Positions 1 through 64,000 of a stretch of DNA of 64,000 nucleotides are shown piece by piece. Position 1 is the stretch's first letter, and each line of letters starts with the position of its first letter. The stretch is from an uncultured virus (IMG/VR IMGVR_UViG_3300027749_002987) (lineage: Duplodnaviria; Heunggongvirae; Uroviricota; Caudoviricetes). Where the stretch lies: the IMG/VR virus record IMGVR_UViG_3300027749_002987. One strand, 5' to 3'. A model generated the notes under the pieces. The model saw only the letters and a program-made list of their open reading frames with translations, was not told the origin of the DNA and did no database searches. Both the position numbers and the translations under genes were made by a program.

Positions 1-145
1 TTTTGGTTAAGTAGGAATTTCTACCCCTACATATATATAACGCCATAGCCTGCACATCCGTTGACAAGTATTTTAGCCAAAAGAAAAGCACCCGAAGGTG
101 CTAGTGAATGTTACGCTATTCTGGCGAACTAGCTATGCTAATGTA

Positions 146-418
146 TTACTTCTTTGCAACGCCTTGGTTCACAAAGCTATACATCTTTTCAGCTGTTTCC
201 AACACTTTGTCAAGTCCTGGAAACTCAGGCATACCCACTGTGGTAACCAACTTGCCTGTAGCTGGATCTTTGGCAGTGGTCATTTCCCAGCCTTGGAATT
301 TGGCGTGGAAGTCGTCTTGTACTAGGCTTTTGGCCATGCCCAAGATGTCAGTACGGATTTCGTAGCCGTTCTTGCTGAATTTAACTTCTGGTAGTTTTGG
401 TGTTTCAAATTGTGACAT
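146..418 (-). CDS. hypothetical phage protein (start moved to ATG 418)
   Basis: GGAG RBS and TAAATA motif upstream; terminator-like hairpin at about 85-102. Confidence 0.6.
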   Translation of the reverse strand: MSQFETPKLPEVKFSKNGYEIRTDILGMAKSLVQDDFHAKFQGWEMTTAKDPATGKLVTTVGMPEFPGLDKVLETAEKMYSFVNQGVAKK

Positions 419-515
419 AATAATCTCCTGTGTGTTTAATGTCTGTATTGACAGCAACTTTGCTGTCCATGTATTTATTATACAGTGTACAAGACTGTGT
501 GTAAAGCTGAATGAC

Positions 516-1091
516 TTATTTTTTAAACTTGTTTACTCTTTCTTTAACAAGTCTAACAACAGCATCACTCAGCACAACTTCATAGTGGTTGCAGTCCACT
601 TCTACTAGTTCCATATCCGCATGATGCCGTTGACTGGCAATAGTTACAACGCCATCGTTAGGCTCATGCATAAATGGGCTTTGCCCTTTCACCGTAACAA
701 TGTTGGTCCACGGATGCTGTATCTTGATACGTTTAGCCTGCTTCATTACCCACGAACTGGGTCCAATATCACGCATCAGTCTGCTGAATGGCAAGAAGTA
801 TTGAGCATAGTCCGCTACTTCAGCACCACCATATGGAGTGCTTAGTGTCACAGCACCCTTAACTATATTAGGCATGCTGTTGGCCAAGTGCAATGCGTAT
901 ATACCACCAAGACTATGCGCAACAAACACTATGTCCTTATGATCCTGCAACGCAGTCTGCATATCTTTGAAGTTGTTTTCAAACCCGTTGCGACTATCGT
1001 AGTTAATGTCTAGTCCTGTGCCCAGTTTACTTTTAATATAGTTGAAGCTCTCGCTGGTGGCATTTGCCCCGTGAATATACACTAAGTTCAT
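516..1091 (-). CDS. alpha/beta hydrolase
   Basis: IHGA oxyanion motif, AHSLGG nucleophile elbow, NDGVV, C-terminal His. Confidence 0.85.
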   Translation of the reverse strand: MNLVYIHGANATSESFNYIKSKLGTGLDINYDSRNGFENNFKDMQTALQDHKDIVFVAHSLGGIYALHLANSMPNIVKGAVTLSTPYGGAEVADYAQYFLPFSRLMRDIGPSSWVMKQAKRIKIQHPWTNIVTVKGQSPFMHEPNDGVVTIASQRHHADMELVEVDCNHYEVVLSDAVVRLVKERVNKFKK

Positions 1092-1110
1092 GCCAATATT
1101 TATCGGTAGT

Positions 1111-1221
1111 TTACTGTGCTATTACCAAGTACACAACAATGGCCGCAATGGCCCATGTCGCGGCTCGTTCACCGTACTTGTGTTCAAAGTGTTGAACAGC
1201 TTCAAATACTTTAGTTGCCAT
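1111..1221 (-). CDS. small membrane protein, 36 aa (below the ORF-track cutoff)
   Basis: MATKVFEAVQHFEHKYGERAATWAIAAIVVYLVIAQ; overlaps the upstream small ORF. Confidence 0.45.
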   Translation of the reverse strand: MATKVFEAVQHFEHKYGERAATWAIAAIVVYLVIAQ

Positions 1222-1330
1222 ATACTGCCTTGGCTTCTTCTACTCGGCCTTGACGTGCGAGCCACGCCGCATGACGAGCTTCGCCTACTGAGACTAAGAT
1301 TGTCCAAATTGAGTTAAGAATGGTTTTCAT
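1211..1330 (-). CDS. small protein, 39 aa
   Basis: MKTILNSIWTILVSVGEARHAAWLARQGRVEEAKAVYGN; ATGA overlap with the upstream gene. Confidence 0.5.
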   Translation of the reverse strand: MKTILNSIWTILVSVGEARHAAWLARQGRVEEAKAVYGN

Positions 1331-1512
1331 AGTCCACGGCTCCAGTATTTGGCTTCTGAATCGTATTGGCGTTGCCAGTAGTCTACTTCTGCCGCATTAG
1401 TTGGGTTTTTGCTGTTAATATACTGCTCTAAGTGCGTTTGATAACCTGCTTTAGGAAACATTTCTGCCAGTCTTTCTAATATAGAAAGCATTTTATTTGA
1501 TATTGTTGTCAT
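1327..1512 (-). CDS. small protein, DUF3563-like
   Basis: LEQYINSKNPTNAAEVDYWQRQYD pattern; GGAG RBS. Confidence 0.5.
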   Translation of the reverse strand: MTTISNKMLSILERLAEMFPKAGYQTHLEQYINSKNPTNAAEVDYWQRQYDSEAKYWSRGL

Positions 1513-1659
1513 TTTGTGACTCCTGTGGGTGTTAGTAGATACTCATGGTTTCTACTGAGTATTTATCAAGTATACGTGGCATTGCACAAATAATCAACTT
1601 GATTGATGTTCTTATCATTGTTGTGTATAATACCATAAATACAGTTGGAAACTAAATTC

Positions 1660-1911
1660 ATGCGAAAAAGCACTAGAAGTATTTTACAAGAGTTAAACGA
1701 CATTGGTCTAAGCCGAAATTCGGATCTAGTCATAGAGAGCCGCGGCTCAAACATTATCCAAAGTGCTATCAATCTACTGACTATGATTCGAGAAAACTAT
1801 GACATAGAAACTGCCGCTGAGTTAGAGCGTAGATTTATCAATAGCATTAGAACTAGTGATGCTACCAAGTTCAAACGTGGTATCAAACGTATCCAGGAAT
1901 CAAAAGAATGA
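1660..1911 (+). CDS. hypothetical late protein
   Basis: ORF after a TAAATA motif; ATGA overlap with the next gene. Confidence 0.6.
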   Translation: MRKSTRSILQELNDIGLSRNSDLVIESRGSNIIQSAINLLTMIRENYDIETAAELERRFINSIRTSDATKFKRGIKRIQESKE

Positions 1912-2750
1912 GCGGTAATGCACTTAAAAAGCTAGGCATAGATATACTAGCCAACGGTCCAACTAAGGGTGTGCTGGTTCGCCTAACACCAACTCAGTAT
2001 ATGGAAATAAAGAACGGACTACAGCCTGTGTTAGAAAGTATAGGCGACTCTGGATTCTGGCGCAGTGGCGGTGCTGGTTCGTTTGATCCGGAACACAGGT
2101 ATGCACACAAAGGTACTAGTAAAATTGACAGCGGCGATGTAGATGTGTTCATGGACGCAGTCAGTATTAAACAAAAATTACAGCTAGACCCTGGTACAGA
2201 TGATGCTGGTGTACGCAAAGCAGTAGCACAGCACATGACTCAGCACTATCCCACACTGCAAATAGGTAAGAATGTACACATAGGCTATCCTACCGGGCAC
2301 GAAATAGAAGGATTGCCCACATACTTTCAGATAGATCTAATGATCATGGAACATGCACATGAAATAGGTAAACATCATGAGCACGACTATTCTGTTAAAG
2401 ATAGTCCCTACGGTGGACAAGATCAACAGTTTGCCATGGCCAGTGTGATTAATACTATCCCAGGACATCCTCCTAAAACATTCCAATACAACGGCTTTGG
2501 TGGAGCACTACAAGATCGTGCTACTGGCGAAGTAGTCACACGTGACATAGACAAAGTAGCTGAAATTGCGCTAGGTGCTGGAGCAACTGCTGAAGATCTA
2601 GGCAATGTAGAAAGTATTATTGCTCGAGTGGGCGGCATCAATAGCCCACGCTTAGAACAATTCCGTGCAGATATGGCTAAAAAGTACCCGCATCTGCAAG
2701 AAGGTACCGTAGATTGGTTCAAAGCTATACGCCAAAAAATGTCTCTTTGA
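1908..2750 (+). CDS. pol-beta-fold nucleotidyltransferase-like protein
   Basis: GS...SGDVDV motif and a third Asp in FQIDL. Confidence 0.55.
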   Translation: MSGNALKKLGIDILANGPTKGVLVRLTPTQYMEIKNGLQPVLESIGDSGFWRSGGAGSFDPEHRYAHKGTSKIDSGDVDVFMDAVSIKQKLQLDPGTDDAGVRKAVAQHMTQHYPTLQIGKNVHIGYPTGHEIEGLPTYFQIDLMIMEHAHEIGKHHEHDYSVKDSPYGGQDQQFAMASVINTIPGHPPKTFQYNGFGGALQDRATGEVVTRDIDKVAEIALGAGATAEDLGNVESIIARVGGINSPRLEQFRADMAKKYPHLQEGTVDWFKAIRQKMSL

Positions 2751-2847
2751 GCCCGGTTTTTGCCCAAAGTGGTAAATAATATTACAAAGGCTTTTTAATA
2801 AGCCGCTCGAAGAGTTCGAGCAGTTATGGACATTTAGGAGAAAAATT

Positions 2848-3333
2848 ATGCCATCACTATTAGGTACAACAGTAGCAACAAATTACGGACGTATGGTCCC
2901 ACAACAAGGTTACGGTGTAGGTTCACTATTCAGTAACTTTGGAACACGTCAATTACGTGTATTGAAAGTAACAGCAACAGGAAACGACGGTTCAACAGCA
3001 GTAGCGTTCCAAAAAGATACAGGTCTATCCGGCGGCGCCGCTTACTCAGTAGTTGGTACAGGTTACCAAGCTTCAAACAGCGCATTCTCTAAAGCAGTTC
3101 GCGCACTACAAGTTGGCGCTGAAATTTACCAAGTATTCACACCTGGTACAACTGGTTTCTTGGTTCTTGTTACAGAAGACACAGTTAATGACAGCGACAC
3201 AACTGGTAACACAGCAGACGGATCATACGGTGATCTAGAAGCAGCCGTTGTAGCTAGTCTAGGATTTGGTGGTTCATCTACATGCACTATCGCAACCGTG
3301 ACTACTGATGCCACAGGCGTTGCTTTCGCTTAA
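2848..3333 (+). CDS. probable virion structural protein
   Basis: TAAATA upstream, AGGAG RBS, G/T/A/S-rich, own terminator. Confidence 0.55.
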   Translation: MPSLLGTTVATNYGRMVPQQGYGVGSLFSNFGTRQLRVLKVTATGNDGSTAVAFQKDTGLSGGAAYSVVGTGYQASNSAFSKAVRALQVGAEIYQVFTPGTTGFLVLVTEDTVNDSDTTGNTADGSYGDLEAAVVASLGFGGSSTCTIATVTTDATGVAFA

Positions 3334-3362
3334 TAGCTTTATTTCTCAGGGATGGGAAGACT

Positions 3363-3391
3363 AAGCCTCACTTTTATAGTGGGGCTTTTTT
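3363..3391 (+). terminator. intrinsic terminator
   Basis: AAGCCTCAC/GTGGGGCTT stem followed by a T tract. Confidence 0.75.
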
Positions 3392-3409
3392 ACGACTGTT
3401 AAATATGTG

Positions 3410-3811
3410 ATGGAATACAAACTCTACACACTTGTTGATATTACACATACTGGACAGCATAGGTCTGTTCCGGGATCTGAAATTGCACACAAAAAAGAAC
3501 AAAACTTTAACACAATTATACAAACACTGGGTATACGATCTAATATTGTGTGGACATACAAGCCCGACGTAACAGAAGTATGCGGAAGACTTGTTGGGTT
3601 TGATACTGATAAGATTATACGAGTTTGGAGATTTGATTGGTCCACAGATCTTGACTTTAACTATGAGGTCGACGGTGATCCAGTTGGTATGTTGCTACAG
3701 GACTTTCATTTAGTTCCCTACATAAATAACTTAGACGAAGATATGGAACAGGAGTACGCAGTATTCAACACATACGATCCTGGTAAGAATATTAGTTTCT
3801 TTAAAAAATAA
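3410..3811 (+). CDS. hypothetical protein
   Basis: ORF after TAAATA. Confidence 0.6.
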   Translation: MEYKLYTLVDITHTGQHRSVPGSEIAHKKEQNFNTIIQTLGIRSNIVWTYKPDVTEVCGRLVGFDTDKIIRVWRFDWSTDLDFNYEVDGDPVGMLLQDFHLVPYINNLDEDMEQEYAVFNTYDPGKNISFFKK

Positions 3812-3951
3812 ACTAGTGCTATAATATCTCGCATATATTAATAAATACTATCAGTGTAATTACTATACTACAAAGGCACATAGGCATTCAATCATAAATT
3901 AGGCACATGGCTCGGAGCGAGCACTTGACTTATAACATTGGAGAGCCCAGA

Positions 3952-4353
3952 ATGGCCACGAAAGAAGCTGTAGCACAAATAGCTATGTTACCAGAGCGTG
4001 TAGGCATAGTTGAAACCAAAGTAGAATCACTCAAAGAACAGATCGTCGACCTCAAGGCCGATGTTAAAGACATGCACGAATGTCTTGACAATACTCGTGA
4101 TGTAGTCTTGGCACAGTTGGACAAGATGACCAATGAATATCGTAGTAATGCTGAAAAGTACTATGAGCATGCCAATCATTTAAATGAACAACAGTCTGCA
4201 CAACACAATGAATTAGCTGGCAAAATTGGCGACTTAGAAAAAGTCAAAAACAAGTACACCACGTATGCCATGGTTGGTCTGGCATTTGCCGCAGGCACAG
4301 GTTGGATCAATGCTGTTAACTTTCCACACATATTAAAGTTCTTAGGCTTATAA
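3952..4353 (+). CDS. coiled-coil protein with C-terminal TM segment
   Basis: Heptad repeats, hydrophobic C-terminus, GGAG RBS. Confidence 0.6.
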   Translation: MATKEAVAQIAMLPERVGIVETKVESLKEQIVDLKADVKDMHECLDNTRDVVLAQLDKMTNEYRSNAEKYYEHANHLNEQQSAQHNELAGKIGDLEKVKNKYTTYAMVGLAFAAGTGWINAVNFPHILKFLGL

Positions 4354-4369
4354 TACTGTTAAATACAGT

Positions 4370-5080
4370 ATGAACTTTCAAGAGATCTCAATATCCCCTG
4401 TTACCTATAACAGCGAACTTAATCCCCTACTGTGGGAGAATAATCATTTAGAAACCACAGTTCGATACAAGTTGATGTCAATAGCTTTGCATTTTGCCAA
4501 GTTTCTAAATGTTACAAAGTTAAACTTAAGAGATATCACGATCAGTGGATCAAATGCCGCGTATGGGTATGGCCCGCATAGTGACCTAGATCTGCATCTA
4601 GTAGTTGACATGCCCAAAGATCAACCAGAACTAGCTGAACTATACACTGCCAAAAAGAATCAGTATAACTTTACATATGACATCAACATCAAAGGTATTG
4701 ATGTAGAATTGTATGTGCAAGATGTGCAACAGCCGCATCATTCAGCAGGCATATACTCTGTACTAAACGATCACTGGTTAGTTAAACCTACTCACAAAAT
4801 TCCACACATTCGAGATGCCGAAGTTAAAAGCAAAGCTCGAAATTATGCCAGTAAGATCAATCAAGCAATGCGCTCAAATGACTTAAATACAGCTGAAGAA
4901 ACAATGTCGGATATTCGTAGACTGCGCCAAACTGGACTTCAAGCTGGTGGCGAGTATTCAGTAGAAAACCTAGCTTTTAAACTACTACGTGCTCGTGGAA
5001 AAATTGACAAGTTTCGTAAACACATTGACAAATTAACAAGTGCTAAATTAAGCCTGGGAGAACACCATGAAGATCAGTGA
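4370..5080 (+). CDS. nucleotidyltransferase (pol-beta superfamily)
   Basis: GSNA-x7-SDLDLH motif, DVELY. Confidence 0.75.
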   Translation: MNFQEISISPVTYNSELNPLLWENNHLETTVRYKLMSIALHFAKFLNVTKLNLRDITISGSNAAYGYGPHSDLDLHLVVDMPKDQPELAELYTAKKNQYNFTYDINIKGIDVELYVQDVQQPHHSAGIYSVLNDHWLVKPTHKIPHIRDAEVKSKARNYASKINQAMRSNDLNTAEETMSDIRRLRQTGLQAGGEYSVENLAFKLLRARGKIDKFRKHIDKLTSAKLSLGEHHEDQ

Positions 5081-5783
5081 TATCGTAGAACATGCTAAAG
5101 GTCGTAGAGCCAAAATCTACACTAAAAAACCTATCAATACAATTGAGCCCAAGAAACCCGAAGCTCCCATGAACGAGGAAGATAAGGAACTAGGTACTAT
5201 CACAGCTCCTCCAGGACCAGACGGTAATGTTCAAATGAAAACACCCGATGGCAAAACAACAACAATGCCGGCAAAAGACATGGTTGCCAAAGATGATACT
5301 ACTCAACAAGTACCGGCTACACCGGGATCCGACCTAGTAGGCGACAAGGTAGTACAGACATCGGAAGACTACGAAGAAGATGAACATGAGCATCCAAGTC
5401 ATGCACATTTTCACGATTGGATGAATAGTGAGCATGCTCCGCACGACGATGATAGTGGGGACCATGACATGGTATTCAATAAGGCACTACACTTCTTGTC
5501 GGATAAAGTCCACCCAGGCGATATCGAAAATTATGCACACCATTTGACACACAAATTCCACGGTGGGGGAGTTGACGAAGCACAAAGTCCGTTTCCAAGC
5601 CGCAATGAGCCCACAAAAGAAAATCATGGCGAAATAGGCCGAGATGCTGGAGATGCATACATCGCTGATATCCTAGCACAACCTGAAGATGAGTTAGGTC
5701 ATGCTCATGTAAATGAAAGAGCCAATACATTCGGTGCTAAATCTGAATTAGAACACATGTTGCGAATTGCAGGTCTACGATGA
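5067..5783 (+). CDS. acidic/His-rich probable head-internal protein
   Basis: N-terminal MKISDIVE, C-terminal LEHMLRIAGL. Confidence 0.5.
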   Translation: MKISDIVEHAKGRRAKIYTKKPINTIEPKKPEAPMNEEDKELGTITAPPGPDGNVQMKTPDGKTTTMPAKDMVAKDDTTQQVPATPGSDLVGDKVVQTSEDYEEDEHEHPSHAHFHDWMNSEHAPHDDDSGDHDMVFNKALHFLSDKVHPGDIENYAHHLTHKFHGGGVDEAQSPFPSRNEPTKENHGEIGRDAGDAYIADILAQPEDELGHAHVNERANTFGAKSELEHMLRIAGLR

Positions 5784-5986
5784 AAATAAACGAATTAGTA
5801 GGTGAGTTTGGAATCTGGACAACTAATGAAGAAGCAGAGTTGCTGTCCAGATTAAAGACCCCTGTTAAATTAAGCAACCTGAGTGAGCATGATCAATTCA
5901 GGATTCAGACACTCATACGTAAGAGTTTGGTAACTAAGAGTGGAATGAAAGATCCTACTGTAGTTGCAAATGAAAAAACAATCTAA
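5780..5986 (+). CDS. hypothetical protein
   Basis: ATGA-coupled ORF. Confidence 0.6.
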   Translation: MKINELVGEFGIWTTNEEAELLSRLKTPVKLSNLSEHDQFRIQTLIRKSLVTKSGMKDPTVVANEKTI

Positions 5987-6452
5987 AAATACAAAACCTA
6001 AAACTCCTGCTCTTAAAAATAAATCTAAAATGATTAAAGAGCTGGCTCAGCATTTTGAGGAAACCTTAAATGCTAAACTGCCTATTGCAATACAGCCCGA
6101 CGGCAGTATTGTTTATAAAACATTTGTGATCAGACAACAAGCCACTGGCAACTGGGGATTATACAATATAAACTCTCGAGATTTGATAGAACAGTTTTTC
6201 TTAAAAACCAGTGCCCTGTTAGCGGCCAGAGCATACAGCAAGACATTTTTAGAAAAGTTCTTTGAAATTAAAGAACTCGACAATCAATACTGGGCAAACT
6301 ACTCAGACACCTTAATTTACGCACATAATATACAAAAAGCTAAAGATTTTGAAAGATTTCAAATATTATTAACTAGATTAGAACACAGCAGATTACTAAC
6401 TGAACAATTCAAGGACAGGATTTCCAAGATGTTTAAGTGGTCGTTCGTATAA
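5970..6452 (+). CDS. hypothetical protein
   Basis: Long ORF within an operon. Confidence 0.6.
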   Translation: MKKQSKNTKPKTPALKNKSKMIKELAQHFEETLNAKLPIAIQPDGSIVYKTFVIRQQATGNWGLYNINSRDLIEQFFLKTSALLAARAYSKTFLEKFFEIKELDNQYWANYSDTLIYAHNIQKAKDFERFQILLTRLEHSRLLTEQFKDRISKMFKWSFV

Positions 6453-6482
6453 ATACATACAATAGAAGCTTAGGATACCACC

Positions 6483-7457
6483 ATGCAAATTAGAGACTTA
6501 TCAAAACCTGTTACTAGCAAGCGTTTAAATGAAAGTATGGCAAAGAAATTTGGCTATACTATTAATTTCGAACAATTCAGCGATGTCCAACTAGAGGACG
6601 CTCGCAATAAGCTACGTACTAAAATTAGTCAGCTTGAAGTTAATGAAAGCTATGACGGAATGCTAGAAAGCACTGAATATCAAAAAACACGACTAATGTT
6701 AGACTGTGTTAACCAGGCAATTTTAGAAAGAGAAGATTGTTGTGATGCATGCAACAAGAATCCATGTGAGTGCGATGAAGAAGAACATGAACACAAGGCT
6801 GAGAAGAAAGCAGAACTACGTAAAAAAGTACACGCAGATAAATTAAAAGAAAAAGCTATGGAGCATTCAGTTCCTGAGTCATGGATTGATTCAGCTATTG
6901 AGCGCATTGAATTAGGCGAATCAGATGAAGAAGAACTCACAGCAGAATTAACAACACGATATGATCTAAGTGAAGCAGTGGCTAATCATATTGTATACCT
7001 AGCAGAAGGCGAAGAAGACAAAGCTGAAGTTATCATGGCAACAAAAGATATGGTTGACCGTATCACAGGCTGGCTAGAAGATGTGGCTGCAATGAAAGCA
7101 GAACAACTACTAGAATTAACAGACTCTATAAGAGAAACCCTAGGCAGCGATGTTGCGCAACAATATACAGAACAAGTAAAACCAGCCCTTGAAGCAATTT
7201 ATACAGCATTAGAAACAAGCCGTCAAGGCTTGTCAGGCGCATTGGCACTAGTATCAGGCGGTGAGGCTCCAACAATGGGCGGTGCTCCAGCAGGCGGCGG
7301 TATGCCTCCAGTTGGTGCTCCAGAAGCAGGCGGCGAAATGGGCGGCACTCCAGAAGAAGCAGGCGCAATGCCAGCTCCAGACGCTGGCCGTGAAAAGCGT
7401 GAAAGTGTCGACTACAGTCGTCGACTAGGCATGTTACTGAACTCAAAAAAAAAGTAA
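6483..7457 (+). CDS. acidic coiled-coil probable prohead core/scaffold protein; ends in an A AAA AAG slippery site
   Basis: TAAATA upstream, Glu-rich, AAAAAAG-TAA at the 3' end. Confidence 0.55.
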   Translation: MQIRDLSKPVTSKRLNESMAKKFGYTINFEQFSDVQLEDARNKLRTKISQLEVNESYDGMLESTEYQKTRLMLDCVNQAILEREDCCDACNKNPCECDEEEHEHKAEKKAELRKKVHADKLKEKAMEHSVPESWIDSAIERIELGESDEEELTAELTTRYDLSEAVANHIVYLAEGEEDKAEVIMATKDMVDRITGWLEDVAAMKAEQLLELTDSIRETLGSDVAQQYTEQVKPALEAIYTALETSRQGLSGALALVSGGEAPTMGGAPAGGGMPPVGAPEAGGEMGGTPEEAGAMPAPDAGREKRESVDYSRRLGMLLNSKKK

Positions 7458-7465
7458 TTGAAAGT

Positions 7466-7777
7466 ATGGGCGACCCATTAGTGGCAACACTAATGAGTCT
7501 CCAAGCTAATGCCAATAACAAAAATGCCCAAGGTTCTTACACCTGGGATGCAATAAACTCCATTAGTAAAAATCAAGGTGCTCCGATGATCCGTTACGAT
7601 CAGTTTGCCGCACGTTGGGAAAATGATCCTATGCTTAAACAGATCGTTGATCGCTTTGACGGGCACGGTTTAGTAATCAAAACCAATGCCGCCGAACCTG
7701 AAAAGCATGGCGGCAACAAGAAAAGCAAAATAAGCCAAATGGCTAAAAGAGCTACAGGCAAAGCATTAAAGAAATAA
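7466..7777 (+). CDS. hypothetical protein; probably a -1 frameshift extension of the upstream gene
   Basis: Its frame is open from the upstream slippery site; no clear RBS. Confidence 0.6.
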   Translation: MGDPLVATLMSLQANANNKNAQGSYTWDAINSISKNQGAPMIRYDQFAARWENDPMLKQIVDRFDGHGLVIKTNAAEPEKHGGNKKSKISQMAKRATGKALKK

Positions 7778-7780
7778 CGT

Positions 7781-8452
7781 ATGCCCATACCTTCAACACA
7801 TTGGTATACAAAACCTGACACTCCTATAATATTACTAGGAAGTATTGAAAGGTCAATACTTGAACCACTTGCAACCTATATATTAGGTAACATAAAAGCA
7901 GAACGAGTAAGAAGATATCCAGAATGGTGGGATGGAATACATTGGATGCAGTTTCCTTTTTTCTTTCGAAAATATCAAGATCACATGCACTTATTAGATA
8001 ATCCTGCGAACGAAAATAAGTACGATCAAATAGTAAAAATAAACGAGTTATCTCAAGATATATTTGCTAGAGTTGAAGAGCTAAATCCTGGATTCAGTAT
8101 CTATCTAGCCGAAGTTAATTACATGTCGCCCGCGGCTTGCATTAAAGCTCACGTAGATAATTCCACTGGAGAATTTTGGTGGATAAACATGACTCGCAGA
8201 GTGCATGTGCCAATCACTACCAATGCTGAAACTATGATGACTTGTGGCAATATGTCTATGTGTATGGAAATTGGGTCAGTATATGAGTTTAATAATATAG
8301 TAATGCATTCTGGCGCCAACAATGGCACCAGTCCGAGAACCCACATAGTATTAGATCTTGTTCCAACTGAATATTTTGATGAATTTGAAAATTATATAGT
8401 AAACATATTTTGGAAAGGAAATAGTCAAGGAAAATCATGGTGGACAAAATAA
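7781..8452 (+). CDS. Asp/Asn beta-hydroxylase-type 2OG-Fe(II) oxygenase
   Basis: HVD, RVHVPI, H-x2-N, RTHIVLD motifs. Confidence 0.8.
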   Translation: MPIPSTHWYTKPDTPIILLGSIERSILEPLATYILGNIKAERVRRYPEWWDGIHWMQFPFFFRKYQDHMHLLDNPANENKYDQIVKINELSQDIFARVEELNPGFSIYLAEVNYMSPAACIKAHVDNSTGEFWWINMTRRVHVPITTNAETMMTCGNMSMCMEIGSVYEFNNIVMHSGANNGTSPRTHIVLDLVPTEYFDEFENYIVNIFWKGNSQGKSWWTK

Positions 8453-8473
8453 AGCCGTTATCCTTAAAAAACT

Positions 8474-9148
8474 ATGCTCACACCTTCAACACATTGGTAC
8501 ACTAAACCAGATACTCCTATAATATTACTAGGCGATATTGATAAATCTATGCTAGAGCCTCTTGCCGCCTGTGTGGCAGGCAACCTAAGAGAAGAACGCA
8601 CACAGCATTTTCCAGAAAAGTTTAAAGGTATACACTGGCATCAGTTTCCATTCTTCTTTCGCACATACTCGCATAAATTTAAAAAACTTCACCCTGCTTT
8701 AACAACAAAGTATTTTGAGGAAATTTCAGAAATATACGATGTATGCGAGGGTATATTTACTAGAGTTGAAGAATTAAATCCAGGATTTTCCATCTATATC
8801 GCAGACATAAACTATATGGCTCCGGGAACAGCAATTAAGCCTCATATAGATAATGAAGACGGATCTGTATGGTGGTTTACTATGACTAAGAGGGTACATG
8901 TACCTATTACCACTAATGCTGACACTATAATGACTTGTGGCAATATGTCTATGTGTATGGAAATTGGATCAGTATATGAGTTTAACAATATGGTCACACA
9001 TTTTGGTGCTAATAATGGTTCTAGTTCTAGAACGCATGTTGTAATCGATTTAATCCCAACAGAGTATTTTGATGAATTTGAAAATTATATACGAACTATA
9101 GTTTGGAAAAAAAATAAAGGTTGGGACATTGCTTGGTATCAAAGATAG
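8474..9148 (+). CDS. Asp/Asn beta-hydroxylase-type oxygenase (tandem paralog)
   Basis: HID, RVHVPI, RTHVVID; near-identical blocks with the upstream gene. Confidence 0.8.
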   Translation: MLTPSTHWYTKPDTPIILLGDIDKSMLEPLAACVAGNLREERTQHFPEKFKGIHWHQFPFFFRTYSHKFKKLHPALTTKYFEEISEIYDVCEGIFTRVEELNPGFSIYIADINYMAPGTAIKPHIDNEDGSVWWFTMTKRVHVPITTNADTIMTCGNMSMCMEIGSVYEFNNMVTHFGANNGSSSRTHVVIDLIPTEYFDEFENYIRTIVWKKNKGWDIAWYQR

Positions 9149-9203
9149 TACTAGCATCGCCAATAAAGATTGACTTACACTATAAATTGTTGTATAATTA
9201 TTG

Positions 9204-9920
9204 ATGACTTTATTAAAAGAACGGTATAACTACGAACCTATCAATAGAGAAAGCGTAGAAGGTAAGAGACTGTATGCACTACCAGATGGTAGCAAAGTTC
9301 CTAGTGTAACTACAATCCTAGACAAAACCAAAAGCGAAGAAAAGAAGCAAGCACTTGCTAATTGGAAAAAACGTGTCGGCGAAGTTAAAGCACAAGAAAT
9401 CGTAACTGAAGCGGCCGGTCGTGGCACACGTATGCACAAGTTCCTAGAGGACTATGTCAAACAGGGCTCTATCAACGAACCTGGAACAAATCCTTATAGT
9501 ATACAAAGTCACAAGATGGCCAAGGTTGTTATTGAACAAGGGTTGTCTAATGTCAACGAAGTCTGGGGTGTGGAAGTTCCCTTGTACTATCCCGGAATAT
9601 ATGCTGGAACTACTGACGGCTGCGGGCTTCATCTAAATGACGAAGCTATCCTAGATTACAAGCAAACAAATAAAGCTAAAAAAGAAGAGTGGATTGAAGA
9701 TTATTATCTGCAATTAACTGCCTATGCGCTAGCCCACAATAAAGTACACGGAAGTAATATACGCAAAGGTGTCGTGCTAATGTGTATTAAGCCGCCTGAA
9801 ATCAAGCCATTAATTTGGGGAGATCCTGTATATCAGGAATTTATATTAAAACCTGAAGATTTTAGCTATTGGGAAGCTAAGTGGTGGGACAAGGTGGAAC
9901 AATACTACAAACAGATGTGA
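9204..9920 (+). CDS. PD-(D/E)XK exonuclease
   Basis: PSVTTIL, RGTRMH, AGTTD...DYKQ, QLTAY; sigma70 promoter upstream. Confidence 0.85.
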   Translation: MTLLKERYNYEPINRESVEGKRLYALPDGSKVPSVTTILDKTKSEEKKQALANWKKRVGEVKAQEIVTEAAGRGTRMHKFLEDYVKQGSINEPGTNPYSIQSHKMAKVVIEQGLSNVNEVWGVEVPLYYPGIYAGTTDGCGLHLNDEAILDYKQTNKAKKEEWIEDYYLQLTAYALAHNKVHGSNIRKGVVLMCIKPPEIKPLIWGDPVYQEFILKPEDFSYWEAKWWDKVEQYYKQM

Positions 9921-9947
9921 TAAATATCCTATATAGGGGATATTTCC

Positions 9948-11873
9948 ATGGCTGTTGTCCAAATTTCAAGAATACAAATACGTCGCGGGCAAGCACAGAC
10001 CGGCACAGGGTTACCGCAACTGGCCAGCGGAGAAATGGCATGGGCCGTGGACACCCAAGAATTATACATTGGTAACGGAAGTGTTGCTGAAGGTGCTCCT
10101 GCTGTTGGTAATACTAAGATTGTTACACAAAACGATCTAACAGCTCAGGGGAATTTATTAGGGCTAGTGCAGTATGCCTACAAGGCCACAGACAGTACTA
10201 TCGTCACAGGTCCTAATGTAAACTCCCAAATAACTCGCTCTATACAAGCAAGGTTTGACGATCAGGTCAATACTGCGGAGTTTGGAGCTACTGGTAATGG
10301 TGTATCTAATGATACAGTAGCATTACAACGTGCAATTAATCAATTATTTTTAAATGTAACGAAATCAAGTGCAACGAATCTTGATGGAACTCCGCTTATT
10401 GCTGCCGCAAAAACTAGAGTAACGCTGACTATCCCTCCAGGAATTTACTTAACAACAAGTCCATTATACATTCCAAGCTATGCTACCCTTGTTGGGGCAG
10501 GTGCCGATAAAACATTTATATATTATAACCCAGTAATTACAATCCAAGGTAGTACAATTAACAACAGTGCTGTATTGTCAACAACATCTGCATCTGCCTA
10601 CTTGTTAGGCGCAACAGTAGTAGGAACAGGAATCCCAGCCAACACAGTGGTGTCGTCAGTGGTTGCTGGTGCTAGCATAACACTGAATAAGACTGCAACA
10701 GTATCATCCGGCGCAACTCTAAACACATTTACAGTGACTCCAGCACAGCCTGCTATCCAGTTAGTCAACGATGCAAGCACTGCTGGAAATCCTAGTAGTA
10801 TAAGTAACACATTAGGAACTACTCAGCCAAAAGGCATAACAATTAGTGATCTCAGTATTCGTGTTACCACAGGTCTTAATACTTGTATCCAACTCGATGC
10901 TGCCAAGGAATGTGTTTTTGAAAATATAAATCTCCGAGGTGCTACTGCCTTCAGTTCATTCAATGCACAGAGTTGCGGGATCACATTAAATGCAGTTAGT
11001 AATATTGTTACTTCAGACAGCAATAAATTTAAAAATATCAAACTTGACGGATTCAGTTACGGAGTATTTGCCAAGGGAGATATTTTAAACAACACATTTG
11101 ACAACATAAACACTAGTGATTGTTATACTGGATTTGGTTTAGGTATTGGTGCTAATGGCAGTACAGTTGGTCAACAATACGGACCAAGACAAACTACTAT
11201 TTCAAACAGTAAATTTTCTAATATCAAGCGCCAAGCTGTGTTTATAAACTTGGGCACTGGTAATGCAACTACCAATTGCAAATATATCAATGTGGGCAAC
11301 AACGGTGGTAGCAATGCATCAGCTTCGCAATATCCGCAGGTATGGTTCAACACATTTGGTAACTCCTCTCTAAACGATCAATCAGATCGAGCCGGTGATC
11401 TGTCTACGAGTAATTTATCACACCCATATGTTCCAGAAGTTGCAGGACACGCTTACTACAAATCATTTGGGCAACAACAAATATTGTTGGGGCAGGTGAT
11501 TAATCCAGTTATGGCATTTAGATTACCTGTTTCAACTGATCAAAACGGGACTCCGATTGGCAGTATAAATTATGAAATTGAATATTTCTATCAAAGTATT
11601 TCTAATAATTTTACACGTCGCGGCATAATAACAATCTCAGCAAACATTGACAGCAGAGTTATCCAATTGAGTGACGAATACGATTTTGCCGGCACAGATC
11701 CAAATAACCAAAATTCAATTCTATTATCATTCTCAGCTAGTTTTTTAGATCAAACTGGCGGTAATTATGTAGGCGGGGCCGGCCAAGTGCCTTATTCTAT
11801 TTCAGTTAAGTATCAAAATCTATTAACCGGCGATGCTGGATATTTCAATTATACCTACTTCACTGCGCTGTAA
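9948..11873 (+). CDS. tail fibre/spike with beta-helix region
   Basis: N-terminal QIRRG...LASGE motif, FGATGNGVSNDT pectate-lyase-like start, Asn/Thr-rich. Confidence 0.75.
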   Translation: MAVVQISRIQIRRGQAQTGTGLPQLASGEMAWAVDTQELYIGNGSVAEGAPAVGNTKIVTQNDLTAQGNLLGLVQYAYKATDSTIVTGPNVNSQITRSIQARFDDQVNTAEFGATGNGVSNDTVALQRAINQLFLNVTKSSATNLDGTPLIAAAKTRVTLTIPPGIYLTTSPLYIPSYATLVGAGADKTFIYYNPVITIQGSTINNSAVLSTTSASAYLLGATVVGTGIPANTVVSSVVAGASITLNKTATVSSGATLNTFTVTPAQPAIQLVNDASTAGNPSSISNTLGTTQPKGITISDLSIRVTTGLNTCIQLDAAKECVFENINLRGATAFSSFNAQSCGITLNAVSNIVTSDSNKFKNIKLDGFSYGVFAKGDILNNTFDNINTSDCYTGFGLGIGANGSTVGQQYGPRQTTISNSKFSNIKRQAVFINLGTGNATTNCKYINVGNNGGSNASASQYPQVWFNTFGNSSLNDQSDRAGDLSTSNLSHPYVPEVAGHAYYKSFGQQQILLGQVINPVMAFRLPVSTDQNGTPIGSINYEIEYFYQSISNNFTRRGIITISANIDSRVIQLSDEYDFAGTDPNNQNSILLSFSASFLDQTGGNYVGGAGQVPYSISVKYQNLLTGDAGYFNYTYFTAL

Positions 11874-12016
11874 CCGATTGAGTAGACATTGTCTATAAAT
11901 GCGTATATAATTCGTGTTAATATAACGAATAAGATGTAGAAGGCCATGTCTCATCACTAAATACTTTTCTAAACAAACAAATTAAGTAAAGTATAAACAA
12001 TTTAGAATAGGTAATA

Positions 12017-14338
12017 ATGAGCAAGATAACAGTAATTAAGAGAAACGGCAGCCGGGAGCCGTTAGCAGTTGAGAAATGGCAAGCTCAAATAACCAAAGTC
12101 TGTCAAGGCATAGCAGACGTCAGTCAAAGTATGATTGAAATCAAGAGTCAGCCGCACTTCTATGATGGAATTACCACTAGCGAAATTGACAACATTACCC
12201 TACGTGCTATCGTAGATTTGATCGATGTAGAATCAAATCCAGATGTAGGCCACACCAATTATCAATATGTAGCAGGTAAACAGCGTCTCAGCATCTTGCG
12301 TAAAGATGTATACGGACAATACCAAGTCCCAAGTCTTTTCTCTATTGTACAAAAGAATGTGGCCACAGGCCTGTATACTCCAGAACTATTAGAATGGTAC
12401 TCAGAAGACGACTGGAACCGGATGAATGACATGCTGGATCATGAAAAAGATGAACAGTATGGTTATGCGGCTATTGAACAGCTAATCGAAAAATATCTAG
12501 TAAAGAATCGCGCAACAAAACAAACTTATGAAACACCACAGATTAGATATATTATTGCCGCTGCCACTGTCTTCCACAAAGAAGAACCCAACTCAGCGAG
12601 AATGCGCTACATCAAAGAGTACTACCAAGCGGCTAGTGACGGGTTATTTACTCTTGCTACTCCTGTTCTTGCTGGGCTTGGTACTCCTACGAAACAATTT
12701 AGCAGTTGCGTTCTTATTAGATCAGATGATGATCTGGACAGTATTTTCGCGTCTGGTGAGATGATGGCCAAGTATGCCAGCAAACGTGCTGGCATTGGTT
12801 TAGAGATTGGACGACTACGTCCTTTGGGCAGTCCCATCCGCGGAGGTGAGATTATGCACACAGGTATGGTTCCATTCCTTAAGAAGTGGTTTGGAGATTT
12901 ACGCTCATGCAGTCAAGGAGGTATTCGCAATGCAAGTGCTACTGTATTTTATCCCATTTGGCATCATCAGTTTGATGACCTTATTGTTCTTAAAAACAAT
13001 CAAGGCACAGAGGAAACTAGAGTTCGACACATGGACTACGGAGTTGTCCTTAGCAAATTCTTTTGGCGCCGGTTCAAGAACAAAGAGAACATCACCTTCT
13101 TTGACCCGAATGAGGTACCAGACCTATATGAAGCCTTTTATCGTAACACAGCAGAATTTGAAGAACTGTATGTAAAATACGAAAAGCGTCGAGACCTACG
13201 TACCAAAACTATGAGTGCTGAAGAAGTATTCAAGAGTGGCATACTAAAAGAACGTACCGACACTGGTCGGATCTATCTTGTGTTCATCGACAATGTACAG
13301 AATCAAGGACCATTTGATCCTGAGTACCATACCATTTATCAAAGTAACTTATGCTGTGAAATACTTTTACCTACTAAATCTTTTAAACGTCTTGATGATG
13401 TGGACGGCCGCATTGCTCTTTGCACACTCGGCAGTATCAACTGGGGAGCCTTCCGCAATCCAGAAGACATGCGCCGTGCTTGCCGCATTTTACAGCGCAG
13501 TCTGTGCAACATACTTGACTACCAAGATTTTTTAAGTATTCAAAGCAAACTCAGTAATGATGAAATCCAACCCTTGGGTATTGGCGTAACTAATTTGGCC
13601 TATTGGCATGCCAAACGTGGACTACGTTATGGTGAAAAGGATGCACTACAAGATGTCAAGAGCTGGATGGAGCATCAAGCCTTTTACTTGACTGAAGCCA
13701 CAGTAGAACTAGCTAAAGAACGTGGGCCATGCACCCACAGTGATAAGACACGATATGGTCAAGGCATATTCCCTTGGGAATTACGAGCAGAGGGTGCTAA
13801 TGAACTAGCAAACTTTGCCCCAGAACTTGATTGGGAAACACTGCGAGTCAACATGAAACAGTACGGTGTTCGCAATGCCACATTGATGGCCATTGCCCCA
13901 GTCGAAAGCTCAAGCGTTGTTATAAACAGCACTAATGGAATTGAGTTACCCATGAGTTTAATCAGTGTTAAAGAAAGTAAAGCAGGCAGTTTTATTCAAG
14001 TTGTTCCAGAGTATCATAAACTCAAGAACAAGTATCAACTCATGTGGGAACAAAAAGACTGCGACGGCTATTTGAAAACAGCCAGTGTGTTAGCCGCTTA
14101 TGTTGATCAAAGCATCAGCACTAACACATTCTATAATCCTGCGCATTGGGCGGATCGTAAAGTACCGACTACTTTAATTATTAAGAACTTAATGCAAGCA
14201 CATGCATGGGGACTAAAGACATTCTACTACAGTTTGATCAACAAAGCGGGCAGTAAAGCAGTACAAGAAGATGCGCCTGCGATGTTAGAACCAATTGACT
14301 TTGATAATGAAGAAGATTGTGAGAGTTGTAAGTTATGA
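12017..14338 (+). CDS. nrdA: ribonucleotide reductase class Ia alpha subunit
   Basis: ATP cone VIKRNG, SSC, SNLCCEI, TFYY, C-terminal CESC. Confidence 0.97.
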   Translation: MSKITVIKRNGSREPLAVEKWQAQITKVCQGIADVSQSMIEIKSQPHFYDGITTSEIDNITLRAIVDLIDVESNPDVGHTNYQYVAGKQRLSILRKDVYGQYQVPSLFSIVQKNVATGLYTPELLEWYSEDDWNRMNDMLDHEKDEQYGYAAIEQLIEKYLVKNRATKQTYETPQIRYIIAAATVFHKEEPNSARMRYIKEYYQAASDGLFTLATPVLAGLGTPTKQFSSCVLIRSDDDLDSIFASGEMMAKYASKRAGIGLEIGRLRPLGSPIRGGEIMHTGMVPFLKKWFGDLRSCSQGGIRNASATVFYPIWHHQFDDLIVLKNNQGTEETRVRHMDYGVVLSKFFWRRFKNKENITFFDPNEVPDLYEAFYRNTAEFEELYVKYEKRRDLRTKTMSAEEVFKSGILKERTDTGRIYLVFIDNVQNQGPFDPEYHTIYQSNLCCEILLPTKSFKRLDDVDGRIALCTLGSINWGAFRNPEDMRRACRILQRSLCNILDYQDFLSIQSKLSNDEIQPLGIGVTNLAYWHAKRGLRYGEKDALQDVKSWMEHQAFYLTEATVELAKERGPCTHSDKTRYGQGIFPWELRAEGANELANFAPELDWETLRVNMKQYGVRNATLMAIAPVESSSVVINSTNGIELPMSLISVKESKAGSFIQVVPEYHKLKNKYQLMWEQKDCDGYLKTASVLAAYVDQSISTNTFYNPAHWADRKVPTTLIIKNLMQAHAWGLKTFYYSLINKAGSKAVQEDAPAMLEPIDFDNEEDCESCKL

Positions 14339-15042
14339 AAATAGGATTTTTTGGGGATAGTTTTTGTTCAGTGCTAGACAAGCGCCATGGCGGATTTGCT
14401 ACCAACGGTGTATGGCCTACCTATGAAACCTACATTAAAAAATTACAAAATCACTATCAAGCAGAGATCGTCAACATAGGACTTGCGGGAAGTTCTATCT
14501 ATGATACAATATTAATGCAAATTACTCCTTTTATTCAAGAGCAAACAATACCCGATGTATGTATATTCGTTTGGACTAGTAAAGATCGGTTGTTTCATAA
14601 AAATGTTCGAGACATAGTTTTTACAAAAATTATACACGGAAATGAAACCGGGCCAGTATGGAAGGCGGCCGAGCAATATTATAGATATCTGTACGATACA
14701 GAACTAGTAGATTTTCAAATGAAATCAGCTATGTATTATTTTGACAATACAATCTTACCTTTATTCCCACCATCGACAAAAATTATTCATTTATGGTCTT
14801 ACCATGAGATGTGGTGCTGGGCTGGGGAGTATCATTATCGATGGACTAACGGATTAGAAATTCGTCCAGCATTAGATAGAATAAGTATATCTAACGGTAA
14901 TACTATTGGCGGAGTAATAGGTGATCCAGCATGGAATCATCTAGATGGGGAAGGACGAAATGAAATTGTTTTCAATTGGATACGAGATGCAATAGATAAC
15001 TATAGCACAGGGAAATTAATAACCAATGAACTACCTGGATGA
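14335..15042 (+). CDS. SGNH/GDSL-like protein
   Basis: N-terminal GFFGDSF, NHL near the C-terminus. Confidence 0.55.
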   Translation: MKIGFFGDSFCSVLDKRHGGFATNGVWPTYETYIKKLQNHYQAEIVNIGLAGSSIYDTILMQITPFIQEQTIPDVCIFVWTSKDRLFHKNVRDIVFTKIIHGNETGPVWKAAEQYYRYLYDTELVDFQMKSAMYYFDNTILPLFPPSTKIIHLWSYHEMWCWAGEYHYRWTNGLEIRPALDRISISNGNTIGGVIGDPAWNHLDGEGRNEIVFNWIRDAIDNYSTGKLITNELPG

Positions 15043-15066
15043 ACAACTTGCATCAGGAAAATATTA

Positions 15067-16167
15067 ATGAGCAAAGCACAATACAACTTACACACTAAAA
15101 CTGACTACCTAAGCCGTAAGATGTTTCTGGATCCAGCAGGTCCAGTGACTATCCAACGCTTCGAAGAAGTTAAATACAAGAAGATTGCAGACTTCGATGC
15201 CACGGCTCGTGGTTTCTTCTGGCAACCCGAAGAGATTAGCCTAAGCAAAGACAGTAATGACTTTAAAGATGCCAGTGATGCCATTAAGCATATCTTTACC
15301 AGTAACTTACTACGACAAACAGCATTAGATAGTTTGCAAGGACGTGGCCCTACACAAGTGTTTACTCCAGTATGTAGTATTCCCGAATTAGAAGCACTGA
15401 TGTACAACTGGGGATTCTTTGAAACCAACATTCACTCAAAGAGCTACAGCCACATTATTCGCAACATCTACAATGTGCCCAAGGATGTATTTGCTACCAT
15501 TCACGACACTGAAGAAATTGTTAGCATGGCGGCAAGTGTAGGCAAGTATTATGACAATTTGCATTTGATTAACTGTCGCAAAGAAACAGGAGAATTTGTT
15601 TCCGAAGTTGAACATATACGAGCTATATGGTTGGCACTCAACGCCAGCTATGCCCTAGAGGCATTTCGATTCATGGTATCATTTGCTACTAGTTTGGCCA
15701 TGGTAGAGAACAAGATCTTTATTGGTAACGGTAATATTATCAGTTTGATACTACAAGACGAGTTGTTACATAAAGGCTGGACTGCTTACATTATCAATCA
15801 AGTGGTCAAGGAAGATCCTCGATTTGCCAACGCAAAACTTGATTGCGAGGCCGAAGTATACCAAATGTACTTGGATGTTATACAGGAAGAAAAAGATTGG
15901 GCAGTATACCTGTTTAAGAAAGGTCCTGTGATTGGTCTCAACGCAAACATTCTAAAAGATTTCGTTGATTATACCGCAGTAAGCGCACTCAAAGATATCG
16001 GAATCAAGTATCAAGTAAGTTCTCCAAAGTCAACACCAATTCCCTGGTTTAACAAACACGTAGATACTAGCAAGAAGCAAACAGCACTACAAGAAAATGA
16101 GTCGACAAATTATGTTATTGGCATCATGGGGGAGGGCATAGATTATGAAGCACTGCCGTCACTATGA
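15067..16167 (+). CDS. nrdB: ribonucleotide reductase beta subunit
   Basis: FFWQPEE, ETNIHSKSY, DELLH diiron motifs. Confidence 0.97.
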   Translation: MSKAQYNLHTKTDYLSRKMFLDPAGPVTIQRFEEVKYKKIADFDATARGFFWQPEEISLSKDSNDFKDASDAIKHIFTSNLLRQTALDSLQGRGPTQVFTPVCSIPELEALMYNWGFFETNIHSKSYSHIIRNIYNVPKDVFATIHDTEEIVSMAASVGKYYDNLHLINCRKETGEFVSEVEHIRAIWLALNASYALEAFRFMVSFATSLAMVENKIFIGNGNIISLILQDELLHKGWTAYIINQVVKEDPRFANAKLDCEAEVYQMYLDVIQEEKDWAVYLFKKGPVIGLNANILKDFVDYTAVSALKDIGIKYQVSSPKSTPIPWFNKHVDTSKKQTALQENESTNYVIGIMGEGIDYEALPSL

Positions 16168-16826
16168 AATTAATGTCATTAGACTATGAGAAAGATTGGA
16201 CTCCTCTTGATGTTACTCTAGATAGCGGCATCAAGATTACGTCTCCTGTCCATTTAGACGGCGGTGGGCTAAGATACAAAAATGATATTATAAAAGCAAT
16301 TAGAAATTCCGGCAAAGAAAAGTACAATCGCGGATTTGAATGGTGTGCTGGTTTTGGAGTTATTGGTTTTGAAGTACTAGGCGCCGGTCTATGCGATCAT
16401 ATGGTGTTCTCTGATTACTATGATGTAGCTATAAAAGACTGTTACAGCACCGCACACAATAATAACCTAACCGATAAAATTACAGGCTATGTAAGCCCTG
16501 CAATTGAATATATTCCCCAAGAAGAAATTTGGGATCTAGTTGTAGCAAATCCCCCATGGACATTTGATGAAACTGCTACTAGCAAGGATTATCCAGATCC
16601 AAATATGCTACGCATACTAGTAGATCAAGATTTTGCCATCCATAGAGAATTCTATAAAAACATAAACGCTCATTTAACAGATGATGCAGATCTTTATATT
16701 ATTGAAGTTAACAAGGATCCTAAATTAATCATGTTAGCCGGAATGTATGGACTTGACTTAATAAGTATGTATAATACTAACAACGCACCTAATGGGGGCG
16801 TGTTCCACTTTAAACCAAGGAGATAA
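16164..16826 (+). CDS. SAM-dependent methyltransferase (HemK/MTS-like)
   Basis: EWCAGFGVIG motif I, NPPW. Confidence 0.75.
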   Translation: MKLMSLDYEKDWTPLDVTLDSGIKITSPVHLDGGGLRYKNDIIKAIRNSGKEKYNRGFEWCAGFGVIGFEVLGAGLCDHMVFSDYYDVAIKDCYSTAHNNNLTDKITGYVSPAIEYIPQEEIWDLVVANPPWTFDETATSKDYPDPNMLRILVDQDFAIHREFYKNINAHLTDDADLYIIEVNKDPKLIMLAGMYGLDLISMYNTNNAPNGGVFHFKPRR

Positions 16827-16920
16827 CATGTCAGGAAAAGGAAGTACTCCAAGACCTTTCAGTGTTGATCACAAGACATTTGACAGTAATTGGGACAATA
16901 TTTTTAAGAAAAAGGACAAT

Positions 16921-17148
16921 ATGAAAGCAGTAGTATGGAGTAAGAATTCTTGCCCATTTTGTGTACAGGCCAAAGCCCTACTTGAAATGAAAGGTATTGA
17001 ATACGAAGAAAGAAATGTCGAAACAACATGGACTAAAGAACAACTATTAGAAGCTGTACCTACAGCCAGAACTTTACCACAGATATTTTTAGACGATAAT
17101 TATATAGGTGGGTTCACAGAACTCAAAAAACATTTCGAAAAGGTATAA
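16921..17148 (+). CDS. grx: glutaredoxin (possible in-frame upstream start at 16828)
   Basis: CPFC, TLPQIF, IGGF. Confidence 0.9.
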   Translation: MKAVVWSKNSCPFCVQAKALLEMKGIEYEERNVETTWTKEQLLEAVPTARTLPQIFLDDNYIGGFTELKKHFEKV

Positions 17149-17149
17149 C

Positions 17150-17440
17150 ATGTTAATTAATAAAGGTATCGCCGCTGGCGAAGTAGTCACAATTAAAACT
17201 ACAGCAGGTGAAGAGATTGTTGCCAAACTGGTATCCGAAAACCCAATGGCTGTTACTGTAAGGAAACCATTGTGCTTGACAGCAACCAAAGATGGTATTG
17301 GCCTAGTACCATTTCTGTTTACCACAGATCCAGACGGCGAAGTTAATATAAACAGAAGTGCAATTATGGTGCTGGCCCCTACGGTAAAAGATGCCGCTGA
17401 TCGATATACTGAGCAGACTACTGGTATCAAATTGGCATAA
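17150..17440 (+). CDS. hypothetical protein, possibly Sm-like fold
   Basis: Small beta-rich ORF. Confidence 0.55.
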   Translation: MLINKGIAAGEVVTIKTTAGEEIVAKLVSENPMAVTVRKPLCLTATKDGIGLVPFLFTTDPDGEVNINRSAIMVLAPTVKDAADRYTEQTTGIKLA

Positions 17441-17448
17441 ATAATTTT

Positions 17449-17754
17449 ATGCCAGCAATAGCCCGAGACGGAGACCCAACAACAACCGGACACAGTTGTG
17501 ACGGAACAACCACTGTGACTGGCCCTACCGGTGCCGGAGCCAAAGTGTTTGCCAACGGCATAGCGATAGAGTGTATCGGCAATCCAACTGCGGCCCATAC
17601 AATACGATCTGGCAGAAACTGTGTACCGCATGGCGCTGTTATTAACGCAGGTTCGAGCAATGTATTTGTTGGTGGCGTTGGTGTTGCCCGAGTAGGAGAT
17701 TCAACAGACGGTGGCGCAATCACTGCCGGATCACCGGATGTGATAGTCAATTAA
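17449..17754 (+). CDS. PAAR spike-tip protein (T4 gp5.4-like)
   Basis: PAIARDGD, ARVGD, GSPDV repeats, His/Cys. Confidence 0.9.
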   Translation: MPAIARDGDPTTTGHSCDGTTTVTGPTGAGAKVFANGIAIECIGNPTAAHTIRSGRNCVPHGAVINAGSSNVFVGGVGVARVGDSTDGGAITAGSPDVIVN

Positions 17755-17822
17755 CTAGACCTTTATTTTCGACACCTGTACAATAGGTATAAGTACTCTG
17801 TACTCACATTAAAGGAAATAAA

Positions 17823-18017
17823 ATGGCTACAAATAAATTTGCAGAATTCACAAAGATCGTCGAAGCAATGGAAGCAGACTTCGAAAAGTTCTATGACAAA
17901 GAAGTAGGTGCCGCTGGTACCCGTGTTCGAAAGCACTGTCAGGATTTGGCTAAGTTGTGCAAAGAAACTCGCAACGATGTCACCGCAGTTAAAAACGCAC
18001 GTAAAGAACCAAAATAA
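17823..18017 (+). CDS. Hc1-like small basic protein
   Basis: KFYDK...AAGTRVRK...LAKL pattern. Confidence 0.6.
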   Translation: MATNKFAEFTKIVEAMEADFEKFYDKEVGAAGTRVRKHCQDLAKLCKETRNDVTAVKNARKEPK

Positions 18018-18069
18018 GTCAACTAAATACTAGCCTAAGGCGTTATATATGCATAGCCCGGAGACTATT

Positions 18070-18393
18070 ATGAAACAGTTATTATTAGCACTTTCAATGT
18101 TAGCAGTAGTAGGTACTGCTAATGCACAATGGCATCATCATGGTCCTTACTATAGGGGCGGCGGCTTCTATGCTGGAGGCAACTGGGTTGGGCCAGCACT
18201 TATCGGTGGTGTAATTGGTTATGAACTTAATCGTCCACGCTATTATGAACCACCTGTAGTTGTACAGCAACAGCCGATTATTGTGCAACAGCAACCTGTA
18301 TATACAGTTACACCGCAACCAAGTTGTACGGTATGGACAGAAACACAACACTCTGATGGTACCGTTACTCGTACCAGGACCTGTACACAATAA
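18070..18393 (+). CDS. secreted Gly/Pro/Gln-rich protein
   Basis: Signal peptide ending ANA. Confidence 0.6.
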   Translation: MKQLLLALSMLAVVGTANAQWHHHGPYYRGGGFYAGGNWVGPALIGGVIGYELNRPRYYEPPVVVQQQPIIVQQQPVYTVTPQPSCTVWTETQHSDGTVTRTRTCTQ

Positions 18394-18797
18394 TGGCATA
18401 CTCGGATAAAGTAATTGATCATTACGAAAATCCACGCAACGTGGGATCGTTTGAAAAAGATGATCCCACAGTTGGCACAGGTATGGTCGGTGCACCTGCT
18501 TGTGGCGATGTGATGAAACTACAAATAAAAGTAGGCGCAGATGGTATCATTACAGATGCAAAATTCAAGACTTACGGTTGTGGTTCGGCCATTGCTAGTA
18601 GTTCTCTTATCACTGAATTGGTCAAAGGCATGAGTTTGGATCAAGCAAGCTCAATCAAGAACAGCGACATTGCTGAAGAGTTGGCTCTACCTCCGGTCAA
18701 GATACATTGTTCAATACTAGCAGAAGATGCTATCAAGGCGGCAGTAAATGATTATCGTAACCGAAACAGCATCAAAGAAGATACAGCAACAGCTTAA
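18393..18797 (+). CDS. iscU: Fe-S cluster scaffold IscU
   Basis: YSDKVIDHYENPRNVG, APACGD, GCGSA, LPPVKIHC. Confidence 0.97.
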   Translation: MAYSDKVIDHYENPRNVGSFEKDDPTVGTGMVGAPACGDVMKLQIKVGADGIITDAKFKTYGCGSAIASSSLITELVKGMSLDQASSIKNSDIAEELALPPVKIHCSILAEDAIKAAVNDYRNRNSIKEDTATA

Positions 18798-19074
18798 ACG
18801 CCGAGGCCGAGGTGTTGGCATACGAATCGGTGTAAAGACCACAGGTTGCAGTGGATTGGCTTATACACTGGAATATGTGGACGAGTACGAACCTGAAGTT
18901 GGTGTTACCAATTTTGCCCAACCAGATTTTTGTGTGTTGGTAGATGCCAAAAGTCTAGCATACTTGAATGGCTTGACAATGGATTGGGTCCGCAATGGTC
19001 TCAATGAAGGGTTTGAATTTTCCAATCCAAATTCCAAAGGCGAATGCGGTTGCGGTGAAAGTTTTCGAGTGTAA
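18748..19074 (+). CDS. iscA: Fe-S carrier IscA
   Basis: TGCSG, CGCGESF. Confidence 0.95.
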   Translation: MIIVTETASKKIQQQLKRRGRGVGIRIGVKTTGCSGLAYTLEYVDEYEPEVGVTNFAQPDFCVLVDAKSLAYLNGLTMDWVRNGLNEGFEFSNPNSKGECGCGESFRV

Positions 19075-19127
19075 ACACATTTGACATAGTTTGACTATTC
19101 TAGTATAATACTAGTAGTGTATAACTT

Positions 19128-19478
19128 TTGGAGTTTAACTTGACACCAGAACAGCAACATTTTTGGAATGTACTTAAATTTGATCCTAAAACTATGGCAG
19201 ATGAATTGGGTAATCTAATGCAAGATGCTAAGTTAAGATACGGTGATGATAGTAACGAGTTTCATGATACAGTTGATCGATGCGTATTTTTATCAATGCA
19301 ACAATGTCAGAATGATATTGATTTGCTTCGCATGACTAAACATTGGCTTTCTAAAATGCAACTTCCGTTTGATGCAACCAAGATGAAATCAACTGACCCT
19401 TTACACAATCGAATTGGTGGACTTGTTTCAAAATTAACAGAAACACAATCAGGCAAGCAACTAATGGAGTGGAACTGA
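19128..19478 (+). CDS. hypothetical protein
   Basis: ORF after a TTGACA-17-TATAAT promoter. Confidence 0.5.
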   Translation: MEFNLTPEQQHFWNVLKFDPKTMADELGNLMQDAKLRYGDDSNEFHDTVDRCVFLSMQQCQNDIDLLRMTKHWLSKMQLPFDATKMKSTDPLHNRIGGLVSKLTETQSGKQLMEWN

Positions 19479-19479
19479 T

Positions 19480-19875
19480 ATGTCAATGCATTTAGAAGGT
19501 CCGTGGCTCAGTACCACCGGCAAAAAGAAAGGCAAACAAAAATTCGCTTCGGCAGAACATGCTAGAAAAGCTAGAGATCTAGACGAGTCATGGAAAGAAC
19601 TCCAGAAAAAATGGGGCGTTGAAGCAGAGGCTAAGAAACGTGCCCGAGCCATGACTGCACCCAGCTTGAGCGGACACTATAGTTTGACAATCCCCGAAGG
19701 TCGCAACACAACCGCACATTTGAAAAGCATAGATACTGGTGGTAACGCTACTTTGGCTCCAGCCAAAGTTTATACAGGAACCAAAGTCAAAGGCATCGCA
19801 ACCATGCACAAAAGCAATGCAGTGCCAATTTTTAGCGATGAGGAAGCAGTTGATATCGCTCGTATGAGGCGATAA
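19480..19875 (+). CDS. conserved T4-like phage hypothetical protein
   Basis: YTG...GIATMHKSNAVP motif. Confidence 0.65.
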   Translation: MSMHLEGPWLSTTGKKKGKQKFASAEHARKARDLDESWKELQKKWGVEAEAKKRARAMTAPSLSGHYSLTIPEGRNTTAHLKSIDTGGNATLAPAKVYTGTKVKGIATMHKSNAVPIFSDEEAVDIARMRR

Positions 19876-20046
19876 AGCATGGTCACTCATAATAATAGTA
19901 TTTTAACGCTGTCAACAAAGGATAACTATATATTGCCCACTAAAGGTTTAGTGGGCAACGGCCTATTTTTAAGGAGAAACGGAAACAGCCAAGCAATTAA
20001 CAATGATGGTACTAGCGATACCTCATCCAGCGTAAAGGAGAAAAAA

Positions 20047-20577
20047 ATGATACGCATTATCAAAACAATTTTAAATATTTCAGTAGTACTAGCAGTGGCA
20101 TTGGCCGCTCAACAAGCAGTACAATTTAAGTTCAACAAACTTAAAGAAGCTCGTGAAACAGCAAGCCCAATTACAGCGCAAATGAGACAAACACAATTAG
20201 ATTGTCTAGCTCGTAATATCTACCATGAAGCAGGCTCGGAACCTTTTGAAGGCAAAGTGGCAGTGGCTCAAGTAACAATCAACAGAACAGAAAGTGGCGC
20301 ATTTCCATCTGACATCTGCCAAGTAGTCTACCAAAAGAATATAGTCTACGAACGTGTGCTGTGCCAGTTCAGCTGGTATTGCCAAAGTCCAAATGCCATG
20401 AAACCAATGAATGGACCTATCTATACCGAAAGTATGGAAGTGGCAAAGAAAGTCTTACTTGAAGGATTTAGACTTCCAGACCTAAAGAATGCCCTGTACT
20501 TTCATGGGGACTATGTAAAACCCGGGTGGAACAAGAAACCAGTGGCCAAGATCGGCCGTCACATATTTTATAATTAA
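20047..20577 (+). CDS. cell wall hydrolase (SleB/Hydrolase_2) with N-terminal anchor
   Basis: CLARNIYHEA, VAQVTINR, QFSW, IGRHIFY; AAGGAG RBS. Confidence 0.9.
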   Translation: MIRIIKTILNISVVLAVALAAQQAVQFKFNKLKEARETASPITAQMRQTQLDCLARNIYHEAGSEPFEGKVAVAQVTINRTESGAFPSDICQVVYQKNIVYERVLCQFSWYCQSPNAMKPMNGPIYTESMEVAKKVLLEGFRLPDLKNALYFHGDYVKPGWNKKPVAKIGRHIFYN

Positions 20578-20585
20578 GGACTACC

Positions 20586-20933
20586 ATGAACACACAAGCA
20601 ATTATTACCACAGTCAAGTCAACAATTCACAATTTCTTTGATTTGGATTTGCTGGTCAAAAACATCAAAGAACATGCTCCCCATATGAGCGCAGAAACAA
20701 TGGGATGGGTTGCGGTCATACTCATGCACTTGGCCACAATTCCTACACTTTTGGCAGTTTTGACAGGTTTAACTGAAAAAATGCCTCCAGTAGATTTGGT
20801 TCTGTTTGCATGGGCTGGACTGTTCTGCTTTTTTATCAAAGCCGCAATTCAAAAGGACTTTTTGAACATTGTAACCATTGGATTTGGGTTCTTTGTGCAG
20901 GCCGCTCTAATGGCCATGATTATTTTTAAATAA
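20586..20933 (+). CDS. 3-TM membrane protein
   Basis: Three hydrophobic segments. Confidence 0.6.
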   Translation: MNTQAIITTVKSTIHNFFDLDLLVKNIKEHAPHMSAETMGWVAVILMHLATIPTLLAVLTGLTEKMPPVDLVLFAWAGLFCFFIKAAIQKDFLNIVTIGFGFFVQAALMAMIIFK

Positions 20934-21023
20934 CCAATAAGATTGCAATAAATTGCCCTTACTGTATAATAAGGGAATGGGCAATTTACTGATAAATATC
21001 TTATAATACAAGGAGTAGGTATA

Positions 21024-21596
21024 ATGGCCTCAGGATTTCAAAATGATGCAAATCAGCTACAAGCTGAAATGTACAAAGTGATTATTACTATGAGTAATAG
21101 CACTTATTACCCAACCGCAGATGGTAACGATAACGGCGGTGTTACACCAAACAGTTCAGACAGCTTTGCTACTCTGCCAACTACACTAGTTTTGGGAAAA
21201 GCCCGTGCTAGAGGAAATATGCGTTTTCGCAATATCGTTAACCGTTTAACAGGTCTAGGCGATTGCCAAGTACGTGATATTACTATTACAGAAGCTAACG
21301 GTGATGCACAGGCTACAAGTTTACAGTTTACAGTGAACTATGAGCGTCCAGCATTTATCGCACTCACTGGTACTGCCATCGACGGATCAACGGCAATCTC
21401 AACGACAGCTATTGCTATTAAAAATGCAATCGCACAAGGTATCCGTGATGTTACAACAGCGACTCAACGTGTGTATGATCCATCAAATGGCGACACTCAA
21501 GCAAGTATCACAGTAACAACAACAGGTGCAACTGCAAGCCAATCATACGGTACTGTGGCTGTTACATTAATTGACGAATCAACACTTTTTGATTAA
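21024..21596 (+). CDS. probable virion protein
   Basis: TAAATA upstream, AGGAG RBS, Thr/Ala-rich. Confidence 0.55.
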   Translation: MASGFQNDANQLQAEMYKVIITMSNSTYYPTADGNDNGGVTPNSSDSFATLPTTLVLGKARARGNMRFRNIVNRLTGLGDCQVRDITITEANGDAQATSLQFTVNYERPAFIALTGTAIDGSTAISTTAIAIKNAIAQGIRDVTTATQRVYDPSNGDTQASITVTTTGATASQSYGTVAVTLIDESTLFD

Positions 21597-21605
21597 GCAA
21601 CACGG

Positions 21606-22850
21606 ATGATATTAGCATACCTACTTCTTCTTACAGGTTTAACAATTTCAGCGGTCGCAATCTACTATTCAGTAGTAGGTTTGACCGCTATCTTTTCAGC
21701 GGCTGTGATTCCAATTATTATTATGGGATCAGCTTTAGAAGTAGGCAAACTGGTATGTGCTAGTTGGCTTAAAGAAAATTGGCACAAAGCCCCTGCGTAC
21801 ATGAAGTATTACATGGTATCAGCAGTGGCAATTCTCATGCTGATTACCAGCATGGGCATTTTTGGATTCCTGAGCAAAGCGCACAATGATCAAAACTTAG
21901 TGTCAGGTGATGTTCAAAGTAAGATTGCTGTCTATGATGAAAAACTTAAAACAGAAAAAGAAAATATAGATGCAAATCGTAAAGTTCTCAAACAACTTGA
22001 TGAGGCAGTGGACCAAGTTATGGGTCGCTCAACGGATGAAAAGGGTGCCGAAAAAGCAGTCGCAATTCGTAAAGCCCAGCAAAAAGATCGCGGTCGTATT
22101 ACTCAAGAAATTGCTCAATCGCAAAAGATCATCGCTACACTTAACAGTGAGAGAGCACCTATTGCGGCAGAGGTTCGAAAGGTGGAGGCCGAGGTTGGGC
22201 CAATAAAATACATAGCCAAATTCATCTATGGCGACCACGGCGCAGATGAAAACATGCTGGAAAAAGCAGTAACATGGATCATCATAATGATTGTTGTTGT
22301 GTTTGATCCGCTAGCAGTTATCATGCTACTAGCCGCGCAGATGACATTTGGTTGGAAGAAAGAAGAAGTTGAACCAGCACCTGTAAGTATCAATGACTTT
22401 GTACCACAGCCTACAGAATTTATTCCCAAAGAAGAATCAGCAGAGGGTAACAGCCTGACTACGGAGAGTAAAGTCAATATAGTTGATGAAGCTACTGTTA
22501 CAGAAATTGAATCACCATCTGAGCCAACACAACTATACAGTGATGTGGTTTCTGTTATAGATACGCCCCCTCCGCCTGCTATTGAAGATTCAGAACTAGA
22601 CAAGTGGAATAAAATGGTCGAAGAAGCTGAAAAGCATATCGCTGTAGAATCAACTGTTGAAGAACGTGTAGCCAAGGGTGAAACTTATATCAACACAGCT
22701 GGTGCAGAAGTGCCGGCAGTAGAAACTCCAGCCGATCAGCCTAAGACAATTTTGTTTTCTGATATAATGGGCGGAGAAGACGAATCTAAAAAAAAGACAT
22801 ACATGACCAAGGACGAAACTGGGCAGATACAGATAAAGAATCGAATATAG
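21606..22850 (+). CDS. multi-TM coiled-coil membrane protein; candidate -1 frameshift extends it to 23122
   Basis: 3 N-terminal TMs, coiled coil, VFDPLAV TM, A AAA AAG at 22790-22796. Confidence 0.7.
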   Translation: MILAYLLLLTGLTISAVAIYYSVVGLTAIFSAAVIPIIIMGSALEVGKLVCASWLKENWHKAPAYMKYYMVSAVAILMLITSMGIFGFLSKAHNDQNLVSGDVQSKIAVYDEKLKTEKENIDANRKVLKQLDEAVDQVMGRSTDEKGAEKAVAIRKAQQKDRGRITQEIAQSQKIIATLNSERAPIAAEVRKVEAEVGPIKYIAKFIYGDHGADENMLEKAVTWIIIMIVVVFDPLAVIMLLAAQMTFGWKKEEVEPAPVSINDFVPQPTEFIPKEESAEGNSLTTESKVNIVDEATVTEIESPSEPTQLYSDVVSVIDTPPPPAIEDSELDKWNKMVEEAEKHIAVESTVEERVAKGETYINTAGAEVPAVETPADQPKTILFSDIMGGEDESKKKTYMTKDETGQIQIKNRI

Positions 22851-23081
22851 GCTACATACAAAATCAAGAACAAACTACTAACACATTATGGGCAAGGGTA
22901 TCTGGTATCAAACCAAGAGACCAACTATACATAGAATATTCTAAAGATCAATTTAAAGATCTAAATGTTGATAAAGACACTGATCCCGAATTATTTGAAT
23001 TTATAGAAGATATAAAAGCAAATGGTCCAAGATTTTATGGTTATCCAGAAGAAAAAATAACATATTTTGAAGAGCGTATAT

Positions 23082-23507
23082 ATGAACTTAGGAAAAATAA
23101 CACTGATAACACCGCCGGATAAACTCTTCAATATGAGTTTAAGTTATCTGTTAGTGAAACCATCTAATCCAGTTAAAGAACAATTTCAAACTATTCTAAG
23201 TCATAGTATCGACGATATAAATGTGTTTATATTTGACCAAGACGATGTTGATATTGATTGGTTATTAAGTGTATCACAGCAAGTAGAAGTTATTATTATT
23301 GATATAGATAACTGTGATGGAGTAACCAGTCAATTTGTCACATACTTGTTAGCGCACCCTAACAGTCATTATATCACAAATGACGAAATCACTCCATATA
23401 ATCTAATAAGTAAGAATCGAATTTATGATTTGAATTGGATTGTTGAGCAGATAGCCAGTCATGAAGACGGCGATATTGAGGATGATGAAGATGCATCAGA
23501 AGAGTAA
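23082..23507 (+). CDS. hypothetical protein
   Basis: ORF within an operon. Confidence 0.6.
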
Positions 23508-23721
23508 GGGAACTGGTATCTCAGTTCGGGAAGGCGAAAACATCAATGTAAGTCTTCGCCGATTCAAACGTAAAATTGAAGATGCTGGCACTTTGGAAAC
23601 ATTACGTGCCAAAGAATTTTACGAAAAGCCAACTACAGAACGCAAACGTAAAAAAGGTGCCGCCAAAAGTCGTTGGAATAAAAAGCTCAGAGATCAACAA
23701 CTTCCACCAAAACTCTATTGA
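23491..23721 (+). CDS. rpsU: 30S ribosomal protein S21
   Basis: V-x-[13 protein letters not shown]...EFYEKPT.ERKRKK. Confidence 0.9.
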
Positions 23722-23752
23722 CATAATACATTAACAGTGTTATAATGTTTGT

Positions 23753-24334
23753 ATGAATACTGACATTATGATAGATTTGGAGACTCTAAATACAACTCCC
23801 GACGCAACTATCCTTACAATTGGTGCTGTAAAATTTGATCCTTTTGGGTCCGAAATTAAAGAACCTAAAATGGATAGTTTTTATGTGAAAGTAGATATAG
23901 ACAGTTGTGATCGAATTGGACTAACAACCAGTGATGCTACTATTGAATGGTGGGCACAACAAAGTAAAGAGGCACAAACTGCTGCCTTTGATCCCGAAGG
24001 AAGAATTGATATTGTTGATGCATTTAATCAACTGTACAAATTCTGCTGGGGTGCCAAACGTGTTTGGTCAAATGGGTCGTGCTTTGATGTTATAATATGT
24101 GAGCATGTGTTCCGTAAAATCAATAAAGCTATTCCATGGAAGTTTTGGGAAGTCAGAGACGTGCGTACAGCATTTGATCTAGGTATCAATCCACAACGTC
24201 CTCCCGTAACAGCACACCATGCATTGGAAGATGCATGGAACCAAGCAGTAGGAATTCAAAATGTCTACAATACTCTCAGAACTAGCACAACTAGCGGTGG
24301 CACTTACATCGCTCCCTTTGCCAACCAACGATAA
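23753..24334 (+). CDS. DEDD 3'-5' exonuclease (DUF5051/Rv2179c-like)
   Basis: MIDLETL, WSNG..FD, HHALEDA. Confidence 0.85.
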   Translation: MNTDIMIDLETLNTTPDATILTIGAVKFDPFGSEIKEPKMDSFYVKVDIDSCDRIGLTTSDATIEWWAQQSKEAQTAAFDPEGRIDIVDAFNQLYKFCWGAKRVWSNGSCFDVIICEHVFRKINKAIPWKFWEVRDVRTAFDLGINPQRPPVTAHHALEDAWNQAVGIQNVYNTLRTSTTSGGTYIAPFANQR

Positions 24335-24386
24335 TATGCACTATACAAATACAGACAATCCAATAGACTTTCCAAAGGTAACTACA

Positions 24387-24671
24387 ATGGACTCCCAAAC
24401 TAAAGAAGTAATGGACATTCTTCAAGAAGAGTGTGCAGAAGTTATTCAAGCAGTAAGTAAAATCAGCCGCTTTGGGCTTGATAATTTTAAGCCAGGAAAA
24501 CCCAAAACCAATAGGGAACATCTTGAAGAAGAGCTAGGCGATATGCTAGCTATGATTGATATCTTACACAGCATGGATATTGTTAGTTATACTAACATTG
24601 AACGTGCTCAAGAAGCTAAGATTGAAAAACTAAAAAAATGGTCAAATATTCAGAATTTAGAGAATATCTGA
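24387..24671 (+). CDS. MazG-like NTP pyrophosphohydrolase
   Basis: EECAEV...EELGD. Confidence 0.8.
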   Translation: MDSQTKEVMDILQEECAEVIQAVSKISRFGLDNFKPGKPKTNREHLEEELGDMLAMIDILHSMDIVSYTNIERAQEAKIEKLKKWSNIQNLENI

Positions 24672-24679
24672 GATAAATA

Positions 24680-24739
24680 AATTTGTAGAACGCCGCGAGG
24701 GTCTACAAATTTCTTGCTTAATTAAAGGAGATTATTATG
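24680..24739 (+). promoter_or_regulatory. ROSE-like RNA thermometer candidate in the dnaK leader
   Basis: Hairpin followed by TTCTTGCTT, complementary to the AAAGGAG SD. Confidence 0.5.
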
Positions 24740-26644
24740 AGCAAAATCATCGGTATCGATTTAGGTACAACAAATAGCTGTGTAGCGATCCTAGAAAACG
24801 GAATTGCTAAAGTAATTGAAAACAGCGAAGGTGCTAGAACAACACCATCAATCATTGCATATACAAAAGACGAGATCCTAGTAGGTGCAACAGCAAAACG
24901 ACAAGCAGTCACAAACCCAAAGAACACAATCTACGCCAGCAAACGTCTTATTGGACGTAAGTTTGACGAGAAAGAAGTACAAAAAGACATTGACTTGATG
25001 CCATATACTATTGTCAAAGCGGACAACGGTGACGCTTGGATCGAAGCCAACGGCGAAAAGCTAGCACCACAACAAGTGTCAGCTGAAGTACTTCGCAAAA
25101 TGAAAAAGACTGCTGAAGACTATCTAGGTTATGCAGTAACGCAGGCAGTAATTACTGTACCTGCGTACTTTAATGATAGCCAACGTCAAGCTACTAAAGA
25201 TGCAGGTCGTATCGCTGGCTTAGAAGTATTGCGTATTATCAACGAACCAACAGCGGCCGCACTGGCATATGGTGTGGACAAAGCAGACAAGAAGGATCGC
25301 AAGATTGCGGTATACGACTTGGGCGGTGGTACATTTGATATCAGCATTATTGAAATTGCCAATGTGGAAGGCGATAAGCAAATTGAAGTGCTCTCCACAA
25401 ATGGCGACACCTTCTTGGGTGGCGAAGACTTTGACCAAGTAATTATGGATTACCTAGTTGACGAGTTCAAGAAAGATAATGGTGTTGATCTGAAGCAGGA
25501 TGTACTTGCTCTTCAACGTTTGAAAGAATCCGCAGAAAAGGCCAAGATTGAACTATCCAGTGCCGCAAGCACAAGCGTTAATTTGCCTTACATCACGGCA
25601 GATGCAACAGGTCCTAAACACATGAATGTAACTATCAGCCGTGCCAAGTTTGAGTCAATGGTTGAAAAGCTAATTGCTCGTTCAATTGAGCCATGTAAGA
25701 TCGCTATGACTGATGCTAAAGTAACAGCCGCAGACATTGACGAAGTTATCCTAGTTGGTGGACAAACACGTATGCCTAAAGTGCAGGAAGCAGTTGAGAA
25801 ACTGTTTGGCAAGGCTCCACGTAAAGACGTAAACCCAGACGAAGCAGTTGCCGCCGGCGCCGCCATCCAGGGTGCCGTTCTAGCAGGCGATAAGACAGAC
25901 GTATTGTTGTTAGACGTTACTCCGTTGACACTAGGTATTGAAACAATGGGCGGAGTGTTTACCAAGCTGATTGCCAAGAACACCACAATTCCAACTAAGC
26001 ACTCACAGACTTTCTCAACAGCAGAAGACAATCAACCAGCTGTAACTATCAAAGTTGCACAGGGCGAGCGTGACTTGTTTAGATACAACAAATCACTAGG
26101 TGAGTTTAACTTAGAAGGTATTGCCCCAGCAATGCGTGGTACTCCACAAATTGAAGTTACACTTGACTTAGATGCTAACGGTATTCTTAATGTAAGTGCC
26201 AAAGATAAAAACACTGGCAAAGAAAATAAGATTACTATTAAATCCGACTCAGGCCTAACTGAAGCTGAAATCCAACGTATGGTTAAAGAAGCTGAAGAAA
26301 ATGCAGAGTCAGATAAACAGCAAAAAGAGTTAATCGAAGCACGTAATCAAGCAGAATCAACTCGTCACTCTTTAAACAAAGATTATGACGAGTTCAAAGA
26401 TCAAGTTACTGAACAAGAACGTACTGATTTTGAAACTGCTAGAACTGCATTAGATGAAGCGGTGGCTGGTGAAGACAAAGAAAAAATAACTGAAGCAGTT
26501 ACTAATTTGTTTGAACAAGCTGGGCCGTTCATCACTAAGAAACAGGAAGCTGAATCTGCCAAAGCGGCAGAACCTGTACAAGCAACCGAAGGTGAAACTG
26601 TTAATGCGAGTTTTACAGAAGTTGACAAAGAAGAAAAGAAGTAA
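24737..26644 (+). CDS. dnaK: Hsp70 chaperone DnaK
   Basis: [17 protein letters not shown], full length. Confidence 0.98.
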
Positions 26645-26656
26645 TATAATAAACAC

Positions 26657-26716
26657 CCGGGGCGCCTATGATAGGGCCCCGTAAAGTTCTTGCTTAACAT
26701 AAGGAGATATAACATG
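26657..26716 (+). promoter_or_regulatory. ROSE-like RNA thermometer candidate in the small-HSP leader
   Basis: Hairpin followed by TTCTTGCTTA, complementary to TAAGGAG. Confidence 0.5.
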
Positions 26717-27139
26717 TCAGGAATGCAACTTAGAACTATTAACCCAGCTGACCTAGCACAGATTAGCAGAGCCCTAGTAGGGTTTGATCAGTATTTTAAT
26801 AATACTAGAACACACTCAAACTATCCTCCACATAATATTGTGAAGTATAGTGATAGTGATTATGCTATTGAAGTAGCAGTAGCTGGATTCAGCAAAGAAG
26901 AAATCACAGTAGAAGTAGACCAAGATCAATTGGTCGTACGTGGTGTAAAGTCAGAAGCAGATACTGATACTAAAGAGTATCTGCACAGAGGATTAGCCGC
27001 ACGTAACTTTGAACAAAATTGGACTCTTGCCGAATACATGGAAGTAAGAGAAGCTGAAGTAACAGATGGAATGTTAATCGTTCGTATCGAGCGAATCATG
27101 CCAGAAGCACTGAAGCCTCGACAAATTGTAGTTAAATAA
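26714..27139 (+). CDS. small heat shock protein (IbpA-like Hsp20)
   Basis: NYPPHNI, AVAGF, YLHRGLAAR.F, DGML. Confidence 0.92.
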   Translation: MSGMQLRTINPADLAQISRALVGFDQYFNNTRTHSNYPPHNIVKYSDSDYAIEVAVAGFSKEEITVEVDQDQLVVRGVKSEADTDTKEYLHRGLAARNFEQNWTLAEYMEVREAEVTDGMLIVRIERIMPEALKPRQIVVK

Positions 27140-27181
27140 TCAACCGGGGGAGGAAACTCCCCCTCTTAGAAAGAGAAAATA

Positions 27182-27481
27182 ATGTCCACTGATATTCAGA
27201 TCGAAGAGAAGATCAAAATTAAAGCTACAGAGCCAAAGCGTTGGAAAGTTATCTTATTGAATGACGACTCGACTCCTATGGAATTTGTAATATCGTTGTT
27301 GATCAGTATCTTTAAACATACTCATGAAACGTCCCAAGAAATTATGCTACAGGTTCATGAAACTGGCAGTGGTGTAGCTGGTCTATACAGTTTTGAAATT
27401 GCTGAAGCCAAGGCTGTTGAATCAACACAACAAGCTCGAACTGCAGGTTACCCACTACAAATTAAATTGGAGGAAGAATGA
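27182..27481 (+). CDS. clpS: Clp protease adaptor ClpS
   Basis: KVILLNDDSTPMEFV, ML.VH..G, YPL. Confidence 0.92.
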   Translation: MSTDIQIEEKIKIKATEPKRWKVILLNDDSTPMEFVISLLISIFKHTHETSQEIMLQVHETGSGVAGLYSFEIAEAKAVESTQQARTAGYPLQIKLEEE

Positions 27482-28029
27482 GCCTACGAGATTTAACTCA
27501 TGAAGCGCATAAAAATGCTGAGCGTCAAGAATTTGTAAAAATATTGTTTTCAGGTAATATTAATCCTAAACTCTATGCTACATTTTTAAAAAATCAGCAT
27601 CCACAGTATGAAATTTTAGAAGTATGCGCAATGATGCACGGGCTACTAAGTGATATGCCGGAGATTCGTCGAGCACCTGCAATACTTGACGATTTTATTG
27701 AACTATGGGGTTCTGACAGTAAAGAAATGCCAAATATGTGTCCCACTGTACAGAAGTACATGGATTACATCATGAGCATTAAAGATCAACCTGAACGATT
27801 AATGGCACATATCTATGTGCGCCACATGGGTGACCTAGCTGGCGGACAAATGATTGCCGCTAAGGTGCCCGGCAAAGGCAAAATGTATAAATTTAATAAT
27901 CCGGACGAACTTAAGGCAACTATTCGTTCAAAAATTAACGACAATATGGCAGACGAAGCAAAAGTGTGTTTTGAATTTGCTACAGAAATGTTTAAAGAAA
28001 TGCTAGAAATTGCCAATGACTTCAAGTAA
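27478..28029 (+). CDS. hemO: heme oxygenase
   Basis: T.EAH..AE, AHIYVRHMGDLAGGQ. Confidence 0.9.
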   Translation: MSLRDLTHEAHKNAERQEFVKILFSGNINPKLYATFLKNQHPQYEILEVCAMMHGLLSDMPEIRRAPAILDDFIELWGSDSKEMPNMCPTVQKYMDYIMSIKDQPERLMAHIYVRHMGDLAGGQMIAAKVPGKGKMYKFNNPDELKATIRSKINDNMADEAKVCFEFATEMFKEMLEIANDFK

Positions 28030-28702
28030 AGTATGGGATACATTAATAGAAATTCAGCATCTATTGGAGAGCGAATTTGGCCGGACTGGGAGTGAAATTT
28101 TCGAGCCTGGAATGGATCGTTTTAACCAACCTGGTTGGGTTAATCGTGTATGGACTTCTGATCGCTATCGCCGTGCTCATATTGATGTGGTTGATGCGCG
28201 AGATTCTAAAGGACTCTGGATGATGCACTGTTGCATCTTCCCACATACGCATAATCCTGCGCCAATATTTGGGTTTGATGTAGTAGCTGGTAAGAACAAA
28301 ATGACTGGTTGCTTTCATGACTTTTCAAAAGCTGGCGATCCTGAACATCCGCTAATGGACTGGTTTGCAGACGAAGCACAAAAGCTAGAATGGAATAAAA
28401 CTCGAAAATTACCTGACTGGGCAGAACGTATTTTTAGCCCTAGCATGATTGCCGCTGGTAATGTTAGTGAAGAAGCAGAATTAGAGCAAATTTTTGCCAT
28501 GGCTAGGCACAATCTAGCGCATTATTTAGAATCAGTAGCTGAAACTAATAATACAGCTAACGATACTACAGCAGAACAAAATTACTACTGCGAAAATCAA
28601 AAGCAAAACCCACACACACCGCGTGTTATGATTAGTTTGGGACTAAGTGAGGAAGATGTACAAGTATTCATACAAGAATGCCTGTTCCCGGAACTAGCAT
28701 AA
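28016..28702 (+). CDS. pcyX: ferredoxin-dependent bilin reductase (PcyX/PcyA-like)
   Basis: RRAH, MHCCIFP, PIFGFD, YCENQKQNPHT; follows hemO. Confidence 0.8.
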   Translation: MTSSKVWDTLIEIQHLLESEFGRTGSEIFEPGMDRFNQPGWVNRVWTSDRYRRAHIDVVDARDSKGLWMMHCCIFPHTHNPAPIFGFDVVAGKNKMTGCFHDFSKAGDPEHPLMDWFADEAQKLEWNKTRKLPDWAERIFSPSMIAAGNVSEEAELEQIFAMARHNLAHYLESVAETNNTANDTTAEQNYYCENQKQNPHTPRVMISLGLSEEDVQVFIQECLFPELA

Positions 28703-28712
28703 ATATTACACT

Positions 28713-29915
28713 ATGCGTGTAATTGATATTATTAATGAAATGGCCACTTTGAGTAGAGCACAATTGCTCGATCCTCGTACCAAGTGGCGAGCCGACGTTT
28801 TACTGAAGAAAGTTGCCGACGGTGCCACAGTTGAAATTGAAGAAAAAGTAGACGGTAAAATTGTAAGAACTCCAGTTAAGTTAGACAACTCCCCAGAAGA
28901 AGTAGCAAGAGTTTCTGCTTGGTTAAATGATCCAGCTCAGCAGGCTAGCGGTAATTTAATTCTGGCAACACGCAATAAAAAATATCCAGTTGTTTCTCTT
29001 AATAAAATAGCCAAAGACAAAGATTTTGGCGGTGAAGAACTAGCTTCTCGTGAGCGAGTAGAACAGGGACAGATTGAGTCAATCAACCAGCATATAATAC
29101 AAAATGCACGTAAACTTGGGTCAAAAACTATTAGCTTAAAAGTAGGCAACAGAATTGTAGATGCCGGAGGTGTATTTAAAGCTACTCCTGGAGTCAAAGC
29201 AGATGCCCAAATTGTTGATGGAGCAAGTAACCCGGTTGCATGGATCAGTCTGAAAGACGGCCCTGGACCCAAAGCCATTGCAGGTTGGGGCGGTATTACA
29301 CACCCTCCGGTTGTCCATCATCCTGAGATTCAAGACTTTATCTCACAATCGCAAATACTGTTTGGCAAAGAGGGAATTCCTAAAGCGACCTCAATGGGTC
29401 GTGAAATAAACGATACAACCTTAAAAAATCAAATTATTTTTGGTAAGAAATTTGGAGGTGACCCAGGCCCTAGCAATGTTGATGCAGTAATGGCGGGCGA
29501 CATCCAAATTAAAAAAATAGATAAAGATACATTTGAAATCTACGGTACTGATAATACTTGGCCAAATGGAATCACTCCAGACGGTACTTTTGATCCTGTA
29601 TTAAATATTTCTTACAAGGGCGATAGAGATAACGCTGGTATTCCCGGAGCAAGGATATCAGTACAACCCATTGGCGGACGTAGATGGGATCCAATTGATG
29701 GCGAAATTAAAAAGCTAGCGAAAAAGAAACCAGCTAAAAAAGCCAACACAAAAGAACTTCCGCATGATGGCGAGCGCAAGTTACCTGTACCTCCGACTAA
29801 GGCCGTTAAACCAGTCAAACCTGTTGCTCCAGTTCCCGCAGTACCTACAACACCAGTAACTCCTACAGTAAACACTACTGATATCCCAGAGGAAGAGTTA
29901 GCATATAAAAGCTAA
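28713..29915 (+). CDS. hypothetical late protein, possible PD-(D/E)XK-like fold, Pro-rich tail
   Basis: TAAATA upstream; KAD...ISLK. Confidence 0.5.
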   Translation: MRVIDIINEMATLSRAQLLDPRTKWRADVLLKKVADGATVEIEEKVDGKIVRTPVKLDNSPEEVARVSAWLNDPAQQASGNLILATRNKKYPVVSLNKIAKDKDFGGEELASRERVEQGQIESINQHIIQNARKLGSKTISLKVGNRIVDAGGVFKATPGVKADAQIVDGASNPVAWISLKDGPGPKAIAGWGGITHPPVVHHPEIQDFISQSQILFGKEGIPKATSMGREINDTTLKNQIIFGKKFGGDPGPSNVDAVMAGDIQIKKIDKDTFEIYGTDNTWPNGITPDGTFDPVLNISYKGDRDNAGIPGARISVQPIGGRRWDPIDGEIKKLAKKKPAKKANTKELPHDGERKLPVPPTKAVKPVKPVAPVPAVPTTPVTPTVNTTDIPEEELAYKS

Positions 29916-29957
29916 TATTCGCCCGGTAAATATATAAAGTATTACCGGGAGCGAACC

Positions 29958-30731
29958 GTGGATCCTATCACCTTATTTGCGCTAGCAAACACAGCCGTTG
30001 CGGCTGTTAAGAAAGGGTGTCAATTATACAAGGACATCAAAGGTGCCGCGGGCGATGTAAAAGCTGTGCTCAAGGATCTTGACGAGCAGTTCAATAGCAA
30101 TCACAAAGACAAGCCTGCTACAGTTACGCAACGTAACGCCTACATAGAAGAAAAAAATCGGGTAATAGAATTAAACAAGAAGGGCGGCGAAACTGTGGGC
30201 ATCTATACAGAAATTGGCAACCACCTTGGTGCGTACTACGACAACCTAAACAAGTGCATGGCAATCTTTGCTGAAGAAGAACGCAGAAGTAAAACTGAAG
30301 TTTATACTGGAGATGATAGCTTAGGTAAACGTGCATTACAACGTGTGTTAATGAAAAAGCAGTTGGAACAAATGGGCACTGAACTGCGTGAGATCATGGT
30401 ATATCAGAGTCCACCAGAGTTGGGTGCGCTTTATACGGAAGTAGAAGAGATGATGAGGGTACTAGGCAAGGAACAAAAAGTTCTTATCGCCATACAAATG
30501 CAACGAGAAGCTGTTCAACAAAAAAGACGTGCGGCACGCATGAAACATCTTAGAGACGAATTTATAATAGGTGTAATAGTCGTTATAATAATATTTGCTG
30601 TGGGCGGAATGATGATGTGGGTGGCCTACGATCGTCAACAAAAGTATCCGCAATATGGTACTGGATTATTTCCTAAAAGTGAAAAGCAACGGCACCAAGA
30701 AGCAGAAACTCAGGTATATATAGGGCGCTAG
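29958..30731 (+). CDS. coiled-coil membrane protein
   Basis: MDPIT start, C-terminal TM. Confidence 0.65.
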   Translation: MDPITLFALANTAVAAVKKGCQLYKDIKGAAGDVKAVLKDLDEQFNSNHKDKPATVTQRNAYIEEKNRVIELNKKGGETVGIYTEIGNHLGAYYDNLNKCMAIFAEEERRSKTEVYTGDDSLGKRALQRVLMKKQLEQMGTELREIMVYQSPPELGALYTEVEEMMRVLGKEQKVLIAIQMQREAVQQKRRAARMKHLRDEFIIGVIVVIIIFAVGGMMMWVAYDRQQKYPQYGTGLFPKSEKQRHQEAETQVYIGR

Positions 30732-30821
30732 GTGTTGATATTTTTACATGTCAAAATTATAACACTATAGTATTATTTTTGTAAAATTCGGGTTAAATAC
30801 TATGTTAAAGGAGCGACAACC

Positions 30822-31202
30822 ATGGATGTAGAACAAATGAAGGAGCAGATGAGTGCCAACGCCAGCAAAGGCGCACTGATCGAAAAAGTAACATTTGCAG
30901 TATTGCCAATCATGTTTGCCTGTGTGGTGTACTTGATGAATGCGTTGAGTGCTGTTAATCACAACTTGACCATTCTTGAAAGCAAGATGCAGTTGGTGGT
31001 GACATCAGACAACAAGCAAGCACCAAACATGGGTGCTGAACTGGCCCGTGAAAAACTGCGCCAAGACTTCATGCAGGGCAATCAAGAAGCCATGGCCCGA
31101 AGCGGTGCCAACAAAGCAATCCTTGACACACTAGTATGGCGTGTTCAAGAGTTGGAAAAGCACAAAGACAAACAAATGTCCAGCAGTGGTGGGAAGAAGT
31201 AA
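30822..31202 (+). CDS. membrane-anchored coiled-coil protein
   Basis: One TM; AAGGAG RBS. Confidence 0.6.
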   Translation: MDVEQMKEQMSANASKGALIEKVTFAVLPIMFACVVYLMNALSAVNHNLTILESKMQLVVTSDNKQAPNMGAELAREKLRQDFMQGNQEAMARSGANKAILDTLVWRVQELEKHKDKQMSSSGGKK

Positions 31203-31249
31203 TATAATTGTAACTGTTTAACTCTTTCCTATTATATAAATACTTAACT

Positions 31250-32083
31250 ATGAAAAAACTACTCACTTTATTATTTGTACTGGTTGCATTTGGAGCTACT
31301 CCGGCTCTGAGCCAAGCTCAATTGGCCACATCAACAGTACCACTACCCGCAGATATTGCCGCAATTAAGAAAGCTAATGTTCTTGTTGTGGCAATGACTA
31401 AAAAAGATGTTCCACCGTTTTTCAGCGGCGAAGGTGACAACTTACACGGTCTTGACGTTGAGATTGCTCAACGTATTGGTGTCTTACTTGGTGTTCCTGT
31501 CAAGTTCAGACGCGATGCAGAAAGTTTTGCAGAAGTTGTGGAACAGGTGCGTGACGGTCGTGCTGACATTGCTGTTAGCAAACTGTCAGTAACAGGTCCT
31601 AGACTACAAGTTGTTAGATTTAGCGATCCTTATGTTCGACTAAAACAAAGTTTGATTGTTAACCGTTTATGGCTGAGTCAAAACAGTCAAGGCAAAGAAA
31701 CATATCAAGTTATCAGAGATTTTAATGGCAAGATAAGTTTTGTCAAGAACTCCAGTTACGACACGTTTGCTCGTATTAATTTCCCCAATGCCACTTACCT
31801 TCCTGAAGAAAAGTGGGAAGTGATTATTGATAAAGTTACTCGTGGAGATATCGCTGCCGCTTATCGTGATGAATTTGAAATTAAGAAAATTTCGTTTGAG
31901 AAGCCCGATGCCGCGATCAGCACCAAGACCATTACAATCAGCGACAGTGTGGATTATATTGCCATAGCAGTGCATCCTAAAGCAATTCAATTATTAAGCG
32001 TTGTTAACTATGTTGTTAAAAATGAATACAGCGACATTAACACTAAAAAGTTAATGGAACGCTACAAAGCTGAAAAGAAATAA
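31250..32083 (+). CDS. periplasmic amino-acid binding protein (SBP family 3)
   Basis: Signal peptide, PPF, G.DVEIA, G.ADIA.S. Confidence 0.85.
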   Translation: MKKLLTLLFVLVAFGATPALSQAQLATSTVPLPADIAAIKKANVLVVAMTKKDVPPFFSGEGDNLHGLDVEIAQRIGVLLGVPVKFRRDAESFAEVVEQVRDGRADIAVSKLSVTGPRLQVVRFSDPYVRLKQSLIVNRLWLSQNSQGKETYQVIRDFNGKISFVKNSSYDTFARINFPNATYLPEEKWEVIIDKVTRGDIAAAYRDEFEIKKISFEKPDAAISTKTITISDSVDYIAIAVHPKAIQLLSVVNYVVKNEYSDINTKKLMERYKAEKK

Positions 32084-32092
32084 GGATAAATC

Positions 32093-33385
32093 ATGATAAC
32101 AACATCACATTTAAAAAGTTTCCTGGTTAGTCCTTGGACTATTTTAGGATCAATCATCGTAGGTATAGTCTGTGGCGTGTATGCTCCTGCATTTAGTATT
32201 GGTCTCGACAGTATTGGCAGCATCTATATCAGCTTGCTCAAGGTAGTTGTACTGCCATTCTTGTTAGCAACTATTCTAGTTGGTATTATAGGACTACTAC
32301 AAAAAGAAGGTAGTGAGGCCCTGATACGCAAAATTATCATTGGCTTTGTGGGCAGTATGTTCTTGGCCGCAGTTATCGGAGTTGGCACTGTGCTGGTCAC
32401 AGGCACAGATATGACACCTGGAAAGAAAACAGAATTTGGTGTACTAGTTAACAATAAGGATACTGGCACTGAATTAAGCATTACCCTACACGAACCAATG
32501 ACAAAAGCGCCCGAAGTCAGCGCAGGTAAAATGGCTGAGAAGTTTATTCCTGAAAACATTTTTGCTACACTGAACAATGGTGAGAGTTTAAAGATTGTTA
32601 TTTTCTGTTTAATATTTGGTGTTGCCCTTGGACATTTGAAAACAGAAGGACAGCGCATGCTGGTAGAAGTTCTAAAGAGCATACAGCAGGCCAGCATCAG
32701 CATTTTTAAATTCTTAAACTACTTCTTACCTATTGCACTACTAGCAATGATTTCTGCGCAAGTTGGAAAAGTCGGAGTTGGTATATTCTTGACCATGTTT
32801 GACTTTGTGTTCCAACAGTTTGTTGGTGGACTATTAGTAATTGTGTTAGGCACCATTGTAATTTGGAAGCGTTCGGGATTAGATCTAATGACAGTGATCC
32901 GTGAAACTAAAGAAACATTAATTGTTGCTATTAGTTCACGCAGTTCGTTAGCCTGTATTCCATACGCACAAGAAGCCTTACACAAACTACATTTTGACAA
33001 GGGCGGAGTTGAACTAACTGTTCCACTAAGTTTTACAGTTAATCGTATTGGCAGTATTGTTTACTATGCTATTGCCACAGTATTCATTGCCAACATCTAT
33101 GATGCTCCATTAGGTTTTACTGGCTTATTTGTTGTGCTGTTTGGCAGTATCCTAGCTGGCTTGGCATCAGCAGGTACAACAGGTATCTTAACTGTGGCAA
33201 CAGTTGCAGTGGTATGTGACTTGTTAAAACTACCCAGCGAAGCGGTGTTGGTGTTGTTGATTGCAGTAGATCCCTTAATGGACATGATTCGCACAGCAAG
33301 TCATGTACATGGTAATGTAGCAGTAACAGCATTTGTCTGCGATAAGGAACATTCAGATGGACAAGCTGAAAGAGTTCCTACTTAG
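32093..33385 (+). CDS. dicarboxylate/amino acid:cation symporter (GltP/DctA family)
   Basis: IPENIF, SRSSLA, DPLMDMIRT; multiple TMs. Confidence 0.9.
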   Translation: MITTSHLKSFLVSPWTILGSIIVGIVCGVYAPAFSIGLDSIGSIYISLLKVVVLPFLLATILVGIIGLLQKEGSEALIRKIIIGFVGSMFLAAVIGVGTVLVTGTDMTPGKKTEFGVLVNNKDTGTELSITLHEPMTKAPEVSAGKMAEKFIPENIFATLNNGESLKIVIFCLIFGVALGHLKTEGQRMLVEVLKSIQQASISIFKFLNYFLPIALLAMISAQVGKVGVGIFLTMFDFVFQQFVGGLLVIVLGTIVIWKRSGLDLMTVIRETKETLIVAISSRSSLACIPYAQEALHKLHFDKGGVELTVPLSFTVNRIGSIVYYAIATVFIANIYDAPLGFTGLFVVLFGSILAGLASAGTTGILTVATVAVVCDLLKLPSEAVLVLLIAVDPLMDMIRTASHVHGNVAVTAFVCDKEHSDGQAERVPT

Positions 33386-33971
33386 TTTACTAACCTGGAT
33401 CGGTGAAAGCCCATTCAGGTTGTTCACAGTAATACTGCTGTGCTTGCTAACATTCATTGGATGGGTTGCATACACGGAAAAAGATGCGTTCATGGCCAGC
33501 TATCGTGCCCAACAATCACTGCCACGCATGAACGGCGAGTATGAAAAAGCCGCTAACTTTATACTTAAAAACAGCCAAGCAGAACTGATAGCTATATTTG
33601 AAGTTAATACTTTGTTAAACACTAGAAAATTAGTATACTTTGTTACACGCAAAGGCGGTCAAGACAAAACCATGTATGGCACCGATGTTGGTTTGCTAAC
33701 TAAAAATTACGACAACAACAACGATGTGATTTCCATGATGTCGGGTAAGATACCTTGCCAAACTTATGAAAAACCTCAGAGTCTAATGGGTTTCATCTAT
33801 GTTGAGAAAGGTGTCAAGTGGATGTGTCGTATTAGTGTTCCAGCTGAGCCTGGCATATTTATTGGACAGATATCCGTAGGCTGGACAGAAGTTCCTGCTG
33901 ATAAACAACCTGTCGACACACAACAAACAGTAATGACTGTGGCCAGCGGTCTATTGTATAATAAAAAATGA
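33357..33971 (+). CDS. single-TM protein with GAF-like domain (T4 holin T-like topology)
   Basis: One TM then a soluble domain with C...CRISVP...IGQISVGW. Confidence 0.45.
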   Translation: MDKLKEFLLSLLTWIGESPFRLFTVILLCLLTFIGWVAYTEKDAFMASYRAQQSLPRMNGEYEKAANFILKNSQAELIAIFEVNTLLNTRKLVYFVTRKGGQDKTMYGTDVGLLTKNYDNNNDVISMMSGKIPCQTYEKPQSLMGFIYVEKGVKWMCRISVPAEPGIFIGQISVGWTEVPADKQPVDTQQTVMTVASGLLYNKK

Positions 33972-34029
33972 GACTTCCTTCTGTCATAGCTGGTTTTATT
34001 CTAATTGTTATCTTATTGATTGCATTATT

Positions 34030-34719
34030 ATGAAACGCTTAGGAGTTCTTGGTGGTATGGGGCCAGCGGCAGGTGCAGAATTCCTAGTTCGCCTTACTCA
34101 TCAAACTCCAGCCGCCTGCGACCAAGAACATATTCCAGTGATACTATGGAGCGATCCAACTGTACCCGACCGTAGTACCAGCTTGCTCAACAAAGATGAC
34201 TTGCCTTGGGAAAAACTTAAACAGGGAGTACAAGGTTTAAAAGCCGCAGGATGTGATCACATTGTTATTCCTTGTAACACAGCACATTTTTGGTATGAAA
34301 GGCTAGTGGAACTGGGTGTTCCGATTACACACATAGTAGACAGTGTAGCAGATGAATTACGTGCGCAAGATATCTCTGGCACTATTGGAATACTTGGTAC
34401 ACGAGCTACAATGAAGTTAGGCTTGTATAGTGATAGATTAAATGCGGCAGGTTGGCAGTGCATAATGCCCACAAGCAAAGAAATGGAAGACTATGTACAA
34501 CCAGGAATCGATCTAATCAAAGCCAACAAGCCCATTTCAGCCAACGGCATGTTGATGACTGCGGTTCGTTCACTAATTAAACGTGGTGCCAATGCTGTTG
34601 TGCTAGGATGTACTGAAATTCCGCTGGTGATACGAGAATATCATTGCCAAGAAATTCCGTTAATAAATAGTATTGACAGCTTGGTAAAAGCATCAATTAA
34701 TAAATTCAAAAGGAATTAA
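34030..34719 (+). CDS. aspartate/glutamate racemase
   Basis: GVLGGMGP, PCNTAH, LGCTEIP catalytic Cys pair. Confidence 0.92.
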   Translation: MKRLGVLGGMGPAAGAEFLVRLTHQTPAACDQEHIPVILWSDPTVPDRSTSLLNKDDLPWEKLKQGVQGLKAAGCDHIVIPCNTAHFWYERLVELGVPITHIVDSVADELRAQDISGTIGILGTRATMKLGLYSDRLNAAGWQCIMPTSKEMEDYVQPGIDLIKANKPISANGMLMTAVRSLIKRGANAVVLGCTEIPLVIREYHCQEIPLINSIDSLVKASINKFKRN

Positions 34720-34959
34720 CATGACAAGAACATTATGCGCAGTTATTTTAGCAGTATTTGCTTATGGATGTGCTACAGCAATCAGTGCTTCAGAAAGAGA
34801 AGTAAGTGCTAGAGAAGATGCTAGGGAAGCAGCCTTATGGAAGGTAATGGCTGGCAAGTAAAAGATAAATAAAGTACGGGCACAAAATTGGGTGCCGTGG
34901 GACCCCGTAATCCACAGTGGAACGCAAGTTCCATTTTTTATCTAAAAGGAGACTCAACC

Positions 34960-35118
34960 ATGAAGCAACGTAAATTAATTGAAAAGTTGTACAGGGCTTG
35001 CGTCGACCACGATGCCGAGAAACAATACGAACTTCGCTTGAAAGAGTTCGCCAAAATCTTGAAACACAAGGCCGAAGGCAAACCATTTACAACCAAATGG
35101 ACTTTGGTACAGATTTAA
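34960..35118 (+). CDS. small hypothetical protein
   Basis: AAGGAG RBS; terminator follows. Confidence 0.55.
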
Positions 35119-35125
35119 CACACAC

Positions 35126-35153
35126 TAGGGCTACTCAGGTAGCCCTTTCTTTT
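35126..35153 (+). terminator. intrinsic terminator
   Basis: AGGGCTAC/GTAGCCCT stem followed by a T tract. Confidence 0.75.
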
Positions 35154-35222
35154 GGCTAAATACACGATATAAACATACTCTGCTTTTCGCAAACTCATTG
35201 TATGTCCAACAAGGACTAAACC

Positions 35223-36359
35223 ATGACTATTAGAAAACTCGTAAGTAAAGCAGTAGCGGGCACCGTGGGTGCGTATGTGGGTCAAGCAGGTGAAATATCC
35301 TTTGACCCTGTGCTAGGGGCACTTAAACTATCCGATGGCATATCGCCGGGTGGTGTAGCAATTACACAGCCTACCGTACCCACCCTATCAGATAATCGTT
35401 GGTATGTTGACCCCAGTAGAACAGACATAAATCCTGTGTCAGCAACTGGTAACGACTCAAATCCATTCCTCGGCATAACTGCCGCACTGGTCTATATTGA
35501 AGCAAGAATTGCTGACGGCAGTTTGGTCCTAAACATTTCGGGCGCCGTTGTTGATAACCCACAGTTCATTATTCTAAAGAGTTCAACTACAGAAAATGTG
35601 GCACTAACTCGTGGTAATATTTTTATTATAGGTGATACTCCAGATGCTGGACACGTACCCATCTGGATCAACGGATACATTACTGTTACTCCGGCAGACT
35701 CAAGTGGCAACGCCATAAACGTCAATAGATTTGGTTTGTTTAATGTTGCTGTCAAAACTAACAGTGCAAATCATGCTATTCAAGTGACTGGTGCCAACTC
35801 ATCAAAACTTTACCTAGAAGATGTATATGCCTACCAAAACGATGCTACCAAGAGTTGTGTTTATGCCAATAATACTGGCACTGGCAGCAGAGTGGAAATA
35901 GGTGATTGTACCATGGCTAGAGCCAGTGGTTCCGTATATCTAATAGACATCCAACGTGGATTCTGTAGCATAAACAATCTTGAAACCAATGGCATAGGAC
36001 AAGTACTTAACCAAGCAAACGATTCCACCGGTACTATGCTAAGAAGTGGGGTAGAAGCCAACACTGGTGCTGTGGTTACTCTAAGTGGTTCAGTACAATG
36101 GGGTATGGGTGAAGTTATTCTTAACAACACTGGCACAGGTGCCAATACATACGGTATCTCAATGAGTGGTTCAGCAACCATGCAGTTTGGTGTGTGTACA
36201 TTTAACATACCGGCCGCACAGGCCACCAATCGTGCTATCAATGGAGTGGCTGGCAATGTGGTATTATACTCTGGACCAATTTTCCAATATGGAAGCACAA
36301 ACAAGATATCCTCAGCAATTACGTTGATTCCGTTGACAACAACATTCACAGCAGTTTAA
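35223..36359 (+). CDS. beta-helix tail-fibre-like protein
   Basis: YVG..GE...L.LSDG.SPGG N-terminus, G.DSNPF. Confidence 0.6.
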   Translation: MTIRKLVSKAVAGTVGAYVGQAGEISFDPVLGALKLSDGISPGGVAITQPTVPTLSDNRWYVDPSRTDINPVSATGNDSNPFLGITAALVYIEARIADGSLVLNISGAVVDNPQFIILKSSTTENVALTRGNIFIIGDTPDAGHVPIWINGYITVTPADSSGNAINVNRFGLFNVAVKTNSANHAIQVTGANSSKLYLEDVYAYQNDATKSCVYANNTGTGSRVEIGDCTMARASGSVYLIDIQRGFCSINNLETNGIGQVLNQANDSTGTMLRSGVEANTGAVVTLSGSVQWGMGEVILNNTGTGANTYGISMSGSATMQFGVCTFNIPAAQATNRAINGVAGNVVLYSGPIFQYGSTNKISSAITLIPLTTTFTAV

Positions 36360-36410
36360 CGTGTAACACAACTGCAATCTTTGTAACACCATGCTACGAT
36401 AAATACTGCT

Positions 36411-37187
36411 ATGCAGAAAACTTATCGTAGCATTTTTATTTCTGACGTACACCTTGGCACACGTGACTCACAAGCTGCCAAGCTCAACAACTTTCTCAAA
36501 CACAATACATGCGAAACATTATATCTTGTAGGAGATATTATCGATGCATGGAAAATTCAACAAAACAAATGGCGATGGAAACAAAGCCATACAAATGTTG
36601 TTCGCCGTGTACTTGGCCATGCCAAACGTGGCACTAGGGTTGTATACGTGGCTGGAAATCATGACGAATTCCTGCGCCCGATGATACCATATGGTTTTAG
36701 TTTTGGTCTTGTTGAAATACACAATCAAACAGAACACATAGGTGCAGATGGCAAACACTATCTTGTAACACACGGTGATTTGTTTGATGGCATTACTAGA
36801 CTTGCTCCGTGGCTTGCTTTTTTGGGAGACAAGTTATACGATTTAGTATTAGATTGGAACAGTAGATTCAATTGGATACGCCATAAGTTAGGCTTTGGTT
36901 ACTGGAGTCTTAGTAAATATCTCAAGCACAAAGTCAAGAAGGCCTCGGACTTTATGTTTCAATTTGAAAAGAATCTAGCAGGCTATTGTAAAAAGCGCGG
37001 CTTTGACGGTGTTATATGCGGACATATACATCACGCTGAAATAAAAGAAATAGACGGCGTCACATACATGAATGATGGTGACTGGGTTGAAAGTTGTACG
37101 GCCTTGGTTGAACACCACGATGGTAAGTGGGAGATAATCACATGGACACGAGAGAATGACAAAGACGATACTGATAATAACGGATAA
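36411..37187 (+). CDS. LpxH-family metallophosphoesterase (PlcP-like)
   Basis: SDVHLG, GDIID, GNHD, HGD, GHIH, NDGDWVES. Confidence 0.88.
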   Translation: MQKTYRSIFISDVHLGTRDSQAAKLNNFLKHNTCETLYLVGDIIDAWKIQQNKWRWKQSHTNVVRRVLGHAKRGTRVVYVAGNHDEFLRPMIPYGFSFGLVEIHNQTEHIGADGKHYLVTHGDLFDGITRLAPWLAFLGDKLYDLVLDWNSRFNWIRHKLGFGYWSLSKYLKHKVKKASDFMFQFEKNLAGYCKKRGFDGVICGHIHHAEIKEIDGVTYMNDGDWVESCTALVEHHDGKWEIITWTRENDKDDTDNNG

Positions 37188-38154
37188 TCTTAAGGATCAA
37201 ATCAATGGTGTTGTTACGACCTACAAAAATATTGAGATTTGTGCTGTTCGTGACGGTTATAACGTTGTGGTGTTGGATCCCGGGTGGTTCAGCTACATTG
37301 ATTGCCCTGGCTACAACGAAGTCAAGATTGCCTATCCGCGGAACCTGGGCAAGAAGATTGCGGAGATATCTCCGGATTATATCCATGTCGCCACAGAGGG
37401 TCCTCTTGGTCTGTGGGCTAGAGCATATCTTTCATTGGCTGGTGTTCCTCACAATACCGCTTATCATACTAAGTTTCCAGAAGGACTTAAGAAGCTGTTT
37501 GGAATACCTGAGTGGATCACTTGGCGCTTTGTACGCTGGTTTCATAAGCATAGCGGTAAAGTTTTAACCACTACAGACAGTATGGTTCGAGAATTGCAAG
37601 CACATGGGTTTGATGGTGAGGTTATTTCCTGGACTCGTGGTGTTGACCGTGCGATCTTTACTCCCGATCTTAGAGAAGATGCGCCAGCCAAATATTTGTT
37701 ATGTGTCAGCCGCGTGAGTAAAGAAAAGAATTTAGAAAAGTTTTTTGAACTGGACTATCCAGGATACCTAAAGATCATGGTGGGCGATGGTCCCATGCTG
37801 GAAAAGTATAAGAAGCATTATCCAGCAGTGCATTTTACAGGTTTCAAAACTGGCAAAGATTTGGCACGTTACTATGCCAATGCCGAAGTATTTGTATTTC
37901 CCAGCCAGTGGGAAACATTTGGTATTGTTATGATTGAAGCAATGTCTTGCGGTACACCAGTTGCGGCTTTTCCGTGCCAAGGCCCAGAAGATGTAATTGA
38001 TCAAGCTGAAACAGGATTCATGAATGAAAATTTAGAGGATGCTGTTACTGCTTGCTTACAACTCAACAGAGATCGTGTTTACAAAGGTAGTCAACGTTGG
38101 TCTTGGGACCGTGCCTGGGATATATTCCGCGACAATTTAATTCCTACTAAATAG
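37156..38154 (+). CDS. GT4 glycosyltransferase (Agt-like)
   Basis: QINGV, ATEGPLG, RGVD, ETFGIVMIEA. Confidence 0.9.
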   Translation: MTKTILIITDNLKDQINGVVTTYKNIEICAVRDGYNVVVLDPGWFSYIDCPGYNEVKIAYPRNLGKKIAEISPDYIHVATEGPLGLWARAYLSLAGVPHNTAYHTKFPEGLKKLFGIPEWITWRFVRWFHKHSGKVLTTTDSMVRELQAHGFDGEVISWTRGVDRAIFTPDLREDAPAKYLLCVSRVSKEKNLEKFFELDYPGYLKIMVGDGPMLEKYKKHYPAVHFTGFKTGKDLARYYANAEVFVFPSQWETFGIVMIEAMSCGTPVAAFPCQGPEDVIDQAETGFMNENLEDAVTACLQLNRDRVYKGSQRWSWDRAWDIFRDNLIPTK

Positions 38155-38177
38155 TAGTAGTTAATGAGAGGACACAC

Positions 38178-38321
38178 ATGGGCATACTAGAAGTAGTAGT
38201 ATACGGATTCTTCACAGCATTTGGTTGGTGGGGTGCAAATCACTACGTAATTGAACCCTATTTTCCGCAGCCAATTGAGCGTAAAGAAGAATCAAAAAAT
38301 GAACGATCCAAAGAAAAATAA
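38178..38321 (+). CDS. small membrane protein, 47 aa
   Basis: GAGG RBS; MGILEVVVYGFFTAFGWWG... Confidence 0.5.
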   Translation: MGILEVVVYGFFTAFGWWGANHYVIEPYFPQPIERKEESKNERSKEK

Positions 38322-38419
38322 GTGGATTGAACTCTACGAACGAATCGTCGATAATATATTAAGAGTCCTGTGGCTAATTTTATTAGTCACATGGATTATA
38401 ACAGAACACAAGCTGTAAC

Positions 38420-39055
38420 ATGAAACCCACAATTGCTCTTTTCCTGTATGATCCTAAATGTAGCGTACAGTCGGGCAATGGAGTCATTCACGCATTACAA
38501 GACTATTACAATTTTAAAATTTTCAGCATTAACGAACTGGAAGACACCTTCTTTGACGATGTAGATATCGTAGCTGTGCCAGGCGGATTCGGAGATGCTG
38601 GATCATTTGATCGAGCATTTAAACACAACAAACAACGTATTAAAAACTTTGTCCGTGACGGCGGCAAATACTTGGGTATTTGTATGGGTGCTTACTGGGC
38701 TGGCAAGCACTACTTTGATATATTAAATAATGTAGATGCTGTACAGTATATAACACGACCAAATACAGACACAAGGAGACCACATGCTAAAGATATCAAA
38801 ATTAAATGGAATAACCTTGATACAACAATGTTTTTTTACGATGGTTGTGCTTTGGTTGGTAACGGTCAGTACGATCGAATCTCTACATACGCGAATGGCG
38901 ATTCAATGGCAATCATTCAGGAAAACATAGGATTAATAGGTGCCCATCCAGAGGCTGAACCTTTCTGGTATGACGGTTATACTTGGATGCGGGGAAAATA
39001 TGCCAGCAAGCATGATTTACTTTTAGACTTTGTTGACCAGCTAAATAGTGTATGA
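38420..39055 (+). CDS. class I glutamine amidotransferase-like (BPL_N type)
   Basis: PGG, GICMGAY, HPE. Confidence 0.8.
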   Translation: MKPTIALFLYDPKCSVQSGNGVIHALQDYYNFKIFSINELEDTFFDDVDIVAVPGGFGDAGSFDRAFKHNKQRIKNFVRDGGKYLGICMGAYWAGKHYFDILNNVDAVQYITRPNTDTRRPHAKDIKIKWNNLDTTMFFYDGCALVGNGQYDRISTYANGDSMAIIQENIGLIGAHPEAEPFWYDGYTWMRGKYASKHDLLLDFVDQLNSV

Positions 39056-39843
39056 GACTAAAAGAATTTGCGTCTATGACGTCACTATCAATAGATACAC
39101 CTACTCCCGCACTTGCACAAGATCCGTTAGGCAGTATATTAGAACGAACAGCCAAAGCCGCAGGTATAATGGGAGTAGAATTAGCACAGTTGTTAGGCCA
39201 GTGTCACGTAGAGACTATAGGATATCAAACTCTTAAAGAATTGCCAAACAAGTGGCAAAAACATTATGAGCCGCCTAGCAAGACAGCTTCTATGCTAGGT
39301 AATACTGAACGAGGTGATGGACAAAAATTCTTAGGGCGTGGGTTTATTCAGGTAACCGGTCGGTATAACTATCAACAGTTTGCACAGAATTCAGGTATAG
39401 ATGTAGTAAGCCATCCCGAGTTATTAGAAAAACCAGATACAGCGGCTAAGGCTACTGTAGATTTTTGGTTAAATCGTATACGTCCAAATGTAAAAGATTT
39501 TACAAAAACTGATCAAGTAACCAAGATTATTAATCATGCTAAGAAGCATGCTAGCGAACGTAAATCAGCATTTACTCAATATGCTAGTAAATTACCAGAT
39601 AAATTGCGCCCGGATACAAAATTAGCACAGTCAACTACTAAACAGCAGGGCCAAGGGGCAAATCCAGCACCTAAGCAAAAACTAACAAATCCAGTGCCGA
39701 CTAAACCAACAGCACCAACTAAACCAATACTGCCTCAAGATTTAGCAAAAGTACAACAGCAGGCAATCAAATCAATGCCTGCACTACAAACAGGTGGCGA
39801 TGGCCTAGATGCTATGTTGAAACTCAAAGGGTTAAGTAACTAA
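39052..39843 (+). CDS. GH19 chitinase/lysozyme-like muramidase
   Basis: QCHVET, LGN...GDG..F.GRG.IQVTGRYNY. Confidence 0.88.
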   Translation: MRLKEFASMTSLSIDTPTPALAQDPLGSILERTAKAAGIMGVELAQLLGQCHVETIGYQTLKELPNKWQKHYEPPSKTASMLGNTERGDGQKFLGRGFIQVTGRYNYQQFAQNSGIDVVSHPELLEKPDTAAKATVDFWLNRIRPNVKDFTKTDQVTKIINHAKKHASERKSAFTQYASKLPDKLRPDTKLAQSTTKQQGQGANPAPKQKLTNPVPTKPTAPTKPILPQDLAKVQQQAIKSMPALQTGGDGLDAMLKLKGLSN

Positions 39844-39844
39844 T

Positions 39845-40561
39845 TTATATTAGATCGGTTCTTACGATACTAGCAAGTCCTAGTAGGCTAAACACTCTTA
39901 GCCATGCATATCCTAAGTCAAACTCAAACCACTTGCGACTAAGTTTAACACTAGCCGGCGACAAGTGATGATTATTATGCAGTTCCTCACCGCCAACCAC
40001 AATTCCCCATGGAACTAAATTAGTACTCTTATCACGAGACTCACCATTGCGATATCCTAGCCAATGACCTAGCCCGTTGATAACTCCGGCGGCCCAGAAA
40101 GGGATCCATATCATTTGTACACCCCACACTACTAGGCCCCACGGTCCAAAGAACAGGCAGTCTATGACCAGCATTAGAAGAATACCGAGGCGGCTATGGG
40201 GTGTATAAATGACACGTTCTATCCAATCGTCAGGAGTACCTACTCCAAACTTGTTGATCATGTCTTTGTCTTTGCTGGCATCATGATACAGGCCTGCACC
40301 TTTAAAGAACACACGAGTAATGCCATAAACATGCGGCGAGTGCGGATCGCCTTCTTTATCGCTAAATGCGTGATGTTTACGATGTATTGCCACCCATTGT
40401 TTAGTGACCATCCCAGTTGTTAGCCATAACCAGCTTCGCATGAAATGTTCTAGCACTGGATGGAATTTTATTCCTCTATGAGCTTGGCCTCGATGCAAAA
40501 ACAAAGTCACACATACTATCGTGATATGTGTGACTACCAGAGTGTATAAAATTATATCCAT
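39845..40561 (-). CDS. delta-9-type fatty acid desaturase
   Basis: His boxes HRGQAH, HRKHH, HNNHH. Confidence 0.92.
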   Translation of the reverse strand: MDIILYTLVVTHITIVCVTLFLHRGQAHRGIKFHPVLEHFMRSWLWLTTGMVTKQWVAIHRKHHAFSDKEGDPHSPHVYGITRVFFKGAGLYHDASKDKDMINKFGVGTPDDWIERVIYTPHSRLGILLMLVIDCLFFGPWGLVVWGVQMIWIPFWAAGVINGLGHWLGYRNGESRDKSTNLVPWGIVVGGEELHNNHHLSPASVKLSRKWFEFDLGYAWLRVFSLLGLASIVRTDLI

Positions 40562-40749
40562 TAGGCGTATGTTGCCGTAGCATTCACTGAAGACGCATGT
40601 AATAATTCACCACTTTCACTATATACTTTAGAAGAATGGGCTGTCCCATCATCTGCACTTTTAATTGCTTCTTCTAAGCTATCAAAGATGTGTTCTATAG
40701 TAGTAAGAACTCCAGCTTTCCAGTAGTGTTTTCTAACTCTGTGAGACAT
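40561..40749 (-). CDS. small protein (paralog of its neighbour)
   Basis: H.V.KH.W..G.L.T.EH.FD...KVY.E...TYA shared. Confidence 0.65.
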   Translation of the reverse strand: MSHRVRKHYWKAGVLTTIEHIFDSLEEAIKSADDGTAHSSKVYSESGELLHASSVNATATYA

Positions 40750-40753
40750 CTTA

Positions 40754-40966
40754 TTAGGCGTATGTTTCTCTAATATTGCTTTGATCTACAACTAATTCAG
40801 TAGAATGTGAAAATACCATTTCACTGCTTTCGTTATAGACTTTTACAGTATGTGCATTGCTACTTTTTGCATGATCTAATGCTTCTGCTAGTGTGTCAAA
40901 AAAGTGCTCAACAGTTTTAAGAATTCCGTTGTGCCAGTGGTGTTTTTTTACGTGGTGTTTTGTCAT
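40754..40966 (-). CDS. small His-rich protein (paralog)
   Basis: Same motif as its neighbour. Confidence 0.65.
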   Translation of the reverse strand: MTKHHVKKHHWHNGILKTVEHFFDTLAEALDHAKSSNAHTVKVYNESSEMVFSHSTELVVDQSNIRETYA

Positions 40967-40975
40967 GATATTATC

Positions 40976-42028
40976 CTATTGGAAGTATTTAGTCCACAGT
41001 TTTGCAGTGTTATCTGTATAATGGGTCAATGCATATTGGTGAGTTTGCACGTTAAGCTCTGAATACTGATAGCTTAAATGTAATTTTTTAATAATATCTC
41101 TACTACTATTAGGATCCGCACTAAATTCTGGAATAGCCCAAGGAATCTCATCACTATTGCCAATCAATGGTATTCCTTGACTAATCAAATCGGCGCCCAC
41201 GATATTAAATGTTTCGCTCAAATTACACTGTAAGCCAATGTCCATTTCGGCACACAATTCTAAAAATTTATCTCGGGGTCGCCACAGGTGGTTGACCATC
41301 TCGTGTCCTAGTCCGTGAATTTGTTGGAACAAACTTTTTAAATTTTTAATAACCGGGCCACCCTGCATTTCAATGCGTCCTGCATTTACATGGAATCTTA
41401 ATTTTTTTCCTATCTCGTTAGCAAATCCTATAGCTGCCACTGCCTGTAGCACATGATTTTTCAGTGGGCGTATTGCACCAAAACAGCTGATGTCTATAGT
41501 GTCTTTATCTTTGTTTAATTTTTTACTAACATATGCTTGTGGATAATAATTAGGCAAGTAGATTACTTTCTCACTAGTTTGTTCATCAGTCCAACCGTTA
41601 CGATGTTGTAGATAAATTTTAATATCTTCCATCATGCGGGGAGCATTGATAGCAAGTATAATATTTTTAAATCCCGAGTAATCACCAATCCAATCCATAG
41701 CCATGCTTTCGCCTGCTAGAAATGGCATTTCACTATGCACACGAATTACCCATTTAACATTGGGATGTAGTTTTTGTAAAATTGCAAACTTTTGTGGAAT
41801 GACCCAAATTGCTTCTATGATACAGTGGGTGGGGCGATGTAGGGTCACATACTTGTCAATACGATTATAGTCTTCAACTACTTCAAGATGACTTTCTACG
41901 CCATGGTCTACTAACATATCGTTCATAAACTTGGCACTGTTGTACAGACCTGTACTCAAGCCAACGTGTGTGTGTACTTTTGCATCAAAATCAGGACGAC
42001 GCTTTAGGATGAATAGGACTTTTGCCAT
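40976..42028 (-). CDS. GT-B glycosyltransferase-like protein
   Basis: FGAIRPLKN, SETFNIVGAD. Confidence 0.65.
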   Translation of the reverse strand: MAKVLFILKRRPDFDAKVHTHVGLSTGLYNSAKFMNDMLVDHGVESHLEVVEDYNRIDKYVTLHRPTHCIIEAIWVIPQKFAILQKLHPNVKWVIRVHSEMPFLAGESMAMDWIGDYSGFKNIILAINAPRMMEDIKIYLQHRNGWTDEQTSEKVIYLPNYYPQAYVSKKLNKDKDTIDISCFGAIRPLKNHVLQAVAAIGFANEIGKKLRFHVNAGRIEMQGGPVIKNLKSLFQQIHGLGHEMVNHLWRPRDKFLELCAEMDIGLQCNLSETFNIVGADLISQGIPLIGNSDEIPWAIPEFSADPNSSRDIIKKLHLSYQYSELNVQTHQYALTHYTDNTAKLWTKYFQ

Positions 42029-42106
42029 GTTTACTCGCTACAGTTAGTGTTAGTACGAGTATTTATCTTTATATGCGCATATAAAGATTGCAATTATATT
42101 AAAGCT

Positions 42107-42192
42107 CACTTTAGGATTCCCGGTAGCGAATCGGGCCGTCCAAGGCAGCAGCCGCCTACACCTTCGGTAACTGAATACCGGTCCTAAGGGTG
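42107..42192. ncRNA. intergenic structured RNA candidate
   Basis: CACTTTAGGA/TCCTAAGGGTG terminal stem, GC-rich interior. Confidence 0.45.
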
Positions 42193-42193
42193 T

Positions 42194-42784
42194 TTAGATA
42201 AAGAGGAATACACCTTGTGCCGACAGCAATAAACCTAGTCCAGCAACAAAGAAACTCCCCCAGAACATGCTCATACTAACAGCAAGGATACTTGCTGACA
42301 GCACAACTATGCTTAATTGATATAGTGTACTGGCATAACCAATCCACGGACTTTGTTTCTTGGCGTAATCTCTTTCAGCTTCTAGCTTATGAGCTTTTGC
42401 CATTAATTCTTTTTTACCTTCGCCGGTTGCAGGATCACTTTCATATCGAGCAATTTTAGCCTCGAGTTTAGCAATCTTGCCTGCATCTTTGCGGAACTGT
42501 GCATCATCTAGACTCTGTTCAGCTAGAGTTTGTTTGATTGCCTTAGCTTGATAAAATGCCCAAGTGTCATTGGCCGCAATGGTGTTGTTAAGGGTAATAC
42601 TACTCAATTTGCCGCCGTACCACGAATTAACTGCCAGCAACAGTGCAAATACGGAAATAACCATGCCTGCTTTGTCTTTGAGTTTGGCTTCACGCTCTGA
42701 ACGTGATCCTGCAGGCGGTTTTGGTGCATCTGGATCTTTGGGTTGTTTGGTGATTAAATTCAATACTGAGTCAATTAATGCCAT
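42194..42784 (-). CDS. DUF4337-like membrane protein
   Basis: A.D.WAFYQAK.IKQ, TM segments. Confidence 0.7.
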   Translation of the reverse strand: MALIDSVLNLITKQPKDPDAPKPPAGSRSEREAKLKDKAGMVISVFALLLAVNSWYGGKLSSITLNNTIAANDTWAFYQAKAIKQTLAEQSLDDAQFRKDAGKIAKLEAKIARYESDPATGEGKKELMAKAHKLEAERDYAKKQSPWIGYASTLYQLSIVVLSASILAVSMSMFWGSFFVAGLGLLLSAQGVFLFI

Positions 42785-42890
42785 CGATTCGCTCCCGGAG
42801 TAATATAATATATTTATAGTTTTTTAGCTCGAACAACTTGCTATACTAAATACAAGACACTATAATAGTGTTTTAACAGGAAATTAAGTA

Positions 42891-43094
42891 ATGGCAACAG
42901 GTAAAGTAAAATGGTTTAATGAAACCAAAGGTTTTGGATTTATTACTCCAGACGGTGGCGGCGAAGAACTTTTCGCTCACTACTCGGCAATTCAAACATC
43001 AGGATTCAAAGTTCTGCAAGAGAATCAAGCAGTAACGTTTGATGTAGTTCAGGGACAAAAAGGCTTGCAGGCAGCAAATATTCAACCCAAGTAA
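42891..43094 (+). CDS. cspA: cold shock protein
   Basis: GKVKWFN..KGFGFI, FAHYSAI. Confidence 0.95.
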
Positions 43095-43107
43095 TTGGGT
43101 TAAAGAG

Positions 43108-43445
43108 ATAGTTGTAATCCCTTCAAAGTGAAGGCATTCTGGACCCGGGGGCAGTGCCCGGCAGGTCCACCATAAGCAGTTTGGGTCAGATGTTATAAGT
43201 CCATAGTGCATTCATATACAAGACTGTTTTTGATGGGCCTGACACAGTTTCGACAGGGTGAGATAATAGAGACGGCAACTCAGTAGGCGATGACTGTAAA
43301 TCAAGCAAAACTCGTAAATGCAAACGCAAATACATTCAAGTTTTTTGAAGTTGACTTCGACATTTCAGCAATGAATGACGAATCAGCATTCGAATTAGCT
43401 GCCTAAGAAACAGCACTTGCGAGGTAGGAAAGACCTTGTCACCAA
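43108..43445 (+). ncRNA. ssrA: circularly permuted two-piece tmRNA
   Basis: Acceptor piece ends CAGGTCCACCA (43172); coding piece starts GGGCCTGA (43235); G3.U70 pair; tag ORF 43320-43406 ends LAA; outer ends approximate. Confidence 0.88.
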
Positions 43446-43454
43446 ACATAACCA

Positions 43455-43479
43455 GAAAGCACCTTCGGGTGCTTTTCTT
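43455..43479 (+). terminator. intrinsic terminator
   Basis: GAAAGCACC-TTCG-GGTGCTTTT. Confidence 0.8.
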
Positions 43480-43494
43480 ATGATTAAATAGAAT

Positions 43495-44115
43495 ATGAAA
43501 ATTACATGTGGCCCACAACACGATCGTAGAGACTTTGAAATTGTTCTGCCATCAGAACCTAAACGACTAGCAGTGTTTGTTAGTGGCGGTGTCGATAGTG
43601 CAATTTTATATTATTTGTTGTTACTCGAAAATAGAAACTTAGGAAACATACATGAGATACAACCATTAATGGTACAACGCAAAGAAGGATCAAAATACTT
43701 TGCGAATATTGTTGTTGCACACGTTCGAGATCATTTTAACCTAGCACCAGCTACTGCAACCATAGTTGGCAACAACACATTGCCAGAGGAAGAGCAAGTT
43801 AAATCAGGAGTACTGGAATCATATCTAAGAGGGTTTGATATAGCGTACACTGGACTAATACAGCAACTACCACAGCACATGGTCAATTGGCAGCCAATAC
43901 CATACAAGCAAACTCCCAAGTTTAAAGCACCATTTGCAGACCTAGACAAAAGCCATATTATTGAATTGTGCGTACAATTAGACCAAACAGCATTATTTTA
44001 TCTAACGCATAGTTGTTCTGCACATGAAATCAGCAGATGCAGGAACTGTAACGGCTGTAACGAACGGGCCTGGGGATTTGATCAACTGGACATAAAAGAC
44101 CCTGGGACTATATAA
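43495..44115 (+). CDS. QueC-like PP-loop ATPase
   Basis: SGGVDS, THSC...C..C..C.ER. Confidence 0.7.
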   Translation: MKITCGPQHDRRDFEIVLPSEPKRLAVFVSGGVDSAILYYLLLLENRNLGNIHEIQPLMVQRKEGSKYFANIVVAHVRDHFNLAPATATIVGNNTLPEEEQVKSGVLESYLRGFDIAYTGLIQQLPQHMVNWQPIPYKQTPKFKAPFADLDKSHIIELCVQLDQTALFYLTHSCSAHEISRCRNCNGCNERAWGFDQLDIKDPGTI

Positions 44116-44233
44116 GTTAACTACGTAGTTAATACTTGTAAATATTTGGCTTAAATAATTATTGACTGTTCTTGCTTAGGCATATATAATAGTCAAACGT
44201 GACGTAGGGTCACATAACAAAAGGAAGAAAACA

Positions 44234-44794
44234 ATGAAGAAAATCTTAGCAGGCTTAGTAGCCTTGGCACTCAGCGGAATGGCATTTGCTGGATCAGTTA
44301 CAATCGAAGGCGCCGCAATTAACACAATCGGCGGTAATGATCAAAGAAATACTAATTTCACATTAAGTGAGTCAATCAACAGTACTTTTAGTGTTCACAC
44401 ACAACTATCATCTACACAAACTGACAACACAAATGCAGTCAGCACACGTTTAGAAGTTGGTGGAACAGCAACAGTACCATTGTACGGCCCAGTTAGTGGT
44501 TATACTAAAGTTGCACTCGGCGAAAAGTACAGTACTAGCGGTCAATTCTCGTATTATTCCGTAGAGCCAGGAGTTTCAGCTCCAATTGGTAATACTGGTT
44601 TAACTGCAAAAGTTGGTTACCGTTTCCGTACCGCTGTTAGCGATCCAAATGTAAACAAAGATACAACCCAAACAGTTCGTGTTGGTGTTGCATACGCTAT
44701 TAACAAAGAGAATGCAGTTGGTTTCCGTTTCGACAAGATCACAGGTGATTCACGTCAAGATGGTTACAATGTGTTTTACACACGTTCATTCTAA
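44234..44794 (+). CDS. outer membrane beta-barrel protein
   Basis: Signal peptide, amphipathic strands, C-terminal YTRSF. Confidence 0.75.
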   Translation: MKKILAGLVALALSGMAFAGSVTIEGAAINTIGGNDQRNTNFTLSESINSTFSVHTQLSSTQTDNTNAVSTRLEVGGTATVPLYGPVSGYTKVALGEKYSTSGQFSYYSVEPGVSAPIGNTGLTAKVGYRFRTAVSDPNVNKDTTQTVRVGVAYAINKENAVGFRFDKITGDSRQDGYNVFYTRSF

Positions 44795-44814
44795 GCTAAC
44801 TTAGCATTAACATA

Positions 44815-44840
44815 AAAGGACCTTCGGGTCCTTTTTTATT
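44815..44840 (+). terminator. intrinsic terminator
   Basis: AAAAGGACC-TTCG-GGTCCTTTTTT. Confidence 0.85.
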
Positions 44841-44852
44841 AAATAAAATACT

Positions 44853-45686
44853 ATGGAATCGCATGATTTAAAACAGTTAGAAACACGTGGATATACAGTA
44901 ATCCCAAATTTCCTTACGCCTGCAAAATTAGCAGAATGTGTAGAAATTTACAAACAACTACCCGAGACATATTCTAACAAAAACTATAGTTTAAAAAAAT
45001 CTAGTACTGCGATCATACCCGAAGTATTAGCATTGCTGAAGGAGATTACTGCTGTTACTAACATAACGGCAAATTCTGTTAGCAGAAATACGATATATTT
45101 TGATAATAGTTTAGTTGAATTTTGTTGGCACCAAGATCACGAGTCGTACTATCGTTGGCAAAACTCATATAATTCACTAAACTTCTGGATACCAATAATA
45201 AAGCCATCAGCAGATAGATCCGGAATAGGTATAATACCATATGATATACTACAGTCAATAGTTCCCGACGTTGCAGAAACTCAGGTACGTAATCGTGGCG
45301 CTAAAAGATTCGGAGTCCAGACAGATGGCACTACTAAGATGTATAACGATGAACTTGGTACTGAGGAAATTCTACCAGTCAACTTTAACGATATAGGCGA
45401 AACACCGGCAGTGTTGCCTGGAGATTTGATTTTGATGAGAGAAGACACTATCCATAAAACTCAAGAAATAACAGGGCACCGCGTGGCTATGTCAATTAGA
45501 TGTATTGACAGCAATAGTATACTTACTGCTGAGAATTTTAACATTGGTGAAGATTTAAAAAAATCAATGATTAATAAAAATCTAGATAGCTATGCAGAGT
45601 TGATCAAAGGTTTTAAAGTTAATCCAACAATGATCGCACATAGGGCCTTTGACGATTTTGATCACTTATTTTCTAGAGAAAAATAA
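44853..45686 (+). CDS. PhyH-like 2OG-Fe(II) dioxygenase
   Basis: GYTVIPNF, WHQD, PGD...H, R. Confidence 0.75.
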   Translation: MESHDLKQLETRGYTVIPNFLTPAKLAECVEIYKQLPETYSNKNYSLKKSSTAIIPEVLALLKEITAVTNITANSVSRNTIYFDNSLVEFCWHQDHESYYRWQNSYNSLNFWIPIIKPSADRSGIGIIPYDILQSIVPDVAETQVRNRGAKRFGVQTDGTTKMYNDELGTEEILPVNFNDIGETPAVLPGDLILMREDTIHKTQEITGHRVAMSIRCIDSNSILTAENFNIGEDLKKSMINKNLDSYAELIKGFKVNPTMIAHRAFDDFDHLFSREK

Positions 45687-45710
45687 AAAAATCGTATATC
45701 AACACGGTTC

Positions 45711-45947
45711 TTGACAAGAGATATAAATACTCTTATAATAGAAACAGGTTAGCAGGCAAGGCAACTGACTAAAAATATTTTTTAGCAAGTTAGCCAAAAC
45801 ATGTTGACATGATTGCTGAAAGGCAATATACTAGAGATTAGTTAGCAAACAATGTAGAATAGAGATGTTGTAAATATACAACAAAGAAATTTTACAAAAG
45901 GTGTTGACAACATTGTAGCAAGGTGCTACAATAGAGACTAGTTAGCA
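45711..45947 (+). promoter_or_regulatory. three tandem sigma70 promoters upstream of the tRNA array
   Basis: TTGACA at 45711, 45804, 45904, each 17 bp from TATAAT/TATACT/TACAAT and followed by AGARA..RGTTAGCA. Confidence 0.8.
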
Positions 45948-45990
45948 ATAATGCTAGCGAATTTTAAAGAAGAGTTAAACGAGAACAAAA

Positions 45991-46140
45991 ATGCAATCTA
46001 ATTTTAGACAACATCAATTTAATACGATGCCCAAACAGGTAGGCGTTATAGCCTCTTATTGGTCAGCGATTAATTGCGGAAGTCTATCTTCATTAGATCG
46101 TACACCAGAGATTAGCAGGGTCCGGGAGGACATGATGTAA
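45991..46140 (+). CDS. putative attenuator leader peptide, 49 aa
   Basis: Uses all 20 amino acids; 3' end overlaps the antiterminator arm; weak RBS. Confidence 0.6.
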   Translation: MQSNFRQHQFNTMPKQVGVIASYWSAINCGSLSSLDRTPEISRVREDMM

Positions 46141-46165
46141 ACGTAAGTTTACCCAAACTCCAAGG

Positions 46166-46201
46166 ACCCTAGGACTAACACTCCTGGGGTTTTTTGTTTT
46201 T
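46166..46201 (+). terminator. conditional terminator (attenuator)
   Basis: ACCCTAGGA/TCCTGGGGT plus T tract; competes with 46117-46128 pairing. Confidence 0.75.
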
Positions 46202-46460
46202 AGACTTTCGAAATAGTGTGAATATGTGGAAACGAGGTCCACGTCCTGCACTTAAAACATGGGACAAACGGGCGGCCTGTACGATGAAACTCTTCTTCTA
46301 GAGCGAAAAACTACAGCGTATTAAAGCATATTATAGGGACGGCCAAACCCATAGTATGGTACTGCATAGCAGGCGTTATTAGTATGCTTTAATACACACT
46401 CTCTACCTCCGCCTGCACAGCGGTTGACAGCATAGCGGGAGAGTGTTACAATAGAGACAT

Positions 46461-46546
46461 GGAGTAGAAGCATCAATGGTGATGCAGTGGACTGTAAATC
46501 CGCCGTCTTTATGGCACGCCTGGTTCGATCCCAGGATACTCCACCA
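46461..46546 (+). tRNA. tRNA-Tyr(GTA)
   Basis: Cloverleaf, long variable arm, CCA. Confidence 0.9.
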
Positions 46547-46552
46547 GATTTA

Positions 46553-46627
46553 GGCTTCATAGTATAATGGTTAGTACGGTGGCTTGTCACGCCATTAATA
46601 GGGGTTCGATTCCCCTTGGAGCCGCCA
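46553..46627 (+). tRNA. tRNA-Asp(GTC)
   Basis: Cloverleaf, CCA. Confidence 0.9.
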
Positions 46628-46633
46628 ATTTTT

Positions 46634-46708
46634 GACGCATTCGTCTATCGGTTAGGACACTAGGTTTTCATCCTGGCAAGAGGGGTTCGATTCCCCTATG
46701 CGTCTCCA
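46634..46708 (+). tRNA. tRNA-Glu(TTC)
   Basis: Cloverleaf, CCA. Confidence 0.9.
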
Positions 46709-46715
46709 AGTTTAT

Positions 46716-46790
46716 TCCAGAGTAGCACAGCGGTAGTGCAGTTGACTGTTAATCAATTGGTCGTAGGTTCGATCCCTGCCTCTGGAGCCA
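46716..46790 (+). tRNA. tRNA-Asn(GTT)
   Basis: Cloverleaf, CCA. Confidence 0.92.
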
Positions 46791-46796
46791 ATCAAT

Positions 46797-46870
46797 CGCG
46801 GATTAGAGAAACGGTATCTCAGAAGTCTCATAAGCTTCAGTTGGTGGTTCGATTCCGCCATCCGCAACCA
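46797..46870 (+). tRNA. tRNA-Met(CAT), initiator-like
   Basis: C1:A72 mismatch, CCA; lacks the GGG/CCC anticodon stem. Confidence 0.85.
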
Positions 46871-46876
46871 AACAAT

Positions 46877-46951
46877 GGGCTGATAGTGATAATGGGAGCA
46901 CAGGGCGTTTGCAACGCTTTAGTCGGGGTTCGATCCCCCGTCGGTCCACCA
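46877..46951 (+). tRNA. tRNA-Ala(TGC)
   Basis: G3.U70, CCA. Confidence 0.9.
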
Positions 46952-46957
46952 TGTTTT

Positions 46958-47031
46958 TCCCGGATAGTTAAATGGTATAACAATCGGCTGATAACCGGTC
47001 ATTACAAGTTCGATTCTTGTTCTGGGAACCA
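46958..47031 (+). tRNA. tRNA-Ile(GAT)
   Basis: Cloverleaf, CCA. Confidence 0.9.
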
Positions 47032-47036
47032 AGTTT

Positions 47037-47088
47037 AGGATACTAACAGCAATTTTTATTTTTTTGGTAAAAAGAAAATGTATCCTGT
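47037..47088 (+). ncRNA. stem-ACAGCAA element 1 (GGT anticodon-like loop)
   Basis: AGGATAC/GTATCCT stem, TAACAGCAA, TTGGTAA loop. Confidence 0.65.
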
Positions 47089-47095
47089 TTATTAC

Positions 47096-47170
47096 ACTGT
47101 CGTCGTCTAGTGGCTAGGACGCTACCCTTTCAAGGTGGAGAAGCGGGATCGATACCCGTCGACAGTACCA
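47096..47170 (+). tRNA. tRNA-Glu(TTC), atypical T loop
   Basis: Cloverleaf, ATCGATA T loop, CCA. Confidence 0.85.
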
Positions 47171-47186
47171 AGTTTAGGAGTTGTCA

Positions 47187-47315
47187 ATGGCAAATGTAAA
47201 GCAAGGCAATCTTACAAAAAGTCCTCAATGGTGGAAACACTTAAAGGACTGGAAACGTGTGTTCTGGAAATCAGAACGTCAAGCACAAAAGAAACATATC
47301 AACAAAGGAGAATGA
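47187..47315 (+). CDS. small Trp/Lys-rich protein, 42 aa
   Basis: AGGAG RBS; QWWKHLKDWKRVFWKSER. Confidence 0.6.
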   Translation: MANVKQGNLTKSPQWWKHLKDWKRVFWKSERQAQKKHINKGE

Positions 47316-47401
47316 CATGAAACGTTCACGTAAACGTTAGTGTCGACCTTGACCCCGTATTGGTCCTGGTTGGCACATTAAATCAAATTAATTACGACCA
47401 A

Positions 47402-47477
47402 CCACTCGTAGCGTTAATGGTAGCGCACTTGACTCTTAATCAATGAGGTGTCGGTTCGAATCCGACTGAGTGGACCA
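47402..47477 (+). tRNA. tRNA-Lys(CTT)
   Basis: Cloverleaf, CCA. Confidence 0.88.
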
Positions 47478-47481
47478 ATAT

Positions 47482-47557
47482 GGGATTGTGGTGAAATGGT
47501 TATCACAGCGGACTTTTAATCCGTCAATTCCCGGTTCGAGTCCGGGCAGTCCTACCA
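47482..47557 (+). tRNA. tRNA-Lys(TTT)
   Basis: Cloverleaf, CCA. Confidence 0.9.
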
Positions 47558-47624
47558 TATGAAAACACACTTCCGACAGCAGGCGGAGGTGACAATGTCC
47601 ATTCGGGCGAGTGTGTTTCCATAT

Positions 47625-47700
47625 GGTAGCGTAGCATAGCGGCTAATGCACCACCTTCATACGGTGTTTATCGTGAGTTCGAGTCTCACCGCTACTACCA
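47625..47700 (+). tRNA. tRNA-Met/Ile2(CAT)
   Basis: Cloverleaf, CCA. Confidence 0.85.
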
Positions 47701-47707
47701 AGTTTAT

Positions 47708-47783
47708 CTCTCTGAAGCGTTATCTGGTTGCGTACACGGTTTGGGGCCGTGTGGTCAAGGTTCGAATCCTTGCAGGGAGACCA
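47708..47783 (+). tRNA. tRNA-Pro(TGG)
   Basis: Cloverleaf, CCA. Confidence 0.85.
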
Positions 47784-47788
47784 AGTTT

Positions 47789-47850
47789 AGGATAGCAACA
47801 GCAAATTTAAAAATCTTTTCTCGAAAAAAAGCCAAAAAATGCTATCCTGT
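47789..47850 (+). ncRNA. stem-ACAGCAA element 2 (CGA anticodon-like loop)
   Basis: AGGATAGCA/TGCTATCCT stem; CTTTT-CTCGAAA-AAAAG. Confidence 0.65.
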
Positions 47851-47857
47851 TTTATTT

Positions 47858-47931
47858 GCCCTATTAGTTAAATGGTAGAACACCTGTTTTGTAATCAGGT
47901 AATGGCAGTTCGATTCTGTCATGGGGCACCA
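47858..47931 (+). tRNA. tRNA-Thr(TGT)
   Basis: Cloverleaf, CCA. Confidence 0.88.
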
Positions 47932-47937
47932 AGTTAT

Positions 47938-48057
47938 GTCGTTGTCGTCTAATGGTAGGACGCTTATAAAAGGTTATCCTGTTAAGGATACAGTCAGCAA
48001 TTTACAACATTCCATGTCAAGGAAGAGATCTGGGTTCGAATCCCAGCAACGACACCA
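47938..48057 (+). tRNA. tRNA-Asp(GTC) with a 46-nt insertion in the anticodon stem
   Basis: Acceptor, D and T arms and CCA intact; insert is a permuted ACAGCAA element. Confidence 0.75.
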
Positions 48058-48121
48058 AGTTTATGAGTTCGTCTAGAAACCGGTAAATTGTAGTTTGGTC
48101 TACAAGCTCATAATTAGTTTT

Positions 48122-48178
48122 AGGATGCGAACAGCAAATTCAAAAATTCAACTTTTAATTGAAAAATAAGCATCCTGT
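48122..48178 (+). ncRNA. stem-ACAGCAA element 3 (TTT anticodon-like loop)
   Basis: AGGATGC/GCATCCT stem; TTCAA-CTTTTAA-TTGAA. Confidence 0.7.
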
Positions 48179-48186
48179 TTTATTGT

Positions 48187-48260
48187 TGGCGTATTGTGTA
48201 ATGGTAGCACAACAGACTTTGACTCTGTTAGTCTAGGTTCGATCCCTAGTGCGCCTGCCA
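48187..48260 (+). tRNA. tRNA-Gln(TTG)
   Basis: Cloverleaf, CCA. Confidence 0.88.
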
Positions 48261-48265
48261 AATTT

Positions 48266-48339
48266 GCTCTTATAATTTAATGGTAGAATGCCTTCTTGGT
48301 ATGGAGGCAATGATGGTTCGATTCCCTCTAAGAGCACCA
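48266..48339 (+). tRNA. tRNA-Thr(GGT)
   Basis: Cloverleaf, CCA. Confidence 0.85.
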
Positions 48340-48344
48340 AATTT

Positions 48345-48419
48345 ATCGCTATAGTATAATGGATAATACACTACGCTACGAACGTGGGAATAGAGGTTCG
48401 ATTCCTTTTGGCGGTACCA
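48345..48419 (+). tRNA. tRNA-Arg(ACG)
   Basis: Cloverleaf, CCA. Confidence 0.88.
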
Positions 48420-48437
48420 ATTTTAATCTACTTAGGT

Positions 48438-48508
48438 GTGGCCATAACTTAATGGTAAAGTCGTGGATTGTGATTCCGCTTATCTGGGTTCAATTCCCAG
48501 TGGTCACC
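48438..48508 (+). tRNA. tRNA-His(GTG), no encoded CCA
   Basis: Cloverleaf inside a 12-bp flanking inverted repeat. Confidence 0.82.
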
Positions 48509-48523
48509 CCTAAGTAGATTTTT

Positions 48524-48597
48524 AGTTCCTTAGTTTAATGGAAGAACAGTGCGTTGACATCGCGCAGATAAAAGTTCGATTCTTTTAGGAACTACCA
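48524..48597 (+). tRNA. tRNA-Val(GAC)
   Basis: Cloverleaf, CCA. Confidence 0.85.
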
Positions 48598-48600
48598 AGT

Positions 48601-48814
48601 TTTGTAAGTGTCAGCAAGAGAAAGTCACGCTATAAAAGTTTCTTCGAAGGACTGATATAGTAGAAGGTAATGGGTTCGATCCCCACCCGGGCACGTAGTG
48701 TCTGAGGGCAAAAGGTTGCAAGCTGGACCGGTATCCCAAGTGACGTATCTTGACCCTGCCGGCTTTATTACAAGGGAAAATGGTTGCGATATGAGGGACG
48801 CAACTACTTACAAA
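48601..48814 (+). ncRNA. structured RNA with terminal stem, TCAGCAA and a T-arm mimic
   Basis: TTTGTAAGT/ACTTACAAA; TGGG-TTCGATC-CCCA. Confidence 0.55.
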
Positions 48815-48870
48815 TTCAACAGACCCCCGCTTTCCAAGTTGTGCGGCGAACAACCTGGACTAATTCAAAT

Positions 48871-48946
48871 GCTACTTTAGCTGATGTGGTCATAGCGGCG
48901 GTCTGAAGAACCGTTGAACTAGGTTCGATTCCTAGAGGTAGCACCA
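48871..48946 (+). tRNA. tRNA-Phe(GAA)
   Basis: Cloverleaf, CCA. Confidence 0.88.
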
Positions 48947-48952
48947 AACAAT

Positions 48953-49044
48953 GCCAGCGAGACTTGGTAGTCAGAGAGTCCTTATAAGACTTTTAGCGCC
49001 AGATTAGCGTTCTTGAGAGGGTTCGATTCCCTCCGCTGGTACCA
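48953..49044 (+). tRNA. atypical tRNA with TAT anticodon (Ile?)
   Basis: Mini D loop, long variable arm, CCA. Confidence 0.7.
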
Positions 49045-49050
49045 ACCAAT

Positions 49051-49127
49051 GTGGGTGTGCCGCTGAATGGTTAGGCCCCGGATTGCAAATCCGTTCCATG
49101 CAGGTTCGAGTCCTGTCACCCACTCCA
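49051..49127 (+). tRNA. tRNA-Cys(GCA)
   Basis: Cloverleaf, U73, CCA. Confidence 0.88.
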
Positions 49128-49133
49128 AATTTT

Positions 49134-49210
49134 GCCCTGCTGGCGCAATTGGTAGACGCAACTCTCTCAAAAGGAGTGAAGTCCCCGTTCGAGTCGGGGG
49201 CAGGGTACCA
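49134..49210 (+). tRNA. tRNA-Leu(CAA), short variable loop
   Basis: Cloverleaf, CCA. Confidence 0.82.
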
Positions 49211-49241
49211 AAATATATTTTAGCAAGTTTGCCAAAATGTA

Positions 49242-49270
49242 GTGACAACACACAACAAAGACATTATAAT
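49242..49270 (+). promoter_or_regulatory. sigma70 promoter of the ncRNA-DUF2828 operon
   Basis: GTGACA-17-TATAAT. Confidence 0.7.
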
Positions 49271-49308
49271 AGATACATAGCAAGCAATAATGCAAGCTAA
49301 AGAGTTTT

Positions 49309-49465
49309 AGGATCGGTACAGCAACTTCATATTAAATGGAACGCTAATCTTATGTTAATCGCTGGAGCCTGTATGGGCTTTGAAGGTTATTAGCAATAAT
49401 GAGATTAGATAGAGGAGTTTCGATAAGTCTCCTCGATAAAAACAAAAAGTAGAAAACGATCCTGT
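49309..49465 (+). ncRNA. stem-ACAGCAA element 4 (large insert)
   Basis: AGGATCG/CGATCCT, GTACAGCAA, internal hairpins. Confidence 0.65.
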
Positions 49466-49471
49466 TAATTT

Positions 49472-49702
49472 TGGATGACTACAGCAACCTAAAATACTAA
49501 CGTAACTGCTATAGACGGTGGTCGAAGGACACAGTAGAAATACTGTTCTAGCAATAGACGCTCAAGAAATAGATAGACTGGCAAAGCACCAGGTATGATT
49601 TACATACAGAAAAACATGTAATAGGCAACATGAATGTTGCTAGGGTCTGGGTGCTATAATTGGCCAGACCAGAAAATAAACAAACTAGCACGATCATCCT
49701 GT
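49472..49702 (+). ncRNA. stem-ACAGCAA element 5 (large insert)
   Basis: GGATGA/TCATCC, CTACAGCAA, internal hairpins. Confidence 0.65.
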
Positions 49703-49711
49703 TAAAGTTTT

Positions 49712-49768
49712 AGAATGTTAACAGCAACTTTAAATTTCAACTATAATCGAAAATAAAATACATTCTGT
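49712..49768 (+). ncRNA. stem-ACAGCAA element 6
   Basis: AGAATGT/ACATTCT (compensatory change), TAACAGCAA. Confidence 0.65.
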
Positions 49769-49781
49769 AAAGGTAATCAAA

Positions 49782-51197
49782 ATGAACGCATTTGTAACAG
49801 CAGTAGCAAATCAAGAAGCCCGTACCGCCAACGGTATGAAGGCACGTAAGTCAACAGCATCAGCTTGTGTTGACTTGTTCTACAAGATCGGCGCAAGCCG
49901 TGGTAAGAACATCACAGGCGACTTCACAGCCGCTTATGTGGAAAACTCGGACGTAGCACTACGTATCGCACAATGGGCACGTGATGTCCGTGGTGGTGCA
50001 GGTGAACGTCAACTGTTCCGCGACATTCTAGTACATCTAGAAAAGCGTGACCCAGACGCCGCTTTGGCTCTGTTGAAGAAGGTTCCAGAAGTGGGCCGTT
50101 GGGATGACATCTTTGTCTTCCAATCACCAGTGTTGAAGTCAGCCGCTTATACCATGTTGGGTGATGCCCTACGTGCTAAGAACGGGTTGGCTGCAAAGTG
50201 GACTCCTCGTAAGGGTCAAGTTGCCGCTGAAGTACGAGCATTCTTCGGAATGTCTCCGAAGCAATACCGTAAGAGCCTAGTTGGTATGACCACAGTTGTA
50301 GAAACACAAATGTGTGCAGGCGATTGGGACAACATCAACTTCAGTCACGTGCCAAGTGTTGCTTCACGCAACTACAAGAAGGCATTTGGTCGTCACACAC
50401 CGGCATTCGCTGAATATGTGGCTAAGTTGGTTGCAGGTGACAAGACTGTGAAGGTTAATGCCAACGCAATCTTTCCACATGATGTGCTTAAGGGACTTGT
50501 TAGTGCATATGGTCGTAAGACTTTGTCTAAGACAGAGCTGGATCACATTACTGCTCAATGGAATGCTTTGCCAAACTACGTTGGAGATGCCAACATCATG
50601 CCAATCGTAGACGTATCGGGTTCTATGTCTTGCCCAGCAGGAAAGAACACCAACGTAACTTGCATGGACGTTTCAATCAGCTTGGGCTTGTACCTAGCAG
50701 ATAAGAACAAGGGCGTGTTCAAGGACACATTCTTGACTTTCTCAGACAAGCCACAACTGGTTACTCTAAAGGGTAACATTGTTGAAAAGGTTGATCAAAT
50801 GAGCAAGAGCAACTGGGACATGAGCACTAATCTGCATGCCGCTATGGATAAGATCCTGTCGGTTGCAGTTAAGGGTTCAGTACCAGCAAGTGACATGCCT
50901 GGCATGTTGCTGATCTTGAGTGACATGCAGTTTAACCAATGCGCTCGTTACGACGACAGCGCAATGCAAATGATAGAACGCAAGTTCGCAGACGCAGGTT
51001 ACTCTGTGCCACAGATTGTTTTCTGGAACCTAAACAGTTCAGACAACGTACCTGTAGCGTCAGACAAGAGTGGTGCCGCATTGGTAAGTGGATTCAGCCC
51101 ATCAATCATGACCAGCTTGCTGGCCGCTGATTTGGATCAGTTCACTCCAGAAGGAATCATGCTTAAGACTGTGATGAGTGATCGTTACGCTCTGTAA
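49782..51197 (+). CDS. DUF2828-family helical + vWA protein (Ro60/TROVE-like architecture)
   Basis: T.NG...ST, RDVRGGAGER, GRWDD, AAKWTPR; MIDAS DVSGSM, SDMQF, FWNL, SGFS. Confidence 0.82.
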   Translation: MNAFVTAVANQEARTANGMKARKSTASACVDLFYKIGASRGKNITGDFTAAYVENSDVALRIAQWARDVRGGAGERQLFRDILVHLEKRDPDAALALLKKVPEVGRWDDIFVFQSPVLKSAAYTMLGDALRAKNGLAAKWTPRKGQVAAEVRAFFGMSPKQYRKSLVGMTTVVETQMCAGDWDNINFSHVPSVASRNYKKAFGRHTPAFAEYVAKLVAGDKTVKVNANAIFPHDVLKGLVSAYGRKTLSKTELDHITAQWNALPNYVGDANIMPIVDVSGSMSCPAGKNTNVTCMDVSISLGLYLADKNKGVFKDTFLTFSDKPQLVTLKGNIVEKVDQMSKSNWDMSTNLHAAMDKILSVAVKGSVPASDMPGMLLILSDMQFNQCARYDDSAMQMIERKFADAGYSVPQIVFWNLNSSDNVPVASDKSGAALVSGFSPSIMTSLLAADLDQFTPEGIMLKTVMSDRYAL

Positions 51198-51319
51198 ACA
51201 CTGCTGGCCCACCTTAGCCTAGGCTGAGAATCCAGCATCCGCGATACACGAAATGTGGGATGGGCTGTGTATCCGGGGTTTTGGGGAGAGTTCCCGACAC
51301 AACAATCTCTCCCCACTTT

Positions 51320-51394
51320 CTGGCTATCGTATAATGGATAATACAGGGGATTTCTACTCCCTAAATGTGGGTTCGATTCCTGCTAGCCGGGCCA
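51320..51394 (+). tRNA. tRNA-Arg(TCT)
   Basis: Cloverleaf, CCA. Confidence 0.88.
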
Positions 51395-51414
51395 TATTCA
51401 TAGATAAGTACTAG

Positions 51415-51957
51415 ATGATTAATAAAGATGCTTTTAGTAGCGGACAAATCGGTAGTAAACTTTGGCTTTGTGAAGAACTAGAACGACTAGGGTGGACCAG
51501 TAACTTAACCTACATCTATGCTGGGTGGTATGGTATTACTGCTTTCTTGTTGCTAAGTCGAGGTAAGTTTCAAGTTAGTAAGATCAGAAGTTTGGATATA
51601 GATCCCACTTGTCAGCCTGTTGCTGATATGATTAACGAAAACTGGCTTATTAAAGAATGGCAATTTAAAGCCTTTACACAAGACTGTAATAATTATCAAG
51701 GACAATTTGGTGACTTGATTATTAACACCAGCACTGAGCATTTTGACAGCATGGAATGGTTTGATCGTATCCCTAAAGGCACTAGAGTAATATTGCAAGG
51801 CAATAACATGCCGCATGATGATCATCATGTTCATTCAAAAGACTTGCAAAGTTTTGTAGATTTGTATAAATTAACAAGTGTTGAGTATAAAGGCAGTTTA
51901 GATTTTAATTACCCCGAATGGAGTTTTACTCGATTTATGGTAATTGGTATTAAGTAA
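51415..51957 (+). CDS. SAM-dependent methyltransferase-like protein
   Basis: AGWYG, SLDID, INTSTEH. Confidence 0.65.
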   Translation: MINKDAFSSGQIGSKLWLCEELERLGWTSNLTYIYAGWYGITAFLLLSRGKFQVSKIRSLDIDPTCQPVADMINENWLIKEWQFKAFTQDCNNYQGQFGDLIINTSTEHFDSMEWFDRIPKGTRVILQGNNMPHDDHHVHSKDLQSFVDLYKLTSVEYKGSLDFNYPEWSFTRFMVIGIK

Positions 51958-51959
51958 AA

Positions 51960-52212
51960 TTATTAGTAGAGGGCACAAGGCATATAAGCATTCTGTAAAG
52001 ACAAGTATTTGTAACTCGGAAAGTTGCGGAGAAAGGACAGTTATAAACTGTATGTGAGCTGGCATTTAGGGAATCAGGACTTACAGTCTGGGAGATTCTT
52101 AGCGCAGTAAATTTGCCCCATGTTTGCTAGACAAATAGAGCGCGACTGTAGGCCGCGGGTAGCCATGTTTTCCTTGACAGGGACCAAAACTCTTAGTGCC
52201 CTCTACTAATAA
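51960..52212 (+). ncRNA. about 250-nt structured RNA candidate
   Basis: 17-bp perfect terminal stem; no ORF of 60 aa or more. Confidence 0.55.
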
Positions 52213-52222
52213 AAGGTAAATT

Positions 52223-52840
52223 ATGGCAATTGAACAATTATTTTTTACACCCGTATATCATGCACAGGTTGAAGATCCTGTGTTTAGCGAAGTACAGGCG
52301 GCCCTAGCAGTTATGGTAGAAAGAATGGAAAATATTGGTATGTTTGAAAGGCATAAACGTGCTGAGCCAAACACACATCTAATAACAGATGCACAGTTTA
52401 CTTCCAATCTGTTAGATGATCCGATACTCAAAGTGGTCAACGATGAAATACATCGTCATATAAGAAATTATATGATAGAAATCGAAGCACCAAAAATCAA
52501 AGTGCATAATTTTAAAATTTTGCAATCTTGGTTGACTAAGACCAGCAATGGGCAGTATGCTCCTCCCCATACACATGGATCAACTGATCTAACCGGGGTG
52601 TATTATTTTAAATCAAATCAAGTAGATGGCAACATATATTTGAACAGTCCAAATCCGTTGATTGAAAGTAGCCATTGTTTTGAACATATTCCTAGTCGCA
52701 CATCCTACGAGCCTGTAGTTGGTAGGATTGTCTTACTACCAGGCTGGATTGAACACGGAACTACTACTAATACTACCGACCACGACAGAATTAGCCTAAG
52801 TTTTAATGTAGTGTTTGATAGAGGAACATTTAAGGATTAA
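52223..52840 (+). CDS. 2OG-Fe(II) oxygenase (TIGR02466-like)
   Basis: HTH, GVYY, PGWIEH, RISLSFN. Confidence 0.8.
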   Translation: MAIEQLFFTPVYHAQVEDPVFSEVQAALAVMVERMENIGMFERHKRAEPNTHLITDAQFTSNLLDDPILKVVNDEIHRHIRNYMIEIEAPKIKVHNFKILQSWLTKTSNGQYAPPHTHGSTDLTGVYYFKSNQVDGNIYLNSPNPLIESSHCFEHIPSRTSYEPVVGRIVLLPGWIEHGTTTNTTDHDRISLSFNVVFDRGTFKD

Positions 52841-52841
52841 T

Positions 52842-52917
52842 GCGGGTGTAGCTCAGCTGGTAGAGCGCCACGTTGCCAACGTGATTGTCGTCGGTTCGAC
52901 TCCGATCACCCGCTCCA
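52842..52917 (+). tRNA. tRNA-Gly(GCC)
   Basis: Canonical cloverleaf. Confidence 0.93.
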
Positions 52918-52921
52918 TATT

Positions 52922-53476
52922 ATGAAAACATATAAATTTTTATCTATTGAAAATCATGAGCTTATTTCTAAAAAGCTCTACGAGTATGTAATTAACAAGA
53001 CGGATATCCTGGAAAAGAAATGGGACTGGAATACACTTGATCGTGATGCAGTTTTGCAATTTGTTCCAGAACTAGCAGTGGCCTGTTCAAAGATTATTGA
53101 TCATCCAATTACAATGATTTCTATAGTGCATAGGCCTGCTGGCGCCAGCGGTGGCGCACATGTCGATGTGGGTAATTATGATTATCGTGTATTATGGCCT
53201 GTGGCAAATTGTCAAGGATCTTTTACAAAATTCTTTGACTTGAATGGGAATAACTTAATTGAAACAAAGGGCGCCGAAGGTGACACTTTTTTAACTATCG
53301 AAAAAAAGAATCCGTTGATAGAGATAGATGCTGTTGAACTTGTTGCTCCTGTGGTGTTTTGTACTAGAACTCCGCATGGTGTATTTACAAATCCTTCATG
53401 CACTGAGTCAAGATTAACAGCAACTATTGGATTTGGAAAATTTCCTCTAGAACAATTTTTTAACGGTCTTTGGTGA
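52922..53476 (+). CDS. cupin/2OG-oxygenase-like protein
   Basis: HVD...PH...R. Confidence 0.6.
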   Translation: MKTYKFLSIENHELISKKLYEYVINKTDILEKKWDWNTLDRDAVLQFVPELAVACSKIIDHPITMISIVHRPAGASGGAHVDVGNYDYRVLWPVANCQGSFTKFFDLNGNNLIETKGAEGDTFLTIEKKNPLIEIDAVELVAPVVFCTRTPHGVFTNPSCTESRLTATIGFGKFPLEQFFNGLW

Positions 53477-53538
53477 AATGGATATCATCTTTGTCTTCGA
53501 AACAAAAGTCGTGGGTTCGACTCCTGCAAGGCCGGCCA
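53464..53538 (+). tRNA. tRNA-Arg(TCG)
   Basis: Cloverleaf; overlaps the end of the upstream ORF. Confidence 0.88.
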
Positions 53539-53546
53539 GGTAATAT

Positions 53547-54185
53547 ATGGATAGAATAGTTAATATTGCAAACGACGGACTGTTAATCAAAGACATGTCT
53601 GATCTGTTAGATTTTGATAAAATAAATCTTGAATTTAATAAAACAGAATTCATGACAAATGGTAGACTCACTACTAACAATATCAGTAAAGAATTTGCAT
53701 TTTTTAATGCAGAGTCTCTTAAACAAGAACAAGATGCTATTGTCAACGAGTGTGAGAACTATTTAAAGTATGCACAAAACACAACAGAGTTTAGTCACTT
53801 GCGAATGACTTCTAGTTGGGCAAACATAACTAGATCTAATACTGATAGACAAGATCCGCACAATCATCCTTTTAGTGTAGTTAGTGGTGTAATCTTATTA
53901 GACGACCATCCTGCTAATCTAAATCTTTTTATAGAAACTACAAATAGAGTTATACCTTTTCATTTGTTTGATAAAGAACAATACCTATCTTTAGGAACCA
54001 TTGCAGGACGATTTGGTGAGGTTAAAAATAGTTTAAAAAATCATATGGTCTTATTCTTATCCACTGTCAATCACTATGTAGTACATGACAAGCCTACTAC
54101 TAAAAGACGTAGCCTAGCATTCAACACATTTTGGTCCGGTAAGACTGGCCCAAATGATCCTATGGTTTCGATAGATTTCAGTTGA
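53547..54185 (+). CDS. 2OG-Fe(II) oxygenase (TIGR02466-like)
   Basis: SWAN, HNHP, SGV, RRSLAFN. Confidence 0.75.
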   Translation: MDRIVNIANDGLLIKDMSDLLDFDKINLEFNKTEFMTNGRLTTNNISKEFAFFNAESLKQEQDAIVNECENYLKYAQNTTEFSHLRMTSSWANITRSNTDRQDPHNHPFSVVSGVILLDDHPANLNLFIETTNRVIPFHLFDKEQYLSLGTIAGRFGEVKNSLKNHMVLFLSTVNHYVVHDKPTTKRRSLAFNTFWSGKTGPNDPMVSIDFS

Positions 54186-54249
54186 CTATACGAACGGTAT
54201 GTTGTATAATAGATACATACTAAGCAATTAGTAAAAACGTTCTTTAAAA
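54182..54249 (+). promoter_or_regulatory. sigma70 promoter and boxA-like site
   Basis: TTGACT-17-TATAAT; GTTCTTTAAAA. Confidence 0.6.
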
Positions 54250-54264
54250 TTTAAAAAGTATTTT

Positions 54265-54347
54265 GCCCCGATGGTGGAATTGGTAGACACGCTGGTCTTA
54301 GAAGCCAGTGCGCAAGCGTCCGAGTTCGAGTCTCGGTTGGGGCACCA
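54265..54347 (+). tRNA. tRNA-Leu(TAG)
   Basis: Cloverleaf, variable arm. Confidence 0.92.
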
Positions 54348-54448
54348 TATATAAACGTACTAGAATCTGTTAAAAGATCAGGTTTGGTATCCCGTAGAGC
54401 TCTTTGACATAGTCATAACTCTTTATACACCTTAGTATGTTTATATAT

Positions 54449-54538
54449 GGAAATGTGGCAGAGTCCGGTTTATTGCAACAGTCTTGAAAACTGTCGTGTC
54501 GAAAGGCACCGTGAGTTCGAATCTCACCGTTTCCGCCA
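54449..54538 (+). tRNA. tRNA-Ser(TGA)
   Basis: Cloverleaf, long variable arm. Confidence 0.92.
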
Positions 54539-54662
54539 AATTATACTTTCTGAGTAGCTACAATGGAACACCGAAATACTTGTCAATGTCGACCATGTAC
54601 AAGGACCGGCCATGAAGAGTAGGGCTACCGTGGATTCAAGCGCCACAGAGAGTACCTTTTAT

Positions 54663-54736
54663 GTATCCCTAGTGTAATGGCAGCATCGCAGTCTCCAAAA
54701 CTGTTGGTCGGGGTTCGAGTCCCTGGGGGTACGCCA
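54663..54736 (+). tRNA. tRNA-Trp(CCA)
   Basis: Cloverleaf. Confidence 0.9.
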
Positions 54737-54742
54737 GCTAAT

Positions 54743-54827
54743 GCGACTGTGGTGAAATAGGTAGACACAAGAGACTTAAAATCTCTCGCTTTCGGGTGTG
54801 CCGGTTCGATTCCGGCCAGTCGCACCA
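54743..54827 (+). tRNA. tRNA-Leu(TAA)
   Basis: Cloverleaf. Confidence 0.92.
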
Positions 54828-54829
54828 AA

Positions 54830-55438
54830 TTAGACTAGATATTGTTTAAATATCTCTTTAGCTTCTAGCATTGTAGGACGACGTCCAAGATTAGGATCTC
54901 TAAATACAATACTAACACACCAACGTTCTTGATTGCCGTTCCTAATGTTATGTGGCACACCTACTTGTACAATAGCAGGTCCTCTAACATTTTCACTATA
55001 GGCTACAGTAACATCTTCTGGCAGGTATAGGATTGAATAAGAATTAATCGGAGTTTCATTTTTTGGCTTAGATGCAATTTTATTATAGTGAGACTCGTTG
55101 ATAGTATACCAATGCATTTCACTATCTTCGCCGCCTAAGATCCAATTCATCTTAGAATAGTCACCTACTTCTTTGTCATCGCTATGGATGCCGCTGAGTG
55201 TATTTGGGTATCTATAAAAGATCTCACATAACCGTATTTCTTGTCCGTGATCTAAGAAGAATTGTTTTAGTTGGTTACTTAGATCAGTTTCCCAGTTTAG
55301 TTTAAAATGGCAAGCTAATCGAGGATTAGTTTTAACATTGTCTGCCCACGCTGATTGGCTTTTCAAAAATTGTGCAGGTACTAGGCTAGTGTTAAACAAA
55401 GGTAAATCAAAGTTAAGGGGTATAGAGTAGGTATTCAT
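54830..55438 (-). CDS. cupin/2OG-oxygenase-like protein
   Basis: IHSD...PHN...R; TAAATA upstream on the minus strand. Confidence 0.6.
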   Translation of the reverse strand: MNTYSIPLNFDLPLFNTSLVPAQFLKSQSAWADNVKTNPRLACHFKLNWETDLSNQLKQFFLDHGQEIRLCEIFYRYPNTLSGIHSDDKEVGDYSKMNWILGGEDSEMHWYTINESHYNKIASKPKNETPINSYSILYLPEDVTVAYSENVRGPAIVQVGVPHNIRNGNQERWCVSIVFRDPNLGRRPTMLEAKEIFKQYLV

Positions 55439-55480
55439 GTAAATATTTATCAGACAGTATTATAGAAGTGTAAAAAATAT

Positions 55481-55568
55481 GGAGCATTGGCCGACCGGTT
55501 AAGGCAACAGATTGCTAATCTGTCATTCAGCAATGGGTGAGTAGGTTCGATTCCTACATGCTCCGCCA
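55481..55568 (+). tRNA. tRNA-Ser(GCT)
   Basis: Cloverleaf. Confidence 0.9.
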
Positions 55569-55586
55569 AAATTTAAAAGGTAAAAT

Positions 55587-55814
55587 ATGTTAAAACCAGG
55601 TAAGACGTTTAAGCTAAGTAAGCCCACAAAAACTATGCTTGCATCTATTACAGATCCGCAAAAGCGTAACGAGTGGAAACGTGCAATGATTGATGCACAG
55701 CTATGCAGTGAAATTGTAGTTAAATCAGCACCGCGTGACAAGAACGCACCACGTGGACGTACTGGTTATCAAACTAACGATACTGGCACTGCTAGTACTA
55801 GTGTAGGAGAATAA
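55587..55814 (+). CDS. hypothetical protein
   Basis: AAGG RBS. Confidence 0.55.
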   Translation: MLKPGKTFKLSKPTKTMLASITDPQKRNEWKRAMIDAQLCSEIVVKSAPRDKNAPRGRTGYQTNDTGTASTSVGE

Positions 55815-55815
55815 T

Positions 55816-56004
55816 ATGTCGGCTAATCCTGCGTTAACAAAGACCGGCAAAGTAAAACTGCGCCCGTTGAATTTAGCTCAATTAAAAGAACTACTAGAAA
55901 AATCAAGCAAGCCAAAAGACAAGGCAAAAATACAAAATCGTATTAAAATACTTGAAAAGAAGTTACATGTAGGTAAAATTAGAGTAGTCGAAACTTTTAA
56001 TTAA
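55816..56004 (+). CDS. small basic protein
   Basis: AGGAG RBS. Confidence 0.55.
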   Translation: MSANPALTKTGKVKLRPLNLAQLKELLEKSSKPKDKAKIQNRIKILEKKLHVGKIRVVETFN

Positions 56005-56013
56005 AGATCTAAT

Positions 56014-56089
56014 GCCCCTTTAGCTCATCTGGTAGAGCAACTGATTTGTAATCAGTAGGTGGTCTGTTCGAGTCGGACAAGGGGCACCA
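56014..56089 (+). tRNA. tRNA-Thr(TGT)
   Basis: Cloverleaf. Confidence 0.92.
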
Positions 56090-56107
56090 AATAAAAAGCG
56101 GATATTT

Positions 56108-57568
56108 ATGGATGTTGTATTATGGAACTCGGGAGCTAAGACCAATGACTTTACAGCATATAGGTCGTTAGGATCCTACAAAATTGCACATACTGTACGC
56201 CAGGCTGGATATAGTGCTCAGGTTATAGATCATGTTAATCTAATGTCTAGGGAAGATCTATTCCGATGCACTATGAAATTTATAGATGCCGATACAAAGA
56301 TTTTAGGCATTAGTACTACATTTTTAATTGAAGATCATGTACTGCCACTTAATCTTATCAGTATAATAAACAGTCTTAATACCTTATATCCAAAATTAGA
56401 AATTGTGCTAGGCGGATACAGTGTAATGAGCTCAAAGGTATTTGTACGATATATCTCACAACCAAATATAACTATTATTCCAGGATACGGAGAGGACATC
56501 TTTTTAGATTTATTAAATTGGAAATTTGGAAGATGCACTAAGCCGTTCATTGATCTTACTGACAAACATCGAAGAATTAACGAATATAAAACTGCAATTA
56601 ATACAGTATACAATATTGAGTGTGATAATTTTAAATTTACAGATCAAGATTGCATACTGGCAAACGAAACTTTGCCTATTGAGATCAGCAGAGGATGCAT
56701 TTTTAAATGCAAATTTTGCAACCATTTAAATTTAGGTAGAAAAAAGTTAGACTATCTTAGAGATTTTGAATTAGTAAAAGAAGAAATGTTGCATAACTAT
56801 GCCAAGTGGGGAACTACTAACTATTACATAATTTGCGATACATTTAATGATACCGAATATAAAATGAAAGCATGGTATGACATGATCAATAGCTTGCCTT
56901 TCAAAATTAAGTATACAGCATATCTAAGAGCTGACTTATTAGACAAGTTTCCAGATGTACCCTATATGTTAAAAGATAGCGGACTGTTTACAGGGTTCCA
57001 CGGTATCGAAAGTCTAGGACGAGAAGCGTCAAGTATTATTGGCAAAGGCTGGGCTGGAAAAAGCGCAAGAGAATACATACCAAAATTATATCATGATATT
57101 TGGAAAGACGAAGTACATCAAACATTAAGTTTTATTGTGGGATTACCAGGCGATACTAAGGAATCAATTTTAGATACCATGTCATGGTTTAAAGACAACG
57201 ATCTTTATCATCAAGCAATTCACATGTTGGGAATTTATAAAGCGGCTCTTAATAGGCATCCTAGTGAGTTCGATCTAAATACTGAAAAATATGGTTATAG
57301 TTTTCCAAGTGAAGAAGATCCGACCTATTGGGAAACTAGTTACTGGAATAGTAATCAAGTTGCTGAATTTATTAAAAATGATATAAACCCAACGTGGAAG
57401 GAAATATCCGCTCCTCATGGTAGCTGGCAAATTATGATGATGCTACAATATGGAATTGATCCTAGTTTGTTTAAAAAAGAAATTAGTAAACAGATTGATA
57501 TCGAGTTGTTAAAAATAAAACGTAAAGACCTGATGCAAAATTATATAAGTAAACTACTAGCATTATAG
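56108..57568 (+). CDS. B12-binding-domain radical SAM protein
   Basis: GISTTF, LGG, SRGCIFKCKFC. Confidence 0.85.
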   Translation: MDVVLWNSGAKTNDFTAYRSLGSYKIAHTVRQAGYSAQVIDHVNLMSREDLFRCTMKFIDADTKILGISTTFLIEDHVLPLNLISIINSLNTLYPKLEIVLGGYSVMSSKVFVRYISQPNITIIPGYGEDIFLDLLNWKFGRCTKPFIDLTDKHRRINEYKTAINTVYNIECDNFKFTDQDCILANETLPIEISRGCIFKCKFCNHLNLGRKKLDYLRDFELVKEEMLHNYAKWGTTNYYIICDTFNDTEYKMKAWYDMINSLPFKIKYTAYLRADLLDKFPDVPYMLKDSGLFTGFHGIESLGREASSIIGKGWAGKSAREYIPKLYHDIWKDEVHQTLSFIVGLPGDTKESILDTMSWFKDNDLYHQAIHMLGIYKAALNRHPSEFDLNTEKYGYSFPSEEDPTYWETSYWNSNQVAEFIKNDINPTWKEISAPHGSWQIMMMLQYGIDPSLFKKEISKQIDIELLKIKRKDLMQNYISKLLAL

Positions 57569-57863
57569 ACCCCCGCTTACTCTTTAGCGTATATAAAGAG
57601 CGTCATTGCTTACACGTTAATAGCACGGTGCATTGGATCTTACCGCAAGGCCTTTTCGGCGACTTGAGAAATCACAAAGGCAGGAACGCAAACCCGTCTA
57701 GATAGAAAAATACGTGGACAGAGTAACAGCTCAGTCTAGGGCTCCTGTGGTGAGAGTAGCTAGACACTTTTATCAAATACATTTAGCCTGAACATAGTTC
57801 GGGTTGCAAGGACTTCACACCATCCTCCGACGAGAAAGTGATAAGTGTGTTTGATTAAAGTGT

Positions 57864-57937
57864 GCGGGATTAGTTTAATGGTAAAACAGCAGATTTCCAA
57901 TCTTCGGTCGGGGGTTCGATTCCCCCATCCCGCTCCA
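57864..57937 (+). tRNA. tRNA-Gly(TCC)
   Basis: Cloverleaf. Confidence 0.9.
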
Positions 57938-57946
57938 CAGAATTTT

Positions 57947-58023
57947 CGGAGTGTAGCACAGCCTGGTAGTGCGCCTGGTTTGGGACCAGGAGGTCCAAGG
58001 TTCGAATCCTTGTACTCCGACCA
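57947..58023 (+). tRNA. tRNA-Pro(TGG)
   Basis: Canonical cloverleaf. Confidence 0.92.
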
Positions 58024-58038
58024 ATTTAGAGAAGACCA

Positions 58039-58617
58039 ATGAAAATTATTGACAACGCATTATCCCCTTTAGTTTTTCAAAAATTACAAAAAGAAGTAAT
58101 GGGTTGGACTTTTCCTTGGTTTTGGGGTAGGGTAGTCGCTGAGGATACTAGCATACATCCATCATTATACGGATGGAGCCATACGTTGTTTGATGAAGGT
58201 AGACCAGTTGGCAGATTATGGGAGCCATTAGAACTAGGTATACTAAATGCCCTAGACACAACCGGCCACAATATAAAAACAATTCACCGGGTGCGTCTGG
58301 TGCTGAACACTGCATCCGATCAAGCAAGATTAAACGGTGAGCATGTAGATTTTGATTTCCCGCATAACACGGCATTGCTTTATCTAAATGACTCTGACGG
58401 CGATACTGTTATTTACAATGAACAATTTGATTCATCGGCTAATCTAAACGCAATAGCATATCGTAAGAAATTTTTAGCAGATACATTAACTCCGCTAATT
58501 ACTATACAACCTGAAGAAAACAAACTAGTATGGTTTAACGGATTGCATTATCACACAGGCACTTTGCCAACAACAACTGCTAGACGTGTGGTAATGAATA
58601 TCAATTACTCAACATAA
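58039..58617 (+). CDS. 2OG-Fe(II) oxygenase
   Basis: HVD, YLNDSDGDT, H, RVVMNIN. Confidence 0.8.
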   Translation: MKIIDNALSPLVFQKLQKEVMGWTFPWFWGRVVAEDTSIHPSLYGWSHTLFDEGRPVGRLWEPLELGILNALDTTGHNIKTIHRVRLVLNTASDQARLNGEHVDFDFPHNTALLYLNDSDGDTVIYNEQFDSSANLNAIAYRKKFLADTLTPLITIQPEENKLVWFNGLHYHTGTLPTTTARRVVMNINYST

Positions 58618-58626
58618 AGGAAAAAC

Positions 58627-58887
58627 ATGAGAGCAAGTCACATTTTGGTAGATACTATTGCACAAGCAGAAACAATTTTGGCAGAAGCTAATGCATTGAA
58701 TTTTGGACAGTTGGCACAACAACACAGCAAGTGCCCAAGTAAAGCCTCAGGCGGTGACCTGGGTGTATTTAATCCTGGACAGATGGTCAAGCCGTTCGAA
58801 GATGCTACTTTGGCAACTCCTGTCGGATCTATAAGTCAGCCGGTACAAACACAGTTTGGTTATCATTTGATTCACCGTACTGGTTAA
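58627..58887 (+). CDS. ppiC: parvulin peptidyl-prolyl isomerase
   Basis: ASHILV, SKCPS, GGDLG, TQFGYHLI. Confidence 0.93.
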   Translation: MRASHILVDTIAQAETILAEANALNFGQLAQQHSKCPSKASGGDLGVFNPGQMVKPFEDATLATPVGSISQPVQTQFGYHLIHRTG

Positions 58888-58891
58888 TATA

Positions 58892-59458
58892 ATGAATGTC
58901 ATTGTAGATCAAAACGATCTTTGCCGCAAGTATGATTATAGTAGCTTGATTACAGCTACTGAAAACGAAACTGCTATAAGCACTATAGAGAGTATAATCG
59001 AAGCCGGCCATTACTTTAAGAATAGTCCGCCCTATCAGACAAATCAAAATTTGTTTCAAAGGGAGGAACCTATTTGGTTAAAGTTACGTATGACATTTTT
59101 AGCCAGTGTGTTTATGTACTTGGGTAAAGAGCATAGAGTTAGCAATATGATGGCTTGGTCATTTAGAACTAATCAGACAACACAAACAGATCGAGCTAAT
59201 CAATGGCATCATCACGAGAAACATCATTGGTCTAGTATTAGTGGTATTATGTATTTGCATATACCCGATGATGTTAAAGATTGGGATACTTGCGGAACTG
59301 AGATGGCACCAAATGGTCCCGAAGGTCCCGGTAAGTTTTTTGTTCGCCCAAGTTACTTTACTTGGCTGATATATCCTAGTAAACTATGGCATAGACCGGG
59401 AATTCCGCAGAGTGACAAGAATCGATTTATATTAGCCGCAGACGTAGAATATCAATAA
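58892..59458 (+). CDS. 2OG-Fe(II)-oxygenase-like protein
   Basis: WHHH, SGIMYL, YPS.LWH, RF. Confidence 0.65.
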   Translation: MNVIVDQNDLCRKYDYSSLITATENETAISTIESIIEAGHYFKNSPPYQTNQNLFQREEPIWLKLRMTFLASVFMYLGKEHRVSNMMAWSFRTNQTTQTDRANQWHHHEKHHWSSISGIMYLHIPDDVKDWDTCGTEMAPNGPEGPGKFFVRPSYFTWLIYPSKLWHRPGIPQSDKNRFILAADVEYQ

Positions 59459-60000
59459 TGACAACATTTACAACTGAAGACCGCATGCAGGCAGAACACA
59501 AGCCGATCATTTATCTAGATATGGATGATGTAGTGGCAGACTGGATACCGGAGGCTAAGGCTATAGTAAACAGAGACTGGACCTATGGCAGTGACCGTGT
59601 TAGTGATGAGGATTGGAACAAGGTCAAGGCCAAACAACGATTCTATCGTGATTTGCCATTAAAGGCGGGTGCTACTGAATTAGTTGAATACTGTCGTAGT
59701 GCATTGTCTAACGGTCTAGCCAGTGATCTACGTTTCTTAACAGCACTGCCTCGTGGCAACGATGTGCCGTATGCCGTGTACGATAAAGTACGTTGGGCAG
59801 ACAAGTATTTTCCGGGTATCCCTATGCTGATAGGCCCTTACAGTCAGGACAAGTGGCAACATTGCACCCCCGGTGATATCTTAATCGATGATCGTGTCAG
59901 CAACTGTGAAGAATGGGCTCGAGCAGGCGGACAATCACATATCTACCGCACCTGGGAGGCTTGCCAGCCTTGGTTAGAAAATGTCTTGACAACTAGGTAA
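59458..60000 (+). CDS. 5'(3')-deoxyribonucleotidase (HAD)
   Basis: YLDMDDV, LIDD. Confidence 0.85.
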   Translation: MTTFTTEDRMQAEHKPIIYLDMDDVVADWIPEAKAIVNRDWTYGSDRVSDEDWNKVKAKQRFYRDLPLKAGATELVEYCRSALSNGLASDLRFLTALPRGNDVPYAVYDKVRWADKYFPGIPMLIGPYSQDKWQHCTPGDILIDDRVSNCEEWARAGGQSHIYRTWEACQPWLENVLTTR

Positions 60001-60034
60001 CTTTGTTATATAATGTAATTTTAATAGGGTAGAT

Positions 60035-60331
60035 ATGATAAAACTAAATGCACCTCGTAAACCACTTGACCTTAGTCGTGGCCCATCAATTGATACTGAA
60101 AAATGTATTGCACAAGTAGGTGGTAATAGGTTTAATCTAGTATTGATTGCCGCTACACGAGCACGTGAAATTAAACGTGGACACAGCACCAGCGAACAGC
60201 GAGAACACGTACACAGCAATATCACTGCTCTGCAAGAAATCCAAGAAGGCAAGATTGGAATAGAATATCTCAAGAAGATGAAGTTTAATGAACCGCGCAA
60301 CATGGTAGATCGCGGCGCAAAATTCAAATAG
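60035..60331 (+). CDS. rpoZ: RNA polymerase omega subunit
   Basis: NRFNLVLIAATRAREI...ALQEI.EGKI. Confidence 0.88.
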   Translation: MIKLNAPRKPLDLSRGPSIDTEKCIAQVGGNRFNLVLIAATRAREIKRGHSTSEQREHVHSNITALQEIQEGKIGIEYLKKMKFNEPRNMVDRGAKFK

Positions 60332-60405
60332 GAAGTTAGCTCAGTTGGTAGAGCGTCTGCCTTACACGCAGAATGTCGTCGGTTCGACCCCGGCACTTCC
60401 TACCA
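60330..60405 (+). tRNA. tRNA-Val(TAC)
   Basis: Cloverleaf; overlaps the rpoZ stop codon. Confidence 0.92.
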
Positions 60406-60421
60406 TTAATAGGTGTAGTAT

Positions 60422-61957
60422 ATGCATATAGTCATTGTCGGTGGTGGTACAGCAGGATGGTTGGCAGCTTCATTGCTGATCAATAAACATCCCGGAACTC
60501 ATAATGTTACCATTTTAGAATCCAGTAAATTTGGTATCATTGGTGTAGGCGAAGCTACTACAGGATTCTTTACTGACATTATTGTGCATGAACTAAGTAA
60601 AGACTTCGGAGCCAATCACGATGAGTTCATGCTTGAAACAGGCTCCACTCTTAAATTTGGTATTAAACATAAAGGTTGGACTCCTAACCTAGACGAACAT
60701 TATATTGGTCCGATTGACGGTAGCTTTACCAGCCATGAATCTCCTGATATAATGTTTGCCTATGCACTCACACAACTACCTAAAGAAAAACTAACATCAA
60801 TAACATACACCGGATCTATCATAGATGCAGGAACTTGTAATTGGGCTCGAGGTAAAAGATTCACAAAACATACTCATGCACTACAAGTAAATGGCCAACT
60901 GGTAGGTCAATACTTTAAAAAACTTTGTTTAAAGAAACCAAACGTTACACACGTTGATAGTGAAATAACAGAAATTAATCTAAATGAACAAGGATTGATT
61001 AGTTCATTAAGTTTATCAAATGGCACTACACTAGCCGCAGACTTTTTTATTGATTGCTCGGGATTCAGTCGTGTGCTGATGAATAAGGTTGGGGGCAAGT
61101 GGACCAGTTACAAAAAACACTTGCCAGTCAATACAGGTATGCCATTCTTACAAAAATACAAGCCGGGCGAAAAACCTGTGCCCTATTCGCTAGCGTGGGC
61201 TCAAAAGAATGGCTGGCTTTGGCAAACTACTCTAATGGATCGCACAGGTAACGGATACATCTTTGATGACAACTTTACTACTGTAGATAAGGCACAGGAA
61301 GAAATTGAAACCTTACTAGGGCATCCAATTGAGCCTATCAAAATTTTAAAATTTGAATCAGGCAGGCAGGAAAATGCTTGGGTTAAAAATTGCGTATGCG
61401 TTGGGTTGAGCTATGCATTTTTAGAACCGCTAGAAGCTACTAGTATCCACACAAGTATTTTACAAATCAAAGCATTTGTAAATGAGTATCTAAGACCTAC
61501 TCTAGACGAAACAATGAACCAAGGCTCAATGAATCTATATAATAGTCGCATGGCTATGATGTATGATACCTTGAAAGACTTCTTGGTCATGCACTATATG
61601 GGCGGACGTACTGACAGTGAGTTTTGGAGATATATCGCAACTGGTGCAACTAAAACTGATTTTGTCACTGACATACTAGAAACTGCCAAAGTACGATTGC
61701 CCAGTACAAATGACTTTACAAAGTTTTGGGGTAATGCTGGCTGGCCGCTTTGGAGTTACATCATGGCCGGAGTTGGAGTTTTGAATAAGCAAGCGGCTTT
61801 GAATGAATTTAAAACTCCTGAAGAATTTCTTATTACTAGAGACACCTACAATAAATTTAGATTCCAACTAGAATCTCAATTCAAAGATCAATACTCATAC
61901 GATGATTTTATTGAGCATTTACGTGAACAGCGTAAACTTAAAGGATTTAGTGATTGA
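60422..61957 (+). CDS. tryptophan-halogenase-family flavoprotein
   Basis: GGGTAGW, GVGEAT, FIDCSGF, FLEPLEATSI. Confidence 0.88.
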   Translation: MHIVIVGGGTAGWLAASLLINKHPGTHNVTILESSKFGIIGVGEATTGFFTDIIVHELSKDFGANHDEFMLETGSTLKFGIKHKGWTPNLDEHYIGPIDGSFTSHESPDIMFAYALTQLPKEKLTSITYTGSIIDAGTCNWARGKRFTKHTHALQVNGQLVGQYFKKLCLKKPNVTHVDSEITEINLNEQGLISSLSLSNGTTLAADFFIDCSGFSRVLMNKVGGKWTSYKKHLPVNTGMPFLQKYKPGEKPVPYSLAWAQKNGWLWQTTLMDRTGNGYIFDDNFTTVDKAQEEIETLLGHPIEPIKILKFESGRQENAWVKNCVCVGLSYAFLEPLEATSIHTSILQIKAFVNEYLRPTLDETMNQGSMNLYNSRMAMMYDTLKDFLVMHYMGGRTDSEFWRYIATGATKTDFVTDILETAKVRLPSTNDFTKFWGNAGWPLWSYIMAGVGVLNKQAALNEFKTPEEFLITRDTYNKFRFQLESQFKDQYSYDDFIEHLREQRKLKGFSD

Positions 61958-62010
61958 CAGCTCTGTTAATACCTGCTATAATACATACATAGCAACAAAC
62001 AGAGAGCGAT

Positions 62011-62409
62011 ATGGAATTTTATATTGAAGCTGGCTCTAGCACCAAAAGATACATTGAAGCACTGTTACCCTCAATGTTAGCTCAATTAAAGTTAACCAAA
62101 AGTAAGAAACTCTTACATATCAAGATTGACAAAGAGCTAGAAGAAAATGGAACTACAGTTCCGTTGTTAGGTATTGACACTATTCTTGTCGTGCTTAAAC
62201 CCACTCGCAATCGAGTAGATTTTGGTGTAACACTTGCGCACGAATTGACACACGTAGCACAGTTTGCCAAAGGCATTCTAAAGCCTTCACCCAAGGGACT
62301 TAAATGGAAGGGTAAATTCTACGGAAGAAGTGTTGCGTATTTGCAACAACCTTGGGAAATAGATGCATTCAGTAAACAAGAATTGATATTTCGTAGAGCA
62401 ATTGATTGA
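62011..62409 (+). CDS. zincin-like (HEXXH) protein
   Basis: AHELTH...PWE; sigma70 promoter upstream. Confidence 0.7.
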   Translation: MEFYIEAGSSTKRYIEALLPSMLAQLKLTKSKKLLHIKIDKELEENGTTVPLLGIDTILVVLKPTRNRVDFGVTLAHELTHVAQFAKGILKPSPKGLKWKGKFYGRSVAYLQQPWEIDAFSKQELIFRRAID

Positions 62410-62465
62410 CGTGTCTGCCAACAGGCAGTATAATTAACACATACAGAAACACACAGGAGCGAAAA

Positions 62466-62657
62466 ATGGCATTTAAAATTTTAGGAAGAACAGCAGACTT
62501 GTATCAAGGCTATGGCCCTTTGCCTAAACTTGAAGGTCCATTTTTGGTTGCAGGACGTATTCTGTATTACGATCCAAAAGAAGGCAAGTACTGGGATCCA
62601 AAAACAGATTTCTACGTGCCACATGATGACTATTTTCGGTTAGTAGGTTTGATGTAA
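62466..62657 (+). CDS. small hypothetical protein
   Basis: AGGAG RBS; LEGPF...YYDPKEG.YWDP. Confidence 0.65.
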   Translation: MAFKILGRTADLYQGYGPLPKLEGPFLVAGRILYYDPKEGKYWDPKTDFYVPHDDYFRLVGLM

Positions 62658-62667
62658 GGAGTGGGAA

Positions 62668-62925
62668 ATGAAAGAAGTAAGAAAAATTTCAGAAGGTGAA
62701 TTAGTGTGCTTTACGCACACACACCGCCGTATTGGTAGAAAGCCTCGTGGCTATAAACCCCATACCGAAAAAATAGTCGGTACTGTTGTTAAAGTTAATC
62801 GTACCAACATGGTTGTATTAGAAAACTTGTTCAGTGACGAAGAAGAAATTGTGGGCCCAAGTTTATTTTTTACTCGTTGGACTGTTTGGAAAAACAAAGT
62901 TCGTAGGTATAATATAGATGTATAG
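62668..62925 (+). CDS. hypothetical protein
   Basis: AAGGAG RBS. Confidence 0.55.
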   Translation: MKEVRKISEGELVCFTHTHRRIGRKPRGYKPHTEKIVGTVVKVNRTNMVVLENLFSDEEEIVGPSLFFTRWTVWKNKVRRYNIDV

Positions 62926-63145
62926 AGTAATAGGAAAAGAAGAAACATTCAAAGTACTTACACTAGCCGAGGCAATGAACGTTGCTAAGAGTATGGACGA
63001 GTTTGTAACCATCAAAGGTCCAGACTTTGAAATTGTAGGTATGTTTGGTGTAGACACGATTAAGGATGGCAAGTGCCCGGATGGCATTGCCTATGATTGG
63101 AACAAATCGAGCCGGATTGGTCGAGTAAAGAAAGAACGTGTATGA
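62918..63145 (+). CDS. hypothetical protein
   Basis: Coupled ORF. Confidence 0.6.
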   Translation: MYRVIGKEETFKVLTLAEAMNVAKSMDEFVTIKGPDFEIVGMFGVDTIKDGKCPDGIAYDWNKSSRIGRVKKERV

Positions 63146-63309
63146 AGATTAAATTTGATAAAGATACAATGCCTGACGAATTGTACAATTCGCTATTACA
63201 GCATTTTGTAAACGAAGCAGTTGGACTGGGTGTAGAAGTCGACAAGTTTACCCAGTTTAATAACTGGGTCGTTGAATGTACTGTAGACGCAAAAGAAGCG
63301 GTGCATTAA
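63142..63309 (+). CDS. hypothetical protein
   Basis: ATGA-coupled ORF. Confidence 0.55.
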   Translation: MKIKFDKDTMPDELYNSLLQHFVNEAVGLGVEVDKFTQFNNWVVECTVDAKEAVH

Positions 63310-63776
63310 TGCCTAGGTGTTACCAACTAATTGGAGTGCCAGGCGCTGGAAAAAGTACTTGGATCAAAGATCAAATTTGGGCTTTGGGTTTGACCGTAGT
63401 TAGCACAGATTCGTTTGTAGAAGACTATGCAAGAGAGCAGGGTAAAACTTATTCTGAAGTATTTACAGACTACATGCCCCGAGCAGTTGAGCTTATGGCT
63501 GAACAAGTTGTATTTGCACGTGAGCACGACCATACTATAATTTGGGATCAAACTAGTACTACTATTGCTAGTCGTGCTAAGAAGTTTCGAATGTTGCCTG
63601 ACTATGAACATATTGCGGTAGTATTTCCTACACCTGAGCATACAGAACTTGTTCGTAGACTGGCAAGTCGTTGGGAGTCTGGAAAAATTGTACCAGAACA
63701 TGTTGTTGCTAGTATGATTGCCAGTTGGGAAGATCCAACCGAAGAAGAAGGTTTTAAAGAAATTTGGAGAACATGA
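63309..63776 (+). CDS. P-loop kinase (polynucleotide kinase-like)
   Basis: GVPGAGKST, WDQT, RRL..R lid. Confidence 0.8.
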   Translation: MPRCYQLIGVPGAGKSTWIKDQIWALGLTVVSTDSFVEDYAREQGKTYSEVFTDYMPRAVELMAEQVVFAREHDHTIIWDQTSTTIASRAKKFRMLPDYEHIAVVFPTPEHTELVRRLASRWESGKIVPEHVVASMIASWEDPTEEEGFKEIWRT

Positions 63777-64000
63777 TGCCATGGATTGAAAATGTAGCTG
63801 CCTCTGATATCCCAATTGGGTTCCATCATGCGGCTGGCCCTAATAGTATGCTGATCAGTATTACCGACCCTGCCTCATGGCGCCCTGAAGCCAAGCACCA
63901 ATTCAAAGAGCGTCATAACTTTGAGTTCTTGGACATCGAAGAAAAAGACTTTGCCTTGGACGAAGCCATGCGTTGTAGTCCGGAGCAGGCCGCTGAGCTT
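63776..64000 (+). CDS. probable protein-tyrosine-phosphatase-like protein (runs off the window)
   Basis: MPWIENV...LISITDP...FLD open to the window end; catalytic motif not visible. Confidence 0.5.
   Translation, partial: MPWIENVAASDIPIGFHHAAGPNSMLISITDPASWRPEAKHQFKERHNFEFLDIEEKDFALDEAMRCSPEQAAEL

Follow-up and report, generated by a model that had tools for sequence, protein, structure and literature searches.

What are the short elements that lie between the tRNA genes of a lake-water phage, and are the hairpins inside them anticodon arms? The window (the whole stretch of 64,000 nucleotides that was analysed) carries small-RNA genes interspersed with the phage's tRNA genes (Table 1). Three of them, E1 to E3, are ~55-nt elements (54-64 nt) lying 5-8 nt from each flanking tRNA, and each holds one hairpin inside a fixed handle. 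The handle runs from a 5' (A)G through a covarying stem of 6-8 bp, the motif ACAGCAA, a variable middle and the return strand of the stem to a terminal C-UGU(U). A first-pass annotation had read the inner hairpins as stand-alone anticodon arms and as possible decoys or repair cassettes directed against anticodon nucleases, and the sequences and positions of all three are exactly as it recorded. Acceptor stem, D arm and T arm are absent from E1-E3, and neither ARAGORN nor Rfam called a tRNA there. Rfam at gathering thresholds gave no name to any element, and megablast of positions 46900-50000 against phage records returned no match.

Table 1. Handle RNAs and associated features, by position in the window.
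Feature	Position	Strand	Details
E1 handle RNA	47037..47090	+	stem AGGAUAC / GUAUCCU; ACAGCAA at 47046-47052; 3' UGUU
E1 inner hairpin	47059-47075	+	TTTTT-TTGGTAA-AAAGA; loop UUGGUAA, triplet GGU
E2 handle RNA	47789..47852	+	stem AGGAUAGCA / UGCUAUCCU
E2 inner hairpin	47815-47831	+	CTTTT-CTCGAAA-AAAAG; loop CUCGAAA, triplet CGA
tRNA-like gene with built-in handle	47938..48057	+	full cloverleaf: acceptor, D arm, T arm, ACCA
Closed handle hairpin	47975-47990	+	UAUCCU-GUUA-AGGAUA, inserted before the anticodon arm of the tRNA-like gene
CAGUCAGCAA	47991-48000	+	insert before the anticodon arm of the tRNA-like gene
Anticodon arm of tRNA-like gene	48010-48024	+	loop AUGUCAA, triplet GUC
E3 handle RNA	48122..48180	+	stem AGGAUGC / GCAUCCU
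E3 inner hairpin	48147-48163	+	TTCAA-CTTTTAA-TTGAA; loop CUUUUAA, triplet UUU as in tRNA-Lys
E4 long handle RNA	49309..49468	+	stem AGGAUCG / CGAUCCU; 140-nt structured middle
E5 long handle RNA	49473..49704	+	stem GGAUGA / UCAUCC; middle of ~210 nt
E6 handle RNA	49712..49769	+	stem AGAAUGU / ACAUUCU; CM 70.4 bits (training sequence)
Ro60-fold protein gene, 471 aa (predicted fold)	49782..51197	+	Pfam DUF2828 + DUF7788

The handle is real. A strict handle scanner run over 84 sources found 200 matches, all of them on the gene strand (0 on the opposite one), and a relaxed version gave 243 against 19, with 15 of those 19 falling in one coding stretch. In alignment A2, 7 of the 8 handle pairs vary on both sides and 89% of cells are paired, and the score of this alignment was reached by 0 of 500 shuffles. 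Phages ranging from Listeria to Ralstonia hosts keep the ACAGCAA motif, the G-C pair and the UGU tail, and copies of the handle also stand outside tRNA arrays, adjoining a protein gene (E4-E6, and copies in phages AG20 and CP30A). E1, E2 and E3 score 59.2, 65.7 and 68.9 bits with the CM, of which each was a training sequence. Further copies of ACAGCAA at 53417, 58724 and 60213 were rejected, as neither the UGU tail nor a closing G-C pair accompanies them; those at 58724 and 60213 lie within ORFs. A literature search for this RNA family found no description of it.

The first-pass annotation had cautioned that any single AT-rich hairpin might be due to chance, and the marginal folding energies of E1-E3 bear this out. 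At minimum energy, E1 folds into an 8-bp stem and a 5-nt loop instead of the anticodon-like hairpin, the middle of E2 is unfolded in its minimum-energy fold, and the middle of E3, folded alone, forms the 5-bp/7-nt hairpin at only -0.7 kcal/mol. Across 48 folded elements the middles are AU-rich and barely stable, at 0 to -2.8 kcal/mol. Since the hairpins are thermodynamically marginal, one sequence is insufficient and comparison across the family decides.

For this comparison 55 distinct short elements with a GGAT-type handle were collected without regard to their middles; they are related sequences and not independent draws, so the counts that follow overstate the number of independent events. 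A stem of at least 4 bp closing a 7-nt loop of the form Y-T-NNN-R-N was found in 39 of the 55 (29 with a stem of at least 5 bp), and the narrower loop C-T-NNN-A-A in 32. When these middles were shuffled one thousand times, the average count was 1.5 (maximum 6) for the first form and 0.2 (maximum 3) for the narrower one, and when the middles were read backwards 1/55 fitted. The ~5-bp stem and 7-nt loop obeying the Y-U-NNN-R rule, as first described, hold in E1-E3 and in most of these 55 elements. When the longest-stem hairpin was taken with no loop rule, 30 of the 55 elements had a 7-nt loop, with C32 in 21, U33 in 25, A37 in 25 and A38 in 24, and these 30 carry 13 triplets in 24 distinct stem-plus-loop combinations. 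Triplets in the family include UUU, UCU, CUU, GUA and UGA, with the flanks held and the stems covarying; the CTTTTAA loop is borne by four different stems of 4 bp, and a TAGA/TCTA stem is recorded. These data show that the tips of these short elements are structural mimics of the tRNA anticodon arm and that selection acts on the loop.

Among the three elements of the array, support for an anticodon-like hairpin is best for E3 (Lys-UUU), good for E2 and weaker for E1. The CUUUUAA loop of E3 is kept in relatives on several covarying stems. Relatives of E2 retain the CUUUU/AAAAG stem with the loops CUUGAAA and CUGUAAA, and the wobble position of E2 itself (47822) reads C>T in RNA-library contigs from 3 of 4 runs. 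E1 is the weakest of the three because the loops vary among relatives' copies with the GGAUAC handle stem (CUGCAAA, AUGCAAA, AUCCAAA, AUCCAAG and also loops of 5-6 nt). The neighbouring tRNA-like gene, which scores 47.8 bits with the Rfam tRNA model and drew no ARAGORN call, adds positional evidence. The hairpin that follows its handle is the anticodon arm of a cloverleaf, and this supports the anticodon-arm reading of the hairpins in the short elements. A homolog in a relative has the same layout with another triplet, in the loop CUGCUAA.

Contigs from lake and freshwater RNA libraries (four, from four studies) cover 25-29 of 30 bins; as contigs with possible DNA carry-over, they inform on presence and strain variants and not on ends, strand or level. 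Joints in these contigs reveal mosaic arrays in which elements are gained and lost. The tRNA-like gene is skipped in some of them (joints 47933>48119 and 47936>48122), and the presence of E5 is variable, with one contig joining 49466 to 49711. Two whole contigs, 49303-49453 and 49473-49670, resemble E4 and E5 in extent, a likeness that is no evidence of RNA ends.

Other members of the family carry different middles. E6, which stops 13 nt short of the Ro60-like gene's start codon, has an inner hairpin with a loop of 9-10 nt that is not anticodon-like, and in this gene-adjacent type (E6 and 39 other distinct copies) the anticodon-like fit is 2/40, which is chance level, with loops mostly of 9-10 nt. 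The version in E6 had been called degenerate at the outset, which agrees with this result. Short elements of distant phages (RSP15, LeBron, AG20, TP1 and Bas63) mostly fail either U33 or the 7-nt length: the LeBron loop ATGGTAA has U33 and A37 but an A at position 32, RSP15 has three 7-nt loops, all without U33, and the remaining loops of RSP15, LeBron, Listeria AG20 and TP1 have other lengths or G33. Anticodon-like loops are largely confined to the lineage of the window phage. The expectation that homologs would keep 7-nt loops with U33, R37 and varying anticodons was therefore borne out in the array-embedded elements and failed in the E6 type and in the short elements of distant phages. E4 is strongly folded (-43.1 kcal/mol, z -3.76), and E4-like copies of 150-169 nt account for 46 of the 200 scanner matches; no tRNA-like domain could be assigned in E4 or E5 by eye or by fold.

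The product of the gene downstream of E6 is the presumed protein partner of the handle. An AlphaFold2 model of the 471-aa protein had pLDDT 91.5 and pTM 0.90, and all 13 Foldseek matches in the PDB at E <= 0.001 were Ro60/TROVE structures, with full-length TM values to Ro60 structures of 0.38-0.61. On this model the protein is predicted to have Ro60 architecture, namely a HEAT-repeat ring and a vWA domain. D277, S279, S281, T349 and D381 are invariant among 62 sequences and form a DxSxS...T...D set, which we take to be the MIDAS motif. At the sequence level, Pfam did not match TROVE and reached vWA_Ro60 only at E 0.08, and a search of the protein against the PDB gave a chance-level match (E 0.7).

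The linkage of gene and handle extends well beyond the window. Eight named phages from families unrelated to one another have the handle next to a gene for DUF2828/DUF7788: Cronobacter S13, Ralstonia RSP15, Vibrio nt-1, Listeria AG20, Mycobacterium LeBron, Campylobacter CP30A, and E. coli TP1 and Bas63. Among the five longest contigs retrieved by the RNA pattern alone, all five encode DUF7788 on the strand of the handle, 2-14 kb away. With 711 phage records and, at 50% identity, 6,191 clusters, the DUF2828/DUF7788 family is very large, and a protein atlas placed the family of the window protein in viral clusters only. In one member of the family the protein continues into a fused PF13563 domain, a family that Pfam names the 2'-5' RNA ligase superfamily. 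In Listeria AG20 the family gene lies near genes annotated as tRNA splicing ligase and RNA ligase. Because the handle recurs beside genes for Ro60-fold proteins, we interpret the family as Y-RNA-like partner RNAs that carry tRNA-part modules.

Membership in a widespread RNA family tied to a Ro60-fold gene changes the likely mechanism from the one first proposed. We suggest, with a probability of about one half, that the handle RNAs and the Ro60-like protein together present pieces of tRNA, the anticodon arms serving as bait or adaptor. E1-E3 would be freed as ~55-nt RNAs from the tRNA-array transcript by tRNA-processing cuts on both sides. By analogy with Y RNA and Ro60, the handle, with its 5' G-3' C pair, stem, single-stranded ACAGCAA and UGU(U) tail, would dock on the protein. 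The variable tip would then offer a copy of the anticodon arm (a stem of 4-5 bp and a loop C/U-U-NNN-A-A), and related RNAs carry a T arm, a sealed acceptor, a D arm or a whole tRNA on the same handle. With the handle docked and the tip being part of a tRNA, the ribonucleoprotein would present tRNA pieces. Serving as bait or adaptor for proteins that read the anticodon loop is in our analysis the most likely role of the anticodon-arm versions, with host anticodon nucleases as the leading candidate. Anticodon nucleases specific for tRNA-Lys include PrrC, RloC and AriB of PARIS. For PrrC, PMC1484252 locates the main recognition cues in the anticodon stem-loop. Against a bait role, a mimic that lacks base modifications might serve poorly as a substrate for nucleases that sense them, and by eye none of the stems matches the anticodon stems of the phage's own tRNAs for Lys, Thr and Asp. 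The related proposal that the elements are repair cassettes or spare arms drew no support from any result obtained.

An unlikely alternative is that the loops act as selectors or adaptors in quality control or repair, either by loop-to-loop pairing with a complementary tRNA anticodon or by recruiting a tRNA-modifying or repair enzyme to the Ro60-like ring. Descriptions of Ro60/Y RNA systems present them as platforms for quality control and repair (PMC4201824, PMC7824862), the triplets are varied, as a selector requires, and both the PF13563 fusion and the RNA-ligase-type genes annotated near the AG20 family gene would fit. Against these points, the 28 kb of the window scanned by Pfam contain no RNA ligase, and such a mechanism is without precedent for Ro60. 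Still less probable is that the handles are folding or cleavage signals that punctuate a long tRNA precursor, with middles that are functionless spacers. The short distances to the flanking tRNAs and the mosaic gain and loss of elements are consistent with punctuation, but several findings argue against it: ACAGCAA, the G-C pair and the UGU tail persist across phages ranging from Listeria to Ralstonia hosts, copies stand beside a protein gene outside tRNA arrays, and the loops are conserved directionally, unlike expected spacers.

We disfavour, as very improbable, the view that the elements are remnants of decayed tRNA genes in which the anticodon arm has survived. Their location in a tRNA array and their tRNA-like loops would fit, but the hairpins are flanked by no other tRNA remnants, the stems covary while the loop flanks are kept, and one frame carries at least 13 triplets. 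In comparison with tRNAs of the phage itself, the loop departs at positions 32 and 38 for Asp or at 38 for Thr, and the stems differ for Lys. Chance hairpins in AT-rich spacer DNA, which the weak stems and the early caution had brought into view, are refuted for the whole family by 39/55 against a shuffle maximum of 6 and 1/55 in reverse, and are possible for E1 alone.

The usual reading of phage tRNA arrays is that they assist codon usage or stand in for tRNAs that host defences have cut. On the bait-or-adaptor reading that we prefer, the spacers of this array would add a second layer, in the form of small RNAs that display nothing of a tRNA beyond the region read by anticodon nucleases, on a handle tied to a Ro60-like protein. 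If the anticodon arms are indeed bait, this would be a new principle of RNA-based counter-defence and would give a function to a widespread "DUF" protein. The tRNA-Lys of phage T5 acts against PARIS. Phage tRNAs that escape or neutralise tRNA-cutting defences were reportedly described by van den Berg et al. 2023. These are likewise RNAs with anticodon loops encoded in tRNA arrays and tied to host anticodon nucleases; however, as complete tRNAs able to decode, they take the place of host tRNAs that were cleaved, whereas the handle RNAs of the short type are bare arms with no charging or decoding.

Among the closest known systems are the YrlA-type Y RNAs of Ro60/Rsr (RF02553; Chen et al. 2014, PMC4201824), in which a small RNA likewise lies beside the gene for a ring-shaped Ro60-fold protein and a terminal docking stem is combined with a variable module that mimics tRNA. 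The YrlA layout of T arm, sealed acceptor and D arm recurs in long family members of S13, RSP15, TP1 and LeBron, and the long LeBron element scores 39.8 bits with the Rfam YrlA model, below its gathering score of 69. In the window, RF02553 and RF00019 gave no match at E <= 10. The window protein differs in scoring with DUF2828/DUF7788 and not with TROVE, and the handle sequence is unrelated to the stem that is common to the CcrColossus RNAs encoded upstream of a genuine TROVE gene, the site to which Chen et al. assign its YrlA RNAs (PMC4201824). In addition, the short phage RNAs carry the anticodon arm only, which is the sole tRNA part that YrlA lacks.

Bas63 links the family to a defence phenotype. 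Its gene 130 product shares 36% identity with the window protein at 97% query coverage, and the gene sits immediately upstream of an array of tRNAs with handle RNAs. A PhageMaP preprint (PMC11482910) reports gp130 as Ro60-like and as countering the Ppl defence system, which its authors propose to cut DNA, not tRNA. They guessed that some annotated Bas63 tRNAs might be Y RNAs, without describing handle RNAs. Unlike in the window, the short elements of Bas63 are not anticodon-like. With gene, handle RNAs and a reported defence phenotype in one phage of E. coli K-12, the question is open to bench work.

The handle also resembles the Class I RNAs of dictyostelids (RF01414; Kjellin et al. 2021, PMC7919456). 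These RNAs, found only in Dictyostelia according to PMC7919456, share with the handle RNAs a length of 42-65 nt and a 5' (AA)G; in both, a short stem that covaries connects the two ends, a motif with ACAGCAA as its last letters adjoins the 5' strand, the middle is variable and A/U-rich, and the C of the 3' CUGU forms a pair with the 5' G. The RF01414 model aligns E1 end to end at 24.3 bits; its scores in the window, 24.3 and 23.0 bits, fall below the gathering threshold of 41.5, and E2 and E6 were not reported. The phage RNAs differ in being set in a tRNA operon rather than in an amoeba and in lacking the DUSE promoter (~60 nt upstream in Class I). The known direct binder of Class I RNAs is the RRM protein Rnp1A, and a pulldown using DdR-21, a Class I RNA, recovered four proteins, among them the uncharacterised DDB_G0281243 (bioRxiv 10.1101/2020.04.05.026054). 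We found no mention of DDB_G0281243 in the searchable supplements of PMC7919456, and in the literature it appeared in the 2020 preprint only; a search for longer homologs of the window protein returned 4 proteins, none named as dictyostelid. We put forward only tentatively, as unlikely, that the handle RNAs of phages and giant viruses and the amoebal Class I RNAs are one class docking on Ro60-fold DUF2828/DUF7788 proteins, in which the phage anticodon arms neutralise tRNA-cutting host enzymes. If they are one class, DDB_G0281243 or another dictyostelid protein would belong to the DUF2828/DUF7788 family, and phages would have turned the class into a modular display of tRNA parts. The likeness of the handle to Class I RNAs also gives a testable starting point for work on the mechanism of an abundant RNA class of amoebae.

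Six elements on the + strand of the window (E1-E3 short, E4-E5 long, and E6 gene-adjacent) share a frame made up of a 5' (A)G, a stem of 6-8 bp, one or two bases, ACAGCAA, a variable middle, and a complementary strand that ends in C and is followed by UGU(U). We refer to the terminal stem, ACAGCAA and 3' tail together as the handle. In the window and 83 related loci, a script for the exact frame returned 200 copies on the protein-gene strand and none on the opposite strand; a relaxed frame returned 243 and 19, respectively, and 15 of the latter 19 were one conserved coding stretch that recurs in many close relatives. When 95 distinct short copies were aligned, seven of the eight handle pairs changed on both sides, 89% of cells were paired, and the covariation score was reached by 0 of 500 shuffles; sliding the partner strand out of register reduced handle pairing to 32-50%. 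Judged from this alignment, the handle is a real RNA helix under selection.

Features of the window, with coordinates
Feature	Coordinates	Observation
E1	47037-47090	common frame
E2	47789-47852	common frame
E3	48122-48180	common frame
E4	49309-49468	common frame
E5	49473-49704	common frame
E6	49712-49769	common frame
E6 to Ro60-like start codon	49712-49781	3' handle strand and CUGU end 13 nt ahead of the start codon; AAAGG directly after E6, a possible ribosome-binding site
Ro60-like ORF (+)	49782-51197	471 aa; start 13 nt after E6 end
tRNA-like gene	47938-48057	complete cloverleaf with ACCA; handle inside the tRNA
tmRNA, phage-encoded	43059-43480	Rfam tmRNA_permuted 136.6 bits; beta_tmRNA 104 bits
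Promoter-like sites	45700-45960	three in tandem ahead of tRNA array (TTGACA, 17 nt, TATAAT-like), each followed by (A)GTTAGCAA
TTAGCAA unit, similar	49215-49300	ahead of E4
GC-rich paired segments	46040-46460	about 400 nt ahead of first tRNA; no Rfam match
Terminator-like hairpin	near 46160-46200	followed by T run
44-codon ORF	47181-47315	GGAG upstream; inside tRNA array, tRNA-Glu to tRNA-Lys; no Pfam match
Long near-perfect hairpin	47560-47622	tRNA-Lys(UUU) to tRNA-Met; CATATGAAAACACAC ... GTGTGTTTCCATATG
Stretch of about 270 nt	48598-48870	tRNA-Val to tRNA-Phe; T-arm-like GGGTTCGATCCCC; no Rfam family match
92-nt tRNA	48953-49044	Ile (anticodon UAU) by ARAGORN; unusual long arm; best Rfam model tRNA-Sec, 33 bits, below threshold 47
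Calcineurin-like phosphoesterase	36411-37187	
AAA_33 kinase-like protein	63276-63776	

ARAGORN predicted 32 tRNA genes in the window, 20 of them at 46553-49210, and Rfam added further tRNA matches, including one at 47938-48054 that ARAGORN misses. No named phage record was a near match to the DNA of 46900-50000 by megablast. The protein gene was 100% identical in one IMG/VR contig, and relatives at 79-94% protein identity were present on 79 further viral contigs; the sequencing runs that contain parts of the region are labelled as lake-water or freshwater metagenomes. Contigs from four RNA libraries in four studies cover most of the region and include strain variants of the elements, but because they are contigs these data speak to presence only. 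One such contig skips the stretch of about 270 nt between tRNA-Val and tRNA-Phe (joint 48598 to 48869), a segment that may represent either a variable insert or an RNA that is excised.

The presumed partner of the handle is the 471-aa Ro60-like protein, which matched Pfam DUF7788 (E 5e-49) and DUF2828 (E 3e-27) and was not scored as TROVE by Pfam. Its AlphaFold2 model, built from an alignment of 62 diverse relatives, had a pLDDT of 91.5 and a pTM of 0.90, and each of its 13 PDB matches by Foldseek at E <= 0.001 was a Ro60/TROVE structure (Thermus phage phiLo, Xenopus, Deinococcus and human; TM 0.38-0.61, identity 11-17%). Residues D277, S279, S281, T349 and D381, which we take to be the metal-ion site of a vWA domain, were invariant in the same alignment. 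The family comprises 711 phage records (705 full length) and 6,191 clusters at 50% identity. A handle adjoined the DUF2828/DUF7788 gene in all eight named phages examined, which belong to unrelated families: Cronobacter S13, Ralstonia RSP15, Vibrio nt-1, Listeria AG20 (three elements in tandem directly upstream of the gene), Mycobacterium LeBron (three copies, tail AGU), Campylobacter CP30A, and the E. coli phages TP1 and Bas63 (tail UGG in both). In the reverse direction, starting from elements located through the RNA pattern alone, each of the five longest contigs (68-162 kb) encoded a DUF7788 protein at a distance of 2-14 kb from the element and on its strand. The last handle element of CP30A abuts the gene, as E6 does in the window. 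By binding the E6 copy, the protein might act as a repressor of its own translation.

The handle carries tRNA parts in more than one arrangement. In the long copies of S13, RSP15, TP1 and LeBron, it encloses a T arm, a loop-sealed acceptor stem and a D arm. The tRNA-like gene of the window has the opposite arrangement, with the handle placed between D arm and anticodon arm as a closed hairpin (UAUCCU-GUUA-AGGAUA), followed by CAGUCAGCAA, a 9-nt spacer and an anticodon arm with the loop AUGUCAA. A relative in L050 has the same design with the loop CUGCUAA and another acceptor stem. The order of handle, ACAGCAA-like motif, spacer and hairpin is identical in this gene and in E1-E3, so that the hairpin of E1-E3 occupies the place of an anticodon arm.

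The first-pass annotation had read these three hairpins as stand-alone anticodon arms (Thr-GGU, Ser-CGA and Lys-UUU) and possible anticodon-nuclease decoys, any one of which might be due to chance. We found all three exactly as described, and the caution was justified, since the hairpins are weak taken singly: the predicted best fold of E1 has another register, no fold was predicted for the middle of E2, and the E3 hairpin has -0.7 kcal/mol. Short elements were therefore judged as a set, gathered in two ways that are both blind to the middle, from 80 protein-anchored loci and from a scan for the 5' handle pattern across all viral contigs. The scan gave at least 135 matches at a minimum of 128 loci; among the 135 matches listed, the complete frame fitted inside the flank for 67, and the remaining 68 were for the most part chance matches in coding sequence or long copies truncated at the flank. 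The resulting 95 distinct elements comprised 55 of GGAT type (three from RSP15) and 40 others. Most of these 40 lie beside the gene and have the GAAUGU stem of E6 or, in some relatives, GGUUAU; three were other scanner matches, two of them too short for elements.

Anticodon-like hairpins in the middles of 95 short elements (counts are not independent events, because the sequences are related)
Hairpin	GGAT-type	Other
Stem >= 4 bp, loop Y-U-NNN-R-N	39/55	2/40
Loop C-U-NNN-A-A	32/55	0/40
Loop Y-U-NNN-R-N, stem >= 5 bp	29/55	1/40
Shuffles, Y-U-NNN-R-N, mean (maximum)	1.5 (6)	0.8 (4)
Shuffles, C-U-NNN-A-A, mean (maximum)	0.2 (3)	0.15 (2)
Reversed middles, Y-U-NNN-R-N	1/55	1/40

With the loop rule off, 30 of the 55 GGAT-type elements had a loop of 7 nt in their longest-stem hairpin, and these loops held 13 triplets, with C32 in 21, U33 in 25, A37 in 25 and A38 in 24; the commonest loop of the other group was 9 nt (22/40). 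Triplets in Y-U-NNN-R-N loops include UCU, CUU, GCU, UGU, GUA, GUU, UGA, CGA, GCA, GGU and, most commonly and on several different stems, UUU; CCA and GUC were seen in 7-nt loops whose position 32 is A. The last base is U or A in nearly all triplets, a bias that could come from AT-richness alone. Outside the lineage, short elements mostly fail the rule (CCGUUAA and CCUUAAC in RSP15, UGCGGAU in TP1, loops of 8-9 nt in AG20); the LeBron loop AUGGUAA conforms at U33 and A37 but not at position 32, which is A. The expectation that homologous loops would have 7 nt, U33/R37 and varying anticodons was thus borne out for the GGAT type, but not for the other type or most elements outside the lineage. 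On sequence grounds, E3 is a strongly supported candidate for an anticodon-arm mimic and E2 a supported one, its stem carrying CGA, UGA or GUA in relatives and its wobble position 47822 reading C>T in RNA-library contigs. E1 is uncertain, because relatives with its handle stem range from good mimics to 5-nt loops.

E1-E3 lie 5-8 nt from the tRNAs on both sides, and RNase P and 3' tRNA-processing enzymes would therefore be expected to free them from the array. The handle may then dock on the Ro60-fold protein, as in Y RNAs, a step suggested by linkage and fold, and the tip, in its sequence design, presents an anticodon arm. The AG20 family member lies near genes annotated as RNA ligases, and one 905-aa relative, the sole fusion seen, has an added PF13563 domain (2'-5' RNA ligase superfamily), a possible sign of a connection with the RNA ends that nucleases leave behind. 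The phosphoesterase and AAA_33 protein of the window are together reminiscent of the pair of activities found in polynucleotide kinase-phosphatase, although their genes are far apart. Gene 130 of Bas63 is a family member directly upstream of a tRNA array containing handle RNAs; the PhageMaP preprint (PMC11482910) describes it as countering the Ppl defence system, with smaller plaques upon deletion that complementation restores. This anti-Ppl role, together with the RNA-ligase neighbours and the fusion, points towards a phage-host conflict over tRNA. We put the probability that the anticodon-arm RNAs are bait at roughly 0.3; the main rival is that the short RNAs function as adaptors or selectors.

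Our literature search found no paper connecting DUF2828 to an RNA, none on ACAGCAA-type tRNA-like phage RNAs with a Ro-like protein, and, among the papers listed, no description of anticodon-arm decoys. The nearest published idea, offered as a guess in PMC11482910, is that the "tRNAs" of Bas63 may include Y RNAs, and Iyer et al. (PMC7824862) treat the ROT/TROVE protein of some jumbo phages as an RNA-repair platform. In a permissive Rfam scan, the sole notable matches of E1 (24.3 bits) and E3 (23.0 bits) were to the Dictyostelid Class I RNAs (RF01414; gathering score 41.5), and the alignment runs end to end through G, stem, CU-ACAGCAAUU, A/U-rich middle, stem and CUG. Exactly these features (5' G, stem, motif, A/U-rich middle, CUG) define Class I RNAs in Kjellin et al. 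(PMC7919456), who report none outside Dictyostelia. In its 2020 preprint form (bioRxiv 10.1101/2020.04.05.026054), that study lists four proteins recovered by pull-down with a single Class I RNA; one of the four, DDB_G0281243, is a protein of no known function. The handle design is the same in the phage RNAs and the Class I RNAs, although the scores of the phage RNAs do not place them in the family. YrlA (RF02553) shares the layout of T arm, sealed acceptor and D arm with the long copies of the four phages, and the LeBron long copy scored 39.8 bits against the YrlA model, below its threshold of 69. In CcrColossus, the RNAs that flank a genuine TROVE Ro60 gene have a conserved stem other than the handle, which argues that DUF2828/DUF7788 proteins and the handle form a parallel system rather than the known one.

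Follow-up and report, generated by a model that had tools for sequence, protein, structure and literature searches.

A tRNA gene interrupted by a permuted CAGCAA module upstream of a DUF2828 gene in an uncultured virus

The known system with which this locus is to be compared is that of the YrlA-type Y RNAs and their partner Rsr/Ro60 (RF02553; Chen et al. 2014, PMC4201824; Wang et al., 10.1101/312249). Chen et al. (PMC4201824) also list putative YrlAs for phage CcrColossus. Y RNAs have been suspected in other phages. A PhageMaP preprint (PMC11482910) reports gp130 of phage Bas63 to act against the ppl defence system and speculates on Y RNAs close by, while the paper on phage CKA15 (PMC12282133) suggests Y RNAs near a Ro-like gene; the relevant passages of PMC11482910 and PMC12282133 give neither RNA names nor a motif. 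In a Listeria phage study, three abundant unannotated transcripts were described upstream of an Rsr-like gene, the product of which is found in virions. A further family, the Class I RNAs (RF01414; Kjellin et al. 2021, PMC7919456), is characterized by a 6-bp terminal stem, an invariant 5′ G, the start AAG, the end CUGU and an 11-nt box. These RNAs are reported to occur in Dictyostelia only. They have a DUSE promoter 60 nt upstream, a eukaryotic element that one would not expect in a phage, and the RRM protein Rnp1A as partner; the terms "Y RNA" and "virus" are absent from the main text of PMC7919456.

The locus described here lies in a window of 64,000 nucleotides (the whole stretch of DNA that was analyzed). 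It contains a tRNA gene with an anticodon stem split by a 46-nt insert, which carries a short module ending in CAGCAA, and free copies of this module. As in YrlA, a tRNA-like domain with D and T arms is joined to the handle via the anticodon stem, a Ro60-fold gene lies close by in the same orientation (the YrlA criterion is about 4 kb of a Ro60 orthologue), and the locus encodes several RNAs with varied payloads. The CcrColossus YrlAs share the branch at 28/29 and the split anticodon stem but have another handle and an adjacent true TROVE protein. The partner here is a DUF2828/DUF7788 protein, whereas that of YrlA is a TROVE protein (PF05731). The handle is a stem plus CAGCAA, whereas YrlA has GNCGAA near its 5′ end, and ACAGCAA was not found in the five of six supplements of PMC4201824 that were searched. 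In YrlA, the T arm is 5′ of the D arm, the acceptor is closed and there is no free CCA, whereas the interrupted tRNA has the normal order and a CCA. Permuted siblings in relatives (see below) share the YrlA arm order, the closed acceptor stem and the lack of a free CCA. RF02553 has no match in the window, and the permuted siblings score 26.5–41.6 bits against a cut-off of 69. The interrupted tRNA would work like a Y RNA, yet it falls outside YrlA by motif, topology and score. tRNA introns and permuted tRNA genes are similar in that extra sequence is present in the anticodon arm, its removal restores the cloverleaf and permuted forms exist; unlike these, many permuted forms of the module have no usable acceptor stem. 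In the literature searched, we found no account of the module or the embedded tRNA, and none linking Class I RNAs to Ro; subscription papers and preprint supplements may differ. The embedded tRNA with its module is real and conserved, and apparently new to print.

Anatomy of the locus

The window covers the initial 64 kb of a virus record of 122.5 kb, which is ~34% complete. Relatives reach 345–383 kb and matching RNA runs come from lakes, and thus the source is considered a freshwater jumbo phage. More than 30 tRNAs are found in the window, plus a permuted two-piece tmRNA (43059–43497, plus strand), whose match to a betaproteobacterial Rfam family hints at a betaproteobacterial host. The features of the locus are as follows.

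46553..46627, plus strand: ordinary tRNA-Asp(GUC) with G73 and C38
47037..47088, plus strand: free module, anticodon-like hairpin (loop UUGGUAA), Rfam Class I RNA 24.3 bits
47789..47850, plus strand: free module, anticodon-like hairpin (loop CUCGAAA)
47938..47964, plus strand: first part of the tRNA, from the acceptor 5′ strand through the D arm to G26, C27 and U28, with covarying pairs
47965..48010, plus strand: insert of 46 nt at 28/29, with an A-rich linker before and a U/A/C-rich linker after the permuted module
47975..47982, plus strand: UAUCCUGU, the 3′ strand of the module, which forms the end in free copies; pairs with 47985–47990
47984..48000, plus strand: AAGGAUA, the 5′ strand of the module, and the unpaired box CAGUCAGCAA, which form the start in free copies
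48011..48025, plus strand: anticodon hairpin UCC-AUGUCAA-GGA plus A42 and G43 (covarying with U28 and C27)
48030..48057, plus strand: T arm, acceptor 3′ strand, A73 and encoded CCA
48122..48178, plus strand: free module, Lys-like anticodon hairpin (loop CUUUUAA), Rfam Class I RNA 23 bits
49309..49465, plus strand: free module, long multi-hairpin payload
49472..49702, plus strand: free module, long multi-hairpin payload
49712..49768, plus strand: module ending 13 nt upstream of the DUF2828 start codon
49782..51197, plus strand: DUF2828/DUF7788 gene, 471 aa, with a predicted Ro60-like fold; its product is the putative partner of the RNAs

In the interrupted tRNA (47938..48057), the acceptor stem (GTCGTTG/CAACGAC, 7 bp, followed by A73 and CCA), the D stem (4 bp), the T stem (5 bp, CTGGG/CCCAG) and the Levitt pair A15:U48 are all seen in the sequence, and the Rfam tRNA model scores 47.8 bits (cut-off 29). 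The intact acceptor stem, D arm and T arm of the preliminary description are thus borne out. Default ARAGORN does not call the gene. In its relaxed intron mode it reports Asp i(31,46), a weak call because this mode yields many spurious genes. Without these 46 nt, the RNA forms a 74-nt cloverleaf (−25.8 kcal/mol) that has the anticodon arm CTTCC-ATGTCAA-GGAAG, as had been proposed. The insert position given originally, 47964–48009, is one of three equivalent registers with the same product (the others being 47965–48010 and 47966–48011); homologues favour 47965–48010, with the junction at 28/29; that it is not at 37/38 had also been noted.

The insert reads as the end of one free-type module fused to the start of one. 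Its 3′ half (TATCCTG, 47975–47981) precedes its 5′ half (AGGATACAGTCAGCAA, 47985–48000), which agrees with the circular permutation first described. Pairing of the 47975..47982 strand with 47985–47990 has a probability of 0.70–0.98 at the three pairs printed. The distance from CAGCAA to the anticodon is 15 nt, similar to the 13, 17 and 16 nt in three free elements, as previously claimed. In energy folding of the unspliced RNA, C27-G43 and U28-A42 have a probability of 0.0, and the proposed fold is at −23.9 kcal/mol compared to a minimum of −30.1.

The name tRNA-Asp holds only in part. The GUC anticodon, the 7-bp acceptor stem and the CCA are in its favour. By E. coli rules, however, the Asp identity bases are G73 (the discriminator) and C38, and the gene has A73 and A38 instead, as well as A32. 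The A73 makes the label doubtful, as does a relative in which the same tRNA body carries another anticodon loop (at locus L206, one body has different loops). The ordinary tRNA-Asp in the window renders the interrupted gene dispensable for Asp decoding.

The six free modules lie between 47037 and 49768, without exception on the plus strand, and each consists of an end-joining stem, an unpaired box ending in CAGCAA and a variable payload. Tandem copies are spaced by 6–9 nt in the window. The module closest to the DUF2828 gene (49712..49768) is possibly an autoregulatory site or the last RNA of the array. An unannotated multi-stem RNA at 48600–48815 (plus strand) has a 9-bp closing stem with GUCAGCAA just inside the 5′ strand; it has a z of −1.9 and no Rfam match, is covered by RNA contigs and could be a divergent module RNA. 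A tRNA at 48953–49044 (plus strand) combines a long variable arm and a Leu-like body with a UAU (Ile) anticodon and has a weak Rfam score. By eye, unannotated hairpin-like segments are seen between tRNAs at 46095–46190, 47556–47625 and 48062–48115; the two lying in the range scanned with Rfam gave no match.

Homologues and linkage to DUF2828

The preliminary description had allowed for an insertion unique to this genome. This is refuted by a search of IMG/VR, in which 33 stretches match a strict permuted-core pattern. Across the loci collected, there are 25 distinct full embedded tRNA-like sequences with inserts of about 44–53 nt; with these numbers, the insertion is neither chance nor an assembly artefact. 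When 24 embedded homologues are aligned, 98.0% of 600 cells are paired and both sides change in 12 of 25 pairs; with partners slid, 41–53% are paired. Covariation is found in the acceptor, D and T stems and across the insert (27:43: CG in 17, UA in 7; 28:42: UA in 15, GC in 9). The module stem shows none in this set because it is invariant there. CCA is encoded in 21 of the 25 sequences, and six of the nine GUC homologues with a 7-nt loop have G73, which fits a chargeable tRNA. Of the other three, two have A73 and one C73, and this mixture is more in line with a tether. Loops of 8 nt also occur. The linkers of the inserts vary in length and have no fixed splice-site motif. Embedded copies, with canonical loops, also adjoin DUF2828 genes in Firmicute genomes, including those of the cultured commensals Dysosmobacter segnis and Hominicoprocola fusiformis (loci L311 and L312), and the graft site is the same from lake phages to Firmicutes. 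An insert-free allele had no match in IMG/VR under the search pattern used. In Firmicute locus L311 (3119–3221), a tRNA-like gene has an anticodon-arm insert without a CAGCAA box, beside two module-bearing ones.

Other arrangements are exact circular permutants, with the anticodon arm, T arm, closed acceptor and D arm between the module halves; in some of these, the acceptor stem has 4 bp or is missing. In still other relatives, the module is attached to the anticodon loop, lies within the variable loop or substitutes for the acceptor stem. For modules chosen by position alone, 120 of 150 cells are paired (shuffled: 81.6 ± 4.6), and in Mycobacteriophage Moostard the basal A-U pair is changed to U-A. 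Giant-virus-like contigs carry head-to-tail arrays (L240, 2003–2230; L004, L015, L091, L102, L109, L119) with payloads of 40–50 nt and spacings of 2–4 nt; two or more module copies are found in 16 of 125 loci.

The interrupted tRNA lies 1.7 kb upstream of the Ro60-fold gene, which belongs to the DUF2828 clade, on the same strand. Identity between the DUF2828 protein and solved Ro60s is 12–17%. The module motif is found within 150 nt of the DUF2828 start in 124 of 207 loci. A strict scan near DUF2828 genes in three sets (80, 80 and 77 loci) gave 234, 48 and 214 sense matches and 2, 4 and 6 antisense matches; the sets partly overlap and their loci are kin, so that these counts are not independent. 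The search patterns were derived from DUF2828-adjacent copies. In the reverse test, DUF2828 occurred within 8 kb of 20 of 31 matches to the full-stem pattern and of none of the 17 matches to a stemless one; in metagenomes, it was near 5 of 7 full-stem and 0 of 20 stemless matches. Modules were found near DUF2828 in five of six cultured phages examined. Within 6 kb of the DUF2828 gene of Serratia phage BF there is no convincing module, and the strict scan found none in 54 of 80 prokaryote-genome loci, some of which use variant ends. Two of four giant-virus records with module arrays have a DUF2828 gene. Genes for RNA ligase, CCA-adding and related RNA repair are located near DUF2828 in Serratia phage BF (L400, 4319–11986) and Listeria phage AG20 (L402, 7755–11503). 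A DUF2828/module/tRNA cluster at locus L254 includes an Rfam freshwater-1 RNA (1007–1068, 82.7 bits).

A probable tether rather than an intron

We propose that the insert is a lasting domain, at which the adjacent DUF2828 protein with its Ro60-like fold probably docks. The RNA would be made as part of the tRNA array and processed as tRNAs are; that the 7-bp acceptor stem and the elbow are intact suggests genuine 5′ and CCA ends. The module has a short helix, with a G-C/A-U base, and an unpaired (A)CAGCAA box. It would branch off the anticodon stem at 28/29 and, as linkage suggests, dock the DUF2828 protein like the Ro-binding stem of Y RNAs. The interrupted tRNA would be the non-permuted twin of the YrlA-like siblings in related phages. 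This corresponds to the first of two readings offered originally, a tRNA tethered to the Ro-like protein: comparative evidence for the tether is good, with gene linkage as the basis for the binding part. The complex would most likely present the tRNA shape and anticodon loop to tRNA-handling enzymes, as a bait or adaptor, with tRNA-targeting defences or nucleases of the host as the favoured candidates; this is the least certain step and is put forward tentatively.

The other original reading was a new type of intron with signals that also flank the free cassettes. The module would then be a processing signal; a nuclease would cut both linkers and a host ligase would join the ends to give a decoding tRNA, and the permuted siblings would mature via a circle. 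Excision does yield the 74-nt cloverleaf, the junction is at 28/29 in most homologues, and canonical loops are found in the copies from Firmicutes. There is covariation at pairs 27:43 and 28:42 even though energy folding does not form them in the unspliced RNA, so that it fits the spliced product equally well. We nevertheless consider an intron unlikely. The module also occurs where excision gives no tRNA (acceptor stem of 4 bp, missing or replaced), as in many siblings, which favours the tether. The variable linkers, the lack of insert-free matches and the presence of an ordinary tRNA-Asp also argue against splicing. A ligase gene had been expected to be informative. RNA ligase genes near DUF2828 in the two cultured phages are in line with an intron, but neither RtcB nor an Rnl2-type ligase nor the splicing endonuclease EndA was found in five phage records, one of which is complete and carries the gene; a host ligase could stand in. 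The endonuclease profile PF01974 matched 0 of these 5 records and, as positive control, 4 archaea. Two weak indications point the same way: an RNA-library contig of one relative retains the insert-to-anticodon junction, and no 46-nt skip is seen among the joints listed (15 of 39). Other intron classes were rejected. The insert is, as stated before, too short for a group I intron, the catalytic core of which is well over 100 nt with a terminal G; it has 46 nt, ends in CA, AT or TT and has no Rfam intron match. A BHB-type tRNA intron is rejected, as inspection reveals no bulge-helix-bulge and PF01974 is missing from the five records.

That the unspliced RNA is a working tRNA, which is charged and decodes on the ribosome while the looped-out module serves for protection or regulation, seems very unlikely. 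Covariation has kept the acceptor, D and T stems, and the frequent CCA and G73 of the homologues would suit this reading. A73, A32 and A38 in the window copy do not, and neither do 8-nt loops or loops swapped on one body; a 46-nt branch with a bound 52-kDa ring near the anticodon should also clash with the ribosome.

A variant of the tether model, for which we see similarly little likelihood, is a nicked two-piece RNA. The loop between CUGU and AAG would be cut like the spacers between tandem modules, and the halves would be held by tRNA and module pairing. This would be consistent with an insert in which one module's end meets the next module's start and with the close spacing of tandem modules, and YrlA of M. 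smegmatis accumulates as two pieces (PMC4201824). The loop, however, has just 3–5 nt and closes a stable hairpin.

That a mobile repeat has landed in a pseudogene, or that the core is a palindrome of the DNA without an RNA role, is hardly tenable: the core is near-palindromic, tandem arrays exist, and one giant-virus array starts ~150 nt from the DUF2828 start codon on the opposite strand, but strand bias is strong, changes are compensatory, the graft site is constant from lake phages to Firmicutes and no empty allele was matched.

Class I RNAs and implications

Two free modules of the window align end to end with the Rfam Class I model (24.3 and 23 bits). Scores of modules range from 23 to 32.4 bits (the best from elsewhere), all below the cut-off of 41.5. 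Exact Class I boxes (CCTTACAGCAA) are found beside prokaryotic DUF2828 genes. Free modules and Class I RNAs share a short terminal stem, the invariant 5′ G, the start AAG, the end CUGU, a variable interior, an unpaired box ending in CAGCAA next to the 5′ strand and the occurrence in many copies. The module in the interrupted tRNA differs in being permuted and internal, with no end-joining stem; it has the Class I start and end marks in permuted order (CUGU-U-AAG). Among the positions of the 11-nt box (T3, C6, C9, A10, A11), the insert matches four of five and module 47037–47088 all five. In 387 modules, T3 is present in 45% and A11 in 93%, while C6, C9 and A10 are imposed by the scan; a U follows CUG in 85%, which is not imposed. 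The box is also present in outgroup sequences from Capsaspora and Arabidopsis that had been rejected as Class I candidates (PMC7919456, supplement 8), one of them with a 3′ CUG. Plants have DUF2828.

It is conceivable, although we stop short of calling it probable, that a second Ro/Y system exists in parallel to the known one, made up of DUF2828 proteins and RNAs with a CAGCAA handle and spread over phages, giant viruses, bacteria and an archaeal bin. It would display tRNA parts, in the present case an entire tRNA with its CCA end, as baits in phage–host conflict, and Class I RNAs would be its eukaryotic members, binding a putative dictyostelid DUF2828 protein.

For phages, the modules name RNAs that two papers had guessed at, including in a laboratory phage, Bas63, with a protein reported to act against a defence system. 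This protein, gp130, belongs to the DUF2828 family, and the Bas63 tRNA cluster has four modules (record positions about 82070–82910), one of them a permuted tRNA mimic. The module RNAs of Bas63 (MZ501086.1; L398) at 7719, 7886, 8341 and 8428 are unannotated, and an annotated hypothetical gene of the other strand overlaps the last of them. Listeria phage AG20 has three modules; judging from its position, CKA15_055 would be the orthologue of the AG20 gene. Annotators should be aware that such genes are called intron-bearing tRNAs or are missed. The widespread, uncharacterized DUF2828 family (711 cultured-phage records, many bacteria, giant viruses and plants) gains a candidate RNA partner. The tRNA and the Y-like RNA are circular permutants of one design, which bears on the origin of Y RNAs from tRNA, and what the Class I RNAs of Dictyostelium bind and do becomes directly testable.
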